From positions 15,168,385 to 15,232,384 of the forward strand of contig JAHRHZ010000041.1 in assembly GCA_024137785.1 (NCBI GenBank): 64,000 nt of DNA, given 5' to 3'. This document shows, one piece after another, positions 1 through 64,000 of this stretch (positions are counted from its first letter, which is position 1; each line of letters begins with the position of its first letter). The position numbers and the translations under genes were made by a program. Origin of the DNA: Ginglymostoma cirratum. Lineage: Eukaryota. The notes beneath the pieces are model-generated. The model was not told the DNA's origin. It made no database searches and was given only the letters and a program-made list of their open reading frames with translations.

Positions 1-124
1 GATGAAGGGTCTAGGCCCGAAACGTCAAGTTTTCCTGCTCCTATGATGCTGCTTGATCTGCTGTGTTCATCCAGCCCCGTGCTTGTTATCTCGGATCCTC
101 CAGCATCTGCAGTACCTTTTATCT
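1..124 (+). mobile_element. Neptune-type PLE terminal segment with minimal hammerhead motif (truncated by window edge)
   Basis: GATGA-A-GGGT-ctag-GCCC-GAAACGTC followed by the same ~95-nt tail as 40653-40745, 16185-16312 and 39351-39480; ends in CCTTTTATCT. Confidence 0.85.
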
Positions 125-324
125 GATACTATTTTGCACCAGTTGCATTTTATGGATCATTTACAACTAGAACCTTTTAAGCATCTTTTCAAACATTTAT
201 AAAATCAAACCCAAGAGATCAAAGCTCAAGTTTCAGTGCTGCACATACATGTTTCAGTTACCATTTCTTAGAAGTATTAAACATTGGATCAAAGGGCCAT
301 CAGCCTTCAGTACCTGCACTCAAC

Positions 325-445
325 TCCCTGCCACGCTGCACTGATAACACCACTGCATGTCAAAAAGTACTTCACTGGCTGTAAGGCATTTGGAGACATC
401 TGAAGGTTGTGAAAAGCGTTATATAAATGCAAGTCACTCTCTTTA
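325..445 (+). mobile_element. 3' tail of Deu-domain SINE (SacSINE1-like) or its L2-type partner
   Basis: caaaaagtacttcactggctgtaaggcatttggagacatctgaagg...atataaatgcaagtc resembles the recalled SacSINE1/L2 tail. Confidence 0.6.
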
Positions 446-1025
446 TTACTCCTACTCAACTCTATTCACTGATGACGCAGTGAGACCATTTTATATTCAA
501 AAACGGGTTTAAAGTCTAGGTGAAGACTGTCTGCCAGTATACGTTATAATGTGTTGAATAGTGTACTAAGTACAGATCATTAAACATCATTGCCAAGACC
601 GAAGACAAGTATTCTGCTCAGGCTTTCATTGCTTTTCAGGAACTTTGAAAATGTAATTACAACTACCACCATCCTCCACCCCCAGTGTATCTCAGTACAG
701 GCAGCAGAAAAAAATGAAGTACTGAGAAATTCAGTTTAATTCCTAGCTATTTACATATACACTGCATGAATACATACCAGCAAAATGTTTTGTCACCAGT
801 TACACAGTTCACATAGCAAACCTAAGAATTAAGTAGGAACACCAGCACTGAAGTGACGAGTGAGCAAAAGGACACAGAGTTGGCAAAGACGGTAGCGCAG
901 TGGGTAATGCCAGCAGACTAAACAAAAAACCAATGGTCAAGGTTAAGGTTCCGAGGACACGTATTACTGTTCCACCACAGCAGCTATTGAATTTCCAATT
1001 CAATTAATAAATCTGTAATATAAAG

Positions 1026-1560
1026 TTTGAGGGGTTGTTGACTTGCTCATTGAGCTGGCTTGTTTTCATTCAGACGTTTCGTCACCATGCTAGGTTACAT
1101 CATCAGTGAAGCCTCCGATGAAGCGATATTATTCTACTCCACTTGGAATTTATACCGTCTGGTCCATTATGGTGAAGAGTGTCATTCCCGGTTTTGTTCT
1201 ATGGGGCTTCCAATTCTATACCTTTGTTGATTGCTTTATGGGTTGAGAACCATGCCTCTAGGAATTCCCATGAACGTCTATGTTTGGCTTGGGCTACTAT
1301 AGATATGCCGTCCAAGTTAAACTGATGGCCTTCATTGTCTGAGTGTACTGATATTAAGGAGTCTGTTGTGCTGTTTTGCTGCTCGCTGAAGTTCATGTAT
1401 TCGGATAGCTTCCTTCCTGTCTGTCCGATTAAATGTTTGTGGCAGTTGCTGCATGGTATTTTGTAAACTACGTCAGTTCTGCACGTTGTGGGAATGGGGT
1501 CTTTAATCCTTGAGTGTTAGTCGTACAGCGGCTGTGGGCTTGTGTGCCATGATTCCTAGT
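1026..1560 (-). mobile_element. Poseidon-type Penelope-like element, decayed GIY-YIG endonuclease C-terminus plus pLTR
   Basis: Minus-strand translation with frameshifts: IKDPIPTTCRTDVVYKIPCSNCHKHLIGQTGRKL...GHQFNLD...AQAKHRRSWEFLEAW; HHR motif at 1073-1106. Confidence 0.88.
1070..1109 (-). ncRNA. Minimal type I hammerhead ribozyme motif (PLE-associated)
   Basis: Reverse complement reads tca-CTGATGA-t-GTaACC tagcat GGTGAC-GAAAC-GTC-tga. Confidence 0.75.
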
Positions 1561-1565
1561 GATCC

Positions 1566-1920
1566 TGAAGGCCATCAGTTTAATTGGGCCAACGTAACCA
1601 TAGTAGCCCAAGCCAAACATAGACATGCATGGGAATTCGTAGAGGCATGGTTCTCAACCCATAATGCAATCAAACAAACATATAGAATTGGACACCATAT
1701 ACAAACCCATACGGAACAAAACCGGAAATGACACTACTCACCATAACGGACCGGACAGTATAAATTCCAAGCGGATTAGAACAACTTCGCCTCATCAGAA
1801 GTCTCACTGACGATGTCACCTAGCATGGTGAAGAAACGTCTGAACGAAAACAAGCCAGCTCGGTGAGCAAGTCAACAACCTCACCCACAAACCGAGCTAC
1901 AAACCTTTGCTAAAACTTTA
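1566..1920 (+). mobile_element. Inverted (head-to-head) duplicate of the same PLE 3' region/pLTR
   Basis: Reverse-complement copy of about 1026-1335 (EGHQFNWANVTIVAQAKHRHAWEFVEAWFSTHNAI); HHR at 1807-1840; whole unit flanked by aatataaag (1017-1025) and aatacaaag (1921-1929). Confidence 0.88.
1804..1843 (+). ncRNA. Minimal type I hammerhead ribozyme motif (PLE-associated)
   Basis: tca-CTGACGA-t-GTCACC tagcat GGTGAa-GAAAC-GTC-tga: core boxes, stem II, palindromic ACGT stem III, 3-bp stem I. Confidence 0.75.
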
Positions 1921-2334
1921 AATACAAAGCGTGTCCCAGTAATGGTAACCGTGACAACTATCATAGATTTGTACAATAATCAACCTCGTTCACTAATATC
2001 CTTTCTGGGGAAGGAAATCTGCCATCCTTACCCAGTCTGGTCTACATGTGACTCCAGTCCCACAGCAATGCCTCGTGGCTACCCTTTGAAACAGCTTGGC
2101 AAGCCACTCAGTTCACAGGCAGTTAGGGATGGTCAACAAATACAGGCCACATCCTACAGGAGAATAAATTCAAAACCTTGGACACAGAATAGAGGGGCAG
2201 GAAGTTCGAGTGGAGTGTAAACTCTGGTCTCCCTTCTTACTGCCCTCCCTTCAGTTTTTGTTTATAACATCTACTCTCGTCACCAGCGGAGCAAGCTTTT
2301 CGCGGCCAATTTAAGGCAGGTGAAAGTTTTTTTT

Positions 2335-2690
2335 CTAATTCATTCACAGGATAAGGTGTCACTGGCAAGGCCAGCATTTATCACTCAGCCCTAACTGTCC
2401 AGAGGGCAGTTCAGAGTCAACCACATTGCTGTGGGTCTGGAGTCACATGTAGGCCAGACCAGGTAAGGGCAGCAGTTTCCTTCCCTAAAGGGCCTTAGTG
2501 AACCAGATGGGATCACCCCCACCCCTGCCACAATCAGCAATGGATTCATGGTCATCATTAGATTCTTAATTCCAGATACTTATTGAATTCAAATTTCCCC
2601 ATCTGCTGTGGCGGGATTCAAACTCTGGTCTCCAGAACATTACCCGAGTCTCTGCGCTAACACTCCAGCGATAATACCGCTAGGCCACAA
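2335..2690 (-). mobile_element. tRNA-derived SINE family A, near full length
   Basis: Reverse-complement match to 20850-21205 including tRNA-like head and ...gtgaatgaat tail. Confidence 0.85.
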
Positions 2691-5117
2691 CATTGCAAAA
2701 AGGGGGCAGGATACAATCAACTGATGCACATCACCTCCCCTCCAATCTGTGAAACCAGTTGCACAAACAGGGCAATCCCACACTCCTGTATATGATGCTT
2801 TAGAAATGCATTCACCCCGGAGCAGAGATGATGTATAATTTTTAAACCCTGTGATCCTTTATCAGTTGACAACAGTAGGTTTGCTCATTAGGACTATTAC
2901 TCCCAGAATGCAATTTTTCTTTAGGGCATCTTATCTTGCCAACTCAAAGTGTTGTTAGAAGATCTTCCAAAGGCTATACACCCTACTCAGTGAAAAATAG
3001 AATCAATTGCATCTCAGCAACATTAACTTGAATATGATGTTTGTGGATTAAGAGGCCTTTTACTTACCTACTGGCTTCTGCCAGTTCCTGATGGAAAGTC
3101 TAATGACAAAGCCCATTTGCTCTCCTATGCTTCAGTATACATAACTGACAGACTGTGAAGGAAAATTGTGCAGTGAACTCAAGATGTGCAGAATGTAGAG
3201 TTCACTAATTGACACTGGGGAATCATAAAAAAAAAAAAACTTTAAAAGCTGACAATGTCAAAACAAATGTCTTCACAGCATGAGCTCTGTGACAAAAAAG
3301 ATCCTCTAAGCACGGCTGGCCTGGGTTTTGCTACCACGCAACTTTCAAGGTGGAATACACTGTAAGAAGCACTTCAATTCAACAGATTTGAAATTCTTCA
3401 TTGTTTTTTTCCCGTTAGCAGTCTCTTTTCAGTAAATAGGTCTAACATGGATTGAATGCTGCATTTTCTTGATAAGGTTCCAGCAATTGGAAGCACCTTC
3501 TCCTGAAACAAGGAATTACCCATTTTTTAATTTGATTTTTTAAGTTGAAAATGTAGCTGGAACACAGTCTTGTCAATAAATCTCCAGTAGCACTCCCTCA
3601 AAGTTCATGCATTATTAACCCAAGACTGTACAGATCTTCATTACCATTCATTTTGTTTACCATTTTCTACATTCAGATTTCCTGGGGCTGTTTAGTGAAT
3701 GACAAAACAGGCGAACATCACATTTGGCATTAGCTGTTTGCCGAACATACTGACATGTGCTATTAAAAGGATTCCAGATAAATTATATTAATCAAGATAT
3801 GCACGGCTCCTATGAAGAAGTCAGAATTAAAATTCTGGTACTGCTACCCAGCATTACCTTAGATCAATATGTTCTTTCAGATCTAAGTGGTTCCTGGCAT
3901 TTGAATCTAGTGATTTTGTTTATCTGCAAAATTGTAAAATCCATTTGGCATTTTCACTGATCGGTCATTAAAATGAGGCTGCAAAAGTTGCAGCTGGAGT
4001 AACTCAATGCGATTTTAGCACTTCTTGTTCTCTATGCTCAGACTTGTCTTTAGCACACAGTAATGCAATGTAATGAAAGCAACTGAACAAAACAGGAGTT
4101 TGGTGTGTGTGCGCGTGTCTTGTCCTCAATCTATATAGAACACTCTAATCAATATCCAATTAAGCAATTTAGAAAATTACTTCATGCAAATGTTGACAAA
4201 TAAACATGCATTCTTCATTACTGGGTATCTGGCAGAATCCCTAGCACAGAGGAAATGCTGAATTAGGATGCAGCAAGAGTATGTGAAACACCAGTTTAGC
4301 TTGCTTGTGTCATTGCATCTACTGATGTACTGGGAACCAAGGAAAAGTGTGAAAATTGTACGACTCCAGCACCAAGTATGTTGGTCCAAATCCTTCCAAG
4401 TTTGAAGGATTCCATGCTACGTAACGATTGTAAGATTTTTGCCTGAACCCTTCAACTTGAATGTAACTTGGTTTGCAACTTGCTGGAAAGGAGAGCTGAG
4501 CATTGTCTAGTAACAGACGAAAGGTGACATATGAAAACAGTAAGCAGCAAGAGCCCATCTCCTTAACCAAGAACGGTTGAGCAACAGAGAAGGGAGGTGC
4601 ATTTGAGTAACATAGGGTAAGGAAAGAAAAAGAGGGAAAGAACAATTGCTTTAGATATTTAAAGTGCACTTAATTGCCTCCCTCCCAACCTCTATTAATT
4701 GAGCCGAGATTTAGCATTGCAAATCCTAAAAAATATTGAAGTTATCTAATACTTAAAATTGAACTAAAATGTGCACGATTACATTTGAAAGTCTTTGTCA
4801 AAGTTGGTCAATATGTCTAAAAATGTTATACTTAACCTTACTTATCCTTTATTGGCTAATCAGAAAAATATCACCTCTTGCACAGCATTCTAGTTTTAAA
4901 CTCATCCAAGTCCCAATGCATCTGTCAGTTTGAAGCAGCAGCCTGGGTGAATCACTGTCACCATCATTTGCCTTGACACTAAATCCATTTTCAATCTTCC
5001 ACAATCCTACTTTAAAACTCTGCTCTTTCCTCACTAAGCAAAATGAACGCCACGGTTTAATGAAGATTTTGCTTCAAGGAGGACTCCACTTGATCAAAAG
5101 GAGGTATTGACTTGATC

Positions 5118-5435
5118 ACAGAAGCCCTACAGTGTGGAGGCAGGTCATTCGGCCCATTCAGTCTACACCTAGCCTCAGAAGAGCATCCCACCCAGACCTA
5201 CCCCCTCCTTCCCTATCTCTGTAACCCTGCAGTTCCTGCGGCTAATTCGCATCGCTGATTAGCATAGTTAATCCAAAGGTGCGCAGGTTGCATGTAGTAT
5301 GGGAGGAAAGTGGAGCACCCAGGGAAAATCCGCACACACAAAAGGTGCGAACTCCACACAGACAGTTACCAGAGGGTGGAATGAAGGGTGGCTCCCTACT
5401 GCCGTGAGACTGTAGTGCTAACTACTGAAGCACTG
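5118..5435 (-). mobile_element. HE1/V-SINE, decayed
   Basis: actccacacagacagttacc...ggtggaatgaa...gtgagactgtagtgctaact; collinear with 63465-63795. Confidence 0.75.
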
Positions 5436-6635
5436 GTCCATCCTTTATTGATCGTACAGGGCAGATACACAACTGTAAAAGAGGACTGATCTGGATCGGT
5501 CCCCCCAATTTCATGGTCACTGTTGACAGAACCTCTCTCTCAACACATGTTCCCAATCCACGGAGTGCTTTATATGCAGCACACTTACAGCACATCAAAC
5601 AGTTGTCATTATTCTTGAGTGAACTGCTTGTAAATGTCCAAGTCATTTTTGTAAAGAATAAAGAGTTGAGTTGTCAGTTTGGCTGTAACCAAAAGAGTAG
5701 TGGATCATGGAAATGAGCATGCATTCCCTGGGATGAGTTGCGCATAGACATAATTGTAAACTATTTTGTTGTGTGGGGTGAGAAAAGAGAAGGAATTTCA
5801 GCAAACAGAACTTTCAAGAAATGGAAAAGAAATGAATGGCATTCAAAAGAAAGAATGCACTGGGGGAAAAAAAAAATCAGCTAACTCTTTTCAGAATAAA
5901 ACAATGAACTCTAAAATGAAAAACTCGAGACCTTAATAGCAAGAAAGGCTTTGACTTATTTTTAGTTTCTTTGCTTTATTTTAGTCAGTTAGGTCCCACC
6001 AGATCTTTTCCAAACATTTAAGCCCTTTCTGTTTTCACTTTCTGGGCGAAACGACATTAGTGTTCAATTAACAGCCTCACCAATTTCACATTGCTGAACC
6101 AATCCGGTCTTTGCCCTGAACTGAGTCACATGGCTTTTCAACTCCATTGCAAATTGTTTAGGTACCTAGCGCTCTTGGAAGTCTACCATCAGACCTCACT
6201 CACGTCTTATTTCTTTCTGAGCCAAACTGCAGCTGAAGATTTGACTCTGCTTCAAAATCGACTCAATATTCATTATACAATTTCAAAAGACATGTTTTCA
6301 AGGTGCATTCATGACTCTGGATTCTGGCATACTTTCCATTGCTCATGGCATTTTTGGTTTCATTGGACATAAACTAGCTATATCTTGGACAACCGACGAG
6401 TGCAAGATTATCTGCTGACAATCTAAATATTCTGGATCAAAATCTCTGAAGAGAAAACCTGTGGGTAACTCACTCTCTCTTCATAAACTGAAGAGGCAGA
6501 AAGCAACTACTATCTACAACTTTGCAACATTCAGACTATTCCCACATTTTACCCATTACTTTAAAGCTGGATTGTTTCTTGCTGATCACTGCTTCAAGTA
6601 GTCTTCTTGCTTCATCAATACAGTCCTCTTACATG

Positions 6636-6730
6636 TTCTGAGGAAGAGTCACTCAACCTGAAATGTTAACGATTTCTGTCCACAGGTACTGCCAGACCTG
6701 CTGAGCTTTTCCAGCAATTTCTGCTTTTGT
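6636..6730 (+). mobile_element. Short PLE-terminus element with decayed HHR
   Basis: ttCTGAGGAagagtcactcaacctGAAATGTT...gccagacctgctgagcttttccagc; ctcttaca on both flanks. Confidence 0.7.
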
Positions 6731-9659
6731 CTCTTACACATGCTTGAGCTCTGTCATCAGTATCTTAAAAGTTGGGAAATTACTTTTAAAAAAGAAAGTG
6801 CCTTTGGTGATCAGGGAAGATCAGATATGAGGTTGTAGATGACAATCTGATGAGGATAGAAGTCAGTGTATATTTATGCCTCCTTGTGCATATGTCCAAT
6901 CTTCATGTGGAATTATCATTTCAGTAAGCATTAGATAGTGTCAATAGCATATTTTGCACTGACTGTCTCATTTGTGTACAAAGCTTCCTGCATTGGTAAA
7001 ACTGCATTAGCTCATTAAGCAACCCTTGGGTTTTAGATGTCAACAAGGAGGGAAATAGTTTGATTTTTATTACTGACAGTCAAGTGCAATTAATTGTGTT
7101 TAATTTGTTTTATTCAACTCAAACAGGACCCCAAGCCAGGAATCTTCAAAACCAGAAACTTGTGTCCCCCAAACTCTACATTTCTTGGAGCAAGAAGAAC
7201 ATAAATTCAAGCAATGAAATCCTGTTTCCCTAGGTGACAATGATGTCCAAGAACAACATATATGCATTGAGTAAGATACAAATTGGCTGTATTTAACCCA
7301 CTAATAACTCAACCTTTATGAGGCAATAGGTCCGATCTTGCACGAAAACGAATATCATGTCAACGACACACAACCTTATTAATGTTCAAATTAGCCAGAA
7401 AATTCTAGGGATAAAGACAGGGCAGGAGATGTGAATCTCTGGAATACGCTGGTTAATTTACACCTTTGCTTTACATAAAAAGGACAACCTATCTTTAGCA
7501 TACCAGGTATTTAAAAAAAAAATCTGCATTGGCATATTAATTGCCCATTGCATTTTCTGCAGAAACAATACAGCGCAGGTAATGTGTGAACAGAATGCTC
7601 ATGCAATTTCAAATTAACCAATCTATCCCAGAAAGGAAACAATTTTGACAGAGCAATTCTTTCTGCCTCTTTCCTGCCTACAAAAAAAAAGTCGGGATTT
7701 AACAAAAAGTCAAATTTCATCTATTTCTAAAACTTTTTTGACCTCTCTCTTTTTCCGTATTTCAACCCTCAAATCTCACTGTTGAGCAGGAGTGCTGTTG
7801 GTCCCAATATTCACTCGGAACGTCCTGCTTCCATTGCCTTGCTGTTGTCCATTCACACCTCCAGCAGGTTATGGTATGAAAATCCTCCAACTGGATGGCA
7901 CATAGAAACTAACACTGCTTGCCATGAGATGCCTCACACTTCCAGGATCAACCACAGTAATGCAAACTAAATGCAACAAAAAGAAACTTCTGCCTAGTCT
8001 GCCATACTGCGATGAAGGCATTTTGAAATCAATTATTCCAAGGTTAAAGAGACAGTCACATCCCAAATGAATCACTAAAGATGCATTTCAGCAGAATAGA
8101 CTGAATCACACACATGAGGCATGGCAACATTGGAAAGCTTTACGATGCTCTAAGAGGATCAGCAGTTCAATACAGAACACCTCGGCATAAAACACATGGA
8201 TAAATCTGTCCCTCTGTATATTTTGAGTCTTTAGAGTTTGATGCACACATGGAGCAGATTTTAGGTAACTGTTAGATTCTACCGGGTTGTGCTTCTCCTG
8301 ATCAATGCCACAGTAGATTGATTATGGGACATGAAGGAGTTGTATCAATGTTTCATGCAAGTCCTGCATCATTGCAAATAAAAAAAAAAAATTGTTTCCT
8401 GCCTGTATTCCAGTTAGATATTTTTCCCTTGGATAACTAAAAAAAAAATCTTGCTTTGGTAAATAGGAGTCCAAATAAAAACTCAATTTAAAATGTGTGC
8501 TGCAAAAAAAGAAGCTCATCCATGACAATGTTGTGAATTATGGATCTTTTAAAGAATGGACAAGGACGTGCTTCAGAGAACCAAGAGAGAAGCTGATGAT
8601 CACTGGGTCATATATTTAAGTGGTAGCTTTCTTCAGTGATGGGAGTTGGTCATGAAGAGGAGACTAGAGACTGGAGTGTGTACTGAATGCCAAAAACGTA
8701 AATAAACATGACCTCTGGTTCAGTAAACCGATAACCAGTAATTAAATAATACTGACTACTGCTGGACAGTCTGAGCTGCAGAGCAGAAATTTAGCAATGT
8801 GGAGATCTACAAGTTCAAAAGGATTAAGTCCTAAAAGCACTGCATGAGATGATGGTTCTGAAGGGGTTGACAATCTTGTTACATTAGTTCCACCTAATCT
8901 ACTGATGTTACACAGTGTGTAGGTCGAGATGAATTCTACTCTTTCGGAAGAACAGATGCATCGATACAACTCCCTAGAGTCCAAGTACTTATGCCTTACC
9001 AGCTGTACTTGCACCTTCTACCGTCAAATACTAAAATTTTTTTTGTTATCTAAGAATTGTGCCTCTTCTGTAGATATTCTACAGTGGTGCATTTTCTTGC
9101 CACTCACCATAGGATGGGCCTGAGGGAGCCAGGACAGCATACCGGTAGAGGTGGCAAATACCACAAGATGCCAGGAGTTCCCAGTATCTGGGAGAATATC
9201 AAAAAATGCTGCAAAGTTTGAGCTATGTGGAAACTCAGAAGTATTATGAAAGTTGCGACAGAATCTCTCTCCAACAGCACATCATCCAATCCCAAACAGG
9301 ACAACAATACATCAAGAGAACTCTTCACCTGTGTGACAATAATCCACTGTTACAGACCATGTGATGCTTGTCACATTAACAAGATAATAACCACTCAGTG
9401 GATTATTAATTCTGCAGTTTCGTTTAAGACAGCATGGTAAATTACAAAACCGCTAATTCCAACAGCTCACCTTGCTGGACAAGCAGACAAACTGCCTGCC
9501 TAGCAGAGTCACAACATTATATACACGCAGCTCATTAAGTCCTTAAAGGCAAGGTGCACATACAATTATCGAGAATGGCCAATATCACCCACTGCTCCCA
9601 AACTGCATGTTTTCCATAATATGTGAAGCTGCCTAATGCTGCACAGAAAGTAGAATTAA

Positions 9660-9895
9660 AGGAACAGTCTCAGGGTAAGGAGATGGCCATTTTTGACTGG
9701 GCTGAGGAGAAAGATCTTCACTCAGGAGGGATGTGAATCTTGAGAATTCTCCACCCAAAACTTTGTCATTGAATATATTCAAAAGTGGAATTATTTTTGT
9801 ACTAAAGGAATTGAGTGCTATAGGGATTAAGTGGGCATGATCTTATAAAATGGCAAAGCTCAAAGCTTTGTACAGCCTACTCCTGTTCCTTATGT
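9660..9895 (+). mobile_element. CR1-type LINE 3' fragment
   Basis: gaggagaaagatcttcactcaggagggatgtgaatcttgagaattct...cctactcctgttccttatgtt, typical CR1 3' end. Confidence 0.7.
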
Positions 9896-10069
9896 TGTGT
9901 GATGTATCATTTCCTGCAGAACTGAATGATTAAGTGGTAAGTCAACGATGTAGCAAAAAAAAAAAAAAAATCCAAGGATTCCAAATTCACCAACACCTGG
10001 CAGCATTGCTTGGAGTGCTACAAATAGGGCTAACATTCTTGGATTGAAGAACAAATACAACCTGCCATT

Positions 10070-10362
10070 GCCCCTTCTCAAAGCTCAGATCAATGTGTTT
10101 CTCTGGTTCTGTGCATCCCCAGTTGCGATTATTCCACCACTGACAACTGTGTTTTCAGCTGCGTAGGCACTTGGATCTGGAATTCACTCTGCAAATGTAT
10201 CCATGCCCCTCTCCTTCTTTAAGGCATCCAGAAAACAGCTTCTTCTACAAAGCATCCATCCTCAACCCTATTAAAGTGCCTCTGTCAAATTTTGTTCTAT
10301 AATACTGAAGTGCCCCAGGATGCTTTACTGTGCTCAAGGCTCAACATAAACATATGCTGTTC
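10070..10362 (+). mobile_element. L2-type LINE 3' fragment, decayed
   Basis: ttcagctgcgtaggcacttggatctggaattcactct...tcttctttaaggca...tgaagtgccccaggatgctttac resembles an L2 3' UTR. Confidence 0.5.
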
Positions 10363-10640
10363 TTGTGAGAACTAACCAGATATGCCTCACCTGCAGTTTT
10401 CTAGACTGGACATTGTGCCCAGTGTTTCTTTAAATTAGTCTGAGATGTGACAATTCTGAATGGCTGCAACTGTGGGTGAACAACCTGTCACCACCCATCA
10501 CTGTAAACATCTTTCAGGTATTGACGGGAACGAGCAGACGTGAAACTGTACTCCGTGAAGGAGTCAATACTTTTAGAAGAGGGGGACAGAAACTCGGGTT
10601 GGAAAAAAAAAATACAAAAAACCAAGCGTAAACGGAGGCA

Positions 10641-10835
10641 TGATGTGGAGATGCCAGTGTTGGACTTGGGTGGTCAAAGTCCGAAGTCACACAACACCAG
10701 ATTATAGTCCAACAGGTTTATTTGGAATCACAAGCTTTCTGAGCACTGCCCCTTCACCTGACAAAGGGGCAACACTCAAAGCTCGTGATTTCAAATAAAC
10801 CTGTTGGACTATAATCTGTTGTCCGACTTCTGACC
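10641..10835. mobile_element. Fold-back (palindromic) PLE-terminus element, third family, with decayed HHR
   Basis: Perfect 27-bp inverted repeat 10698-10724 / 10792-10818; centre cac-CTGACAA-aggggc..actc-AAAG-CTC-gtg; its outer end also occurs alone at about 54570-54605. Confidence 0.75.
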
Positions 10836-11619
10836 CTAACCGAGGCAAGCATTCTCCCCCGTGTTCACATGAAAACGTAGACATATTAGGATTAATTTTG
10901 TTAAAGCTAAATTTTGTTAAAGCTAAAAACTGAAACAGTTCAGAATTTTGATGCTGTGTATTCCAAAATGCATCAACCACACTATTGCACATCATACCGC
11001 ACCCCCTGCCTGCCCAACGAATGAAAGCATTATCAAATCCCTTCGTACTCCATGCTTCCCTACTCTGCAAGAGTCACCCACCAGTCACACGGAAGTAGAT
11101 TATTGCACAGGAACCAATCAGACTTAAACACTGCATAAACAAGAAAGCACACAAGACCATATTTGCATTTCATTTGTTAAAGAAAAAAATTGCCAGTGCA
11201 CTACAGAAGGCAGGCAGTGATTTCTAGGGCTGTCACAGAATTCAGCAATTAATCTGTGGCTGCTTCATGAACATCAGCAGAAATTAGATACTGAATTAAA
11301 ACTCAATGCACCAGGCAGATATTTCCTTCACATTGCTGCCTCTCAGAGCTAAATATTCCTCCCTTCTGAAGGCATGGATTTCTTGCTGTTGTGTTGTTCC
11401 AGGTCATTCCTCAGCATTTCGTGTAGGTGACTATCTGTGTACTGAACGTCTTACTATTTGCTTTCAGCAAGGCCAGCAAGTGTCATACAGAGATTTTGTG
11501 TGTGACACTTAAAAAAAAAAATCATTGTCTCTCTATTCTAAGGGCATTAAAGTTTCTGTAGTACTTCTATTTATGCCGTGGTGGAGATAAACTGACCGAA
11601 CTAGTGAGCCATATAAAAT

Positions 11620-11750
11620 AAAGCGAAGAACTCTGAATGCTGGGGATCTGAAACAAAAACACAAACTGGAGAAATTCAGTAGGTCTGGTGGCATCTGTGG
11701 GGAAATAGCTGAGTTAATGTTTCGAGTCTAACGGCATTTCTGTTGAACTG
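11620..11750 (-). mobile_element. Short PLE-terminus element, decayed
   Basis: ctggagaaattcagtaggtctggtggcatctgtgg...gttaatgtttcgagtc is the reverse complement of the family tail and GAAAC box. Confidence 0.65.
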
Positions 11751-12104
11751 GTTTCCATCGTTATCTTATGGGGATAATGTGATATAACTGGAAGGGCAAG
11801 CTGATAACTGCGTAGAACCTGACCCTTGTGTGGTAGGCGGTTTGGAACAAAAAACTTTTGCTACACCAATGAATAGTCAGGAAAAAAAAGTCTATACAAT
11901 ACGTTATGAAAACCCCTCATTTTATTTACCCAAGATACAACACCTTATTCAAAAACACAGACTTCAGAGAAACTTATGCATGAACTCTTCAAATAATGAC
12001 TATAGCTATAAATAAAGAAGTGATAGCTTGGCTGTTGTCCATACTAGAGTTAGATGCCAAGTGCATCACACATCAATGATTTTCTAGCCATTCAAAAAGG
12101 GTCA

Positions 12105-12912
12105 GAAGTGGGGATGTTTGCAGATGATTGCACAGCATTAAGCACTATCCGAGACTCCTCGTGTACCAAGGTGGTTAATGTCCAAATGCAGCAAAACCTG
12201 GACAGCAATTAGCAAGCAACATTCACACCAAGTGCCAGGCAATGACCATTTCTAACAAGACAGAATCTATTCATTGCCCCTTGACGCTCAATCGGGTACC
12301 ATTAACGAATCCACCATTATCAACACTTTGGGGGTTACCATTGACCAGAAACTGAACTAGCCATATAAGTACAGTGGCTACAACAGCAAGTCAGAAGCTA
12401 GGAACTCAATTTCAGATTCCCCAAAGCCTTTCCACCATCTACAAGGCACATGTTTGAAGTGTCATAGAATACTCTCCTCTTGCCAGGTTGAGTCCAGTTC
12501 TAACAACACTCAAGAAGCGTGACACCAATCAGAACAAAGCAGCCCACTTGATTGGTACCAACTCGTCAAACATTTCTTTTTTCTCCATCGCTGAATTGTA
12601 GTCACAGCAGTGTGCTCCATTTACAAAATTCACTACAGAAATTCACCAAGGTTCCTTAGATAGCACCCTCCAAACCCATGACGACTACTGTTTTCTAAAA
12701 AAAAAAGGACAGCTGCAGCAGATACTTGGGGAACGCCGCCACCTGCAATTGCCATTCCTTCAATATTGCTGGGTCAAAATTGTGGGAATCCCTCGGATAC
12801 CTACAGTGGTTTAAGAAAACAGTTCACCATCACATTATCAAGATCAACTCGGGGCTGGAAACAAACGCTGGCCTAGCCAGCAACGCCACATCCCATGAAT
12901 GAACGTAAAGAA
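12105..12912 (+). mobile_element. CR1/L2-group LINE 3' fragment (family B; RT C-terminus and 3' UTR)
   Basis: MFADDCT...LGVTIDQKLN...TVATTASQKLG remnant; tail gctggcctagccagcaacgccacatcccatgaatgaa shared with SINE family A. Confidence 0.8.
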
Positions 12913-13199
12913 AAATTCCCTGGTGAGTTGATGATTTTCGTCCCATTTTAGATACTGAAATTCCTCATTGATTAGAATGGGAAAGGAATCCCATCCAAGA
13001 TCTGACTACTAACTGGCATTCTGTGATCCTCTATAGAAAATGCACTGTGACTCAAAGCAGCTTCAGTATATCGTTCAGATGTTACAGTGCATTTGCACCA
13101 CTGTACAGAAATATATGCCTTTTCACTCACGTTCAAACCTGTTCACGATGAAACAATGGAACATGCAAGCTACATTTCATCAAATCCTCAGTGATTTAC

Positions 13200-13296
13200 C
13201 ATCAGAAGTGATCAGTTACTGGCAGGAACAGTGTCTGGTCTTGGAGCATTTCATCATTGGGAGAGTTCCACTTACCTAGAAACAAAAAAGGAGAGA
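13200..13296 (-). other. Candidate recursive splice site with RS-exon (13275->13200)
   Basis: Minus strand TCTCTCCTTTTTTGTTTCTAG|GTAAGT; 76 nt later ATG|GTAAAT donor; stops in all three frames. Confidence 0.5.
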
Positions 13297-13830
13297 TCTT
13301 CATTACTAAAGGCACTTTGTTCAATTGGTAGAAAAGACTTCAACTTTTCAAAATAAATAAATTTGGGATTGTTGTCAACGATGTAAGAAATTAAAACTGG
13401 GATAAAATGCATTTAAATTTCAAGTGTCCATGTAAATGTAGCAATTTACTTGTAAAGGTTCATTTTTATTTATATATAATAATTTGCAGCATTAGCTGGA
13501 AATTCCATATTTGACAGTGAATTTAATTGTTCCTGTATACTCTGCTCAGACACACTACAAATGATGCCATGTAATTTATGCACGTGTTCATTAATTAATG
13601 CTTTGTGCGTACAGGCACAATTACAACAAACTGTGCTCTTGAATGAAAGCAAACAGAATGTCAGCATGGAACAATGTGCGTTGACAAAAAGTCAAATACC
13701 ACATACAAAATGGATAAATGGGGAATCAGAACATAAGCAATCAGACTAACAATCTCATCAACACCGAGAAACAGAATTTTAGTACAGTATCTGCCTAGTC
13801 TGTTACAACGAGGTGCTCAGGGCATCCGAG

Positions 13831-14058
13831 CAATAGTAAGAACCGCAGATGCTGGAGTCAGAGGTAACGCAGTGTGGAGCTGGAGGAACACGGCAGACCA
13901 GGCAGCATCAGAGGAGCAGGAAAGCTGATGTTTCGGTTCGGGACCCTTCTTCAGAAAATAAAGTGTGTCTGGAGAAGGATCCCGACCCAAAACGTCAACT
14001 TCCCTGCTCCTCTGATGCTGCCTGGCCTGTTGTGTTCCTCCAGTTCCACACTGTGTTA
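13831..14058. mobile_element. Head-to-head pair of PLE-terminus/HHR elements
   Basis: Minus copy about 13831-13956 and plus copy about 13968-14058; flanked by degenerate 16-bp direct repeat gctcagggcatccgag (13815-13830) / gctcaagacgtccgag (14059-14074). Confidence 0.8.
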
Positions 14059-14747
14059 GCTCAAGACGTCCGAGTTGCCAGTACATCTCAGATCAACCAA
14101 GTGCTGCAACTCCCACATCATGCACAAAGGAATAGAATTACTGCTCAGGAGAAGTTGCTGAACAAAGACCAAAGCATATCACTTTTCTTTCTGTGGCCAC
14201 TTCTGCTTTTGAAGGAGAAAAAAGAAAGGCAAATAACCTCCGATTTGGCAGACCTGTTAACTGGTGACAGCAGTTACACCTGGGCACCTGCAACTGTGGA
14301 GTCTGCTCCATGGCAAACAATGTACAGGCTGTTCACAGAATGCGTGCAGTCACCAGACTCCTCATTAACTCAAAAGACTATCAAAATACCATTGCACATT
14401 ATCATCTTCTATTCTGAAGCGAGGTCAAAAGCCTAGGTGTTAACTGCAAGGACAGAGCATAGAGGAGTTGGTTTATCAACTGTAAGTGAATTAATAGAAT
14501 TGCAAGGATTTCAAGCTCTACATTCAGCAAGATGCAAGGTCAAACACACTGTTATAAACTTCAATTTTCCCTTCCTCTGATAACTGTAAGATCTTTTAAC
14601 ACTTATGTTTCAGGACTGTTTATTTAATTTAGCATGAGATGGAGAAACGAGGTGCATCATGCCCCCAATTCTGAATTCTGCTGCTTGGATGTTCGGGATC
14701 AAGGTTTGTGAACCGTTGTCCTTTAACAAATTAATTCACTTTAAAAT

Positions 14748-14848
14748 TTGTGGAGCGTAATCAGAGTTAATGTTTCGGGCTCGGTGCCCCTTTCTTCAGA
14801 ACACCCAAAACCTGCTGAGTTTTCTAGCAACTTCTGTTCTTGGTTCTT
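14748..14848. mobile_element. Head-to-head PLE-terminus fragments
   Basis: gagttaatgtttcggg...ttcttcagaa (minus) joined to acctgctgagtttctagcaacttctg (plus). Confidence 0.6.
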
Positions 14849-16034
14849 AGAAGCTAAGAATTGCTTTGGGCAGGTTCCAGGAGAATGAAATATGTACTTG
14901 AAGCTCGAAGTATAAAAATGGAAGGAAATTTAATGGTAAATTAATTTTTGTCTCATTTAAAAGTTGTCAACTAAAATAGTGTTTAGTCAATGTTGTTGTC
15001 TGACCCGTATAGTCGTTCACGAGCCGTTTGAACTTCCTTTCAAAAGTCATCAGTCTCTAAGGGGATCATAACAATATGCGTTACAGTCCAGTACTGCAAT
15101 ATTTGATCAGCTAAGCATACTCTCTAGACAATGTACTATTACCCAAGTGCTCTCAGTAACCCATCAAGTTCAATTAACTCATGTTTCAGGGAGCCCCAGA
15201 CACACTCATTTTTTCATTCAGCTCTCAAACACTCCACTGCTCTAGAGAACCAGTAAAATTCCAAGCAGACGAATGAAAGACCAAAAGGACCTTCAAGCCT
15301 GAACTGCTTTTCTCAAGCCTCTGGAATATAAACATGAAGAGAGATACATCAATTTGGTATGTCAGCACGACAAAGTGCTTAGACCTGGAAGGGCATGAAG
15401 GACACTTGGCCCAAACAGATTTAGCAATCGTAGCAGGGCAGTGCGCTGTGTGAATACCCAGAGATACATTTACAGATCTGTAATGCTGCTCTTAAAATGA
15501 GCTCTTCTCCCGTTTCATAGTAACTACTCACCAAAATGCACTGTCAAACCTAACCCAAGGGCTCACCATACTTCTAAAATGAGTTATCTTTCAAACAGTA
15601 ACCACAACATTCTTTATTATAGTTTCAGGTTTCAACCCATTTCTCCACTGCTCTAACAAGATGTGAAGTAGTAAAGATATCAAGGGCTGTAGACTCCCTG
15701 CTGTAGGAAGAGGAGATGATGATGTAACACAGAAGGACTAAAAAATATTGGTGAAGGTTTTCTGGTGGACAATAAATCCACTGCAGGGAAATCAGATAAA
15801 AGGTAGGGTCACGCCCTAACCCTATAGTTATATTTACTGTCAAAGAATTTGCTGAGCCTTATGACCTTGGGTAATCTCTAAAAAGGACCATAAAAAGATG
15901 AGTGCCAGCATCAACCAAATTATTACCCTCTTCCCAGATCTGCCCACTCCAACATAAAGTTTCTGAACAAGGAAGGAAGGGAATAATCTATGCATTTCAC
16001 ATGTGCTAAAAATAGTTAGAAAATTGGCAATCAA

Positions 16035-16567
16035 TTTTTTTTCCTTTATGCATTCATGGGATGAGGCTGTCGCTGACCAGGCAGCATTTATTGCCCATCC
16101 TAATTGCCCAGAGAGCAGTTTAGAGTAAACCACATTGTTGTTGGTCCAGAGTCACATGTAGGCCAGATCAGGTAAGTATGGCAGAGATAAAAGGTACTGC
16201 AGATGCTGGAGAATCCGAGATAACAAGCATGGGGCTGGATGAACACAGCAGGTCAAGCAGCATCATAGGAGCAGGAAAACTTGACGTTTCGGGCCTAAAC
16301 CCTTCATCAGAAATTTCTTGTTATCTTGTTATCTCAGGTAAGTATGGCAGTTTCCTTCCGTAAAGGGCGTTAGTAAACCAGATGGGTTTTTCCCCTAACA
16401 ATCCTCAATGAGTTCATGGTCACAATTAGATTCGTAATTCCAGATATTTTATGGAATTCAAATTCCACCATCTGCCATGGTGGGATTCGAACCTAGGTCC
16501 TCAGGACATTATCTGGGTCTCCAGATTAACAAGTCCAGTGATAATACCACGAGGCCATTGCCTCCCT
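16035..16567 (-). mobile_element. SINE family A interrupted by a young HHR element
   Basis: Reverse-complement match to 20850-21205 on both sides of the 16185-16333 insert. Confidence 0.85.
16185..16333 (-). mobile_element. Young Neptune-type PLE-terminus element with intact HHR and 17-bp TSD
   Basis: rc: ttt-CTGATGA-A-GGGT ttag GCCC-GAAACGTC-aag; perfect direct repeat tcaggtaagtatggcag at 16168-16184 and 16334-16350. Confidence 0.9.
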
Positions 16568-18434
16568 GCTTCAGAGATAAGTCTACGACCTGTGCTCATA
16601 CAATAAACAGTCTCAAAATTTCAAAGGCCCTTTGAAATTAACACATGGAAAGTTATAGGTTGTAAACTGCTCTCCACTGTGCCCACGTGAATCCATGTGT
16701 ACAAAGAACAGAGCTGTAAACAGTATAACATCAGAACTGTTAATATGCAACATATTGAATCTAGGCCATTCCCTGCTAACTAAAGGATTCCTCTCAGGTA
16801 ACAAAATGACGACCATCAATCTGCCACTATGAACATAAGTTACTGAAGAACCGTGTCCCCTGCTTGTGAACACTACCTAACAGAAAGATTAAATTATTAC
16901 AAATTAAGATACAAACCGCTGCCCTGGACTTATTTCATAACAGGCACGTAAATTTCATATTTGGATGATGGATAAACCATTTGATTTTTACTATGCGAGC
17001 TGATGTCTTCACCTGAAACGCAGACATCTTGCTTTGGTCATTTTTAGTCATTCGTTTGTGTGTATTCTACTACTTTGATAATTAGCACCTTACTGCAGAA
17101 TTATTAAACTGTTATGAATAACGTACCATGTAACAGAATGTGACAACAGTCAAATATACAGATGCAATGCTATCTGTTAACAGCTTGCTTATTTATTATC
17201 TTTCATGATAATGATCAATCTACAGTTGAACTTAATTTAAGATGCATATTTAACATATTGCATCCTGTATTTAGATATGCAATCATGCTAAATTTATCTA
17301 GGAGTACCTCCAGTTCTCGGATCAATTTCTGGTGGTCACCAGATATAAAAATCTGAAATCATTTACCTGAAATTGTCACGATTAAGAAGAACTCCCGCTA
17401 CATGTGAAATCTCCAGGACTAATTTTTCAGTGTACAATTTGTTTGGACAGTTCAGAGTTATTTTCCAATAAGGTACAAGCAATCTTCATTGGAAATGCAA
17501 ACTGGGAACCTTCTGTCAGATATTATGGAAGGTCCACTACCCGCTTTTACTTGAGTGGCCAGGAGTAAAATTCCACGTTATTGATGGAAAATACTGGACA
17601 AAGGACTAAAGGGAGTATAAATCTTCAATATTTTTGATGAAACTTTGGTTTCATCGGTTGCTGCAAGATTTGCGTGGCTCGCAATGGTGGGGGCAATGCA
17701 AATGTGGAACATGGATGAAATGTAGGTTTTGATCTAAAACTATTTATCAATTTGCAAGATTCTGAGGAACACTGCTAGGATACCAACTCTGAAACAAATC
17801 TATAGAATTCTAACAAGTTCAGATGTAGATCGACCTCAGTTTGGGATAAGTATCTACCTAATTTAGGTGCATGGAATAAAGCAAATAAAAAACGTAATTT
17901 ATAACCTTTTGCTTATGGCCTCAACTGAAGAGTTTATAAATAAGTCACTGAACCCCACTAGAGAAAACTGAGAAATTGAGTTGTAAATTTTAAGAGGAGC
18001 AGGGATATTAATCCCAAAATCTGAAAGGTCCGTAGTTCAAATCAGTCCTGCCTAAGCTCTAACTGGACTAATTGGACCAGTGTATGTCATCCCCAATTCG
18101 GTAGGCTAAACCGAAGTGATATAGATGAAATTGGGATGGTTAAAAATTTAAGTGAATCTATATCAAGTACACATTTGGAACTTTGAACACTTTCAGTTGT
18201 TTTCACTCCAATAACAATGATGCGACAGTTCCTAGCACAAACACCGGATACTTGGATGTTGGTGAGCACATCTCATTCACCATCTAAGCAGGACTTAGAC
18301 CGAACACACGTTGGAGTGGAAGTAGACCATTCTGCCCTTAAAGCCATTCAAGATGATCACGGCTGATTGGTGGGGGAATAAAGGGTAGGTGGGAATATGG
18401 AATTAAAAACACAAACCAAACAAGAATCTATCCA

Positions 18435-19175
18435 GAGAGGCTGGTCAAGATGGGAGTCCTTGAACCCATAAATGAATGTGTGTGACTGGACTATACCTAT
18501 GGTAGTAGTGATGAGAAAATGGATTGGTATGCATCTGCGGTGACTTTAAGATTAAGATCACTATTAATCTGGTACTGTATGCTGAGCAGTATGCTGTACC
18601 TTTAATCAATGACCTATTTGCTGAACTAGCTGGAGGTCAGCTTTTCAATAGAATTGACCTCAGTAGAGCCTTTCTTTAGAGGAATGTGATTCCTGAGTCA
18701 CAGAAATACTTGATGTCTGTAACACATGAAGGACTATTCATACACAAAAGATTTCCATTTAGAATCACATATACAGCTGCATTATTCCAATGTGCCATGG
18801 ATCAGATTTTCAGTAGATTGAAAGGAGTCCAGTGTCAGCTGGATGATAATTTAACGAAAACAATTTAGATGTTGTCCTGCAAGCACTTGAAGATTATAGC
18901 TAAAGAGTGAGGGAAGAGAAAATGTGAACTTTGTAAATTTTCCAAATATTGAAACCACGTCATTGATCGTAAAGGGATTACATGAGTCACCTTCAAAAAG
19001 TTACAACTGAGACACCAGCACCTAAAAATGTAAACCAACTACAACCATTTTTGGGCTTGCTAAATTACTATGGCAGGTTTGTCTTAAATTTTGCAATCAT
19101 TCAAGCTGTTGCACAATCAGTTGTGTCAAAACAAGAATTGGAAATGGGAATATCAATGTGATTAAGCTTTGATTA
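18435..19175 (+). mobile_element. Gypsy (Mag-clade-like) LTR retrotransposon reverse transcriptase remnant
   Basis: Frameshifted translation ERLVKMGVLEP...ICGDFK..TINLVLYAEQYAVPLINDLFAELAGGQLFNRIDLSRAF...ESQKYL..THEGLF..KRFPF...FQCAMDQI...GVQCQLDD...[20 protein letters not shown]. Confidence 0.9.
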
Positions 19176-19309
19176 AGATAATTACTCCACAAGGCAGTAG
19201 GCTAGACTAAACGGCTTCCCTCCAAAATGGCCAATGATGTCATCGTCACATCACTCAAGGTGGTAGTACAACAAACATACATGCACACAGGCAATGTTTT
19301 TGCGTTTTG

Positions 19310-20045
19310 GAATTACACACTCCCATCTGCCCCTGACTTTCCTCAATTTCCTGCCTACAAAGAATCTACACTGACTTAAAAATATTCAATGACTCTGTCT
19401 CCACCACCTTCTGAGGCAGAGTGTGTTCGAAACTGCATAACGTTTAGAAATTGTTGCTCCTCATCTCTGTTCTGAAGGGGTGATCCCAAGTTTGAAAATG
19501 GTGTCACCTGGTTCTGGTCTGAGCTACGACAGGAAACTCTTATCCACCTTCACCTGTCGAGACCATTTAGAATCTTAAAACATTTCAATCAAGGCACCCC
19601 TCCCGCCTCTAAACTCCAGGTCCAACCTTTTCTCATAAGGCAACTTGCTCAGGAGTCAACCTAGTAAATCCCTCTGAACTGCCTCCAATGAATTTATATA
19701 TCTTTCCTTGCATAAAGAGATCAAAACTGCAAAAAGTATTTAAGAATTGGTCTCACTGACGGCCTGCATAAAAACAAGGATGTTATGTTTGTTATGCTTT
19801 CATGATAAAGAACAGCATCCCATTAGCTTCCTTGATCATGTGGTGTCTGCATACTTACTTTTGAGACATGTATCAAACACCAAATACAGTCTCTGTTCAA
19901 GTAATAGTCTTTTTTTATTCTTCCTGCCAAAAAGTGAACAACTTTACCTTTTCCAACATTATCCTCCATCTGCCAGATTTTTTTGCCTAATTCATTCAAA
20001 CTATCTATATCCACGTGCGGCTTCCTTGTGTCTTTCTTCCAAGAC
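19310..20045 (-). mobile_element. CR1-type LINE fragment
   Basis: ctcaatttcctgcctacaaagaatctac...aatattcaatgactctgtctccacc; minus ORF KIWQMEDNVGKGKVVHF is a CR1 RT motif (WQMxxNVxKCxVxH). Confidence 0.8.
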
Positions 20046-20169
20046 AGCTATTCTTTGCATTGACCCTGGCAATCCTTCAGTGACTTTAAAAGGTCATAAA
20101 AACAGGTTAATAGGCTTATTCCAGGATCTCTATAAATCGGGTTAAAGGCAGCCTCCAGCATGCTTGCTC

Positions 20170-20750
20170 TCATTGCTCAGACCTTTGAGTACAGCAGTTA
20201 GGGCATCATTGGCGAGGCTTCTACTGGTGTATTATGTTCGGTTCTGGTCGCCCTGTTATAGGAAGGATCATATTAAGCGGGACAGGGTTCAGAAGAGATT
20301 TACTTGGATACTGCTGGGTATGGAAGGTCTGAGTTATAGAGAAAGGCTGGAACTTTTTGCACTGGAGCATACGAGGTTGAGAGGTGACCTTTTGGAGATT
20401 TATAAAATCATGAGAGATATAGATTAGGTGTATGGCAGGTGTCTTTTTCCTAGGGTGCAGGACTTCAAGACTAGGGGGGCATATTTTTAAGGTGAGAAGA
20501 GGAAGATTTTTTTTTTTTTAAAAGAATGACATCGGGGCAACTTTTTATTTAAAACAGAGATTGGTTCGTGTGTGGAATGAACTTCCATAGGAAGTGATGG
20601 ATGTGGGTACATTACAATGTTTTAAAGACATTTGCATAAATAGATGAATAAAAAAAATGGGTCAAGCAAGGAGAAGTGTAGTTTGGGATCATGGTCAGTG
20701 TGTACTAATTTGACCAAAGGGTCAGTTTGTGTGCTGTATGACTCTACAAC
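20170..20750 (+). mobile_element. CR1/HER1-type LINE 3' fragment
   Basis: YYVRFWSPCYRKDHIKRDRVQKRFT...LSYRERL...LRGDLLEIYKIM; 3' end gtgctgtatgactcta. Confidence 0.9.
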
Positions 20751-20849
20751 TCAAATAGGCTATTTGAACTTCTTTCCCAGTTTGTCCTAGCATAACATCA
20801 AACCCTTACTTGCACATAAAGCCAAAAGGAAATTAGAATATGGTGTACA

Positions 20850-21205
20850 AGCAGGTGATGGCCTAGTGGCATTATCGTTGGACTGTCAATCCAGAGACCC
20901 AGATAACATTCTGGGGACCTAGGTTCAAATCCTGCCATGGCAGATGGTGGAATTTGAATTCAATAAAATATCTGGAACTAAGAATCTAACGATGACTGTT
21001 AATCCACTGCCGATTGTTGGGGGGAAACCAGTCTGGTTCATTAATGCCCTTTAGGGAAGGAAACTGCCTTCCTTACCTGGTCCAGCTTACATGTGACTCC
21101 AGACCCACAGCAATGTAGCTGACTCTAAACTGCCCTCTGGGCAATCAGGGATGGGCAATAAATGCTGTCTGGCCAGCGACGCCCTCATCCCATGAATGAA
21201 TAAAG
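20850..21205 (+). mobile_element. tRNA-derived SINE family A, full length
   Basis: A box (tggcctagtgg), B box (ggttcaaatcc), tail gacgccctcatcccatgaatgaataaa. Confidence 0.9.
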
Positions 21206-21235
21206 AATACAGTACATAAAAGACTGGGGACTTAA

Positions 21236-21722
21236 AATGCTGCAGAAAAATGGTAAAACTGAAAATACTGGCAGCATTTCTGGAGAGAGAAAAACAGGAT
21301 CAATGTTTCAGCTCAACATTTACCTGTCTGAACATCAACTTGAAATAGGCCAAATGACCTTGTTCTGTGTCGTAATGACTCGGACTTTATTAAGACTAGA
21401 TTTCTACAGAGGACAGTTCAGCACAGTACAGGCCTTTCGGCCCACGATGTTGTGCTGATCTATTATCCTACTAAGATCAATCTACTCTGCATAATTTACG
21501 TTTTACTATCATCCATGTGCCTGTGCAAGAGTCACTTAAAATGTCCCCAATGTATCCGACTCTACCACCACCGCCAACAGCACATTCCATGCACCCACCA
21601 CTCTGTGTATAGAACCTGCCTCCGACCTCTGATTCCACAAGTACTGTTAATGCCTGCTGGGTATTTTCAATACTTTGAGTCCGATTTCAAACTTCCAGCA
21701 TCTGCAGCATTTTGCTTTTGAA
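21236..21722. mobile_element. Cluster: PLE-terminus fragment (-, 21236-21335), CR1 3' end (-, about 21410-21620), PLE-terminus tail (+, about 21625-21722)
   Basis: gcagcatttctggagagagaaa..aatgtttcag; cagcacagtacaggcctttcggcccacgatgttgtgctga; acttccagcatctgcagcattttgctttt. Confidence 0.6.
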
Positions 21723-23744
21723 TCGAAACACTGCACAAGCTGAGCTACTTTGTCTTTTCAGAGTCCAAGGTTGAAGCTGATCTAGGGTTAGTGCAATCCC
21801 TTGCCCACGTAGGATTACACCTGCTTCTTCAACACATTGTGATTATCACTGACATGGCTGAGACACAAAAAGTTAGCACAGAAACTTGAGCAAAGATGAC
21901 AAGCCAAGAAACTTGCAACCTCGGTCATTCCTTCATTAATATTTTACTTGCAAATATGCACCCAAAAGACATTAAAGTGAATGTAGATAATTAACAAAGA
22001 TCAGCAGCATCTTTATGATGGTTAATGAAGTGCTTAACCCGATTAGAGGAACCCATTGTATTCACGCAGAAGTAATTAGTCACTGCAGCTGGATCTGAAT
22101 TCTGCACATTTTATGAACCTGAATTTAAATGATTTGCTCACGAAACCAGCCCCACAAAGCCAACAGATGAAGAAATAGCACAAATGCTGCAAACAAAACA
22201 GAATTAAATCCAAAAAGAAAGCCAGCCATCTGAAAGGGGGAATGGCTCTGGTGAGACCAGTTGTCAGCACATTGCTGACAAGGATCCGCAACCACTATCA
22301 TCAGCTAATCGCTCCCAGATGCTGAATGACTTGCTGTGCTTTGTCCAAGTTTGCTTTCATTTTACTACCACACAAACTCCCACTGTTGCCTGAAAGTAGC
22401 ATGTGCAGATCGAAGCACAAAAGCTCTGAAACACGTCCCATTAAAATGAAGCCTCGATTTTGTTGCCCCGGCAACAGCAGGCACACACTGAGGTTATGTT
22501 CATTGAGAAATTTCCTTTAACGAAGTTGGCAGAGTACAAAATCTGTGGCTTGTCTGCTTAGGGAGGCTGGGAGGTGATGGGGGCAAGGGGAAAGGTAAAG
22601 GGAAGAAAGGAAATAGGAAGAAGAGGAATATTCAGTTTACCAAAAATTCTGAAAAACAAAAAGAACTCAAACCGACTTTCTTTCTAGCAAAACACAAACA
22701 TTGCAGGAGGTCACAACCCGAGATCATCGTGAATGTGACAAAGATAAAGGCCTAAAGATGATCTCCCACGTATTTTACAAATCTCTGGGAAAAACTGTGA
22801 TACAAGCCATGACAAAGCCACAAATATTTCTGTATGCCTATAGTTTTTGGAAATGGGATCAACATAATAGTGTAATGGAAACCTCAAAGTTACCCATAGG
22901 CTGTATGTAACAAGATGTTGAACTGAACTGAACTGAATCCAGGTAGTTTTCAACATGAATGTTGACAGATCGCACCTTCCGACAGTGGGAAACCATTCTC
23001 TATTTGCATATAGTTGTCAGCAAGTAATACCCTGTTCTGACAACTCAGCAGCAGTTTGACTAATCTTGATGCCTTACAGTGCAATACTCTACCTAAATGC
23101 CCACAGGGAGAAAAGAAAGAAATTAAGGTTTGCAAGGAATTAATTCTCTGTGACTTTCCATGTTCAATGACAAGAGACAAGAACCTTTGGAGGAATTGTG
23201 AGGAGACGAGAGAGTGAAAGAACATTCACTCTAAGAAGTCGAAGATTACTGAATATTTTCTGTTCAGCATCTCAATAAAATAACAGCAAGCCAACAAGAG
23301 AGTGTGGTGTGTGCATGCGCTGCGCGCAGGTATGACAATGTACTGCACCCTTGGTAAACGTGGATCACCCAATGGTCAGAATTGACAGCTTTGACAAGTT
23401 CAGAATTTCACATCAGTTGTAACAGGACCTTCTGGGGAAACAGAGCAGAGGTGTCTATTAGTGTCCAAAATGATTTGGGCATTTAACGAGCAACATTTAA
23501 CCAGCGACATTTTCACTCAGCTTATAATATTGTCAAAAAGACAATCTTCTCATACACTGGTGAAATCAGATTTGCTGTTGGCACATTTGCAGACTTGTCT
23601 TTCATACGGATGTCACTCAAAGCATGGAGTGCAAAAAAAAATCTCTTGTGGTTTACCAGTTAATTTTTAATTTGGGGTTTTTTGTCACCAAGTATTTAAG
23701 CATTGGATACCATATTAAAAAGTGAAAAGCTAGGAATAATAAAA

Positions 23745-25900
23745 GGGGGCAGAAATAGCCAAATAGCTTACCCCTGCTCCTATCAAGCGATCCTTGACAT
23801 TCAATAAGGTCAAGGCTGCTCCAACCATGCCCTTAATCCCTATTTTCTTGTTTGCACCCCATAACCCTGAACTTCCATTGTAATGATACTATGGCTTTAG
23901 GCGGTGCATTTTGTCCTGGTTATTTATATGAAGAAAGGTTGAGACAGAGGTGCCAAGCAGTTTGCTTGAAGCCAATAAAGTAAACAGCTTGAGGACTTGG
24001 AGTTTTATTTTAAGTTGGAACAATAGAAGCAGCTTGACTGGGTGGGGTCAAGCTCCCACAGAATCAGGACTTTTAGTTTTAGCTTTCAGCACTTGCTGGG
24101 TTCTTGAAACTGGATGTGGAAGCTCTTATTCCTCTCTCTCTGTTACAGCTACAAAGCTGGGATTCTCTTCCTGCTGCTAGAATTGCATGTGAGACAATCT
24201 ATTTTTATTGAATTTGCCTGTGTCAAGGGTGTGCTTATGGGATGCTATTATATTGCAACAGATAATTAGTAGTTAATATACATATTTTGCTAAGTATTTT
24301 GATAGGTACAGTTATGTCAATTCTTTTATTTTTATTCTGTATTTTAACTGTAGTGTAGTGTAAAAATAAAGTGCATTTTGCTTAAAGTCAAGTAGTTTGA
24401 CCAATCGAATTACATCTGGAATGCAACGCTTACATTTACCCTTAAGAATTAGTCTAGGCCTTAACTTTTTCTTATTTTGTGGGGGCTTGGTTTGGTCTTT
24501 AACACCATTAACTGGAACTCTGACAAACTCAATATTGTCAATACGCAGTTATCCAAACTGCACTACTTTGCCATGAAGGCCAACACTATTTCCCTTCCTA
24601 ATTACCTGCTGCATCTGTATGCTAACATCATTCAAGGTCATATTACACCCTTTACTATAGCATTCTGCTTTTCAGTCCTTTCAAATAGTATTCTTCTATT
24701 CTTCCTTCCAAAAACAGACAACTTCACATTTTCATTCCATCTTATAATTCTTGGCCCACTCTTAACCCCTCTCATCTCATGCTCTCTGTATCCTCCCCAA
24801 AATTGACTATCTTCCTTATCCTCAGATCAACAGGTCAGTAGCCTATAATATAAATATCCAAGTTATACATTAGATTGCAAATTAAGGCCCCAGCATTAAT
24901 CCTTCTGACACTGCACTAATTACTGTTTGCCATCCTGAAAAGACCCTTTCAACCCAACTCTTGTATTTGGCAGATAATCCTTAATCCAAATTAAGGCGTC
25001 ACCTCTAACCTTGTGTCACATTATCAAATGCATTTTACAAACTCAGACACTACATTTACCGTTTCCCTTTTACCCCTCTTGGTTTTTACATCTTCAAAAA
25101 GGATGCTAATAAATTCATCAAACATTTCCCTTTTACAAAGCCACATTCACTCAGCTATTTACAATATGCTATTCTAAACATCCACCTGCCCTTTATCAAT
25201 GGATAACATCATATTTCCCAATGACTGCTATTAAAGTAACTGTCCTATAGACTTCTGATTGTCTCTTTTGTGTCTTGGGAACTGGCTCCACATTTGAAGT
25301 TTTCCAATCTCCTAGGACATCCCAAAACCTAGGCAATTTTGGAAGAATACAACAAATGCATTTGAGGGTCTTGTGATGCAGTGGTAATGTCCATTCCCAC
25401 AGCCAACAGGTTTAAGTCCCATTTTGGGATAAGCTAGTCATCGGGAGGGGGCCCATAACATCTACAGCTATTGCATTCAGCAGCTCTGCAACCACTTTCT
25501 TCAAGAGACTTTAGATTAGAGGGTCCAGAGCACTGGTTACCCTCTCATTCCATTCGTTAGCCTGTTCCTCCCCCTGCTCCCTTCCACCCAAAGTGTTTGT
25601 GATTACTTCAAGTCGGTCTTCACCTTTTGGCTCTTTACTTTCTACGATTCTTGGGACGCTTTCTGACTTCCAGTGATACAGATGCAAACCACTTGTTCAA
25701 AGTTTTATTTTTTGCTTTCTCATTAATTCCCTAGCCTCACTCTTTAAAGGGAACAGTGGCTTTTGCTACACTCCTTTGTACGTACTTGTAGAAGCTCTCA
25801 CTGCTTTTTCAAAACCTTGTCAGTTCCTCTCATACTTCTTTTTCTCCCTCAATTATTCTTCTTGATCCTCTGCTGGTTTCTGAAACGTCCCCGTTCTTGG
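23745..25900 (-). mobile_element. Old CR1-type LINE, fragmented (hosts the solo LTR and a SINE head at about 25365-25460)
   Basis: ccttgacattcaataaggtcaaggctg...ccataaccc; ccaaaaacagacaacttcacatttt; ggccccagcattaatccttctgacactgcacta; ttatcaaatgcattttacaaactc: reverse-complement CR1 ORF2 motifs. Confidence 0.65.
23879..24504 (+). mobile_element. Solo LTR (626 bp) inserted in an old CR1 fragment
   Basis: TGTAAT...TTAACA termini, perfect 4-bp TSD CCAT (23875-23878 / 24505-24508), AATAAA near 24365; flanks rejoin as minus-strand CR1. Confidence 0.85.
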
Positions 25901-26281
25901 ATGCAAACTAATAATAGATTTATGGAACAAGTAACCAGGAAAGAGAGATATTTAACACCAAAGGATTATAGCATAATTTTAATTTCATTCTGCTAGAATC
26001 CATTACAGAGTTGGATTTATTAGCACCAACAACTTTTTACCTATTGGTAAAAATAATTTATTCCAAAAATGTGTAAAGGTTTAATGTGCAATCTCAAGAC
26101 ATAGAGCCTTAAGTAACTTGCTGAACTTGTGGAATCCTGCTAACTCTCCAGTTTAATTGTTTTGTGGAGAATTCTCTTGTGATTAACACACGGGCCTGAA
26201 GTTTGTAATCTGCAGCAAAATGGTGGTGTTTACCATTGACTTCTAAATTCCCTTTTCGGTGGGGGGGGCTGCTGGTGGTGG

Positions 26282-26587
26282 TGAGTCCAAAATTAGAGGG
26301 CGTAGGTTTAAAAAGATGAGAGGGGGAAAGATTTAAAAGGACTTAAGGGGTGACTTTTTCATGCAGAGGGTGGTGTGTGTATGGAATGAGCTGCCAGAGG
26401 AAGTGGTGGAGGCTGGTACAATTACAACATTTAAAAAGGCATCTGGATGGGTATGTGAATAGGAAGGGTTTAGAGGGATACTGGCCAAATGTTGGCAAAT
26501 GGGACTAGATTAATTTAGGATATCTGGTTGGCATGGATGAGGTGAACCCAAGGGTACGCTTCCATGCTGTATAGTTCTATGACTGTG
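26282..26587 (+). mobile_element. CR1/HER1-type LINE 3' end
   Basis: cagagggtggtgtgtgtatggaatgagctgccagaggaagtggtggaggctggtacaattacaacatttaaaa...tgctgtatagttctatgact. Confidence 0.9.
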
Positions 26588-26702
26588 TTAACTTTTACCT
26601 CAGTCCACTGTAGCAGACCAACTCCCAGCAACTATCATATCATCGAGCAACCAATTACATTTATGAATTATAGGAGACAAAAAAAAACAAAGAATAATAC
26701 CC

Positions 26703-26822
26703 TGAAACAAAAGCAATTTGCTGGAAAAGCGCAACAAGTCTGTCAGCATCTGAGGCAAGAAATCAGAGCTAACGTTTCAGGTCTAGTGACCCTTCTTCAG
26801 AACTGATGGTAGCTAGGAAAAT
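26703..26822 (-). mobile_element. PLE-terminus element with HHR motif
   Basis: rc: gtt-CTGAAGA-A-GGGTC acta GACCT-GAAACGTT-agc. Confidence 0.75.
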
Positions 26823-27267
26823 GATAAGTAAAGCCAATTAGCAGCTAAGTAAAACACCCTTTTGTCCTTTACTTTTTAGAATTAGACATAGATTGGAGCA
26901 TATATACTAAAAGGAGAATTGAACAAACAAAAAAAAAGGATTTAATTATAAAGGAGAAATTTGACATTCTGCTGCCGTTATTAATGCCATTAAGAACCGA
27001 CTTACACCTCATTCAAAATTGTGTCTTTTCAAGGGTTTATATACAGCAAGACTAAAAGCCTTAGAAAGAGTTAAAGTTCACTTAAGATCCCCGATATTTA
27101 ATTGATTTCCACAGCAAGGTCTTCAACAGCATAGTGGTGTCACTGAAAGCAACTTCTGCATTTAATCACGTGGGGGCAGGCACCTGAATGCTGCCAGTGG
27201 TAGACATTTTCTAAGATATCCCTGAATATCTTAGGCACAAGGAAGTATGTATTTATCATAAAAGTTG

Positions 27268-27420
27268 AAATTTGCTGGAGAAACTCAGTAGACTTGTTTT
27301 TCTCTGCACTGTCTAAGATGAAACGTTAATCTGGTTTTAAATGCCACCAGACCTGCTGAGCTCCTCCAGCAATTTGTGCTTTTATTTTGGATTTCCAGCA
27401 TCAGTACTTTGTTCTCATTT
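27268..27420. mobile_element. Head-to-head PLE-terminus fragments
   Basis: ttgctggagaaactcagtagac (minus) and gaaacgttaa...ccagacctgctgagctcctccagc...tttccagcatc (plus). Confidence 0.6.
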
Positions 27421-27589
27421 CGGTTTATGGCGATTTGTGCGACACTGAGCAGGATTATAGACTCAGTATCTAAAGCAGAGAAAATGCTGACACTGTTGCT
27501 CACCACACGGAATGCGTGTTAAGAGTTCATGCAGAGATTGCATTAAATCCTCTGATGGAGCATGGTACTCACTGCCAAGTCCAGCACTT

Positions 27590-27910
27590 GCTCACCATCT
27601 CTTACTGCCCTTGAAATGGGGCACCAGGCCATTTCAGAGGGCAGTTAAGGGTCAAACACATTGCTGCAGGTCTCGAGTCACACAGGAGGTCGGACTAGTG
27701 AGCGATGGCAGATTTCCTACCTTGAAAAGTATTAACGAACCAAGGCTGGGAATTCCTGAATGTGTTAGTTTGAATCCCACTGTTGTCAAATTACACTTGT
27801 CAAAAATGAACAAACAACAGAAATTGCTGGAGAACCTCAGTAGATCTTGCAGCTTCTATGGAGAGGAAGCAGAGTTAAAGTTTCGGATCTAGTGACTCTA
27901 CTTCAGAGAC
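27590..27910 (-). mobile_element. Decayed SINE family A (27590-27790) followed by PLE-terminus element (27810-27910)
   Basis: ccatttcagagggcagttaagggtcaaacacattgctg; aacagaaattgctggagaacctcag...gtttcggatctagtgactctacttcag. Confidence 0.6.
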
Positions 27911-28301
27911 ACAATCTGCCTCCAAAGCCTTGAAACAATTAATCTGGAAGTAGTACAAATGAGGGAGAGAGAATGAGTGTCACGGGCCAAACAGCTATCC
28001 CTTTGTATGTATTCAATTTTCTGTTTTCTCTGCAAACTAGATCAAGCAAGTGAGATAAGAAATAGCAACCTTTTGTGAATTCAAAAGTAAAGATGCTTAG
28101 GACACATTTTCCATTGGGGTTTAAATGTGACGTCCCACACTAGCACATGCACAAAGATTAGTTACAGGTCCATTAAAAACAGTGCTTTTTACACAAAGAA
28201 TTCAGTTTCCTTCACGTCACACTAATTGATTATTCCAATAATTTTTCTTAGCTGAATAGAGGTTTATAAAAGCAGAGAATTCCTAGCTATGAGGCACCTA
28301 C

Positions 28302-28745
28302 TTGGGGTAGAATTTGTAATAGGTTAGCTCTCAGGTGAATTTTGAGTTGGAACACGTTTGGGGCAAGATTATTTTCCTACATTTGGGTATAGCTGTTCTA
28401 GCCTGGCTACTTAATTGCCTCGCAACAGGTTCGTGACTTTTCAGAAGGCTTCAGGTGGTACCTGACAAATTATTTCTGATCAGGATAGTTTTTCTTCAAA
28501 AAAAATGAATAGATGATGAAAAACTGGCAGTTTCCATGTTGCAAATGGTTTCTATCCTGGAGTCTAACCACAAGTTGATTTGTTTGCCATTTGAAACACA
28601 ACACACAACAATGGAAAACAGCTGTGCTCAAGTTCAGAAAATGTCTATTTTTAAAAAAATTAAAGCCATGTATGGGATTAAGTTCACAAGTTGGGCGTTT
28701 GTAAATCGGGACCCCATAGCTGCTTTACCTAAAATTCAACCCCAA
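28302..28745. mobile_element. MITE-like element with 14-bp terminal inverted repeats
   Basis: ttggggtagaattt ... aaattcaaccccaa (13/14 complementary); no coding capacity. Confidence 0.5.
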
Positions 28746-29437
28746 TGACGGTGGTATGTTACAATGTCACAAATCCTATATTGTTGGAGCTTGGTCTTTG
28801 TAACTGAATGACCTATTCAAGTTTATACATAATCATATTCAATGCCTTTCAGGAAAAGACATTGAATTTTGACTTCTCTAATGGTCGATACTGAAATGAA
28901 AAGACAACTTGGTCGATATGTAATAGCCCTGTTGCTGATGCCCCATCTTTAACAAAGAGGACTGACAAACAACATTCCCTGTAATTTATTTCACTGCAGT
29001 ACCAACCTCCAAAGTCCGCGTGTGGCGGCGGCTTCTGGAAGTGGGAAGCATTTGTCTCATGGACCAACGTGTGCAGAGCTACCCAGCTGCTGTGCTGTGG
29101 TTGGCCTTGGTTTAATTCAATATTTGCTCGTATTTCAAGTCTGAATGGAGCCAATATCACCAAAGCCCCATGGAATACTTGCCAGCCAACTGTTTGTATC
29201 CAATTACAAAAATAGTTTTAAAATTTATGACATCTTCATTGTGCTGGGAATGGCACTATTCTCTTTCTGTTTGAAATACTCAAGTTAACTTGTCTGTGCG
29301 CGTCTTCAAATGTCAGGGCATGTAAACAACAAATTAGTTTCAAATTGGGAATGATATCCTTTATCAAAAACCCAATTTGCATCAAAGAAGCGAGAAAGGA
29401 AAGGGAGCCATTGGAACCATTCTTACCTTGATCAGAA

Positions 29438-29545
29438 TACTACCATCTGCTATGGTGGGATTTGAACTCTTGTCCCCCACAGCACTAACTTGGGTCTCTG
29501 GATTGCTGGTCCAGTGACATTACCGTCACAACACCATTCCCCCCA
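29438..29545 (-). mobile_element. SINE family A 5' head fragment
   Basis: ccatctgctatggtgggatttgaactc...gggtctctggattgctggtccagtgacattacc. Confidence 0.65.
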
Positions 29546-30376
29546 CCCCAGACTGGCGCGATCCAGTTTGTGAAGATTTAAAGGCAGCTCTCACCCAGGT
29601 TAGAGGGAAGGAACTCCAGTGCAATCCTCACAGTGAAAGTCATTTTTGACATTAGAAGTTACCTGACTAGGAAAGGGAAAAGGAAGTAAGCCATTGGAGA
29701 TTAGATTTGGTTCCAGTTAAGGGATAGTGTAAAGTTTAACTGTAATGGAACAGCTTTGGATGCAGTTAAATGAGGAATTGGTTACCCCCATTTTGTAGGC
29801 AACGTTCTCTTTAGTTAGTAATCATCGAAGCCTTAAAACCTCAAATCTTGCTGGTTCATACTTACAGTTACTGGGAATGTAAATATCTTTAATGTTACTG
29901 ATCTCTGCAAAGGCCATAACACTGATTTCACTGCTGTAATGACAATTAATGCCGACAGTTCCACCACCTAAACAACAAAATATAGTTCAATGTGTTTATA
30001 TGTGGCACTCAACCAGGACAGAGGGCACTACACAGTACCATACCGCACGATCCAAGCTCAATTTACAAATCTTTCTTAAAACCCAAATGTGCAATTAGCT
30101 TTCATCTTTTAGACTTGTTTGCCAATCCAAGCAACAGCCCAACATCAAATTAAATATAGATTTTAATTCAAGATTAATGCACTTTGCATTGCTGGTTGAA
30201 CGGAGCTTTGCAAATGTCCCTACAGCAGTGAGCATGATAAGAGAAATCAAGGAAAGGCTTGCGATGACAAAGCACCTTTCGTGATCTTCACCTGTGCCAA
30301 TGCACTTTATGATCAATAAAATATCTTTGAACTGTTATTATTGTAACGTATAAAATATTACAAGTGCTGTCATGTT

Positions 30377-30720
30377 GGGGAGGTGATGATCTAGGTGATA
30401 TTATCAGAAGGCAACTAATCCAGAGACCCAGGTAATATTCTAGGGTTTGAATTCTGCTATGGCACATGGTGGAATTTGAACTCAATTAACATCTGGAATG
30501 AAGAGTCTAATGACGACCACAAAACTGTTGTTGACTGTCAGGAAAATCCATCTGGTTCACTAATTCCCTCTGGGAAAGGAAACCACTATCTTTATCTGGT
30601 CTGACTTACAAGTGACTATAGACCCACAAACACGACTAAGGCCACTGCTTGTAGGACAATTAGGGATGGGCAATAACGTCGGCTTAGCAAGTGATCCTCA
30701 CATCCCATGAATAAAAAAAA
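30377..30720 (+). mobile_element. tRNA-derived SINE family A
   Basis: Collinear with 20850-21205; tail tagggatgggcaataa...catcccatgaataaaa. Confidence 0.85.
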
Positions 30721-33479
30721 AGCAAAATACTGAGGTATGCTATTGTGATTAGAAGCATTCGCTTTTCCCAATGATCAGCATGTTCACTCTCCTGCATAGT
30801 GTTAAAACCTATTACCTCAGCAATTTTATATGGAACAGTCTCACTTGCATTTAAAAAGGGATATAGGAATTATTTTGATTAGAAAAATGGCTCACATCTG
30901 TTCTTAAAATAAAATGGCACCTGGCTCGGATAATGAATATTTATGATTAGAAAAGCAGGCCTCAATGCAAGCGCGGCTCAGGCTGAATATTTGACAACTT
31001 GTCAACCTTACTGTATCAATTTCAACAAAATGATTCTTTTAAAATTAATTTTCACAAGTTTAGTGAGTTTTAAAAAAAATTTTAACAAGACATCCTGTTT
31101 AAATCTAATCAACACGGACTTAACTGTGGCATTCACCGCAATAGAATACTGAATGTTATTTTACAAGATAGCAGTCCATAATTCAGTCACTTCGGCAGAA
31201 AACTTGTTTATATAAAAGGCAAATTGCTATGTGAAACAAGAAAGAGTTTGAATTGTGTTATGTTGATACCAGACAAAAGAAAAAAAGTTTAACTATTTTG
31301 CACGTCATGATATCTACAATCGTCTCAAGCCACAGTTCATAGATTTTGCTATTAATTTACATTCCAAATAAATTAACACATTTCTGGATTAAACACAGCA
31401 TGAATATCAGTGATGGATGCCATTAGCTCTAACCTATTATCCAGACGTGTGTCCTGTTTTAAGGTGGTGCTTTTCATGGTTCATCAAACATAGCCATGAA
31501 TGAACAAGGCAGCAAATTATATTGTTCGGCATCAGTTCTCCCATTGTCAAAAAGGTAGGAGCTTCACGTCACAAGAAAAAAAATAATGGCAAACAAGGGA
31601 GGCTGCATCTAGTTCCATCAAACTGCTTCAGTCCTGTCCCATCCCCCACCCCACCCACTGCTCACATATTCCCTTCCTTCCAGATTCTAAGGCCAGGTTT
31701 CCCAAAGTTGGAGTGAGGGCTCCAAGTGGGCTCACAAGCTGAGGGAACAATGGCTATTTTAAAGCCCTGACTCAGTCAGAACTGCTGTACTGAGTCTAAC
31801 AGGCCTCACTCTAGTTTCTCGGGTGAGGCTACGTGATAGCTTTCAAGCCTCAGAATGGAGTCAGTAGGAAAATGATTGGAAAGCACTGTTCTAAAGAACT
31901 GGGGCAAAACTCATGTTGTGCTAGAAGGAGCTATCACTCAAGATTCCATAGTGAAGAATAAAGGAAATGGAAGCATGGTGAGAACTTGATAGAGACCCTC
32001 TGCTTAATTTAGCACTACTCCCTAATTAGTGTTTCTGAGAGGGTAAAAACAGGGTGAGAGCCCAGCAGTGTTAAATCTTTCACTGGACTTTGATGGGGGT
32101 GAGGCCTAAAACATTGGTGCTGTTGAGGACCAATCTTCGTAAAGGGGCACGAGCGAAATTTTATTTTTCCTGCTCTTCTATACTTGTCAATTAAGTACTT
32201 CTTTGCTTCCAATTCCACAAAAGACACCATTTTAAACAAAACATTTGCAATGATCATTCAGCAGAAACAAGTCTGAATGGAGTCTACCACATCCATATCT
32301 CATAACTTGACCAGAGAAGCTATGGGAAAGGGAGGTTTTTTTTTTGTGTGAAGCTGCACACGAATGGAGATGAGTCAGGGGAGTTAACAGTAAAAAAAGT
32401 GAAACGTTAATCTTTGCAAATTAATAACACGAAGGAAAATTAAGTTAAGTAAGCTCCTCATTCAATGATTTTACAGGTGACCTTTCACTTCAAACCAATG
32501 CACAGAGATTGAGCGGCATTCGTTTCAGAAGAACAGGTTCAAGAAACTGAAAACCGAACCCAGTCTGGAACCACAATAATCTGAGTTTGCTAGGAGAAGA
32601 AGAATTAGCACATCCTTTCATATTGCAGCAACGGTCCTCAGGCAGGCTGGATTTGAGAACACCATGAGATCATGTCACTCCTGCACCCTTCCTACACTCC
32701 GTACGGATGGCTCTCCAACAGCAACAAAACCTATTCCCTGCAGCCCATTCAGAGTCTGGTGCAAGCTTTAGTCCTGTTGGATTTCTCACTGAATATTTCA
32801 GTCCCTTATTCTCTAAGAAACACTAACAAGGGAGCAGAGTTGAATCAAAGGGAATCTATCAAATTCATGCCCTGCCTTGGATTTCCTTCATTGACTGCCT
32901 ATTAGGGCCATCATTAGCCAAATGATTTAGGCTATTTTCAATTAGAAGCTGATGGCTTTGAGGTCTCAAAAGGTGAATGCCTACTCCAGTGTGTTGATGA
33001 GTTATGTAGCAGATAACTGCAACTTGGGCAGAAGTCAAACCTGGAGAACAGCAGCACACTATTATGCAAGATTGGAGACAAAATCTTAAGTAAATAAGCA
33101 GCTTATTCAAGCCACACTTCAATTAAATAGGCTAAAATTAGAGCAGCAATAATGGAAACTAAACCTCTAGTTAGGAGGCATATCCAATTAAGCATTCTGC
33201 AGTTATGATTATGAACCATGCTGGTTTGTGCTGTTCAGGGCACAGTGGTTTTAAACAAAAACCAGTCTCCAGCATACTATGTCAGGGTGGCCCCACAAAC
33301 GTGTAATTCAACGTGGTATTTATGGTTATTTAAAAGTTTGTTCATGAAAAGCTGCAGGATTGTTGTATTTTCACTTTCAGATACACATCTATACACCAAA
33401 AGGGAACAGCTCAAGATGTATTTGAGATTCCACACAAACAGTGACACTAACAAATCACGTAGGCAGTTTTAAACTCATC

Positions 33480-33575
33480 ATGCAGCAAATTATTGTAGAT
33501 GCTGGAATCTGTACGGAAGATCACAGTGGGTCAGGCAGCATCTATGGAGAGAAAAGAAGCTAAGAGTCTACATGA
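33480..33575 (-). mobile_element. PLE-terminus element, decayed
   Basis: gtagatgctggaatctg...ggtcaggcagcatctatggagagaaaagaagcta. Confidence 0.55.
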
Positions 33576-33974
33576 CAAACTCGTTGGGCGTCCCTATTCT
33601 TTACCTCAGACGTTGAGTTTCTTGTACACAAAAGGATGAGAGAAGATAAAGGGCAGATGTTATTGGAAGTGGTGCCAGGCTATTTTGTCTGATTTCATTT
33701 GTCACCAAATACAGTTGAAATCTTTTGGTTAAAGATGTTTATTCTCTGGATGTGGATAATGTTGTCAGTATGTTTATCACCTATCTCTACTTCTACGCTG
33801 CCCCTCGAATAGGTAAATATTTTCCATTGTGAACCACTTGGTTCGAGTTAAAAGAACATATTGTCTTGGCGCATCAGACTTGGTCATCCCATCACTCACT
33901 AGACAGAGAGCAGGAACAAATGCATGCAGTTGAGGTGATTAATCTTGAACATGTTGCGACAGACTGGCCAACTT

Positions 33975-34314
33975 GGGGGAGGCACAGTAACTCAGTGGTT
34001 AGCACTGCTGCCTCACAGCATCATGGATCCAGGCTCATTTTCAGCCTCGGGCGAGTGTCTGTGAGGAGTTTGCCCATTCTCCCAGTGTCTGTGTGGGTTT
34101 CTGCCTGGTACTCCAGTTTCCTCCCACAGTCCAAAGATACGCGGGTTAGATGGATTGGCCATGCTAAATTGCCCATAGTGTCCAGAACGTGCAGGCTGGG
34201 TGGGTTATCCATCGGTACAGGGATAGGGTGGTGGGTGGGGGTGGGATGCTTTTCGGAGGGTCGGTGTGGATTTGATAGGCCAAATAGCCTGCTTCTATAC
34301 TGCAGGGATTCTAT
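33975..34314 (+). mobile_element. HE1/V-SINE, near full length
   Basis: ggcacagtaactcagtggttagcactgctgcctcacagc...gtgggtttctgcctggtactccagtttcctcccacagtccaaagat...ggccatgctaaattgccc...gggattcta. Confidence 0.9.
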
Positions 34315-35889
34315 CAGCAACAAAAATCATTAGTCATTTGATTCTGAGCTGTTCAAGAGGAAAGAAAAGTGCCAGGAGGCTTGTCGTGACACTTCCATCT
34401 AATTTTGGTAAAGAACCAACTTTTGTAACAGAACAGTGATTGAACTTGGTCTCTATAACTCAGTACCGTGCGATGTGTGTCTGTATCTTTAGCTGCTGTG
34501 GAGTATCTGTTTGTGTCATTTGTAAGTGGCTGTCTTCCCCAGGGATCTTTATTTCTGGATATATTTTCTACCCTTTTCATGTTTCAGATTTTATAACCCA
34601 TGGAGCTGTTTGCATCTATTTGTTAACTTTGCAAAACACAATCTGTTGAACTAAAGAGTTATCCAATCATGAATCATCTCTCCAGGTTCCCATTACCCGG
34701 AAGATTGTACATACTACCAGCTCCTAGACAGGAATATTCACCGGGGTGGGGGGTAAACAGCAAAACTGACTGAATATCCGATGGCTTGAACATCTTTTAG
34801 AAAGCATGTGTGTTATATACAGAACAAGACTGTCTGGCTGACTAAAAGATAATCCCCAAATCAAGTCTTCATCCAGGAGGACAACAAGAAATGCTTGTAC
34901 TGATTAACAGGAGTGAGGATTATCTGATCTAGATTAAACCAGCAAAAACAATTTTTAAACGACTCCAGTTTTATTGCTGCCTAATGCAAAAGAAACTTAG
35001 AAAGGTGACACCCAATGTGTCAGAGAAGTTCACTGGGTTAAAAGCAAGGTGTAAGAGATTAAATTTAAAATCACAACCATATGAGGAATTTTGCAAACCT
35101 AATTAGCTCTTCATGTACAGTCAGGGAGAACTCTGATGGCACTGTACAAAGGGCAAACAGAGTTTTTCTGAAAGAGATGAGTGGTGTCTGAGGGTAGAGG
35201 GATGCCGTCAGCATGCCTCTGTCCCTGATTGGGCCTAAGGTCAGGCCAAAGCAGCATCTCAACAAGATGCAGTTTATTGCATAATAACAATTACCGATAA
35301 CATGCAACCAACTGAGGTAACGTACCCTTGGCTGTTGAGAGATTATAGATGGCACTCTATTTTTCCGATTTCCCCGTGCAAAGATGTAGGACTCCACAGA
35401 TTGCATTCAAACTACATCCGGTCTCCAACATTATCTTTTTCAGAACCATAAACATGTACAACAGATAGCAATGAAAACATCTTATTCTCAACTGAACACA
35501 CGCAAGGCCACAAGTCACCAAGATTTTTGGAGGAAGGTTCCTGTACTCCATGGAGGTACAGTATAAACTGAAACCGGTTTCTTGGAACAATGTGTGTGGC
35601 TAAGAAATGAAAAGTTTCTATCTTTGCAATTGTGGTGAACCAATGAATAAATCTTGAAGAGAAGTATTTTGTGTTTATTTATTTAAACCACTTATTATAC
35701 TTCCAGAGGAGTTTAATTTTAAATCGGATCTGTCAGTTCTCAGTGATCCCACTTCTAATCTCCTCCAGCTCAATAATCTCTCTTCAAACCTGTGTAATTC
35801 TCCAATTCTAGTCTCCTTGGCAATCCTGATTTTACTAGCTCCAAAACTGAAGTTTATGGTTACGGCTACCAGAACCCAGAGCTCTACTT

Positions 35890-36022
35890 CAAAAACAGAA
35901 ACAAATTGGTGTAAAAGCTTAGCAGGTCTGACAGCATCTGTGAAGAGAAATCTGAGTTAACATTTTGGATCGAGTGCCCCTGTTCTGAGGAAGGGTAACT
36001 CAATCAAAACATTAACTCTGCT
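35890..36022. mobile_element. Head-to-head PLE-terminus pair
   Basis: agcaggtctgacagcatctgtg...gttaacattttgg (minus) joined to gttCTGAGGAagggtaactc...aaacattaactctg (plus). Confidence 0.65.
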
Positions 36023-36239
36023 TTCAAGAAACATGCACGTGTTTTAATTCATGTGAATTAAAACAGAGAAATAATGCAGCTAGACTCTGGAAGATGCAAT
36101 GAACTATATTTCAATAGCTATTTTTGCACAGGAGGGGGAGGAACAAAGGAAAAAAAAAGTGATAACTGCTGAAACGGTTTTTGTCTGTTTCACTCGTCAT
36201 TTCAAAGCTCAGCGTCCAGCCAGAAAGCTGAAATTCACT

Positions 36240-36370
36240 GTATGTGAATAGGAAAGGTTGAGAGAGATATGGGCCAAATGCCAGCAAAGGGGAGAGATTA
36301 ATTTAGGATATCTGGTCGATATGGACAAGGGGGACTGAAGAGTCTGTTTCCATGCTGTACAGCTTTATGA
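36240..36370 (+). mobile_element. CR1/HER1-type LINE extreme 3' end
   Basis: gagatatgggccaaatgccagcaaagggga...gtctgtttccatgctgtacagctttatga. Confidence 0.8.
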
Positions 36371-39350
36371 TAAGTCAAAGACTTTACAGATTCTGCTCCC
36401 TCTGTGGGCAACAGTCTACAATTAAATCAATTGCAGCCTCAGCTAGAAAATTTATCACCTCAAAGACTAAGAACTTTTAAACTGCGTGGCCTTATTTCTC
36501 TGTCCGTACCAGACAGGATCCCTGTTAAGCTTATTATGTGTCGTGCATGTATTTGATGTTACACTTTTATGATTTGTCTCAGGGTCAGTAGGTAATAAAA
36601 TTCTTCTTTCATTGAAGAAATCTTAGTAATTGGCTTTTTTATTTTCTAGTGAACTGCATTTTAATTGAAGCGTGCTAAGAAAATAAAAAGTTGCTGTCAC
36701 CTACTGAGGTGGTTAAAAAGACGGGCTGCAATTTTCATCCCTTCACCTGGTTGTAACAGCCCTGCCAATATTTTTTGCAATGAGAAATGTCAGTTGTGGT
36801 TTGGAGATTCTTTACAACGTGACCTGCCTTCCTTATGATTGTGCCATCTGATCCACAGTTGTACCTCAGGAGGTGACTGACAACAGCCCCAAAAGGAATT
36901 TCATTTACCATTGAATTGGTAGCCTCCAATTAGCCTCTTTCAAACAGTGCGCAGAAGGGAGTCTGGCCGACTGCTCGAGTGCTATACAACAGGCATAAGC
37001 AGCATACAGTTACCATCAATTGCAGACTGTGGAACATTTATGATCGTACCACATTCACAGCCTGCTGTGCAAAAATGAAAGCCATAAACATTGGTATAAT
37101 TTCCAAGCAGCTACTGATGTTCTGTGTTTTTCTAAAATGTTGCCTTGACTGAACTTGAGAGCACAGCAATAAAGTGCAACTCCATACAAATGAACAATGT
37201 TGTACCACTGCGACTAAGGTTGCTTGTGGAAGTGTAGGAAACCATCAAAACAATGATGCCTGTAGATATTTATTGTACACGAACATGTCACTCAATTTTA
37301 ACTGCCGGAAAGCACTGAAGTGTCCTTTTATTACGGTTCTGGATATTAACATGGAACAGTTAATGTCTAACATCAGAACATCAACTGCCAACTTGCCAGG
37401 GGCCGTTACTATTATGCAGGCGAGAGATGGAACACAAAATGTCTCTTGCGTTTTGGATATTATTTTCCCCCAATCTCAAACTAAATTATTTTTCCTCTTG
37501 CTGCTTTTTAGCTGCTGCCAAGTCTTTTGAAGCTGATTGCTGCTTCTTCTAAAAATGTCCTTTGATTTTTTTCTTTTAAATATAACAACATCACATAGTA
37601 TTCAACACAAATTTTATTCTGTTGTCTGCTAATAGCTGGAAATTCACTCCGGGTGAAGAAAGCAGTCTGACATGAGAGTTAAATGTCGTCAGTAGGAACT
37701 TTAGTAAAAACTGTGAGGAGGCTGTAAAGAAACTTTCAAACTGTTCTCTTGGACTGCAGGGGTAAAAAGCCTTTAGCACCATTATTCATTTTGCACGCGT
37801 GTCTGTGCGCCTGTCTGGCTGGAGAGAGCATTCGGAGTTAATAGCATTAGTATGAAACACCATAGGGGATGGCAAGTTGAACTTTCAATTCTTGTGCTGA
37901 TGGGAAAGAATAATGGAATATGCTGCTACAGTGACAGACAGAAAGGAACAAACAAGTCGGAGGTTCAGCTCAGTGCTGCAGGCGTCCATCGGCCTGAATT
38001 ACATTGAAAACTAAATCTATGATGAATCGTTCAAGACAGATCTAGATTTGTATGGTTTAAGATAACCAGTGAGTGATTAAAATAATCTGTCAAATTTTGT
38101 CACTTTCATTGATATTAAATCTGTATAATTAATATTATATTTATTTGCAATTTATTTTCCAATATCCTTGGCAAAGTCTTCTTTTTAAATGTAATTATCG
38201 AATGAATCAGTTCCATAGATAGGGTGCTTTCTTAACCTTACCTACTCAACAGATGGGTAATTAAAACTTGGGCTTTGAGATTTAGCTGAAATGCCCTCAA
38301 TGATGTGAATGATATTTAGCTGAAGCTGTCAAGATCTTTTTGATGATCCATTAGGAGCTGAATGAACTTTCAGTAGTGGAGTTGCTTCTCTCCCCCCACG
38401 CCCCCCCAAGTCAGGTAAAATTCACCAGAGTTCTACCAGACCATAGGGCTGCTGGGGAGGGGGGGGAAAAACAGGGAAGAAGAGCTAACTGAGGTAACCA
38501 ACCCTCTGTTCCAGTCGGGTAAAGAGACAGTGAAGAGAGGGACAGAAAGGTGATTAAAAACAATGGAGGCTCTCTGCCATTCCTCGTGTGGCCAGGAGGT
38601 GGTGTTCTCTTCCAGACTCCATAAGGAAATGATAGATCTTCCTTGCAGCCTACTGCCAGCTGGGGAAGAGAGGGAAGATCTCTCAATTCCCTGGCTTCAT
38701 TCACACTTGGAAGTTTAAATCAGGCCAGCTGAACAAGGCTTCTGAAGCTGGGGCTTGTTTAGAAATCCAGAGAGGTTACCATGAGAAATCACTTAATTTG
38801 GTTGCCAAGATTTGCAGTGTTCGACCTGCAACAGAATAGGGTGCTGGAAACCAATTACTTTTAACATTAACCAGGAGCAGGATAGGTACCTGAGCATGTG
38901 GAGCTTACAAGGTTACAAATATGGAGGACAAGATAGAAGAGTTAACGAGAGATGACAGGCCAAATGGCTTCCCTTCAGTGTTGCAAGTTGCTGTGTTTCA
39001 TGAAGCTGTGCCACCTTTCAAATATTTCTTACGATCGCTGCTTCGAGGAATGACTTGAAATCCCCTTTGCACCAACAGAGGATCTGACTGCAGAGCTAAC
39101 CAGCTGCTACAGTGTAGTGGCAGATTTTAGAGCCAAAACTGTAACAGGCTACAAATGCAAAACAATAGCTAGCTATTAAGAAGTTGCTGATGTACAGGTG
39201 ACAGACTGTGTTTCACCTCCCCATCATGTACAGTCCCTCCTGTACTTCATAGATACCACTCCCCTACAAAATTACTGCAAGTATCTTGCCTCCTCCAAGC
39301 AAAGGTATTACCTTAACGTACAAAAACATCAGATTTTTTTTTTTTTAAAA

Positions 39351-39503
39351 GAGATAAAAGGTACTGCAGATGCTGGAGAATCCAAGATAACAAGAATGGG
39401 GCTGGATGAACACAGCAGGTCAAGCAGCATCATAGGAGAAGGAAAACTTGACGTTTCGGGCCTAGACCCTTCACCAGAAATGGGGTCTAGGCCCGAAACG
39501 TCA
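39351..39503 (-). mobile_element. Young Neptune-type PLE-terminus element with short fold-back
   Basis: Near-identical to rc of 1-124; perfect 21-bp inverted repeat 39449-39469 / 39483-39503. Confidence 0.88.
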
Positions 39504-40003
39504 GGATTTTTTTTTAAGCTGGTAACTGATACACAGCAGGCTCATGGCATGCTTTGCTTTGCTATGCCACACCACATTGGTTTGGAAGTGTCGGAGGATG
39601 ATGCGTTGGATACGACACTTCCGCCATCTACAGTCAGACTGCACCACCAAAGACATCTTTCCCTCCCCACCCTTATCAGCCTTCCGGAGGGACCACTCCC
39701 TCCGCGACTCCCTTGTCCGCTCCACACTCCCCTCCAGCCCCACCACACCCGGCACTTTTCCTTGTAACCGCAGGAAGTGCTACACCTGCCCCCACACCTC
39801 CTCCCTCACCCCAATCCCAGGCCCCAAGAAGACATTCCACATCAGGCAGAGGTTCACCTGCACATCTGCCAATGTGGTATACTGCATCCGCTGTACCCGT
39901 TGTGGCTTCCTCTACATCGGGGAAACCAAGTGGAGGCTTGGGGACCGCTTTGCAGAACACCTGCGCTCAGTTCGCAACAAACAACTGCACCTCCCAGTCG
40001 CGA

Positions 40004-40403
40004 NNNNNNNNNNNNNNNNNNNNNNNNNNNNNNNNNNNNNNNNNNNNNNNNNNNNNNNNNNNNNNNNNNNNNNNNNNNNNNNNNNNNNNNNNNNNNNNNN
40101 NNNNNNNNNNNNNNNNNNNNNNNNNNNNNNNNNNNNNNNNNNNNNNNNNNNNNNNNNNNNNNNNNNNNNNNNNNNNNNNNNNNNNNNNNNNNNNNNNNNN
40201 NNNNNNNNNNNNNNNNNNNNNNNNNNNNNNNNNNNNNNNNNNNNNNNNNNNNNNNNNNNNNNNNNNNNNNNNNNNNNNNNNNNNNNNNNNNNNNNNNNNN
40301 NNNNNNNNNNNNNNNNNNNNNNNNNNNNNNNNNNNNNNNNNNNNNNNNNNNNNNNNNNNNNNNNNNNNNNNNNNNNNNNNNNNNNNNNNNNNNNNNNNNN
40401 NNN
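40004..40403. other. Assembly gap (400 N)
   Basis: Run of N. Confidence 1.
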
Positions 40404-40648
40404 CCACCTCCCTCACCTGTTTTTCCTCTCACCTCAAGCCACACCCCCATCTCCTAACATCATCCCGCCCCCTTGACCTGTCCGTCCTCCCTGGACTGAC
40501 CTATCTCCTCCCTACCCCCCTACCTACACTCACCTTTACTGGCTCCATCCCCGCCTCTTCGACTTGTCTGCCTCCTCTCCACCTATCCTCTCCTCTATCC
40601 GCCTCCCCCTCTCCCCCTATTTGTTTCAGAACCCTCTTCCCCTCCCCC

Positions 40649-40684
40649 ATTTCTGATGAAGGGTTTAGGCCCGAAACGTCAAGT
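40649..40684 (+). ncRNA. Minimal type I hammerhead ribozyme motif
   Basis: attt-CTGATGA-A-GGGT ttag GCCC-GAAAC-GTC-aagt; predicted cleavage after C40680; extra A after A9. Confidence 0.78.
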
Positions 40685-40745
40685 TTTCCTGCTCCTATGA
40701 TGCTGCTTGTCCTGCTGTGTTCATCCAGCCCCATGCTTGTTATCT

Positions 40746-41020
40746 AACAATCCTCAGCTCCACTTTCCTGCCTTCTTCCCATAACCTTCAATTCCCCCAT
40801 GGACTAAAAAAAAACACAGCCTTGAGTACACTTAAGCCAACCTCAACAGCCCTCTCTGGCAACAAATTTCATAGATCCACCCCCGAGAGAGAAGAAATTC
40901 CTCTTCACCTCTGACTTAAACGTCCCACCACCTATTCTCAGATGTCGCCCTCTGGTCCTAGACTCTCCCAGAAAGAGGACACAGGCTTTCAACAATCTAT
41001 CCTGTTAAGTCCTTTAAACA
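40746..41020 (-). mobile_element. CR1-type LINE 3' fragment
   Basis: cctcagctccactttcctgccttcttcccataacc...gagaagaaattcctcttcacctctgacttaaa...ctctggtcctagactctccca. Confidence 0.8.
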
Positions 41021-42799
41021 GAAGAAAGGCTGGTAATGCGAAAGGAACTCTCAGGTATCATATTCTTGTTCACTATTTCTGTGCAAATCGTAAATCAGTG
41101 GCCTTGTCTATGACTTGTGAGAATTCATTTATGAAACAAATGAACCAGGATCATACTCTTCCTCCCCCTTATCCCTTTTCTGCTCTCCCCTTGCTCCTGT
41201 TGTCAAATTCCATTGTGTCAAGAGGCCTGTCAGCTCCTGAGCCAAGGTGACCATTTCTCATGTAGCACCATTAGCAAAGAGATTTGACAAGTTTTTTGAC
41301 CCAGCGAGAAAGGCAGGAGTATGATGTTGTTCATGCACAGCAAGGAAGTAATTCCCAGCTCACTTTTCATCTCAGTGTCTGTTGCATAGCTTTGCTGACC
41401 AGCTGCCTCAGGTTTTTCTGGGTTTATGCACACAGCCGTTGGTGCAGGCTTCAATCCTCCTGAAATCCGCTCCCTACTTAACCAGAGGTTTGCCCACCTC
41501 TTGCAGCTCCAATGATTCACTGCCATCAATCCCCCTTCTGCTCAGGAGAATGAAGCAGTCAGAACAGCCTTCCTTATGGACAGACTGCTGTTCTACTGGG
41601 TCATGAAGCTCAGGCATTAAGTGGCATAGCAGATGATGGCAACCCATTCCTTTGGCAGCGTTAACGTGTACGCTTAAAGCAAAGTAGCGTTGCATAGTCT
41701 TGCCTCATTATTGTCAATACTGCAGTGATAGAGTTAAACCTCAAGTTGGTCTGGTGTCCCTGAGCGGTTTCAATCTCACAAATCAAATTGGCATTGGCAG
41801 ATTTGCATACATTGACTGGACCACTGCAACAAAAATAGCTGGTGGTCTATAACCACCTGGTGCTCTCATCTCTGCTGTCAAAAACCTGCCACTTGCATGT
41901 CAAAAATTAGACTATGTAAAATGAACAATGATAGATGCTTGATTAAAGTAATTTATTAGCCCAATTTAGAGGAGAAATTTATTTGGCGATTAATGTCTCA
42001 GCCACTTTATGTCTTGTTTATTTTGATGGTAGCAAGGTGACCTCTCCCAGTACATTAAAGCAGGCCAGTGGACTCAGCAGCCGGAACTTTGGTTAAAGTT
42101 CCCAACAGCAGCCCCAACACCGAGTTCCTTCAATTCGTTATTAAAAAAGCTGCAAGACACCATTATTCTTGGTTTTTTGATATTCATCATTTCATAGAAC
42201 CATACATCAGCTGTCAAAGTTTTTCTTTACAAAAAATAATGCAACGTGAAAGATAGTTACTGGTCTAACAATTCACTAAGATTTTAGGAGCAGCAGGAAT
42301 GGGTGGTGTGGAAATCAGAGTACTTTGGAAGATATTAGAAAACCAACAGTCAAGTGAACTGACGTAAAGCCAATCATTCAACCGCTGGGTGTTTTTTTTT
42401 TGGAAAAACTTGTTATGGAAAAAAGCCAAAAGCACTGGAAAATTATGAATAAAGGTCTTGCAATCATTTTCCACCTTGTTCACATTGGTCTTTGATGTGT
42501 TTGCGCACTTGACTAAACATTAGCGTCAGCTCCTTGCCTTTGAGAGAGGACCCGTACCGGGAGCTGTTATGCCTCTGTTCTCACTACACGTGCTGCCCGA
42601 TGTGCTCAGTGCTTCCAATATTTTGGATTTTTACACTTGCACACAGTCTGGTTACATCCTCTATCCATCCTCAACTGCCTTATGACAAATGAATGATGCT
42701 AATACAGTGGTCATCATACAGGAAAACGTAGCATGCAACGCACACACAATGAGGTCCCACCAACACTAACTGGGCTGACAGGCGAGATAATTCTGTGGA

Positions 42800-42970
42800 T
42801 GTTGATTCTTGGATAAATAAGAAGGTAGAACACTCCCACTCATCTACGTAGGACCTTTTACATTCACCCATCTGAAAAACAGCATTGCTGACAACCCTGC
42901 AAGTATTGCACAGAAGCATCAACTTCTAAACATGGGACTTGATCCCACGGGTCTCGAGCTCAGAGCTGGA
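42800..42970 (-). mobile_element. Old Deu-domain/AmnSINE-like head, decayed
   Basis: cacccatctgaaaaacagcattgctgacaac...gggacttgatcccac...ctcagag. Confidence 0.4.
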
Positions 42971-43854
42971 AGGAGAGACAATTCATGAATAAATTTGTTT
43001 AATATTTTCATCACTGTCAGTTACGTCCTAAATTTCCAATGTGGACCCTTCAAATCTCAGTATGCACGTCTGTCACAAAACACAATAATGGCTAACATTT
43101 TTAGATATGTTTAAGATACTAGACTGTAAATGAAATTTAAGATTACAGTAAACATCAAATCTTGCACACCGCCCCACCCCAGATGAGATTACAGCTCCAT
43201 ACGCAGTAACTTTGTTTCTTATCACAACATTTTAGCTGTTCCTGGGGGAGTGTGATTCAGTTCCCTCGCCTTCAGCCACATCCATGTCCTCGACATCTGA
43301 TAGCGTGTTCCGGAAACCCACAAGGCAAGCTCTGAGAAATAAACTGCCGTGGATTACGAAGAAATCTGTGTCTAATAAACATTCCTTTGGGATAGATTAC
43401 ATCAGCATTATCTGTTAACTCGTGTTGCAGCTTCAGAGGAAAGTTTATTAAAAGGCCAAGCCTCTCACAGCCAGGTTGACTTGAGCCGGATATGAAACAC
43501 TACGAAACACATCAGGGCAGCTTTAGTATAGCAAGACAGGGGAGGGGTGAGGGGAGGGGTGGAGGGAGGGCGAGAGGGCGATTTGTAAGACTATACTTCC
43601 ATACACCAAGCAAACCTCTCGGCCATAAATCAAACAGGTACATGCATGGAGAAGTTTCTAAAACATTGCTCCAAGCTTGCAATCACGGGGAACAAAACCC
43701 AGCTGAAAGGTGGTTTTATAGATTAAACTGAGAACTACTAGCTCATTCAATTGGAGGAGCATAGTTAAACCTATCAAATTTATTCCCAAAATAATTACTC
43801 TACAGAGTTGTTTAATACTTTAAACACACAACCTTTAAAGGATTCTGAAGGCAG

Positions 43855-43947
43855 AGATAACAAGGTGTAGAGCTGGCCGAACACTTCAGGCCAAGCAGCA
43901 TCAGAGGAGCAGGAAGGCTGACGTTTCAGGCCCACACCCTTCTTCAG
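43855..43947 (-). mobile_element. PLE-terminus/HHR element with 16-bp TSD
   Basis: rc: CTGAAGA-A-GGGT gtgg GCCT-GAAACGTC-agc; direct repeat aggattctgaaggcag at 43839-43854 and 43946-43961. Confidence 0.85.
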
Positions 43948-44194
43948 GATTCTGAAGGCAGTTGAGCAATTAGTCAAAGTTAGCAGAGGATTGAGAACAC
44001 CACTTGAAGTGAAAAGACAAGTAAATACTTCCTGGAAGGTCGTACACAGAGTTTATAACTAAACGGAACTCATCAACTCCAAATGGAACTCGCAGTGAAT
44101 CCTTTAAAATTCTCTCAAGTATCAAACACACTGCAGCTGCTTCCAGCAAAAGAATGCGATTATAATCACAGAGCCAGCCGTTTGAATAGTTGGG

Positions 44195-44550
44195 AATCCT
44201 TGGGAATACTCATGAGAAGTCTGTGGGTTCAAATCCCAATTGCAGAGATTGGGCATTCTGGTGGAGTACTGACCGAGTGCTGTATTACTGGAGATGTCAT
44301 CTTTCAATTCAAATGTGATTTCACTTATTTTTTTTTTTAGGTAGACATTAAAGATTACATGGCAACATTTGGAAGTCAGGGGAATTTATTCCTGGTGCCC
44401 TGAAGGATTTTTATCCCTCAAATCAACATCACACAAAAAGCCCTAGAAAACTTAGTCAGGATCACATTGCTGTTTGAGGGTGCTTACTCTGGGCCACAAC
44501 ATTAATGCAGACCAAAGTCGTGAAGAACATTACATAATGCAGGTCAGTCT
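44195..44550 (+). mobile_element. Deu-domain SINE (SacSINE1-like)
   Basis: ggttcaaatccc B box; cctggtgccctgaaggatttttatccctcaaatcaacatcac...atcacattgctgtttgaggg resembles the Deu domain. Confidence 0.7.
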
Positions 44551-46204
44551 TTTCTATCAATGAGTACCAGCATTTCAGAGGTAGCAGAACACAGCTGGCT
44601 GACTTCATCGAAGACGGTCCTACATTCCAACATTATGATCAACGTCCCAGAGGTATTGACTGAACAAAACAAGGGACATAATGGCACTTAGGTGTCCTCA
44701 ACATCCTAGCTTCAAGCTAAAGTGCTGTCTTCTAAAACTGCACTGAGCCAGGGTGATAAAAGACTTTGTAACATTCCCAATCCAAGTTAAGCCCGTGTTG
44801 TACATTTCATTGTCTAAATGGTTTTCCACCATAAGTCAGGCTGGTAATAGAATGGCTCTCTCTTGCTTTGGAGAGACATTCAACGACAAAGTAAATGTGG
44901 GGGAGGCCACTAACCAATTGGAGGTTGGGTGAAGTTAGCATCTTTGCGTCTGCATTAAGTAGCAAACAGCAAATTTTACAGACTCCGCAAGAGCCAAGTG
45001 CGAAGAACATTAGAGGGGCTGGCACAACCAATAACCTTGAATTGGTTCTTCAGTTACAAAACAGAAGCCTGCTCTAATTCAGTACAGGGCAATTCAACAG
45101 TTGCTTGAAGTGATAAAGAAATTTGTTAACACAAAAAGGATGATAAGAATATTGAATTTGGTGTGGCAGTAAATTCTATGTTCCAGCATCTAACAAGAGA
45201 ATCGCTGAACTGCAAGATCATCCATAAATTTATTTAATGCTGTTTGAAAACAGCTGACCCCAAACCCAAATGGCCTGAATGACTTCTTGCTGTGCTGTAC
45301 TGTTCTACACGCGATGGGGAAACATATGTTTGATGGAGAAACAGCTTAAGAGCTCTGGAAGGTGGGTGATAATTATGAGAAGCACTTCCACTCTGTCAAG
45401 CAACCATGGCAATTTCATTGTGAAGGGTGTTTCATCACACACATACATCCCTCTGTCTGACTGAGGAGCATAATATCGTAATGAAATTGGACTGAAAGCT
45501 AGAAACTCCCATGATGATTTTTGAATAATTAAAAAATAATTTCTCACACCCAATTAGCCAGCAGGTGTCTTCTTTTGGCCGAATTATCATGTTGTTAATT
45601 AAGTCTGCAGAATGGTTTGGAATTAGTCATCAAGCTGACACCCACAAAATCCCATTAATAAGGCAGGAAGGAGGGTGAGGAAAAGAAAAATTGTTTTTTA
45701 AAACTAAAAATCTTTCTTCAGTCAAAGCCAACAGATGTTTTTATGTTGTCGTCTTGTTGCTTGATTTCTGATGAGAGAATGCAGCCTTCATACGACATTT
45801 ATACAACGCTTGTAATCTGCACTGATTCCTGTGAAATGTGGAAATGAACTCTAACTCAGGTCATTACCCGAGTTAGTTTCTGTACTTTGGTGCTGCGCTG
45901 GGAGCATCAACAGCGTTAGAAATTCACGAAAAACTACCAGTGATGTACTGGAACATGTCTTTCTGTATCTTCACTCCACTGAAAACCCTAACAATATGTT
46001 TTCTAAACAAAAAAAAAATCAGTTTTGAAATTTCATGAAACGAGGCTCAACAGCAAGCAGTGGTGGTGGTGGTGGTTGGGGGGGGGGAAATATTCCACAT
46101 TTCCAACATTAATGTAAAAAGGAGCATTGCCCAATCTCAGCCCCAAAAGTCCCACTCTAACTTTAAGATAGAACAGCAGCTTGGTTGGTCATTTGTGGGG
46201 CCAG

Positions 46205-46720
46205 GGGGCGGGGTTGGGTTAGCTCAGTTGGCTGGTTGTGGTGCACAGTGACACCAACAGCATGAGCTCAATTCCCACACTGGCCTGGGTTACCATGAAG
46301 GACTGTCCTTCTCAGCCTCTCCTGACACGTAGCGTTCCTTAGGTTAAACCACCAGTCGCTTCTTCCTAAATGGAAGAGCAGTCCTACAGTCTGGCAGGAC
46401 TCTGAAGACTTTACCTTGATCAGAGCACTCACTGGGTTCCAGGTTCAAGGCCCACTCCAGTGGTTGAGAGTGAAGAACAAGTCTGACACTGTGGTGCAGC
46501 AGTGAGGCAGCATTTACAGTCAAAAAGGTGCCACCTTACAAACAAGGCAACACGTACTCTGGTGAGCTCTTTAATGACACTAGTCAGCTCCTGAGAGACA
46601 GCCCTTCTTAGCAGCTTCTCTTGCACAGTTAACCCTTTCTGTAACAGAATACTGAAAGTGTTGGCCGAGCAAGCACTGCTCACATCCCACAAATGGACTT
46701 TTTTAAAAAAATACCTCCAC
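46205..46720 (+). mobile_element. Two adjacent tRNA-derived SINEs (46205-46417; SacSINE-like about 46425-46720)
   Basis: ttagctcagttggctgg...caattcccacactgg...gactttacct; ggttcaaggcccactccag...ctgacact..gtgcagcagtgag. Confidence 0.55.
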
Positions 46721-49077
46721 AAATCAGTAGCCTAGACGGATATCTGCCGAGAGGATTGGTGACAGGAAGTCTACCCAAAGCTTCTCAGCACGATATTACA
46801 AGATGGTGAAAACAGCAGCGAGGATTCTGCTTTACAAAGATCCTGGCAGTGTTGGACACCTCTACTTGTCATTTAGGACCATTTTATGCCAGTCACTGGG
46901 CCCAGTCTCTGTTCCATTGAATTGTGATTGGCAATCGGTTAATCTAACACAGCTCACTGGTCAGGACAGAGCCAGTTCCAGCTGGTGCAAAGTCCTATAA
47001 TTTCCAAGGAAAAAGGTGGTGATCAGGTAGGATGCTGTATGGCATAGCTGAGGGCCAAGGTTCCAAATCTACAAAGCAAGATACTGAATAGAATTCAAAG
47101 CACAAGTAGGTCAGACACTGTTTTATTGAATTGCAGCGCTGGGGCAGGCTCAAGGGGCCGAATGGCCTACTTCTGCTGCAACTTTGTCCGTTTGTATGAG
47201 CAGGCTCCGACAGTACTTTAAACAAACAGATGCACAGGTCAGAGCTTGTACTGTGCAGAGAATTCCAACTCGTTAAATTTAGGGAACTGGATTGAAAAGC
47301 GACATAGCTGACTCCCTTCAAATATTGAAGTAATGCTTGTGCATAATTAAACCAAGGCCTGAGTTTAACAGTGGTTCAAGTTCCCTCTGCTCTGTAAATC
47401 AGTTACTGATGCACCCATTTTATGGGTGCAATCATGTTGATGCCTTTTTCTTTAAAAAAAAGATGTCTCCCCCATTTGAGAAAGAGGGGGGATAAAGTTG
47501 ACGTTAAAGGTCAAAAAGAGAAGCAAAAGGTCGTACAATAGTAAATGCATGAATTAATGCTTCCTACTCAAACACATGTAAATAAAAAGAGGAAGATAAT
47601 GGCCATGAATCAGCAGTCAGTTTAAGAACACAAGTAGACTGTCAACTTGATGCACCATGAAGTGGTAAGATACCATTAATCCCTATTAAAAGCAGGCAGT
47701 GCGAGACTGTTGTGGAGTGAGGATTTACATCAAATTAAATGAGCAAAGTCAAGTCTTGCAATGGCTGATGTCAGAGCATCATCTTCAGAGGCGCTGGAGC
47801 AGGTCAATGATTAGGCTGCTCTGAAATAAAAGCTATGGGGAAAACAGGAATGATTAACAGGGCCAGACCAGTCACAAAAGAAAATCATTCAGTCCGCAAA
47901 AACAAAATCCATGGGAGAACAGTGCACCAGTGCTAACTTACAGTGAAAACTCATGCATTATTCCCTTCTCTTGCTGTATGCAATTATTTTGCTCCTGTGC
48001 TTCAAAATGATTTGGTCTTGCTAAGTTACTGATTCCCAGCAGGGGTGTGATGCGCTTGGTTAAGGCACTGAGCCATGGCAAGGTATTACCTACCGGGAGG
48101 TGAAAACAGCAACTCGGGACAGAGATCTGACCCAGAACAATTTTCGAGCAGTGATTAGCAGCAGGTTAGGGGTATGCACTGGCAGGAATCACACCTGTGT
48201 TTTCAACCTGAAATATTGCTCGATGTTTCCAAGCAAGTTTCTGTGACCTCAACAGTTTTAGAACCTGCTGCTTAACATCTGCGCTAGCAATTAATAAAAA
48301 CTAAATAATTTATTTACTTAAAAACCAAAGCACAGTGATTGGAAGCAGAGAGAATTACAGAAATCACATCAAATGTTTATCAAGAAACCAAACAGGTTAT
48401 AAAGGCATGTGCACTGTTTCATAGAAGAAAAAACCCATTTTAAAAAAATCAGGAAACCTGACTATCTGGCAACGAGGACTGGAATCACAAGCACAGGTTG
48501 AAGACGCGAATTATTGAGCGTGAAGTTTCCAGTTAGAGATGTACAATTCAACATTCTTTTGAGGCACCCTGCTGCACAGATAGGAGCAGCTGCCAACATT
48601 ATAAATTACTCCTGCTGCACTCCAGTGTCAGGCATCAAAAAGCTTGGTCATCATCAACCTACATTTCGACCCCAAATTGCAGAAAACAAAAGCAATAATT
48701 TGAAAAAAAAAACCGCTTGCTGTGATTCAGAGGTGAACAAACCTAGATAAACCGCAAAGAGACACTGTGCAGCAGTACCACCCGTGGACTCAATAACCAG
48801 AACTCTCACTTCAGAGCTGTAATATGTGGTCAATATGAGTTACACACAGCCCCCACTAAACCAGTGCACTGCATCTGTTCATTAATTCCTTCTCTCGCAC
48901 TTACAGATAGATACACTCGGAGTACGCTCACCACAAGGAAGGCTAGGATGATCCTGTTGCTTCTTTGCATTTGCTTCCCCATCTTGTATAAATAGGTGGA
49001 CACTTCCTGTTATTATTTCCTCGGATTTCTCTAGATAACAGTGTAATACCCAATGCATTTTTTGTCTTCCGTCGTTT

Positions 49078-49158
49078 CTAACTTGAAACGTCAACTGTTT
49101 CTCTCTCCACAGGCACTGCCAGACCTGCTGAGTTTCGCCAGTGCTCTCTGTTTTTAAA
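49078..49158 (+). mobile_element. PLE-terminus tail
   Basis: gaaacgtcaactgtttctctctccacaggcactgccagacctgctgagtttc. Confidence 0.7.
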
Positions 49159-49330
49159 GACAGAATTACAGGATTCATTTTATTTCTCCAACTGTGGCAG
49201 TTGTTGAAAGATAGACATTTTGTCCATGTTTTTTGACTTGCATTCACCAGGAAAACTCAAGCATTTGCGAGTAACTGCATAAAACAACCAATTTAAGATT
49301 GCAAGCCAAGTTCCAAGTTTGTAGTGCAGC

Positions 49331-49732
49331 ATTTATCAGGAAGAATTGCTGATTGACATGTGGACTCTGGTTGAGGTGCTGCCAGGTAAATGAACCCATT
49401 AATGCTGATTGCCAGTTAAGTGCCAACCTTTAAATTTTAGCTCTAGCAGACTGACTGACTGATCCGGGCACTGTCCTGAGAACTGAACCATTTATAGGGC
49501 ATGTTCTTGCTGCAGACAAAGAAATTGCACACATTGCACTTGTTTCAACACAAAACAGATGACAGCCATTTGCTGACTCATGACATTGCCTTGTCCATTC
49601 AGCCTGCCTGGGTTAAAATTTAAACAATGCCAGGTAACTGCCAACCAATCAGCACTAATGGTTCATTTACCGAGGAACAGCTTGACCCAAGCCCACTTGT
49701 CAATCAGCACTTCCCTCTCATACAGGATAAAT
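49331..49732. repeat. Long imperfect palindrome (non-autonomous DNA element-like)
   Basis: Arm about 49331-49480 is the imperfect reverse complement of about 49577-49732 (tgctgattgaca...ggtaaatgaacc..atta.tgctgattg / caatcagca.taatggttcatttacc...tgtcaatcagca). Confidence 0.8.
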
Positions 49733-49749
49733 TTTCATCTTAAGAGTTC

Positions 49750-49852
49750 TTCTGGTGCAGTGATTGCATCCCTGAGGCAGAAAGCTCAGGTTCAAATCCC
49801 ACTTGCTCCTGGTGTGCCATAAAATCTTCAAACAAGTTGATCAAAAATATCA
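49750..49852 (+). mobile_element. Short tRNA-derived SINE (family C); related minus copy at about 59345-59532
   Basis: ggtgcagtgattgcatccctgag...ggttcaaatcccacttgctcc...aacaagttgatcaaaaatatc. Confidence 0.5.
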
Positions 49853-51189
49853 GAGATTGTAAATTTTCCCCCTTGAACTGGTATTTTTGCAATTGGATTG
49901 CCAGGAGCATAAAACTAAAAGTTGACAAAATTGAAGTTGCTGGAAAAAGAAACTAGTCCTATCATAATATAATCATCATGACAGCTGGTATGATGGGAAA
50001 CAAAAAGCAGGACAAACACCAACTTAAAGTCATCAGGGCTCAGAAGAACATGAAGGTCCATATGTAAAAGCTAATGTCAATTTTAAAAGGGAATAACTCT
50101 TCCTGAAACTGCACAGAATTTGAAAGGAGAACCCAAAGCAAAACAGATAGATAATTAAAAATGACCTTTAATGTGGTGCTATTCCAAATCAAATATCTTA
50201 AATACACAAATCGACTTATTCATTGCTATTAAAAAGTTCCTTACTGGTTGACGCCAAATGAAATATCAGGGTAATTACTTGGCAAATGTTATTGCTGAAC
50301 TGAAATGGAACTAGAAAATAATTGCCAACCTACTTAGTAACGCCCACGTCCCATTCAAGGAGGAAAAAAAAGTGCTCACCGAGCTTTTGTTCATGTTTTC
50401 ACACTAAACCTCAGAATCTAGTCCCAACCTTCTCTTCCCATTTGTAAAAATGGCAATTAATTAGTGTTCCTTTTTGTTTAAAACTGCCTGAGCACAATAG
50501 AAAGCAGTACTGGCTGTCTCGTTGCTGCAAGGTAAAGCGTTTTAAGAAAATTACTTGTTACGTTTAAATAGAAATTTCTCTCATCATTTTATTTGTTCAA
50601 TATCTTAAGGCCACAAAGCATTAACATTGCTGCTCCTAATATTAACAGTTCAGTTCAGCATTCTGGTCAGGAGGGAGGAAGAGCAATCTGAGCCAAATTA
50701 TCGTTAGCAAGTAGATGTGCATTTGTTTTTGAGTAGCCTCACTTTTTCCTTGGGAAGGAATCAGCTTTCCCTGTGCAATTTCACCCTGTGCCAATTTCCT
50801 CTGGCCATTTTTTGGAGGTTGGGAATGTCTAGTGCATGAAACAAATACACTTGCCCCAACATCCCCCACTGCCCCTGTAGTCAGGTTCCCTATTTTAAAT
50901 GCAAGAAAAAAAAAAATTGGATTTCCTTCCATACATATACTTCTGATTTGGTGGCAAGGGCTTTTGAACACTCATTAGAAGGAGGTCAGATTTGAGAGTG
51001 TGAGTGTGCATATAAAAAAGGTAAATGTATTTAGACCATGTTATTATCAGGTGCTATGTTGGAAATAGAAATTTTTAACAATCATTCACCATGCCCTTTC
51101 CATGGATTAGTGCCTTCCCAATGGAGGAAGCACCACAATGCAGTTTAAAAGATGCCCTATTTCACTAACAATGTTGTCAAACATTCCAC

Positions 51190-51400
51190 TTAGGATTTAT
51201 TGTCAAGTTTACTCAGGTACAGGGATACAGGAATACAGTGAAAAGTTTACTGTGGTGCCATTCATGGTACCTAGGTACAAAATCTTAGTTAAAATGTAGA
51301 AAAATAAAGTAGTAAGTTAAAAGTTCGACATTACTACTTTCTTATTTACAGTTCTTGTCAGTATAAAGTTAAAGCGTTCCAATTACAGTCTTTCTTTAGC
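51190..51400 (-). mobile_element. LINE 3' end (Rex1/Babar- or L2-like)
   Basis: rc aaacttttcactgtattcc...gagtaaacttgacaataaa, a typical tail. Confidence 0.45.
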
Positions 51401-51527
51401 CATGGGCCTGTGGTGACTCTAGCTCTAAATGGATCTAGGTGATTAACAAAATTTATTTTTGACACTTCTGGGGGTAGGGGTGGGGTGCCCTAATCTAACC
51501 CCCCACCCCCTTTTAATGATTGACGCA

Positions 51528-51563
51528 CAGAGAGCGAGAGAGCGAGCGCGAGCGCGAGAGAGA
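51528..51563. repeat. (GA)/(GC) compound microsatellite
   Basis: agagagcgagagagcgagcgcgagcgcgagagaga. Confidence 0.9.
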
Positions 51564-51564
51564 C

Positions 51565-51972
51565 TAGAAAATCTTAGATTGTTTTTGCTCGAGCGTCAGA
51601 GGTTGAGAGGTGACCTGATAGAAGTATATGAAGTTGAGGGTTAGGGACAGGGTGCATAGCTGGAGTCTTTCTCCCCGGGGTGGAAATTTCAAATACTATG
51701 GGGCGTGGGTTTAAAGAGAGAGGGGGGAGAAAGTTCACAAAATATGTGCAGGAAAGTTTTTGGGTGACAGTCACCTGGTACTGCTGCCAGCAGATGTGAT
51801 AGAAGCAAATATGATAGCAACATTTAAGAGGCATTTATAACAGATGCACGAACAGGCAGAGAATAGAGAGATACGGAGTTTTCCAGGCAAGCGGGATCGG
51901 TTTAGAATGACATTGTAGTCAGCACAGACATGATGGGCTGAAAAGCCTGTTCCTGTGTTGTTCTATGTTTGT
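51565..51972 (+). mobile_element. CR1/HER1-type LINE 3' fragment
   Basis: LFLLERQRLRGDLIEVY motif; end aaagcctgttcctgtgttgttctatgttt. Confidence 0.85.
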
Positions 51973-52112
51973 TCCACGACAGGTACACTATTTTCAAATA
52001 AAAGAACACTCTTCTTTCCTTTCCAAAGTAAAAGGAAAATTGCTTGGGCAACCATCACTCCAGGATTAGATGGATTTACTGCAGTAGACGTCCTGTTCAA
52101 CCAAGAATGAAC

Positions 52113-52315
52113 GATAGTCCAAAGATGTGCAGGTTGGGTGGAATGGCCATTCTAAATTGCCTGTAGTGTCCAGGGATGTGCGAGATAGATGGATTAGCCA
52201 TGGGAAATGCAGGATTATGGGGAACAGGATAGGGGAGTGGGATACTCTTTGGAGGGTTGGTATGGATATGATGGGCCAAATGACTGCTGCCACACACAAG
52301 TAGGGATTCTATGAG
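52113..52315 (+). mobile_element. HE1/V-SINE 3' half
   Basis: agtccaaagatgtgcaggttgggtggaatggccattctaaattgcc...tagggattctatga. Confidence 0.8.
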
Positions 52316-54079
52316 TTTCATCTGGTTTCTGTTTTGCTGACACAATCTAAAGGATTACGAGAATTGAGATTTTTCTCACATGACAGTATTCAGGTTTTTC
52401 CTCCTCAGAATCGATGATATGGATTCCTTTACTAGAAGGAAAGTGAGATGTCTGTTTTGCCCTGTTAAATATTTTCCATTGACTTTAATTGCAAGCCGAG
52501 AACTTTATATGGTGCAAACTGGGATGAGTGGCTATGCAAATTTCTAGTGCTGTCCTTTCTAGGTTGACTATGTCTAACTAGTCCAGTACCTTTCGCAGCT
52601 TCTCACCACCGATGGAATGAACTTAATTAACCTCCCTAGCTGGCTGCGCTCCCATTCCGAGCAAATATTTCCTTGCACTGTAATTATGTGCAAATAAAAG
52701 TTGATGGATGGATGGATGGATGTATCAGGATGCCAATATAAGCCCAAAGGAACCAATCACTATAATCTGAGCAAGCGCCATAAAACTAAACAGTTCCAAA
52801 GCTGACAAGTGGACAGAAAGACACAAGAAAATTCATATTTGACCTCTTAGATACAAGCAATATTTGCTACATTACACTGAACCGAATCGGAATGCCACTT
52901 TTCACCAGCACTTTTGATCTTGTTCAATCTCTCCCACACAGATGTAACTGAAGTGCTCAAGTAAAATGCTTGCAAATTTCAGCATTGAAATATCGAGCTC
53001 CTACATGTCACCAACAACTCCCACATTTACTCAAAGGCTGGAATGTTGGATCCAGTACAAGTTAACCAATTTTTTGAAAAATCAGAATATTTGCGAGAAC
53101 ATTAGACTCATGTCTCAAAGTTCTAGACAAATCCCAAACAGCATTGCAACAAAATTGTCAAATTCTTGTTGCTCCTAGATTTGAAAATCGTGTTCCAGTG
53201 TTATAAAAGCCTCACACCTCCATGTTTATCGCAACCAAAATATGAAACTCACTTCTTTACATACAAGTATTTGTCACAATTTTAACCTTCAACCAATAGC
53301 GACAGCCAAGCACTTGATCCAATTATTTTAATCACATGCCTAATCCATTACAGATGGCAATTTGATTAAAGGCCGACAATGGCCAGATTTTTCTATAAAT
53401 TTCTATTTTAGATACTGTAATTTGAAATAAGGAAGTCAACAGCTCCAGTCCAACATTCACAAGCTAACACCTTGTGTGCAATATTTAGGACTTCATTCTT
53501 AGACTCTCGCCTGAAGTTAGCTTCAAAAGTCGTCAGATCTTTCGGGACACTGCATTCCTGGATGGCCAATAAAAAGATAAGTTTGAGGCAAAGAAAGATT
53601 CAAAGAGCAGAATGCAGTCATCCTACAACCTGAAATTGTTATGAATACAGTGTTTTTAAAAGTTATTTCAAGCTGTCTCAAGATATAATGTGGTGAAGAG
53701 GATTATGCAATCTGTCACAAACTTTACCTGATGACAAAATTGTACATGGCTTGGTTACTATGGAGAACAGGGGCCTCAAGTTGGGACTTACTGAAATCAA
53801 GATACAAAGTATTCAAAGCTGAAAATAGAATCAGGAGCATTCGGCCTGACTGCAGGGGGAGCGGGAGCGCAAAGCTCAGTGAGAGTGAGAATTCTCAAAG
53901 TTTACAGTCAATATGGGCAGGACAGAGAAGGGCATCTGTCCTCTGAACTCCCAGGTAAACTGCAGGAGAGAGGATAGTTTCTGGTCAAAGAAATACATCT
54001 TCTAGAAATCTACACTCCCAAAGATTTGCCTGTAATGCTGGGAGAAGAAACCGGAGTGGGCCTTACTGCTAAAAGAATT

Positions 54080-54300
54080 TTGAAAGATCCCCTCCAAGCC
54101 ATACGCCATCCGTTTTTGGAACTATATTCGTATTCTTCAACAGGGTCAAAATCCTCAAAAATCCAAAACAGTGCTGTGGGTGAACCACAGTGGATTGCAG
54201 CAACGTGAAATGGTAATTCACCAACACACCCCAAGCGTAGTTAGGGATGGCAATAATTACAGGCCTAGCCAGAAACATCTCACCAATGAATTAAAAAAAA
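54080..54300 (+). mobile_element. LINE family B 3' UTR, decayed
   Basis: gggtcaaaatcc...gtgctgtgggtg...ttagggatggcaataa...ggcctagccag, as in 12700-12912. Confidence 0.6.
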
Positions 54301-55639
54301 GGAAACCTCAGGCAAAGATCTTTGACCTTTGCACGTTATTACTTAGCAAAAATTAGGAGAAATGAATGCATTGAAAGCCGGGAACGACTGAACCGTTTCC
54401 TATACAGACTGTAATTACGTGGAAACCCAGCTGTAAACTATACATTGTTAGCAAGGGGATCCAGTCTTGTTAAGAGATTAATAAGAGTCATCTCACCTGT
54501 AGTTAAAGGTATTACTGCTTGCTAGGTAATTTTTAAGTCAAGTAATGTTGCTTTTTGTTTGTTTTTATATGATGTGGAGATGCCAGTGTGGGACTGGGGT
54601 GGACTTTGTTTTTACAGTAATAGTCTCAAATCTTCTTGTGTAATTCCTATAAGTCAGACACTAGGAATTCAAATGTTTCTTTTAAATTATTGTCTCCATG
54701 GTATCATGCAATTGCACTGCAAATGCTCATTTCCAAGAGTTTTATTTTTAAAAGTATAATCCTCTTGCATTATAGTTTCAATACAATACTGCTACAATCC
54801 AGATTTGAAGGACCGACTGCAGATCTGGCTGCGAGAAACAAAAGCTGATCTATAATCTCATTTATTACACTATATTTATCCGACAGGGGTGTTGGTTAAA
54901 TTCAGGTGCAACAGAGCACCTTCGAAAACCAGATTGGCACAGGACAGACGAGCCCAACAGAATCCTACAATTTATTCATCAGCTGCAAGTCAATTTTGTG
55001 AAGTTCAAAAATCAATGCTCCCCATTTATGACTAGTTAAAAATGATAAAAGATAGATATTCAAAATGTATTTCTTTGTAATTACACAATACCTTCTCTCA
55101 TCTTTGCCCTCGCATTTATACAATATCAATGGCCAAACTGTTATGGCCACATTATTTGACTCAACTCGCTCAATTCCTTGACTGTGTTGCTGCCATTAAA
55201 ATCCACACCCATCTCTTGTGCAGCATGCTTGAATATTTCTGAACGTCCACAGCACCAAAACCAACGAGTTAACTAAAGTCACAACATGTCAGTAACTGTG
55301 GTGCCTTGTAACTTTTTTTTAAAAAGTAACTACAGCATACAGCACTGTTGACCAGCTCGGACAGAGCCGTTGCTTAATCTCTTTCTTGTCCATCTATCCA
55401 CAGTTACACTGTTCATAAAAAATGGTTTATCATTCAAAACACCAACTCCTTCACCTACACGATCTCCCTTGCAAGATGATCCACAGACATGGGAGGATAG
55501 TCATCATCCATGCAGAAAGTGATGGCTCTCAGCTATATTCGTAGAGTCATAAAAATTAGGAGCAGGGCAGGTCACCTGACCCATGGAGCCCACTCCTCCA
55601 TTTACGAAAGTTATAGCTTATTGAAAAGGAATCCAGTCT

Positions 55640-56270
55640 CTCCAATGTTATGGGCAATTAACATTCACACTCCAGCATCAAGCAATGACCATCTCCTGAA
55701 AGAGAATTTAGCCATCCCTTGATATTCATAGGCAGACCAGCACTGAAGGCCACACTAACATCGTGGAACTACCGTTGACCATAAACCGTGCTGGACCAGC
55801 CATATAAAAACTGTGGGCTACAACAGCTGGTCAGAGGGTGGAAATTCTGCACCAAGTAGCTCATCTGACTCCCCAAATCCTGTTCACCATATACAAGGCA
55901 CAGCTCAGAAATATGGATGTAATACTCCCCGCTTGCTGGGAGAGGCATGGATCACACAGCTCAACACTGCTCAGTACAAAGCTACCTGCTTGCTGGACAT
56001 TGCATCCAACACTCTGAACGTTCAATCTCTTCACAAATGATGTAGTGTGTGTGCCATCTGCAAAATGCACTGAAGTAAATCACCATAGCTCCTTTGGCAG
56101 CAGCTTCCAAACTCATGAAGAATAAAGGGCATCAGGTGGTGCAAATGTCACCTGCCACGGACTGCAGTCAGTCATTTAAAAAGGCAGGTCACTACCATCC
56201 AGGGCAATGAGAGATAGGCAATATTGCCCAAGCTTTCAAAGTCCACATCTCATGAATGATTAAAGAAAAA
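55640..56270 (+). mobile_element. LINE family B 3' fragment
   Basis: aacattcacac...gcaatgaccatctc...ggaccagccatataaaaactgtgg...caccatatacaaggcaca...catctgcaaaatgcactg; collinear with 12200-12900. Confidence 0.75.
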
Positions 56271-57299
56271 GTCGCATGGGTGGCAGATTGCATCTTAAAC
56301 AGAAAATTATGCACTGAGCAACTTACTTACAACAGGACTGCATTTCACGTGATTTTATTTTCACAGGCAACATGGACTAATGGGAATAAAGGAACTGAAG
56401 CAGTTTCTGTTAAAATCACTAATTTATACAGTGGGAGAAGAATTTTCAAAGTCTGTTAATAACATTCGCACCTCTTGGGCATTAACATTGTTATTTATTC
56501 ATCTTATCTCACCAACTTTCTGCCTTCTCCTCAAGGCTAGTTCCACAAGCTGTGGTAGCTTATGAAGGCAGCACACATTCACATGCGATTTTTGACGGAA
56601 CATCTGCAGGTTATTTGAACATCAGATTGTTATGAGGAACAGGTTGCAGGAATAACAAAGCTGCCTCATCCTGTGCACACATGCACTCTTCAAACAGGGT
56701 TCTGACAGCAATCAAACACAAACCTTGGTTGTTTTTTCTTTCGTCATGCAGTTTTGTGCTTCCAGTTTTAGTACAAGACAGAATGAGGGAAGAGAAGGCA
56801 ACATCAAGAACTGGCTTCACACTTGCGCATCTTTCTAACATTAATACGAAGTATTAATACCATACTTAGTAATCAATGTGCAATAAACAGAGGTAAACCA
56901 GGCTCTGTTACAATACGGAAAAATTTTTCCATAAACTATCATCTAATGCTGGTTGGTCTAGTCCACATGTTAACATCTAGTCTATTTAACTCTGCCCAAA
57001 TTGTACTGTTTAGTCTCAATGAACAGCAGCTCAGTGACACCATCACAATGTTGCTGCAGCTACTAAAGGCCTTACACTACGTGCATTGCTTAACAATTAT
57101 ATGCATTTGCAAATGAATTACGTAGATGTCATTTTGCAAGATCTACTGAATATTTTTTCCTGATACATCCCACCCTTGCTAAGTCTTTGAATTGATTCAT
57201 CTCGGTCAATAGTTGCATCTTTGACAAGGTACAGAAACACTCAAGCTAAAGTCAGTTAGCTTAAATTTTCCCCGCAGACATTTATTAGACAAGCAGCGC

Positions 57300-58270
57300 T
57301 TGAAGGGTCTTGCTTCGGCATAACTGCAGGAACACATGGCCAAAGTAGATTGCTGTTTCTTCTCCATCACGAGAAAAGTAATGCTGTTCATCGATGGATA
57401 GCTGTTCCTCACAAAAGAATCTTGTTTCACTGAAATGTTGATTTGTTGAAGGTTCTGTTCCATTTCACAAGCATATACGTGCTACTTGGAAACAATTTGG
57501 TTGACTATCATCTTTAGACTAGAGCACATCTTCTAGAATTGACTTTTTCTCCTACAATGGTAAATAGCTGGTGTAAGGCTGGAGAGTTTGGTCTTTGCTG
57601 GAGGGGGGTTTTGGAACCACACTTGAGGCAAGGCTCTGTGGCAGTAAATTGCTTAGGATTTCAGATGGTCACGTACTTTACCTTTTCAGACAAGAGGTCC
57701 GTTCCCTCTGATCATTGGTTCATTGTGCTTAAGTCGTCAACATTCTCTGTAGACTGGTATTAAATAAACTTCTCCTGTATTTCTGGAAAAGCTTTCTAGA
57801 CTCTGCATCTATTGCTACTTAGTCAACTCATTCTGGAGTTAGATCCTCTTTGGATTGAAACAAATTCAGTGACTGACTTAACAATGGTGGCCTTCTGTCA
57901 AAAATGAGCCCTTGTAAGTTTCAATGGTTGCATGGCTGAGATAACAATGACAGATCATTCATTAAAGCTATCCGGGGACTGTCCTGGGAGCTGGTCGGAT
58001 ATTGAAGCATGATCAAGTGTTTTTTAAACTGAAACAGTGATCATAAGCTGTAAGATTGTCAAATAAAATTTCTCTCAATGATCTGTTGCTTACATAATAC
58101 ATGATCTAATGTTTTTTCCCCCCACATGGCAGAGAAACGTGATATTCTGTTCTGCATTTAGTTCTGTGTCCAATCCTGAAGCAGTTGGAAATTGTTGGAA
58201 TTCAGCCTTCCTGATTTGAGTCTATCAAACAAATCTGATAGCCAAACTTTTTCTGATGGAAAGGTTGGTA
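57300..58270 (-). mobile_element. Gypsy LTR retrotransposon gag remnant
   Basis: Minus strand: FQQFPTASGLDTELNAEQNITFLCHVG (58200->58120), QLPGQSPDSF (about 57990), QSKEDLT (about 57855), PCLKCGSK zinc-knuckle start (about 57630), in the expected gag order. Confidence 0.65.
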
Positions 58271-60701
58271 CCATTGAACTTTTTTGGATTGGCTGACTGT
58301 TAATAGCACTTAAAAGTTTTGATTTGATAATGATAGTTTTAATCGCCTTATACTACAATTAATTTATATTGTTGTATCCTCATTTGAGTGAAGTTACTGC
58401 AAAACCTTTGCTGTTGCAAAGATCATTGCTGTTGCAATACTAAAACAAAGCTGTTAAAGTTTCTGCTATTCTAAATACAGTTTCCAAAGTAAACTTTCCT
58501 TTATCATCTGTGGAATTTTCACAAAAATGAGGGCATTCCTTTTCCATGATGGCTGAAGGGTTTTGAAAAGATCTTGTAATAGAAGCCTAAGTGGAACGGA
58601 ACATCATCTATTGTTGAACACCAAATCAGAGCCACTAGTCTCCATGTACGTGGGTTAGTCCCTGCCTGAGGCAGACAGTTTTGCAGTCCCATCCATGGCT
58701 CTGCATTGTTTTTTTAAATTAAAAAATGAATATCCAGAAGTGCTCTAACACACTGGATATTCTTTTCCCCATCACCAAATCACTGACTTTTTTTCTCCAT
58801 GTATTAAATCACCAACAGGAAATTACCTGTGTGGCCAAATAAACATTTTGAAGCAAAGCTTGTTCAGGGCAATGTAAACCATCAAAAAAAGGTGAGCTAG
58901 GAAGGTGCTAAATCAAATTGAGTTGGAGGAGGAATAAAAGCACTCCACACCCTGCAGTGCCCCATCTCTCCCTAAAAGCTATCAAGAGTATTGGTGGACA
59001 CCATGAACTAACTCCCCCCACCCCACAACCCTAGCACGGATCTACTTATTGAACATGGGCAGGCAGTTGGCAGAGATGACCCCTACTACAGCCCACTGCC
59101 CGGACGTGTTTATATCTAGCCTGGCCCAGGAGCAGACCCACAGGAGTTCCCCCGATCTGCCACATCCCTCTGCACCAGGTACCCAAAAGGAGTGAAGTGC
59201 AACTAGAAGCACAAAAGACGTTTTTCCAAAGAACTAAAAAGGGAGTGCAACTGCCTACAAACAACAAGGACATGGTCCACACACTCCACATCACTGAAAA
59301 ATTAACAGCTGGGCTGAGAGCCCACGAATCGCTACAAACTGTAATTATTTGGGATCACTGCATGTAACACCCTCTTCCCCAGGTCGCCGATGATTGACAG
59401 AGGACTCCCACATAGACAACACTCTGCTGGGGACACCTGCCACCTGCTTTATATATTTTGTAATTAACCTGTTTAGAGATGCACATCTGAAGCAGGCAGG
59501 ACTTGAACCCTGGTCTGGAGTTATCATAGCCCCACTGGGGTGAGGGGAGCGAGGATGTCTGTCCTTTCATTTTGCAGTTGTTCAATCTGAATTTATCAGC
59601 TTGGTTGCTTGTGGGCTTTCTCCTCCTCCAGCCACCTGCACCCTCCAAGAGCTTGTTTCCCCTATTAACGTCTTATATGGAGATTTACAGTAACTTTTGG
59701 TAGTTTCAAAGAGGACTTTTTATTTTCCTTCTCAGAACGATTTGGCTCTCCGGCTTTTCTGGCTAGTAACTGTTCTTAAAGTGGCATTGATAACATTTTG
59801 AAGAAGTTATAGTGTTTTGGGAATCTTCTCTTCTCCGAATGATTTCCGACCAGTTTCTTGATCTTCACTGTTGCCATGATTTGGGACAATATATCCTGCA
59901 CTGCCATATTGTTTGTGGGCATAAACGCTTGAATGTCTCGTGCCTTTAAGACAGATCAGACAAGGAAAAAGGAGGCTAGGAAGGGTTAAGGTTTCTTGAT
60001 ACAGCATAAAGACTACTATAAAGACTAAAATACTACAAATACATGGTAATCAGATGAACATAGACATACTTTTGAAAGACTATTCCTAAACTCTCTCAGC
60101 TAACGCTAGTCGGTCTACTGTCTCCCAATCCACACCCACCCACACATGGGCTCTTTATGCCCAGTGAAGAGCAGCGCCATGACATCACTACAATGTTACT
60201 CCAGAGTCCTGAGCCCTTACATACATTTTTACTCTGAATCCAGGATTTCCAGAGACCTGGCAGAGTTGCCTTGCTGCTTTCTCACCTGGTATCACTTCGA
60301 ATGGAACAGGGTCTGGAGACTTTTCCTGGCCTCAAAAACACCACATTGGGGGAAGCACCAAATTATTACCCAGTGTTACTGCATTGGCTAATACTCAGAT
60401 GCTTTCAACACCATTTACAGAAATTAAAAGGACATTTGAACAATACATTCTTGCTTTTAGCCGAACATGTCACATTTCTCACTTTCAACTTGTGATTGGA
60501 AGCAGTTCAAGTATCACTTGAATTGCCTTCATGTACACTTGTACATAATCTTAGCTTCCTCCCCATTGAGGGGGAAAATATGAACCTTCCCAAAGTAGCA
60601 TGCACTGTATTTATTTTTTACTCCACCAACCATAACCTACAGAAAGTACATCACTGAAATGGGCATTGGGTGACTAGAATACAGCAACGTGCGCAGACTA
60701 T

Positions 60702-61000
60702 GGGGAGGCAATAGCCTAGCGGTATTACCGTTGGGCTGTTAATCCAGTCTGGGTCTGGGGATGGGGATGATCTGGGGACCTAGTTTTAAATCCTGCAATG
60801 GCAGATGGTAGAATTTGAATTCAATAAAATATCTGGAATTAAGAGTCTAAAGATGACTGAATACATTGCTGATTGTCAGGAGAAACCCATCTGGTTCATT
60901 AACGCCCTTTAGGGCAGGAAACTGCCATCCTTACCTGGTTTGGCCTACATGTGAGTCTAGACCCACAGCAATGTGGTTGACTTGTAGCTACCTTCTGGCC
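60702..61000 (+). mobile_element. tRNA-derived SINE family A
   Basis: ggggaggcaatagcctagcggtatt...gaatttgaattcaataaaatatctggaattaagagtctaa...acccacagcaatgtggttgac. Confidence 0.85.
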
Positions 61001-61936
61001 CAGCCAGTGGCATCCACATGCCATTTGAACTTTCAGACTCACTGGACAGGGAGGAGAGAGGCATCACGAACCCATAAAGGCTTCACAGCACCTGTCAGCA
61101 ATTCCCACTTACTGCAGAACATGTTCCCTTTCAAGGTTCCTACCAGCTTCTCAACATGCCAGCACTCTCATCTCTTAACAGACTGCCTGTACAGAATCCT
61201 GTTCATCTTGATAGATTAGAAGGTTCCACCTACCAGCTCTGTGCCATCTCAATGGCTACAGACAGACGACATTTAGTATGTAACAGCTGGCTTCAACTTT
61301 GTGCACGAAGGGCCCTTCAAAGTTAGTTTTGCAAAGTTTACATTGGCTGGTATGGAACTTGATGCTGAGCCATGCATTCACTCAGCTATTGCTGCTTGTC
61401 AGAGCCGGGCTCAGGACTGAATGCATGTGCAGTTTCTCCACCTCAATGGTAGCTGCAGGTTGGACTTTTGGGGAAGGGAGGGGAGAATTTAGCAACATCC
61501 AGAATGGTTGAAGGTGGACTGGCAAACTGGTACCCACCATGCTAACTTCCCAACAATGCCAATGACTTCAAATAGAAAAGGAATTCTTTTCTAAAACAAA
61601 AAAAATCAGTTTACACAGAGAAACTCTTCTGCCTATTTTCCTTCAGGGTTGTCTTCTGTCCCACTGTTGCTCTGTTCTTGACCTTTCTGAAGGAAAAGTT
61701 AATCCATGGGGGGAAACAAAAAGTTAAAATCCTGGCTCTCCACTGTCCTGAAAATCCTGCCTGTGATGCCACTGGCCAAAGGTTGTTAGAAATGTCACAG
61801 AAGAAATCATTAAGAAACCCCCTTTGGCTTCTTTTTCAAAAATGACCATGGAATTTATACCAACAGATTATTCAAATAATAAAGTGGGTTTATTTTTAAA
61901 CACGATTGCTGATGCACTCTAACATTTTCTGTTTAG

Positions 61937-62047
61937 ATTGACTAGAGCGGAGAAATACCCTCAAGTGCTGCAAGAAAGGACTGTGGAAAATGACTTAAAA
62001 AGCAGTCAAAATGTCAAACGAAGATTGCAAGATGTGCAAATGTCACG
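61937..62047 (+). CDS. Candidate internal coding exon (phase 2-2), unknown protein
   Basis: ttttctgtttag|...|gtaaac; only one open frame: LTRAEKYPQVLQERTVENDLKSSQNVKRRLQDVQMS. Confidence 0.35.
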
Positions 62048-62401
62048 GTAAACAACAATGGAGGGATTTTGCAAAGAAATCATCATCAGAAAATGCGACC
62101 TTCTGTTTCGTCCCCACAGAGTTGGCATTATTTTTTTCCAATTTTAAGCAAAGGATGAACAGAACTCGTGACAGGCGTCAACAGTCATTGCATTCTTAAA
62201 CAGAATAAGCTTTTCTTTCCTCTTCCTTTTAATTAAATCTACTCAAGGCTTACTACAATTGGTACCAGCATTGCCAAGCTGGTGTGGGATGGGGGAATAT
62301 TATGTACAGTACCCATACAGGCATAAATATTGATGTTATAAAGTAAACTGAAAGACATAGAATAAAGATGCTCCACAGGTTGATGCAGTCCATTCTTTTA
62401 G

Positions 62402-62480
62402 ATATCAGATTGTGGCCACCAATCCAAAGTTCACAGCTTTAATGAACGAACATGAGGATTTTATTTTCTCTTTAACGGAA
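62402..62480 (+). CDS. Candidate internal coding exon (phase 2-0), unknown protein
   Basis: ccattcttttag|...gaa|gtaagg; only open frame YQIVATNPKFTALMNEHEDFIFSLTE, in phase with the previous exon. Confidence 0.38.
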
Positions 62481-62647
62481 GTAAGGAAAATATGGTAAAA
62501 GACCGGTGTGATTAACGAATTAAACAGTCGATCTTGCACTAGTATCTTGAGCAAGAACCTTTTATACTTAAACAAAATCGCTTGGTAGTACAAATCTGGA
62601 TTATTGCTGATTAAGAAAAGTCTTTTTTTCCATCTTCTACTCATCAG

Positions 62648-62704
62648 GATATTTTACAAGAATACAAATTCAAGGGGAACCCCAATATTTGTACCCAATA
62701 CTAG
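62648..62704 (+). CDS. Candidate terminal coding exon
   Basis: Long polyY tctttttttccatcttctactcatcag| DILQEYKFKGNPNICTQY*; AATAAA at 62795-62800. Confidence 0.33.
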   Translation, partial: DILQEYKFKGNPNICTQY

Positions 62705-63309
62705 AAGAGTTAAATATCGGATGAGGTGGGTGAGGGGGTACACAGTTCAGCTTCGCATTTATAATACATGCTACGTATGTGAGGTAATCCATAGAATAAA
62801 GTGGAAATCCATAATCTGATGTGCACTCCTCCAGAGTGCGCTTAGAGATTGGAAATTCCCTAGTGGAAATCAAAGAAAGATGAGAATTTCCACTCTTACA
62901 CTGTTAGTCTTGTGATACCAACATTTTAAATTTACACTTGGTTGAATCAGGTACAACTGGGCTTTTGATAGTATATCAAATTCATAATTACTGCAAAATA
63001 CTCTCACTAACCCTGCAAAGCAAGAATTATATTTGTAGAATGCCAAATTTATCCATTACAAATGAAAACTAAATTCAAAAACCACTTACTTTCAAAATTT
63101 ATTTAATTTTTACCTTAGCTTCTGCATTAATCTACCCACAATCATTTATTTCTCCATCTGAATTAAAAGGAGTGACAGATTGCAAGTGCTTTCAATGTCC
63201 TGCTTTGTAGCATATGAACACTTGCACATGGATGGCCTTGACATGGTTCTAGATTTAAGTGGTATGAGAAGAGGGGGAAATTGTGTCTGTCTGGCGATCA
63301 CTAGATCTT

Positions 63310-63450
63310 AAAACAAAATGCAAGAACTGCGATGCTGGAAAAATCAGAAAAAAAAAAACAAACTGCTGGAGAAACTCAGCAAATCCACCAGCATCTGTGG
63401 AGACAGAAACTGAATTAATGGTCCGGGTCTAGTGACCCTTCTTCAGAACT
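63310..63450 (-). mobile_element. PLE-terminus element
   Basis: gatgctggaa...ctgctggagaaactcagc...gggtctagtgacccttcttcagaac (rc CTGAAGA box; GAAAC box mutated). Confidence 0.7.
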
Positions 63451-63464
63451 GGGTCCAGCTCTTT

Positions 63465-63795
63465 TTAGAATTTAGAATCACTACACAGTGTGGAAACAGG
63501 CCCTTCGGCCCAACAAGTCCACATCGACCATTGCAACCTCCCACCCAGACCCATCCCCCTTATAACCCACCTAACCTACACATCCCTGAACACTACAGGC
63601 AATTTAGCATGGCCAATCCACCTAACCTGCACATCTTTGGACTGTGGGAGGAAAGCGGAGCACCCGGAGGAAACCCACACAGACACAGGGAGAATGTGCA
63701 AACTCCACACAGACAGTCACCCGAGGGTGGAATTGAACCCTGGTCCCTGGCGCTGTAAGGCAGCAGGGCTAACCACTGAGCCACCAAGCCACCCT
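63465..63795 (-). mobile_element. HE1/V-SINE, full length
   Basis: cagtgtggaaacaggcccttcggcccaacaagtccac...catctttggactgtgggaggaaa...aactccacacagacagtcacccgag...gctaaccactgagccacc. Confidence 0.92.
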
Positions 63796-63814
63796 TTCTG
63801 GGAAGCTTAGACGA

Positions 63815-64000
63815 AGGAAAACTGGAGTAGGCCATCTGACTCTTCAAACCTAGTCTGGCATTCAGCAAGATAATGCCTGACCCACTTCATTTCACGCATC
63901 TCACATTGGTCCTATATCCCTCAAGGTCACTTAGCAGCCAAAAATCTATCAACTACTGACCAGACTAAGAATCTACAGCTCCCTGCAGTGGTTATTTCCG
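63815..64000 (-). mobile_element. CR1-type LINE 3' end
   Basis: ggagtaggccatctgactcttcaaacct...cattcagcaagataatgcctga...aaaaatctatcaac. Confidence 0.7.

Follow-up and report, generated by a model that had tools for sequence, protein, structure and literature searches.

Intron 1 of the shark CADM1 gene carries, on its sense strand, an acceptor fused directly to a donor, which is likely a recursive splice (RS) site through which the intron could be removed in two steps. A rough probability of 0.75 was assigned to this reading. Since mice and humans cut the same intron in two steps, sharks likely do so as well. The window, meaning the whole stretch of 64,000 nucleotides analysed at G000:C41:15,168,385-15,232,384, lies inside this intron, and positions given below without a contig are those of the window.

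For identification of the host gene, a simple exon finder was applied to the window and 200 kb on each side, and Ig-domain exons were predicted around the window on the minus strand. One predicted exon matched human CADM1 in the PDB with an E value of 7e-22, far above CADM2-4, and another showed 97-100% identity to CADM1 of several sharks, with carpet sharks giving the best matches. Using tblastn with shark CADM1 proteins, the exon 1 donor was placed at C41:15,377,228, approximately 195.6 kb upstream of the site, and the start of exon 2 at C41:15,095,778, approximately 85.9 kb downstream. Exon 1 ends with AAG/GTAAGC (the slash marks the splice point) and exon 2 starts after GAAG. From these exon positions it follows that the whole window falls within CADM1 intron 1 of about 281.4 kb, with the candidate site at 69.5% of the intron. 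The earlier note had proposed a giant intron of a minus-strand gene, and this is borne out. The gene also belongs to those which that note had named as recursively spliced. AUTS2, another gene on its list, is absent from the 20 mouse RS sites listed from PMC8797253.

A 21-nt CADM1 microexon was also observed on the minus strand outside the window, 12.4 kb before exon 2 and some 60.2 kb to the left of position 1. It has a good acceptor and an AAG/GTAGAG donor, and it explains a 7-residue insertion in three of the eight CADM1 proteins listed.

The features of the region are the following:

1-64000, minus strand: intronic throughout, within the roughly 281.4-kb intron 1 of CADM1, from tblastn over 464 kb, exon ends, and PDB and protein matches
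13302-13305, minus strand: candidate branch point TAAT, by consensus match, with the putative branch A 28 nt before the site
13278-13296, minus strand: polypyrimidine tract
13276-13277, minus strand: acceptor AG of the candidate recursive site
13270-13275, minus strand: GTAAGT, which would read AAG/GTAAGT if joined to exon 1
13200-13275, minus strand: candidate 76-nt RS-exon with a putative 3' boundary
13202-13204, minus strand: TGA, at which translation continued in frame from CADM1 exon 1 would first stop; 2 nt of the 76-nt segment follow it
13194-13199, minus strand: downstream donor ATG/GTAAAT, with GT at 13199-13198 (2.1 bits vs 8.1 for the reconstituted donor, simple PWM)
13133-13138, minus strand: alternative weak donor CAG/GTTTGA, giving a 137-nt exon (0.2 bits, simple PWM)
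13125-13130, minus strand: alternative donor AAC/GTGAGT, giving a 145-nt exon (3.2 bits, simple PWM)

The pyrimidine tract (18 of 19 positions) stands directly before the AG at 13277-13276, and the GTAAGT at 13275-13270 is fused to this AG. This fused AG/GTAAGT, read on the minus strand in the earlier note, was confirmed from the sequence, as were the second donor ATG/GTAAAT 76 nt further on and the stops in all three frames of the intervening segment. Repeat-free surroundings of about 0.9 kb, also reported there, were recovered at approximately 12936-13832. High-copy repeats lie at 13832-14067 (hairpin-like) and at 16034-16574 (very abundant in polyA reads). Rfam matches to miRNA near 13884-14039 were rejected, as they scored below the gathering threshold and lay inside the repeat.

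When viewed by Sibley-type criteria, the site combines a strong 3' splice site with the consensus 5' splice site AG/GTAAGT, and its reconstituted donor is stronger than the downstream donor (8.1 vs 2.1-3.2 bits, on a simple PWM and not MaxEntScan). CADM1 is a long neuronal gene, and the motif reads in the sense direction within its 281.4-kb first intron; mammalian RS sites are described from very long first or second introns (PMC8797253). The 9-mer AAG/GTAAGT has a MaxEnt value of 11 among the mouse RS sites given in PMC8797253. Within the 20 nt upstream of the shark site, 18 are pyrimidines, the mouse range being 0.6-1.0 across 20 sites. Among the 12 YAG/GTRAG sites of the window, the shark CADM1 site had the richest tract (16/17 pyrimidines).

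Such a motif is expected only rarely by chance. In 100 fifth-order Markov copies, YAGGTAAGT preceded by at least 14/17 pyrimidines occurred 0.02 times per window, both strands taken together. The site ranked first among the 1,087 sense AGGT in CADM1 intron 1. It also ranked first among the 3,617 AGGT on both strands of the 464-kb region (window plus 200 kb each side, including 7,613 unread bases that could conceal a site), with 17.2 bits compared to 13.0 for the runner-up. The second-ranked sense acceptor-donor fusion in intron 1, CAG/GTAACT at position 29662 (minus strand, 12.6 bits), is probably a chance occurrence.

The segment downstream of the site was also compared with chance. Three-frame stops were found in 1,335 of 3,340 76-nt windows of the same strand (40%), and an equally good donor was located 40-150 nt downstream of 735 of 2,967 random positions (25%). 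Both features are at chance level and were rejected as evidence for recursive splicing. The stop-containing RS-exon of 76 nt, as put forward in the earlier note, is thus not supported beyond chance; the validated mouse Cadm1 RS-exon measures about 150 nt, and in shark other donors are present at 137 and 145 nt.

Based on the mammalian mechanism, the strong acceptor and one of the weak donors further on would together define a short cryptic exon. Splicing of exon 1 to 13275 would then remove about 196 kb, and the new junction AAG/GTAAGT would outcompete the weak downstream donor and join exon 2. This second step would remove the final 86 kb, including the cryptic exon, and would leave no trace in mRNA. 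In published work, the RS-exon is skipped when the reconstituted donor is strong enough to win over the donor downstream (PMC6224609); taken together with 8.1 bits for the reconstituted donor vs 2.1, 0.2, and 3.2 bits for the donors at 76, 137, and 145 nt, respectively, this makes two-step removal the likely outcome. Rare inclusion of the cryptic exon would cause a frameshift and a stop after 23 codons, and because the TGA at 13204-13202 lies in the exon-1 frame, such transcripts are predicted to be degraded by nonsense-mediated decay (NMD).

The same elements could belong to a real but ordinary cassette or poison exon, included through the 76-nt donor (or the 137- or 145-nt donors) while the exon junction complex (EJC) blocks the reconstituted donor. 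The in-frame stop and the frameshift would create an NMD target, many annotated human RS-type exons are reported to be included since the EJC represses the RS donor (PMC6224609), and an annotated human exon lies at what is probably the CADM1 RS position (PMC6110456). However, the downstream donors are weak compared to a near-perfect reconstituted donor, a layout favouring skipping according to PMC6224609, and no insertion from the candidate segment was found in the eight CADM1 protein sequences listed, although an NMD isoform would not be expected to appear there. An ordinary exon of this kind was considered unlikely.

It may also be asked whether GTAAGT serves as an ordinary donor. The site would then be a splice decoy, or would supply a donor or an exon to a different transcript, for instance an intronic non-coding RNA or a CADM1 form with an alternative 5' exon. 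TAG before GTAAGT does make a strong ordinary donor, and some RS-exons are included from minor promoters, for example in CADM2 (PMC6224609). A plain donor, however, would function without a 19-nt pyrimidine tract and a branch point just ahead of it. Moreover, no CpG island was detected near the site, nor did any exon predicted in the region with the crude finder point to a second gene. This explanation was regarded as very unlikely, and a recursive site remained the preferred reading.

Conservation of the site was assessed in organism B, a close relative, of which a contig (approximately 96% identical) covers 12873-13832 with 40 differences. The module at 13182-13306 (125 nt) contained one listed substitution vs 35 in about 930 nt overall, corresponding to P of about 0.05. 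This is a weak test, with one close relative, module boundaries picked post hoc, and differences counted as listed, so that further indels may exist. Among the differences listed, none affected the pyrimidine tract, AG/GTAAGT, or the 76-nt donor. The GT of the 145-nt donor is lost in organism B, with changes at 13130 and 13126.

RNA data were inspected for the junction and for coverage. Six of 12 listed runs were used, one of which consisted of organism-B sequence and one of which had no aligned read. No junction from exon 1 to 13275 was found in the five organism-A runs; as none of these was shown to be total RNA expressing CADM1, the result speaks neither for nor against use of the site. In a polyA raw-read run, of which about 24% was read, no read covered the module. 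Contigs of three runs formed thin patches on both sides of the site, resembling DNA or unspliced material, and the junction was absent among those listed. Coverage over 8276-18275 was too sparse and too dominated by repeats for a saw-tooth step to show, and no RNA record is listed over 12900-13800.

A search for motifs of the same class was performed across the 4.36-Gb shark genome. A pattern tailored to the site yielded six matches. An untailored pattern, consisting of 18 pyrimidines and AGGTAAGT with one mismatch allowed, yielded 98 matches compared to 225 for the reversed control, and the motif is thus without overall genome excess. By manual count, 34 of the 98 had AGGTAAGT intact and at least 17/18 pyrimidines, the shark CADM1 site included. 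Approximately seven of these 34 share a CCATT core and, by eye, look like one repeat family.

Nine of the 33 other motifs were examined: four as top matches, and five chosen for being paired or close to a candidate gene. Four of the 33 were in sense orientation and flanked by mapped exons, in CADM2, PDE4D (two motifs), and ANK3, while none of the 34 was antisense within the mapped regions of CADM1, CADM2, PDE4D, and ANK3. With a generous target of 15 Mb for RS genes, about 0.057 would be expected, and the probability of at least four is 4e-7 when the 24 unexamined motifs are scored as misses. All four genes (Cadm1, CADM2, PDE4D, and ANK3) appear on the mouse RS list given in PMC8797253. The motifs at the three other genes are:

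G000:C61:30,362,362-30,362,387, plus strand: RS-class motif in CADM2 intron 1, with exon 1 lying 730 kb upstream and exon 2 lying 535 kb downstream
G000:C249:61,802,516 and 62,113,924, minus strand: two RS-class motifs in PDE4D 5' introns, after two long-form first exons and before the UCR2 exon
G000:C139:46,481,484 and 46,344,317, minus strand: two RS-class motifs at an ANK3-like gene, from the genome pattern search

Atlas and PDB matches did not single out the ankyrin paralogue, and the gene is presumed to be ANK3 on the basis of its first exons and exon 2. Two first exons flank its downstream motif, which is 74.5 kb from the more upstream of them, the corresponding distance of the mouse Ank3 site being 60.8 kb (PMC8797253). 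An ACG/GTAAGT donor follows this motif at 159 nt. The upstream motif precedes the 5'-most mapped ANK3 exon by 63 kb; the mouse list contains nothing corresponding to it, and it may represent a second site. The CADM2 motif is positioned at 58% of a 1.26-Mb intron 1, with no good donor within 350 nt, and the PDE4D motif at 62,113,924 is followed by a TTG/GTAAGA donor 37 nt on.

None of the four top-match motifs was placed in a known RS gene: one lies upstream of a short-chain dehydrogenase, one upstream of a HECT ligase, and two without a named gene in the 200 kb downstream. The motif at G000:C93:4,688,065 (minus strand) is a perfect 18-pyrimidine AG/GTAAGT followed by 200 kb without a recognisable coding exon, and is a candidate giant-intron site. 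Another perfect motif, at G000:C40:21,378,713 (minus strand), has an AAG/GTGAGT donor about 60 nt on, is exon-like, and lies 73 kb upstream of the HECT ligase gene, which is presumably HACE1-like. At G000:C268:7,961,046-7,961,071 (plus strand), a pyrimidine-rich AG/GTCAGT was observed 250 kb upstream of a same-strand sulfotransferase exon, and this could be an RS site of the HS6ST family; in the sulfotransferase search, none of the 34 motifs was near a same-strand match.

These counts bear on whether the shark CADM1 motif arose by chance in a long intron and has no splicing role. The class has 34 members genome-wide, of which several examined lie outside known RS genes, it shows no excess over the reversed control, and the constraint in organism B is borderline. 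Against this, the probability that one such motif falls on the sense strand of CADM1 intron 1 is approximately 0.001-0.003, the lower value corresponding to the genome-wide count of 34. Recursive splicing of the intron is, moreover, established independently in mammals, and the class is strongly concentrated in RS genes. A chance origin was judged improbable.

The mouse Cadm1 RS site and its human counterpart were reportedly first described by Sibley et al. in 2015. The site is positioned at chr9:47,633,924 and is supported by 62 upstream junction reads (PMC8797253), and saw-tooth coverage was reported for the first intron of mouse Cadm1 (PMC5809388). Human CADM1 is likewise reported as recursively spliced (10.1101/2025.08.14.666599; PMC6110456; 10.1101/2024.12.11.627982). 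Mouse RS sites, as described in PMC8797253, are characterised by AGGTAAGT, a pyrimidine-rich upstream stretch, and location in a first intron of more than 51 kb; the shark CADM1 site fits this profile.

Like the shark site, the mouse Cadm1 site occupies the sense strand of the same intron of the same gene and consists of AG/GTAAGT with a weaker downstream donor. The reconstituted donor is very strong in both cases, CAG/GTAAGT in mouse and AAG/GTAAGT in shark. Both tracts contain TCTCTCCT 17-19 nt before the AG, an element that also occurs in one mouse Lsamp tract (2 of 20 mouse sites by eye, PMC8797253). A degenerate pattern spanning the mouse and shark tracts gave a single match in a metagenome collection, in a bacterial ribosomal-protein operon, and no vertebrate copy there; because the shared pattern also matches such an operon, the likeness of the tracts carries little information. 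The mouse site is proven by RNA; the shark site is a candidate from sequence.

Position and exon length differ between the two species. According to PMC8797253, the mouse site lies 103.4 kb after exon 1, or about 40% of the intron, compared to 196 kb (69.5%) in shark, and the mouse RS-exon is about 150 nt long and ends with CAG/GTAATT, compared to shark candidates of 76, 137, and 145 nt. The mouse intron is bounded at about 260 kb by a transcript ending at 47,792,583 (PMC5809388). Human CADM1 intron 1 measures 263,848 nt. At 39.7% of its length, 104.8 kb from its start, the annotation has the beginning of another intron (PMC6110456); we infer that this point marks the end of the human RS-exon. 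Neither the relative position nor the RS-exon length of the shark site thus matches the validated mammalian site. Uneven growth of the intron could explain the difference in position. An alternative orthologue nearer 40% was also sought, and the best candidate, at 89,334 in extended window coordinates (42%), was not favoured, having a weak AAG acceptor and 9.8 bits vs 17.2.

A closer match in position was found in human. The putative site at chr11:115,188,016 (PMC6110456, S1 Table, Zhang et al. 2018) lies in the same intron at 70.9%, the exons on either side being 187 kb and 77 kb away. It has the strongest acceptor (12.46) among the intron-1 entries in the 62 CADM1 rows (of 120) considered, with a PhastCons value of 1. 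This human site is a predicted one; CADM1 was not found in the junction-supported S2 and S3 tables of PMC6110456. No CADM1 entry was found in the supplements of PMC10156609 and PMC6224609.

Provided that the shark site is real, the odds that it is the orthologue of the known mammalian site were considered about even; correspondence to the human 71% site appeared appreciably less probable, and an independent origin less probable again. A more specific proposal, which is speculative and rather doubtful, is that the shark site is the counterpart of the conserved human AG/GT at chr11:115,188,016 and not of the mammalian 40% site, the intron having retained a recursive site from the common ancestor of jawed vertebrates onwards, with a shift in which position dominates. 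If true, selection would act on having a stepping stone and not on its place, and a second, overlooked RS site would be predicted in human CADM1. When the motifs in CADM2, PDE4D, and ANK3 are added, the genes that carried RS sites ancestrally could then be charted in the shark genome from motifs alone.

Sharks and mammals split more than 400 million years ago. That CADM1, CADM2, PDE4D, and ANK3 have kept RS-class motifs in the same introns in shark argues for long-term selection, and these motifs give exact sites for testing. No paper on recursive splicing in sharks was found in the literature searched, while the conservation figures of Sibley 2015 may already show fish alignments. The earlier note had held that a shark site would bear on the age of the mechanism. 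This argument is weaker than claimed, since earlier publications describe recursive splicing in flies and in cadm2a of zebrafish (PMC5126111; 10.1101/2025.08.14.666599), and with the mechanism known from flies to mammals its occurrence in sharks is unsurprising.

The importance of fixed recursive sites in vertebrates is an unsettled question. Blocking the human CADM1 and ANK3 sites reportedly left expression not lowered (10.1101/2025.08.14.666599; PMC6110456), whereas deletion of CADM2 RS1 lowered it (10.1101/2025.08.14.666599).

When compared with known systems in other genes, the shark site shares a fused acceptor-donor, a short downstream exon (a candidate one in shark), and a long intron with the zebrafish cadm2a RS-exon and with Drosophila ratchet points that have cryptic RS-exons. 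Approximately 197 such sites are reported in flies vs about 10 in humans (PMC6224609), and the shark looks like the sparse vertebrate pattern rather than the fly pattern.
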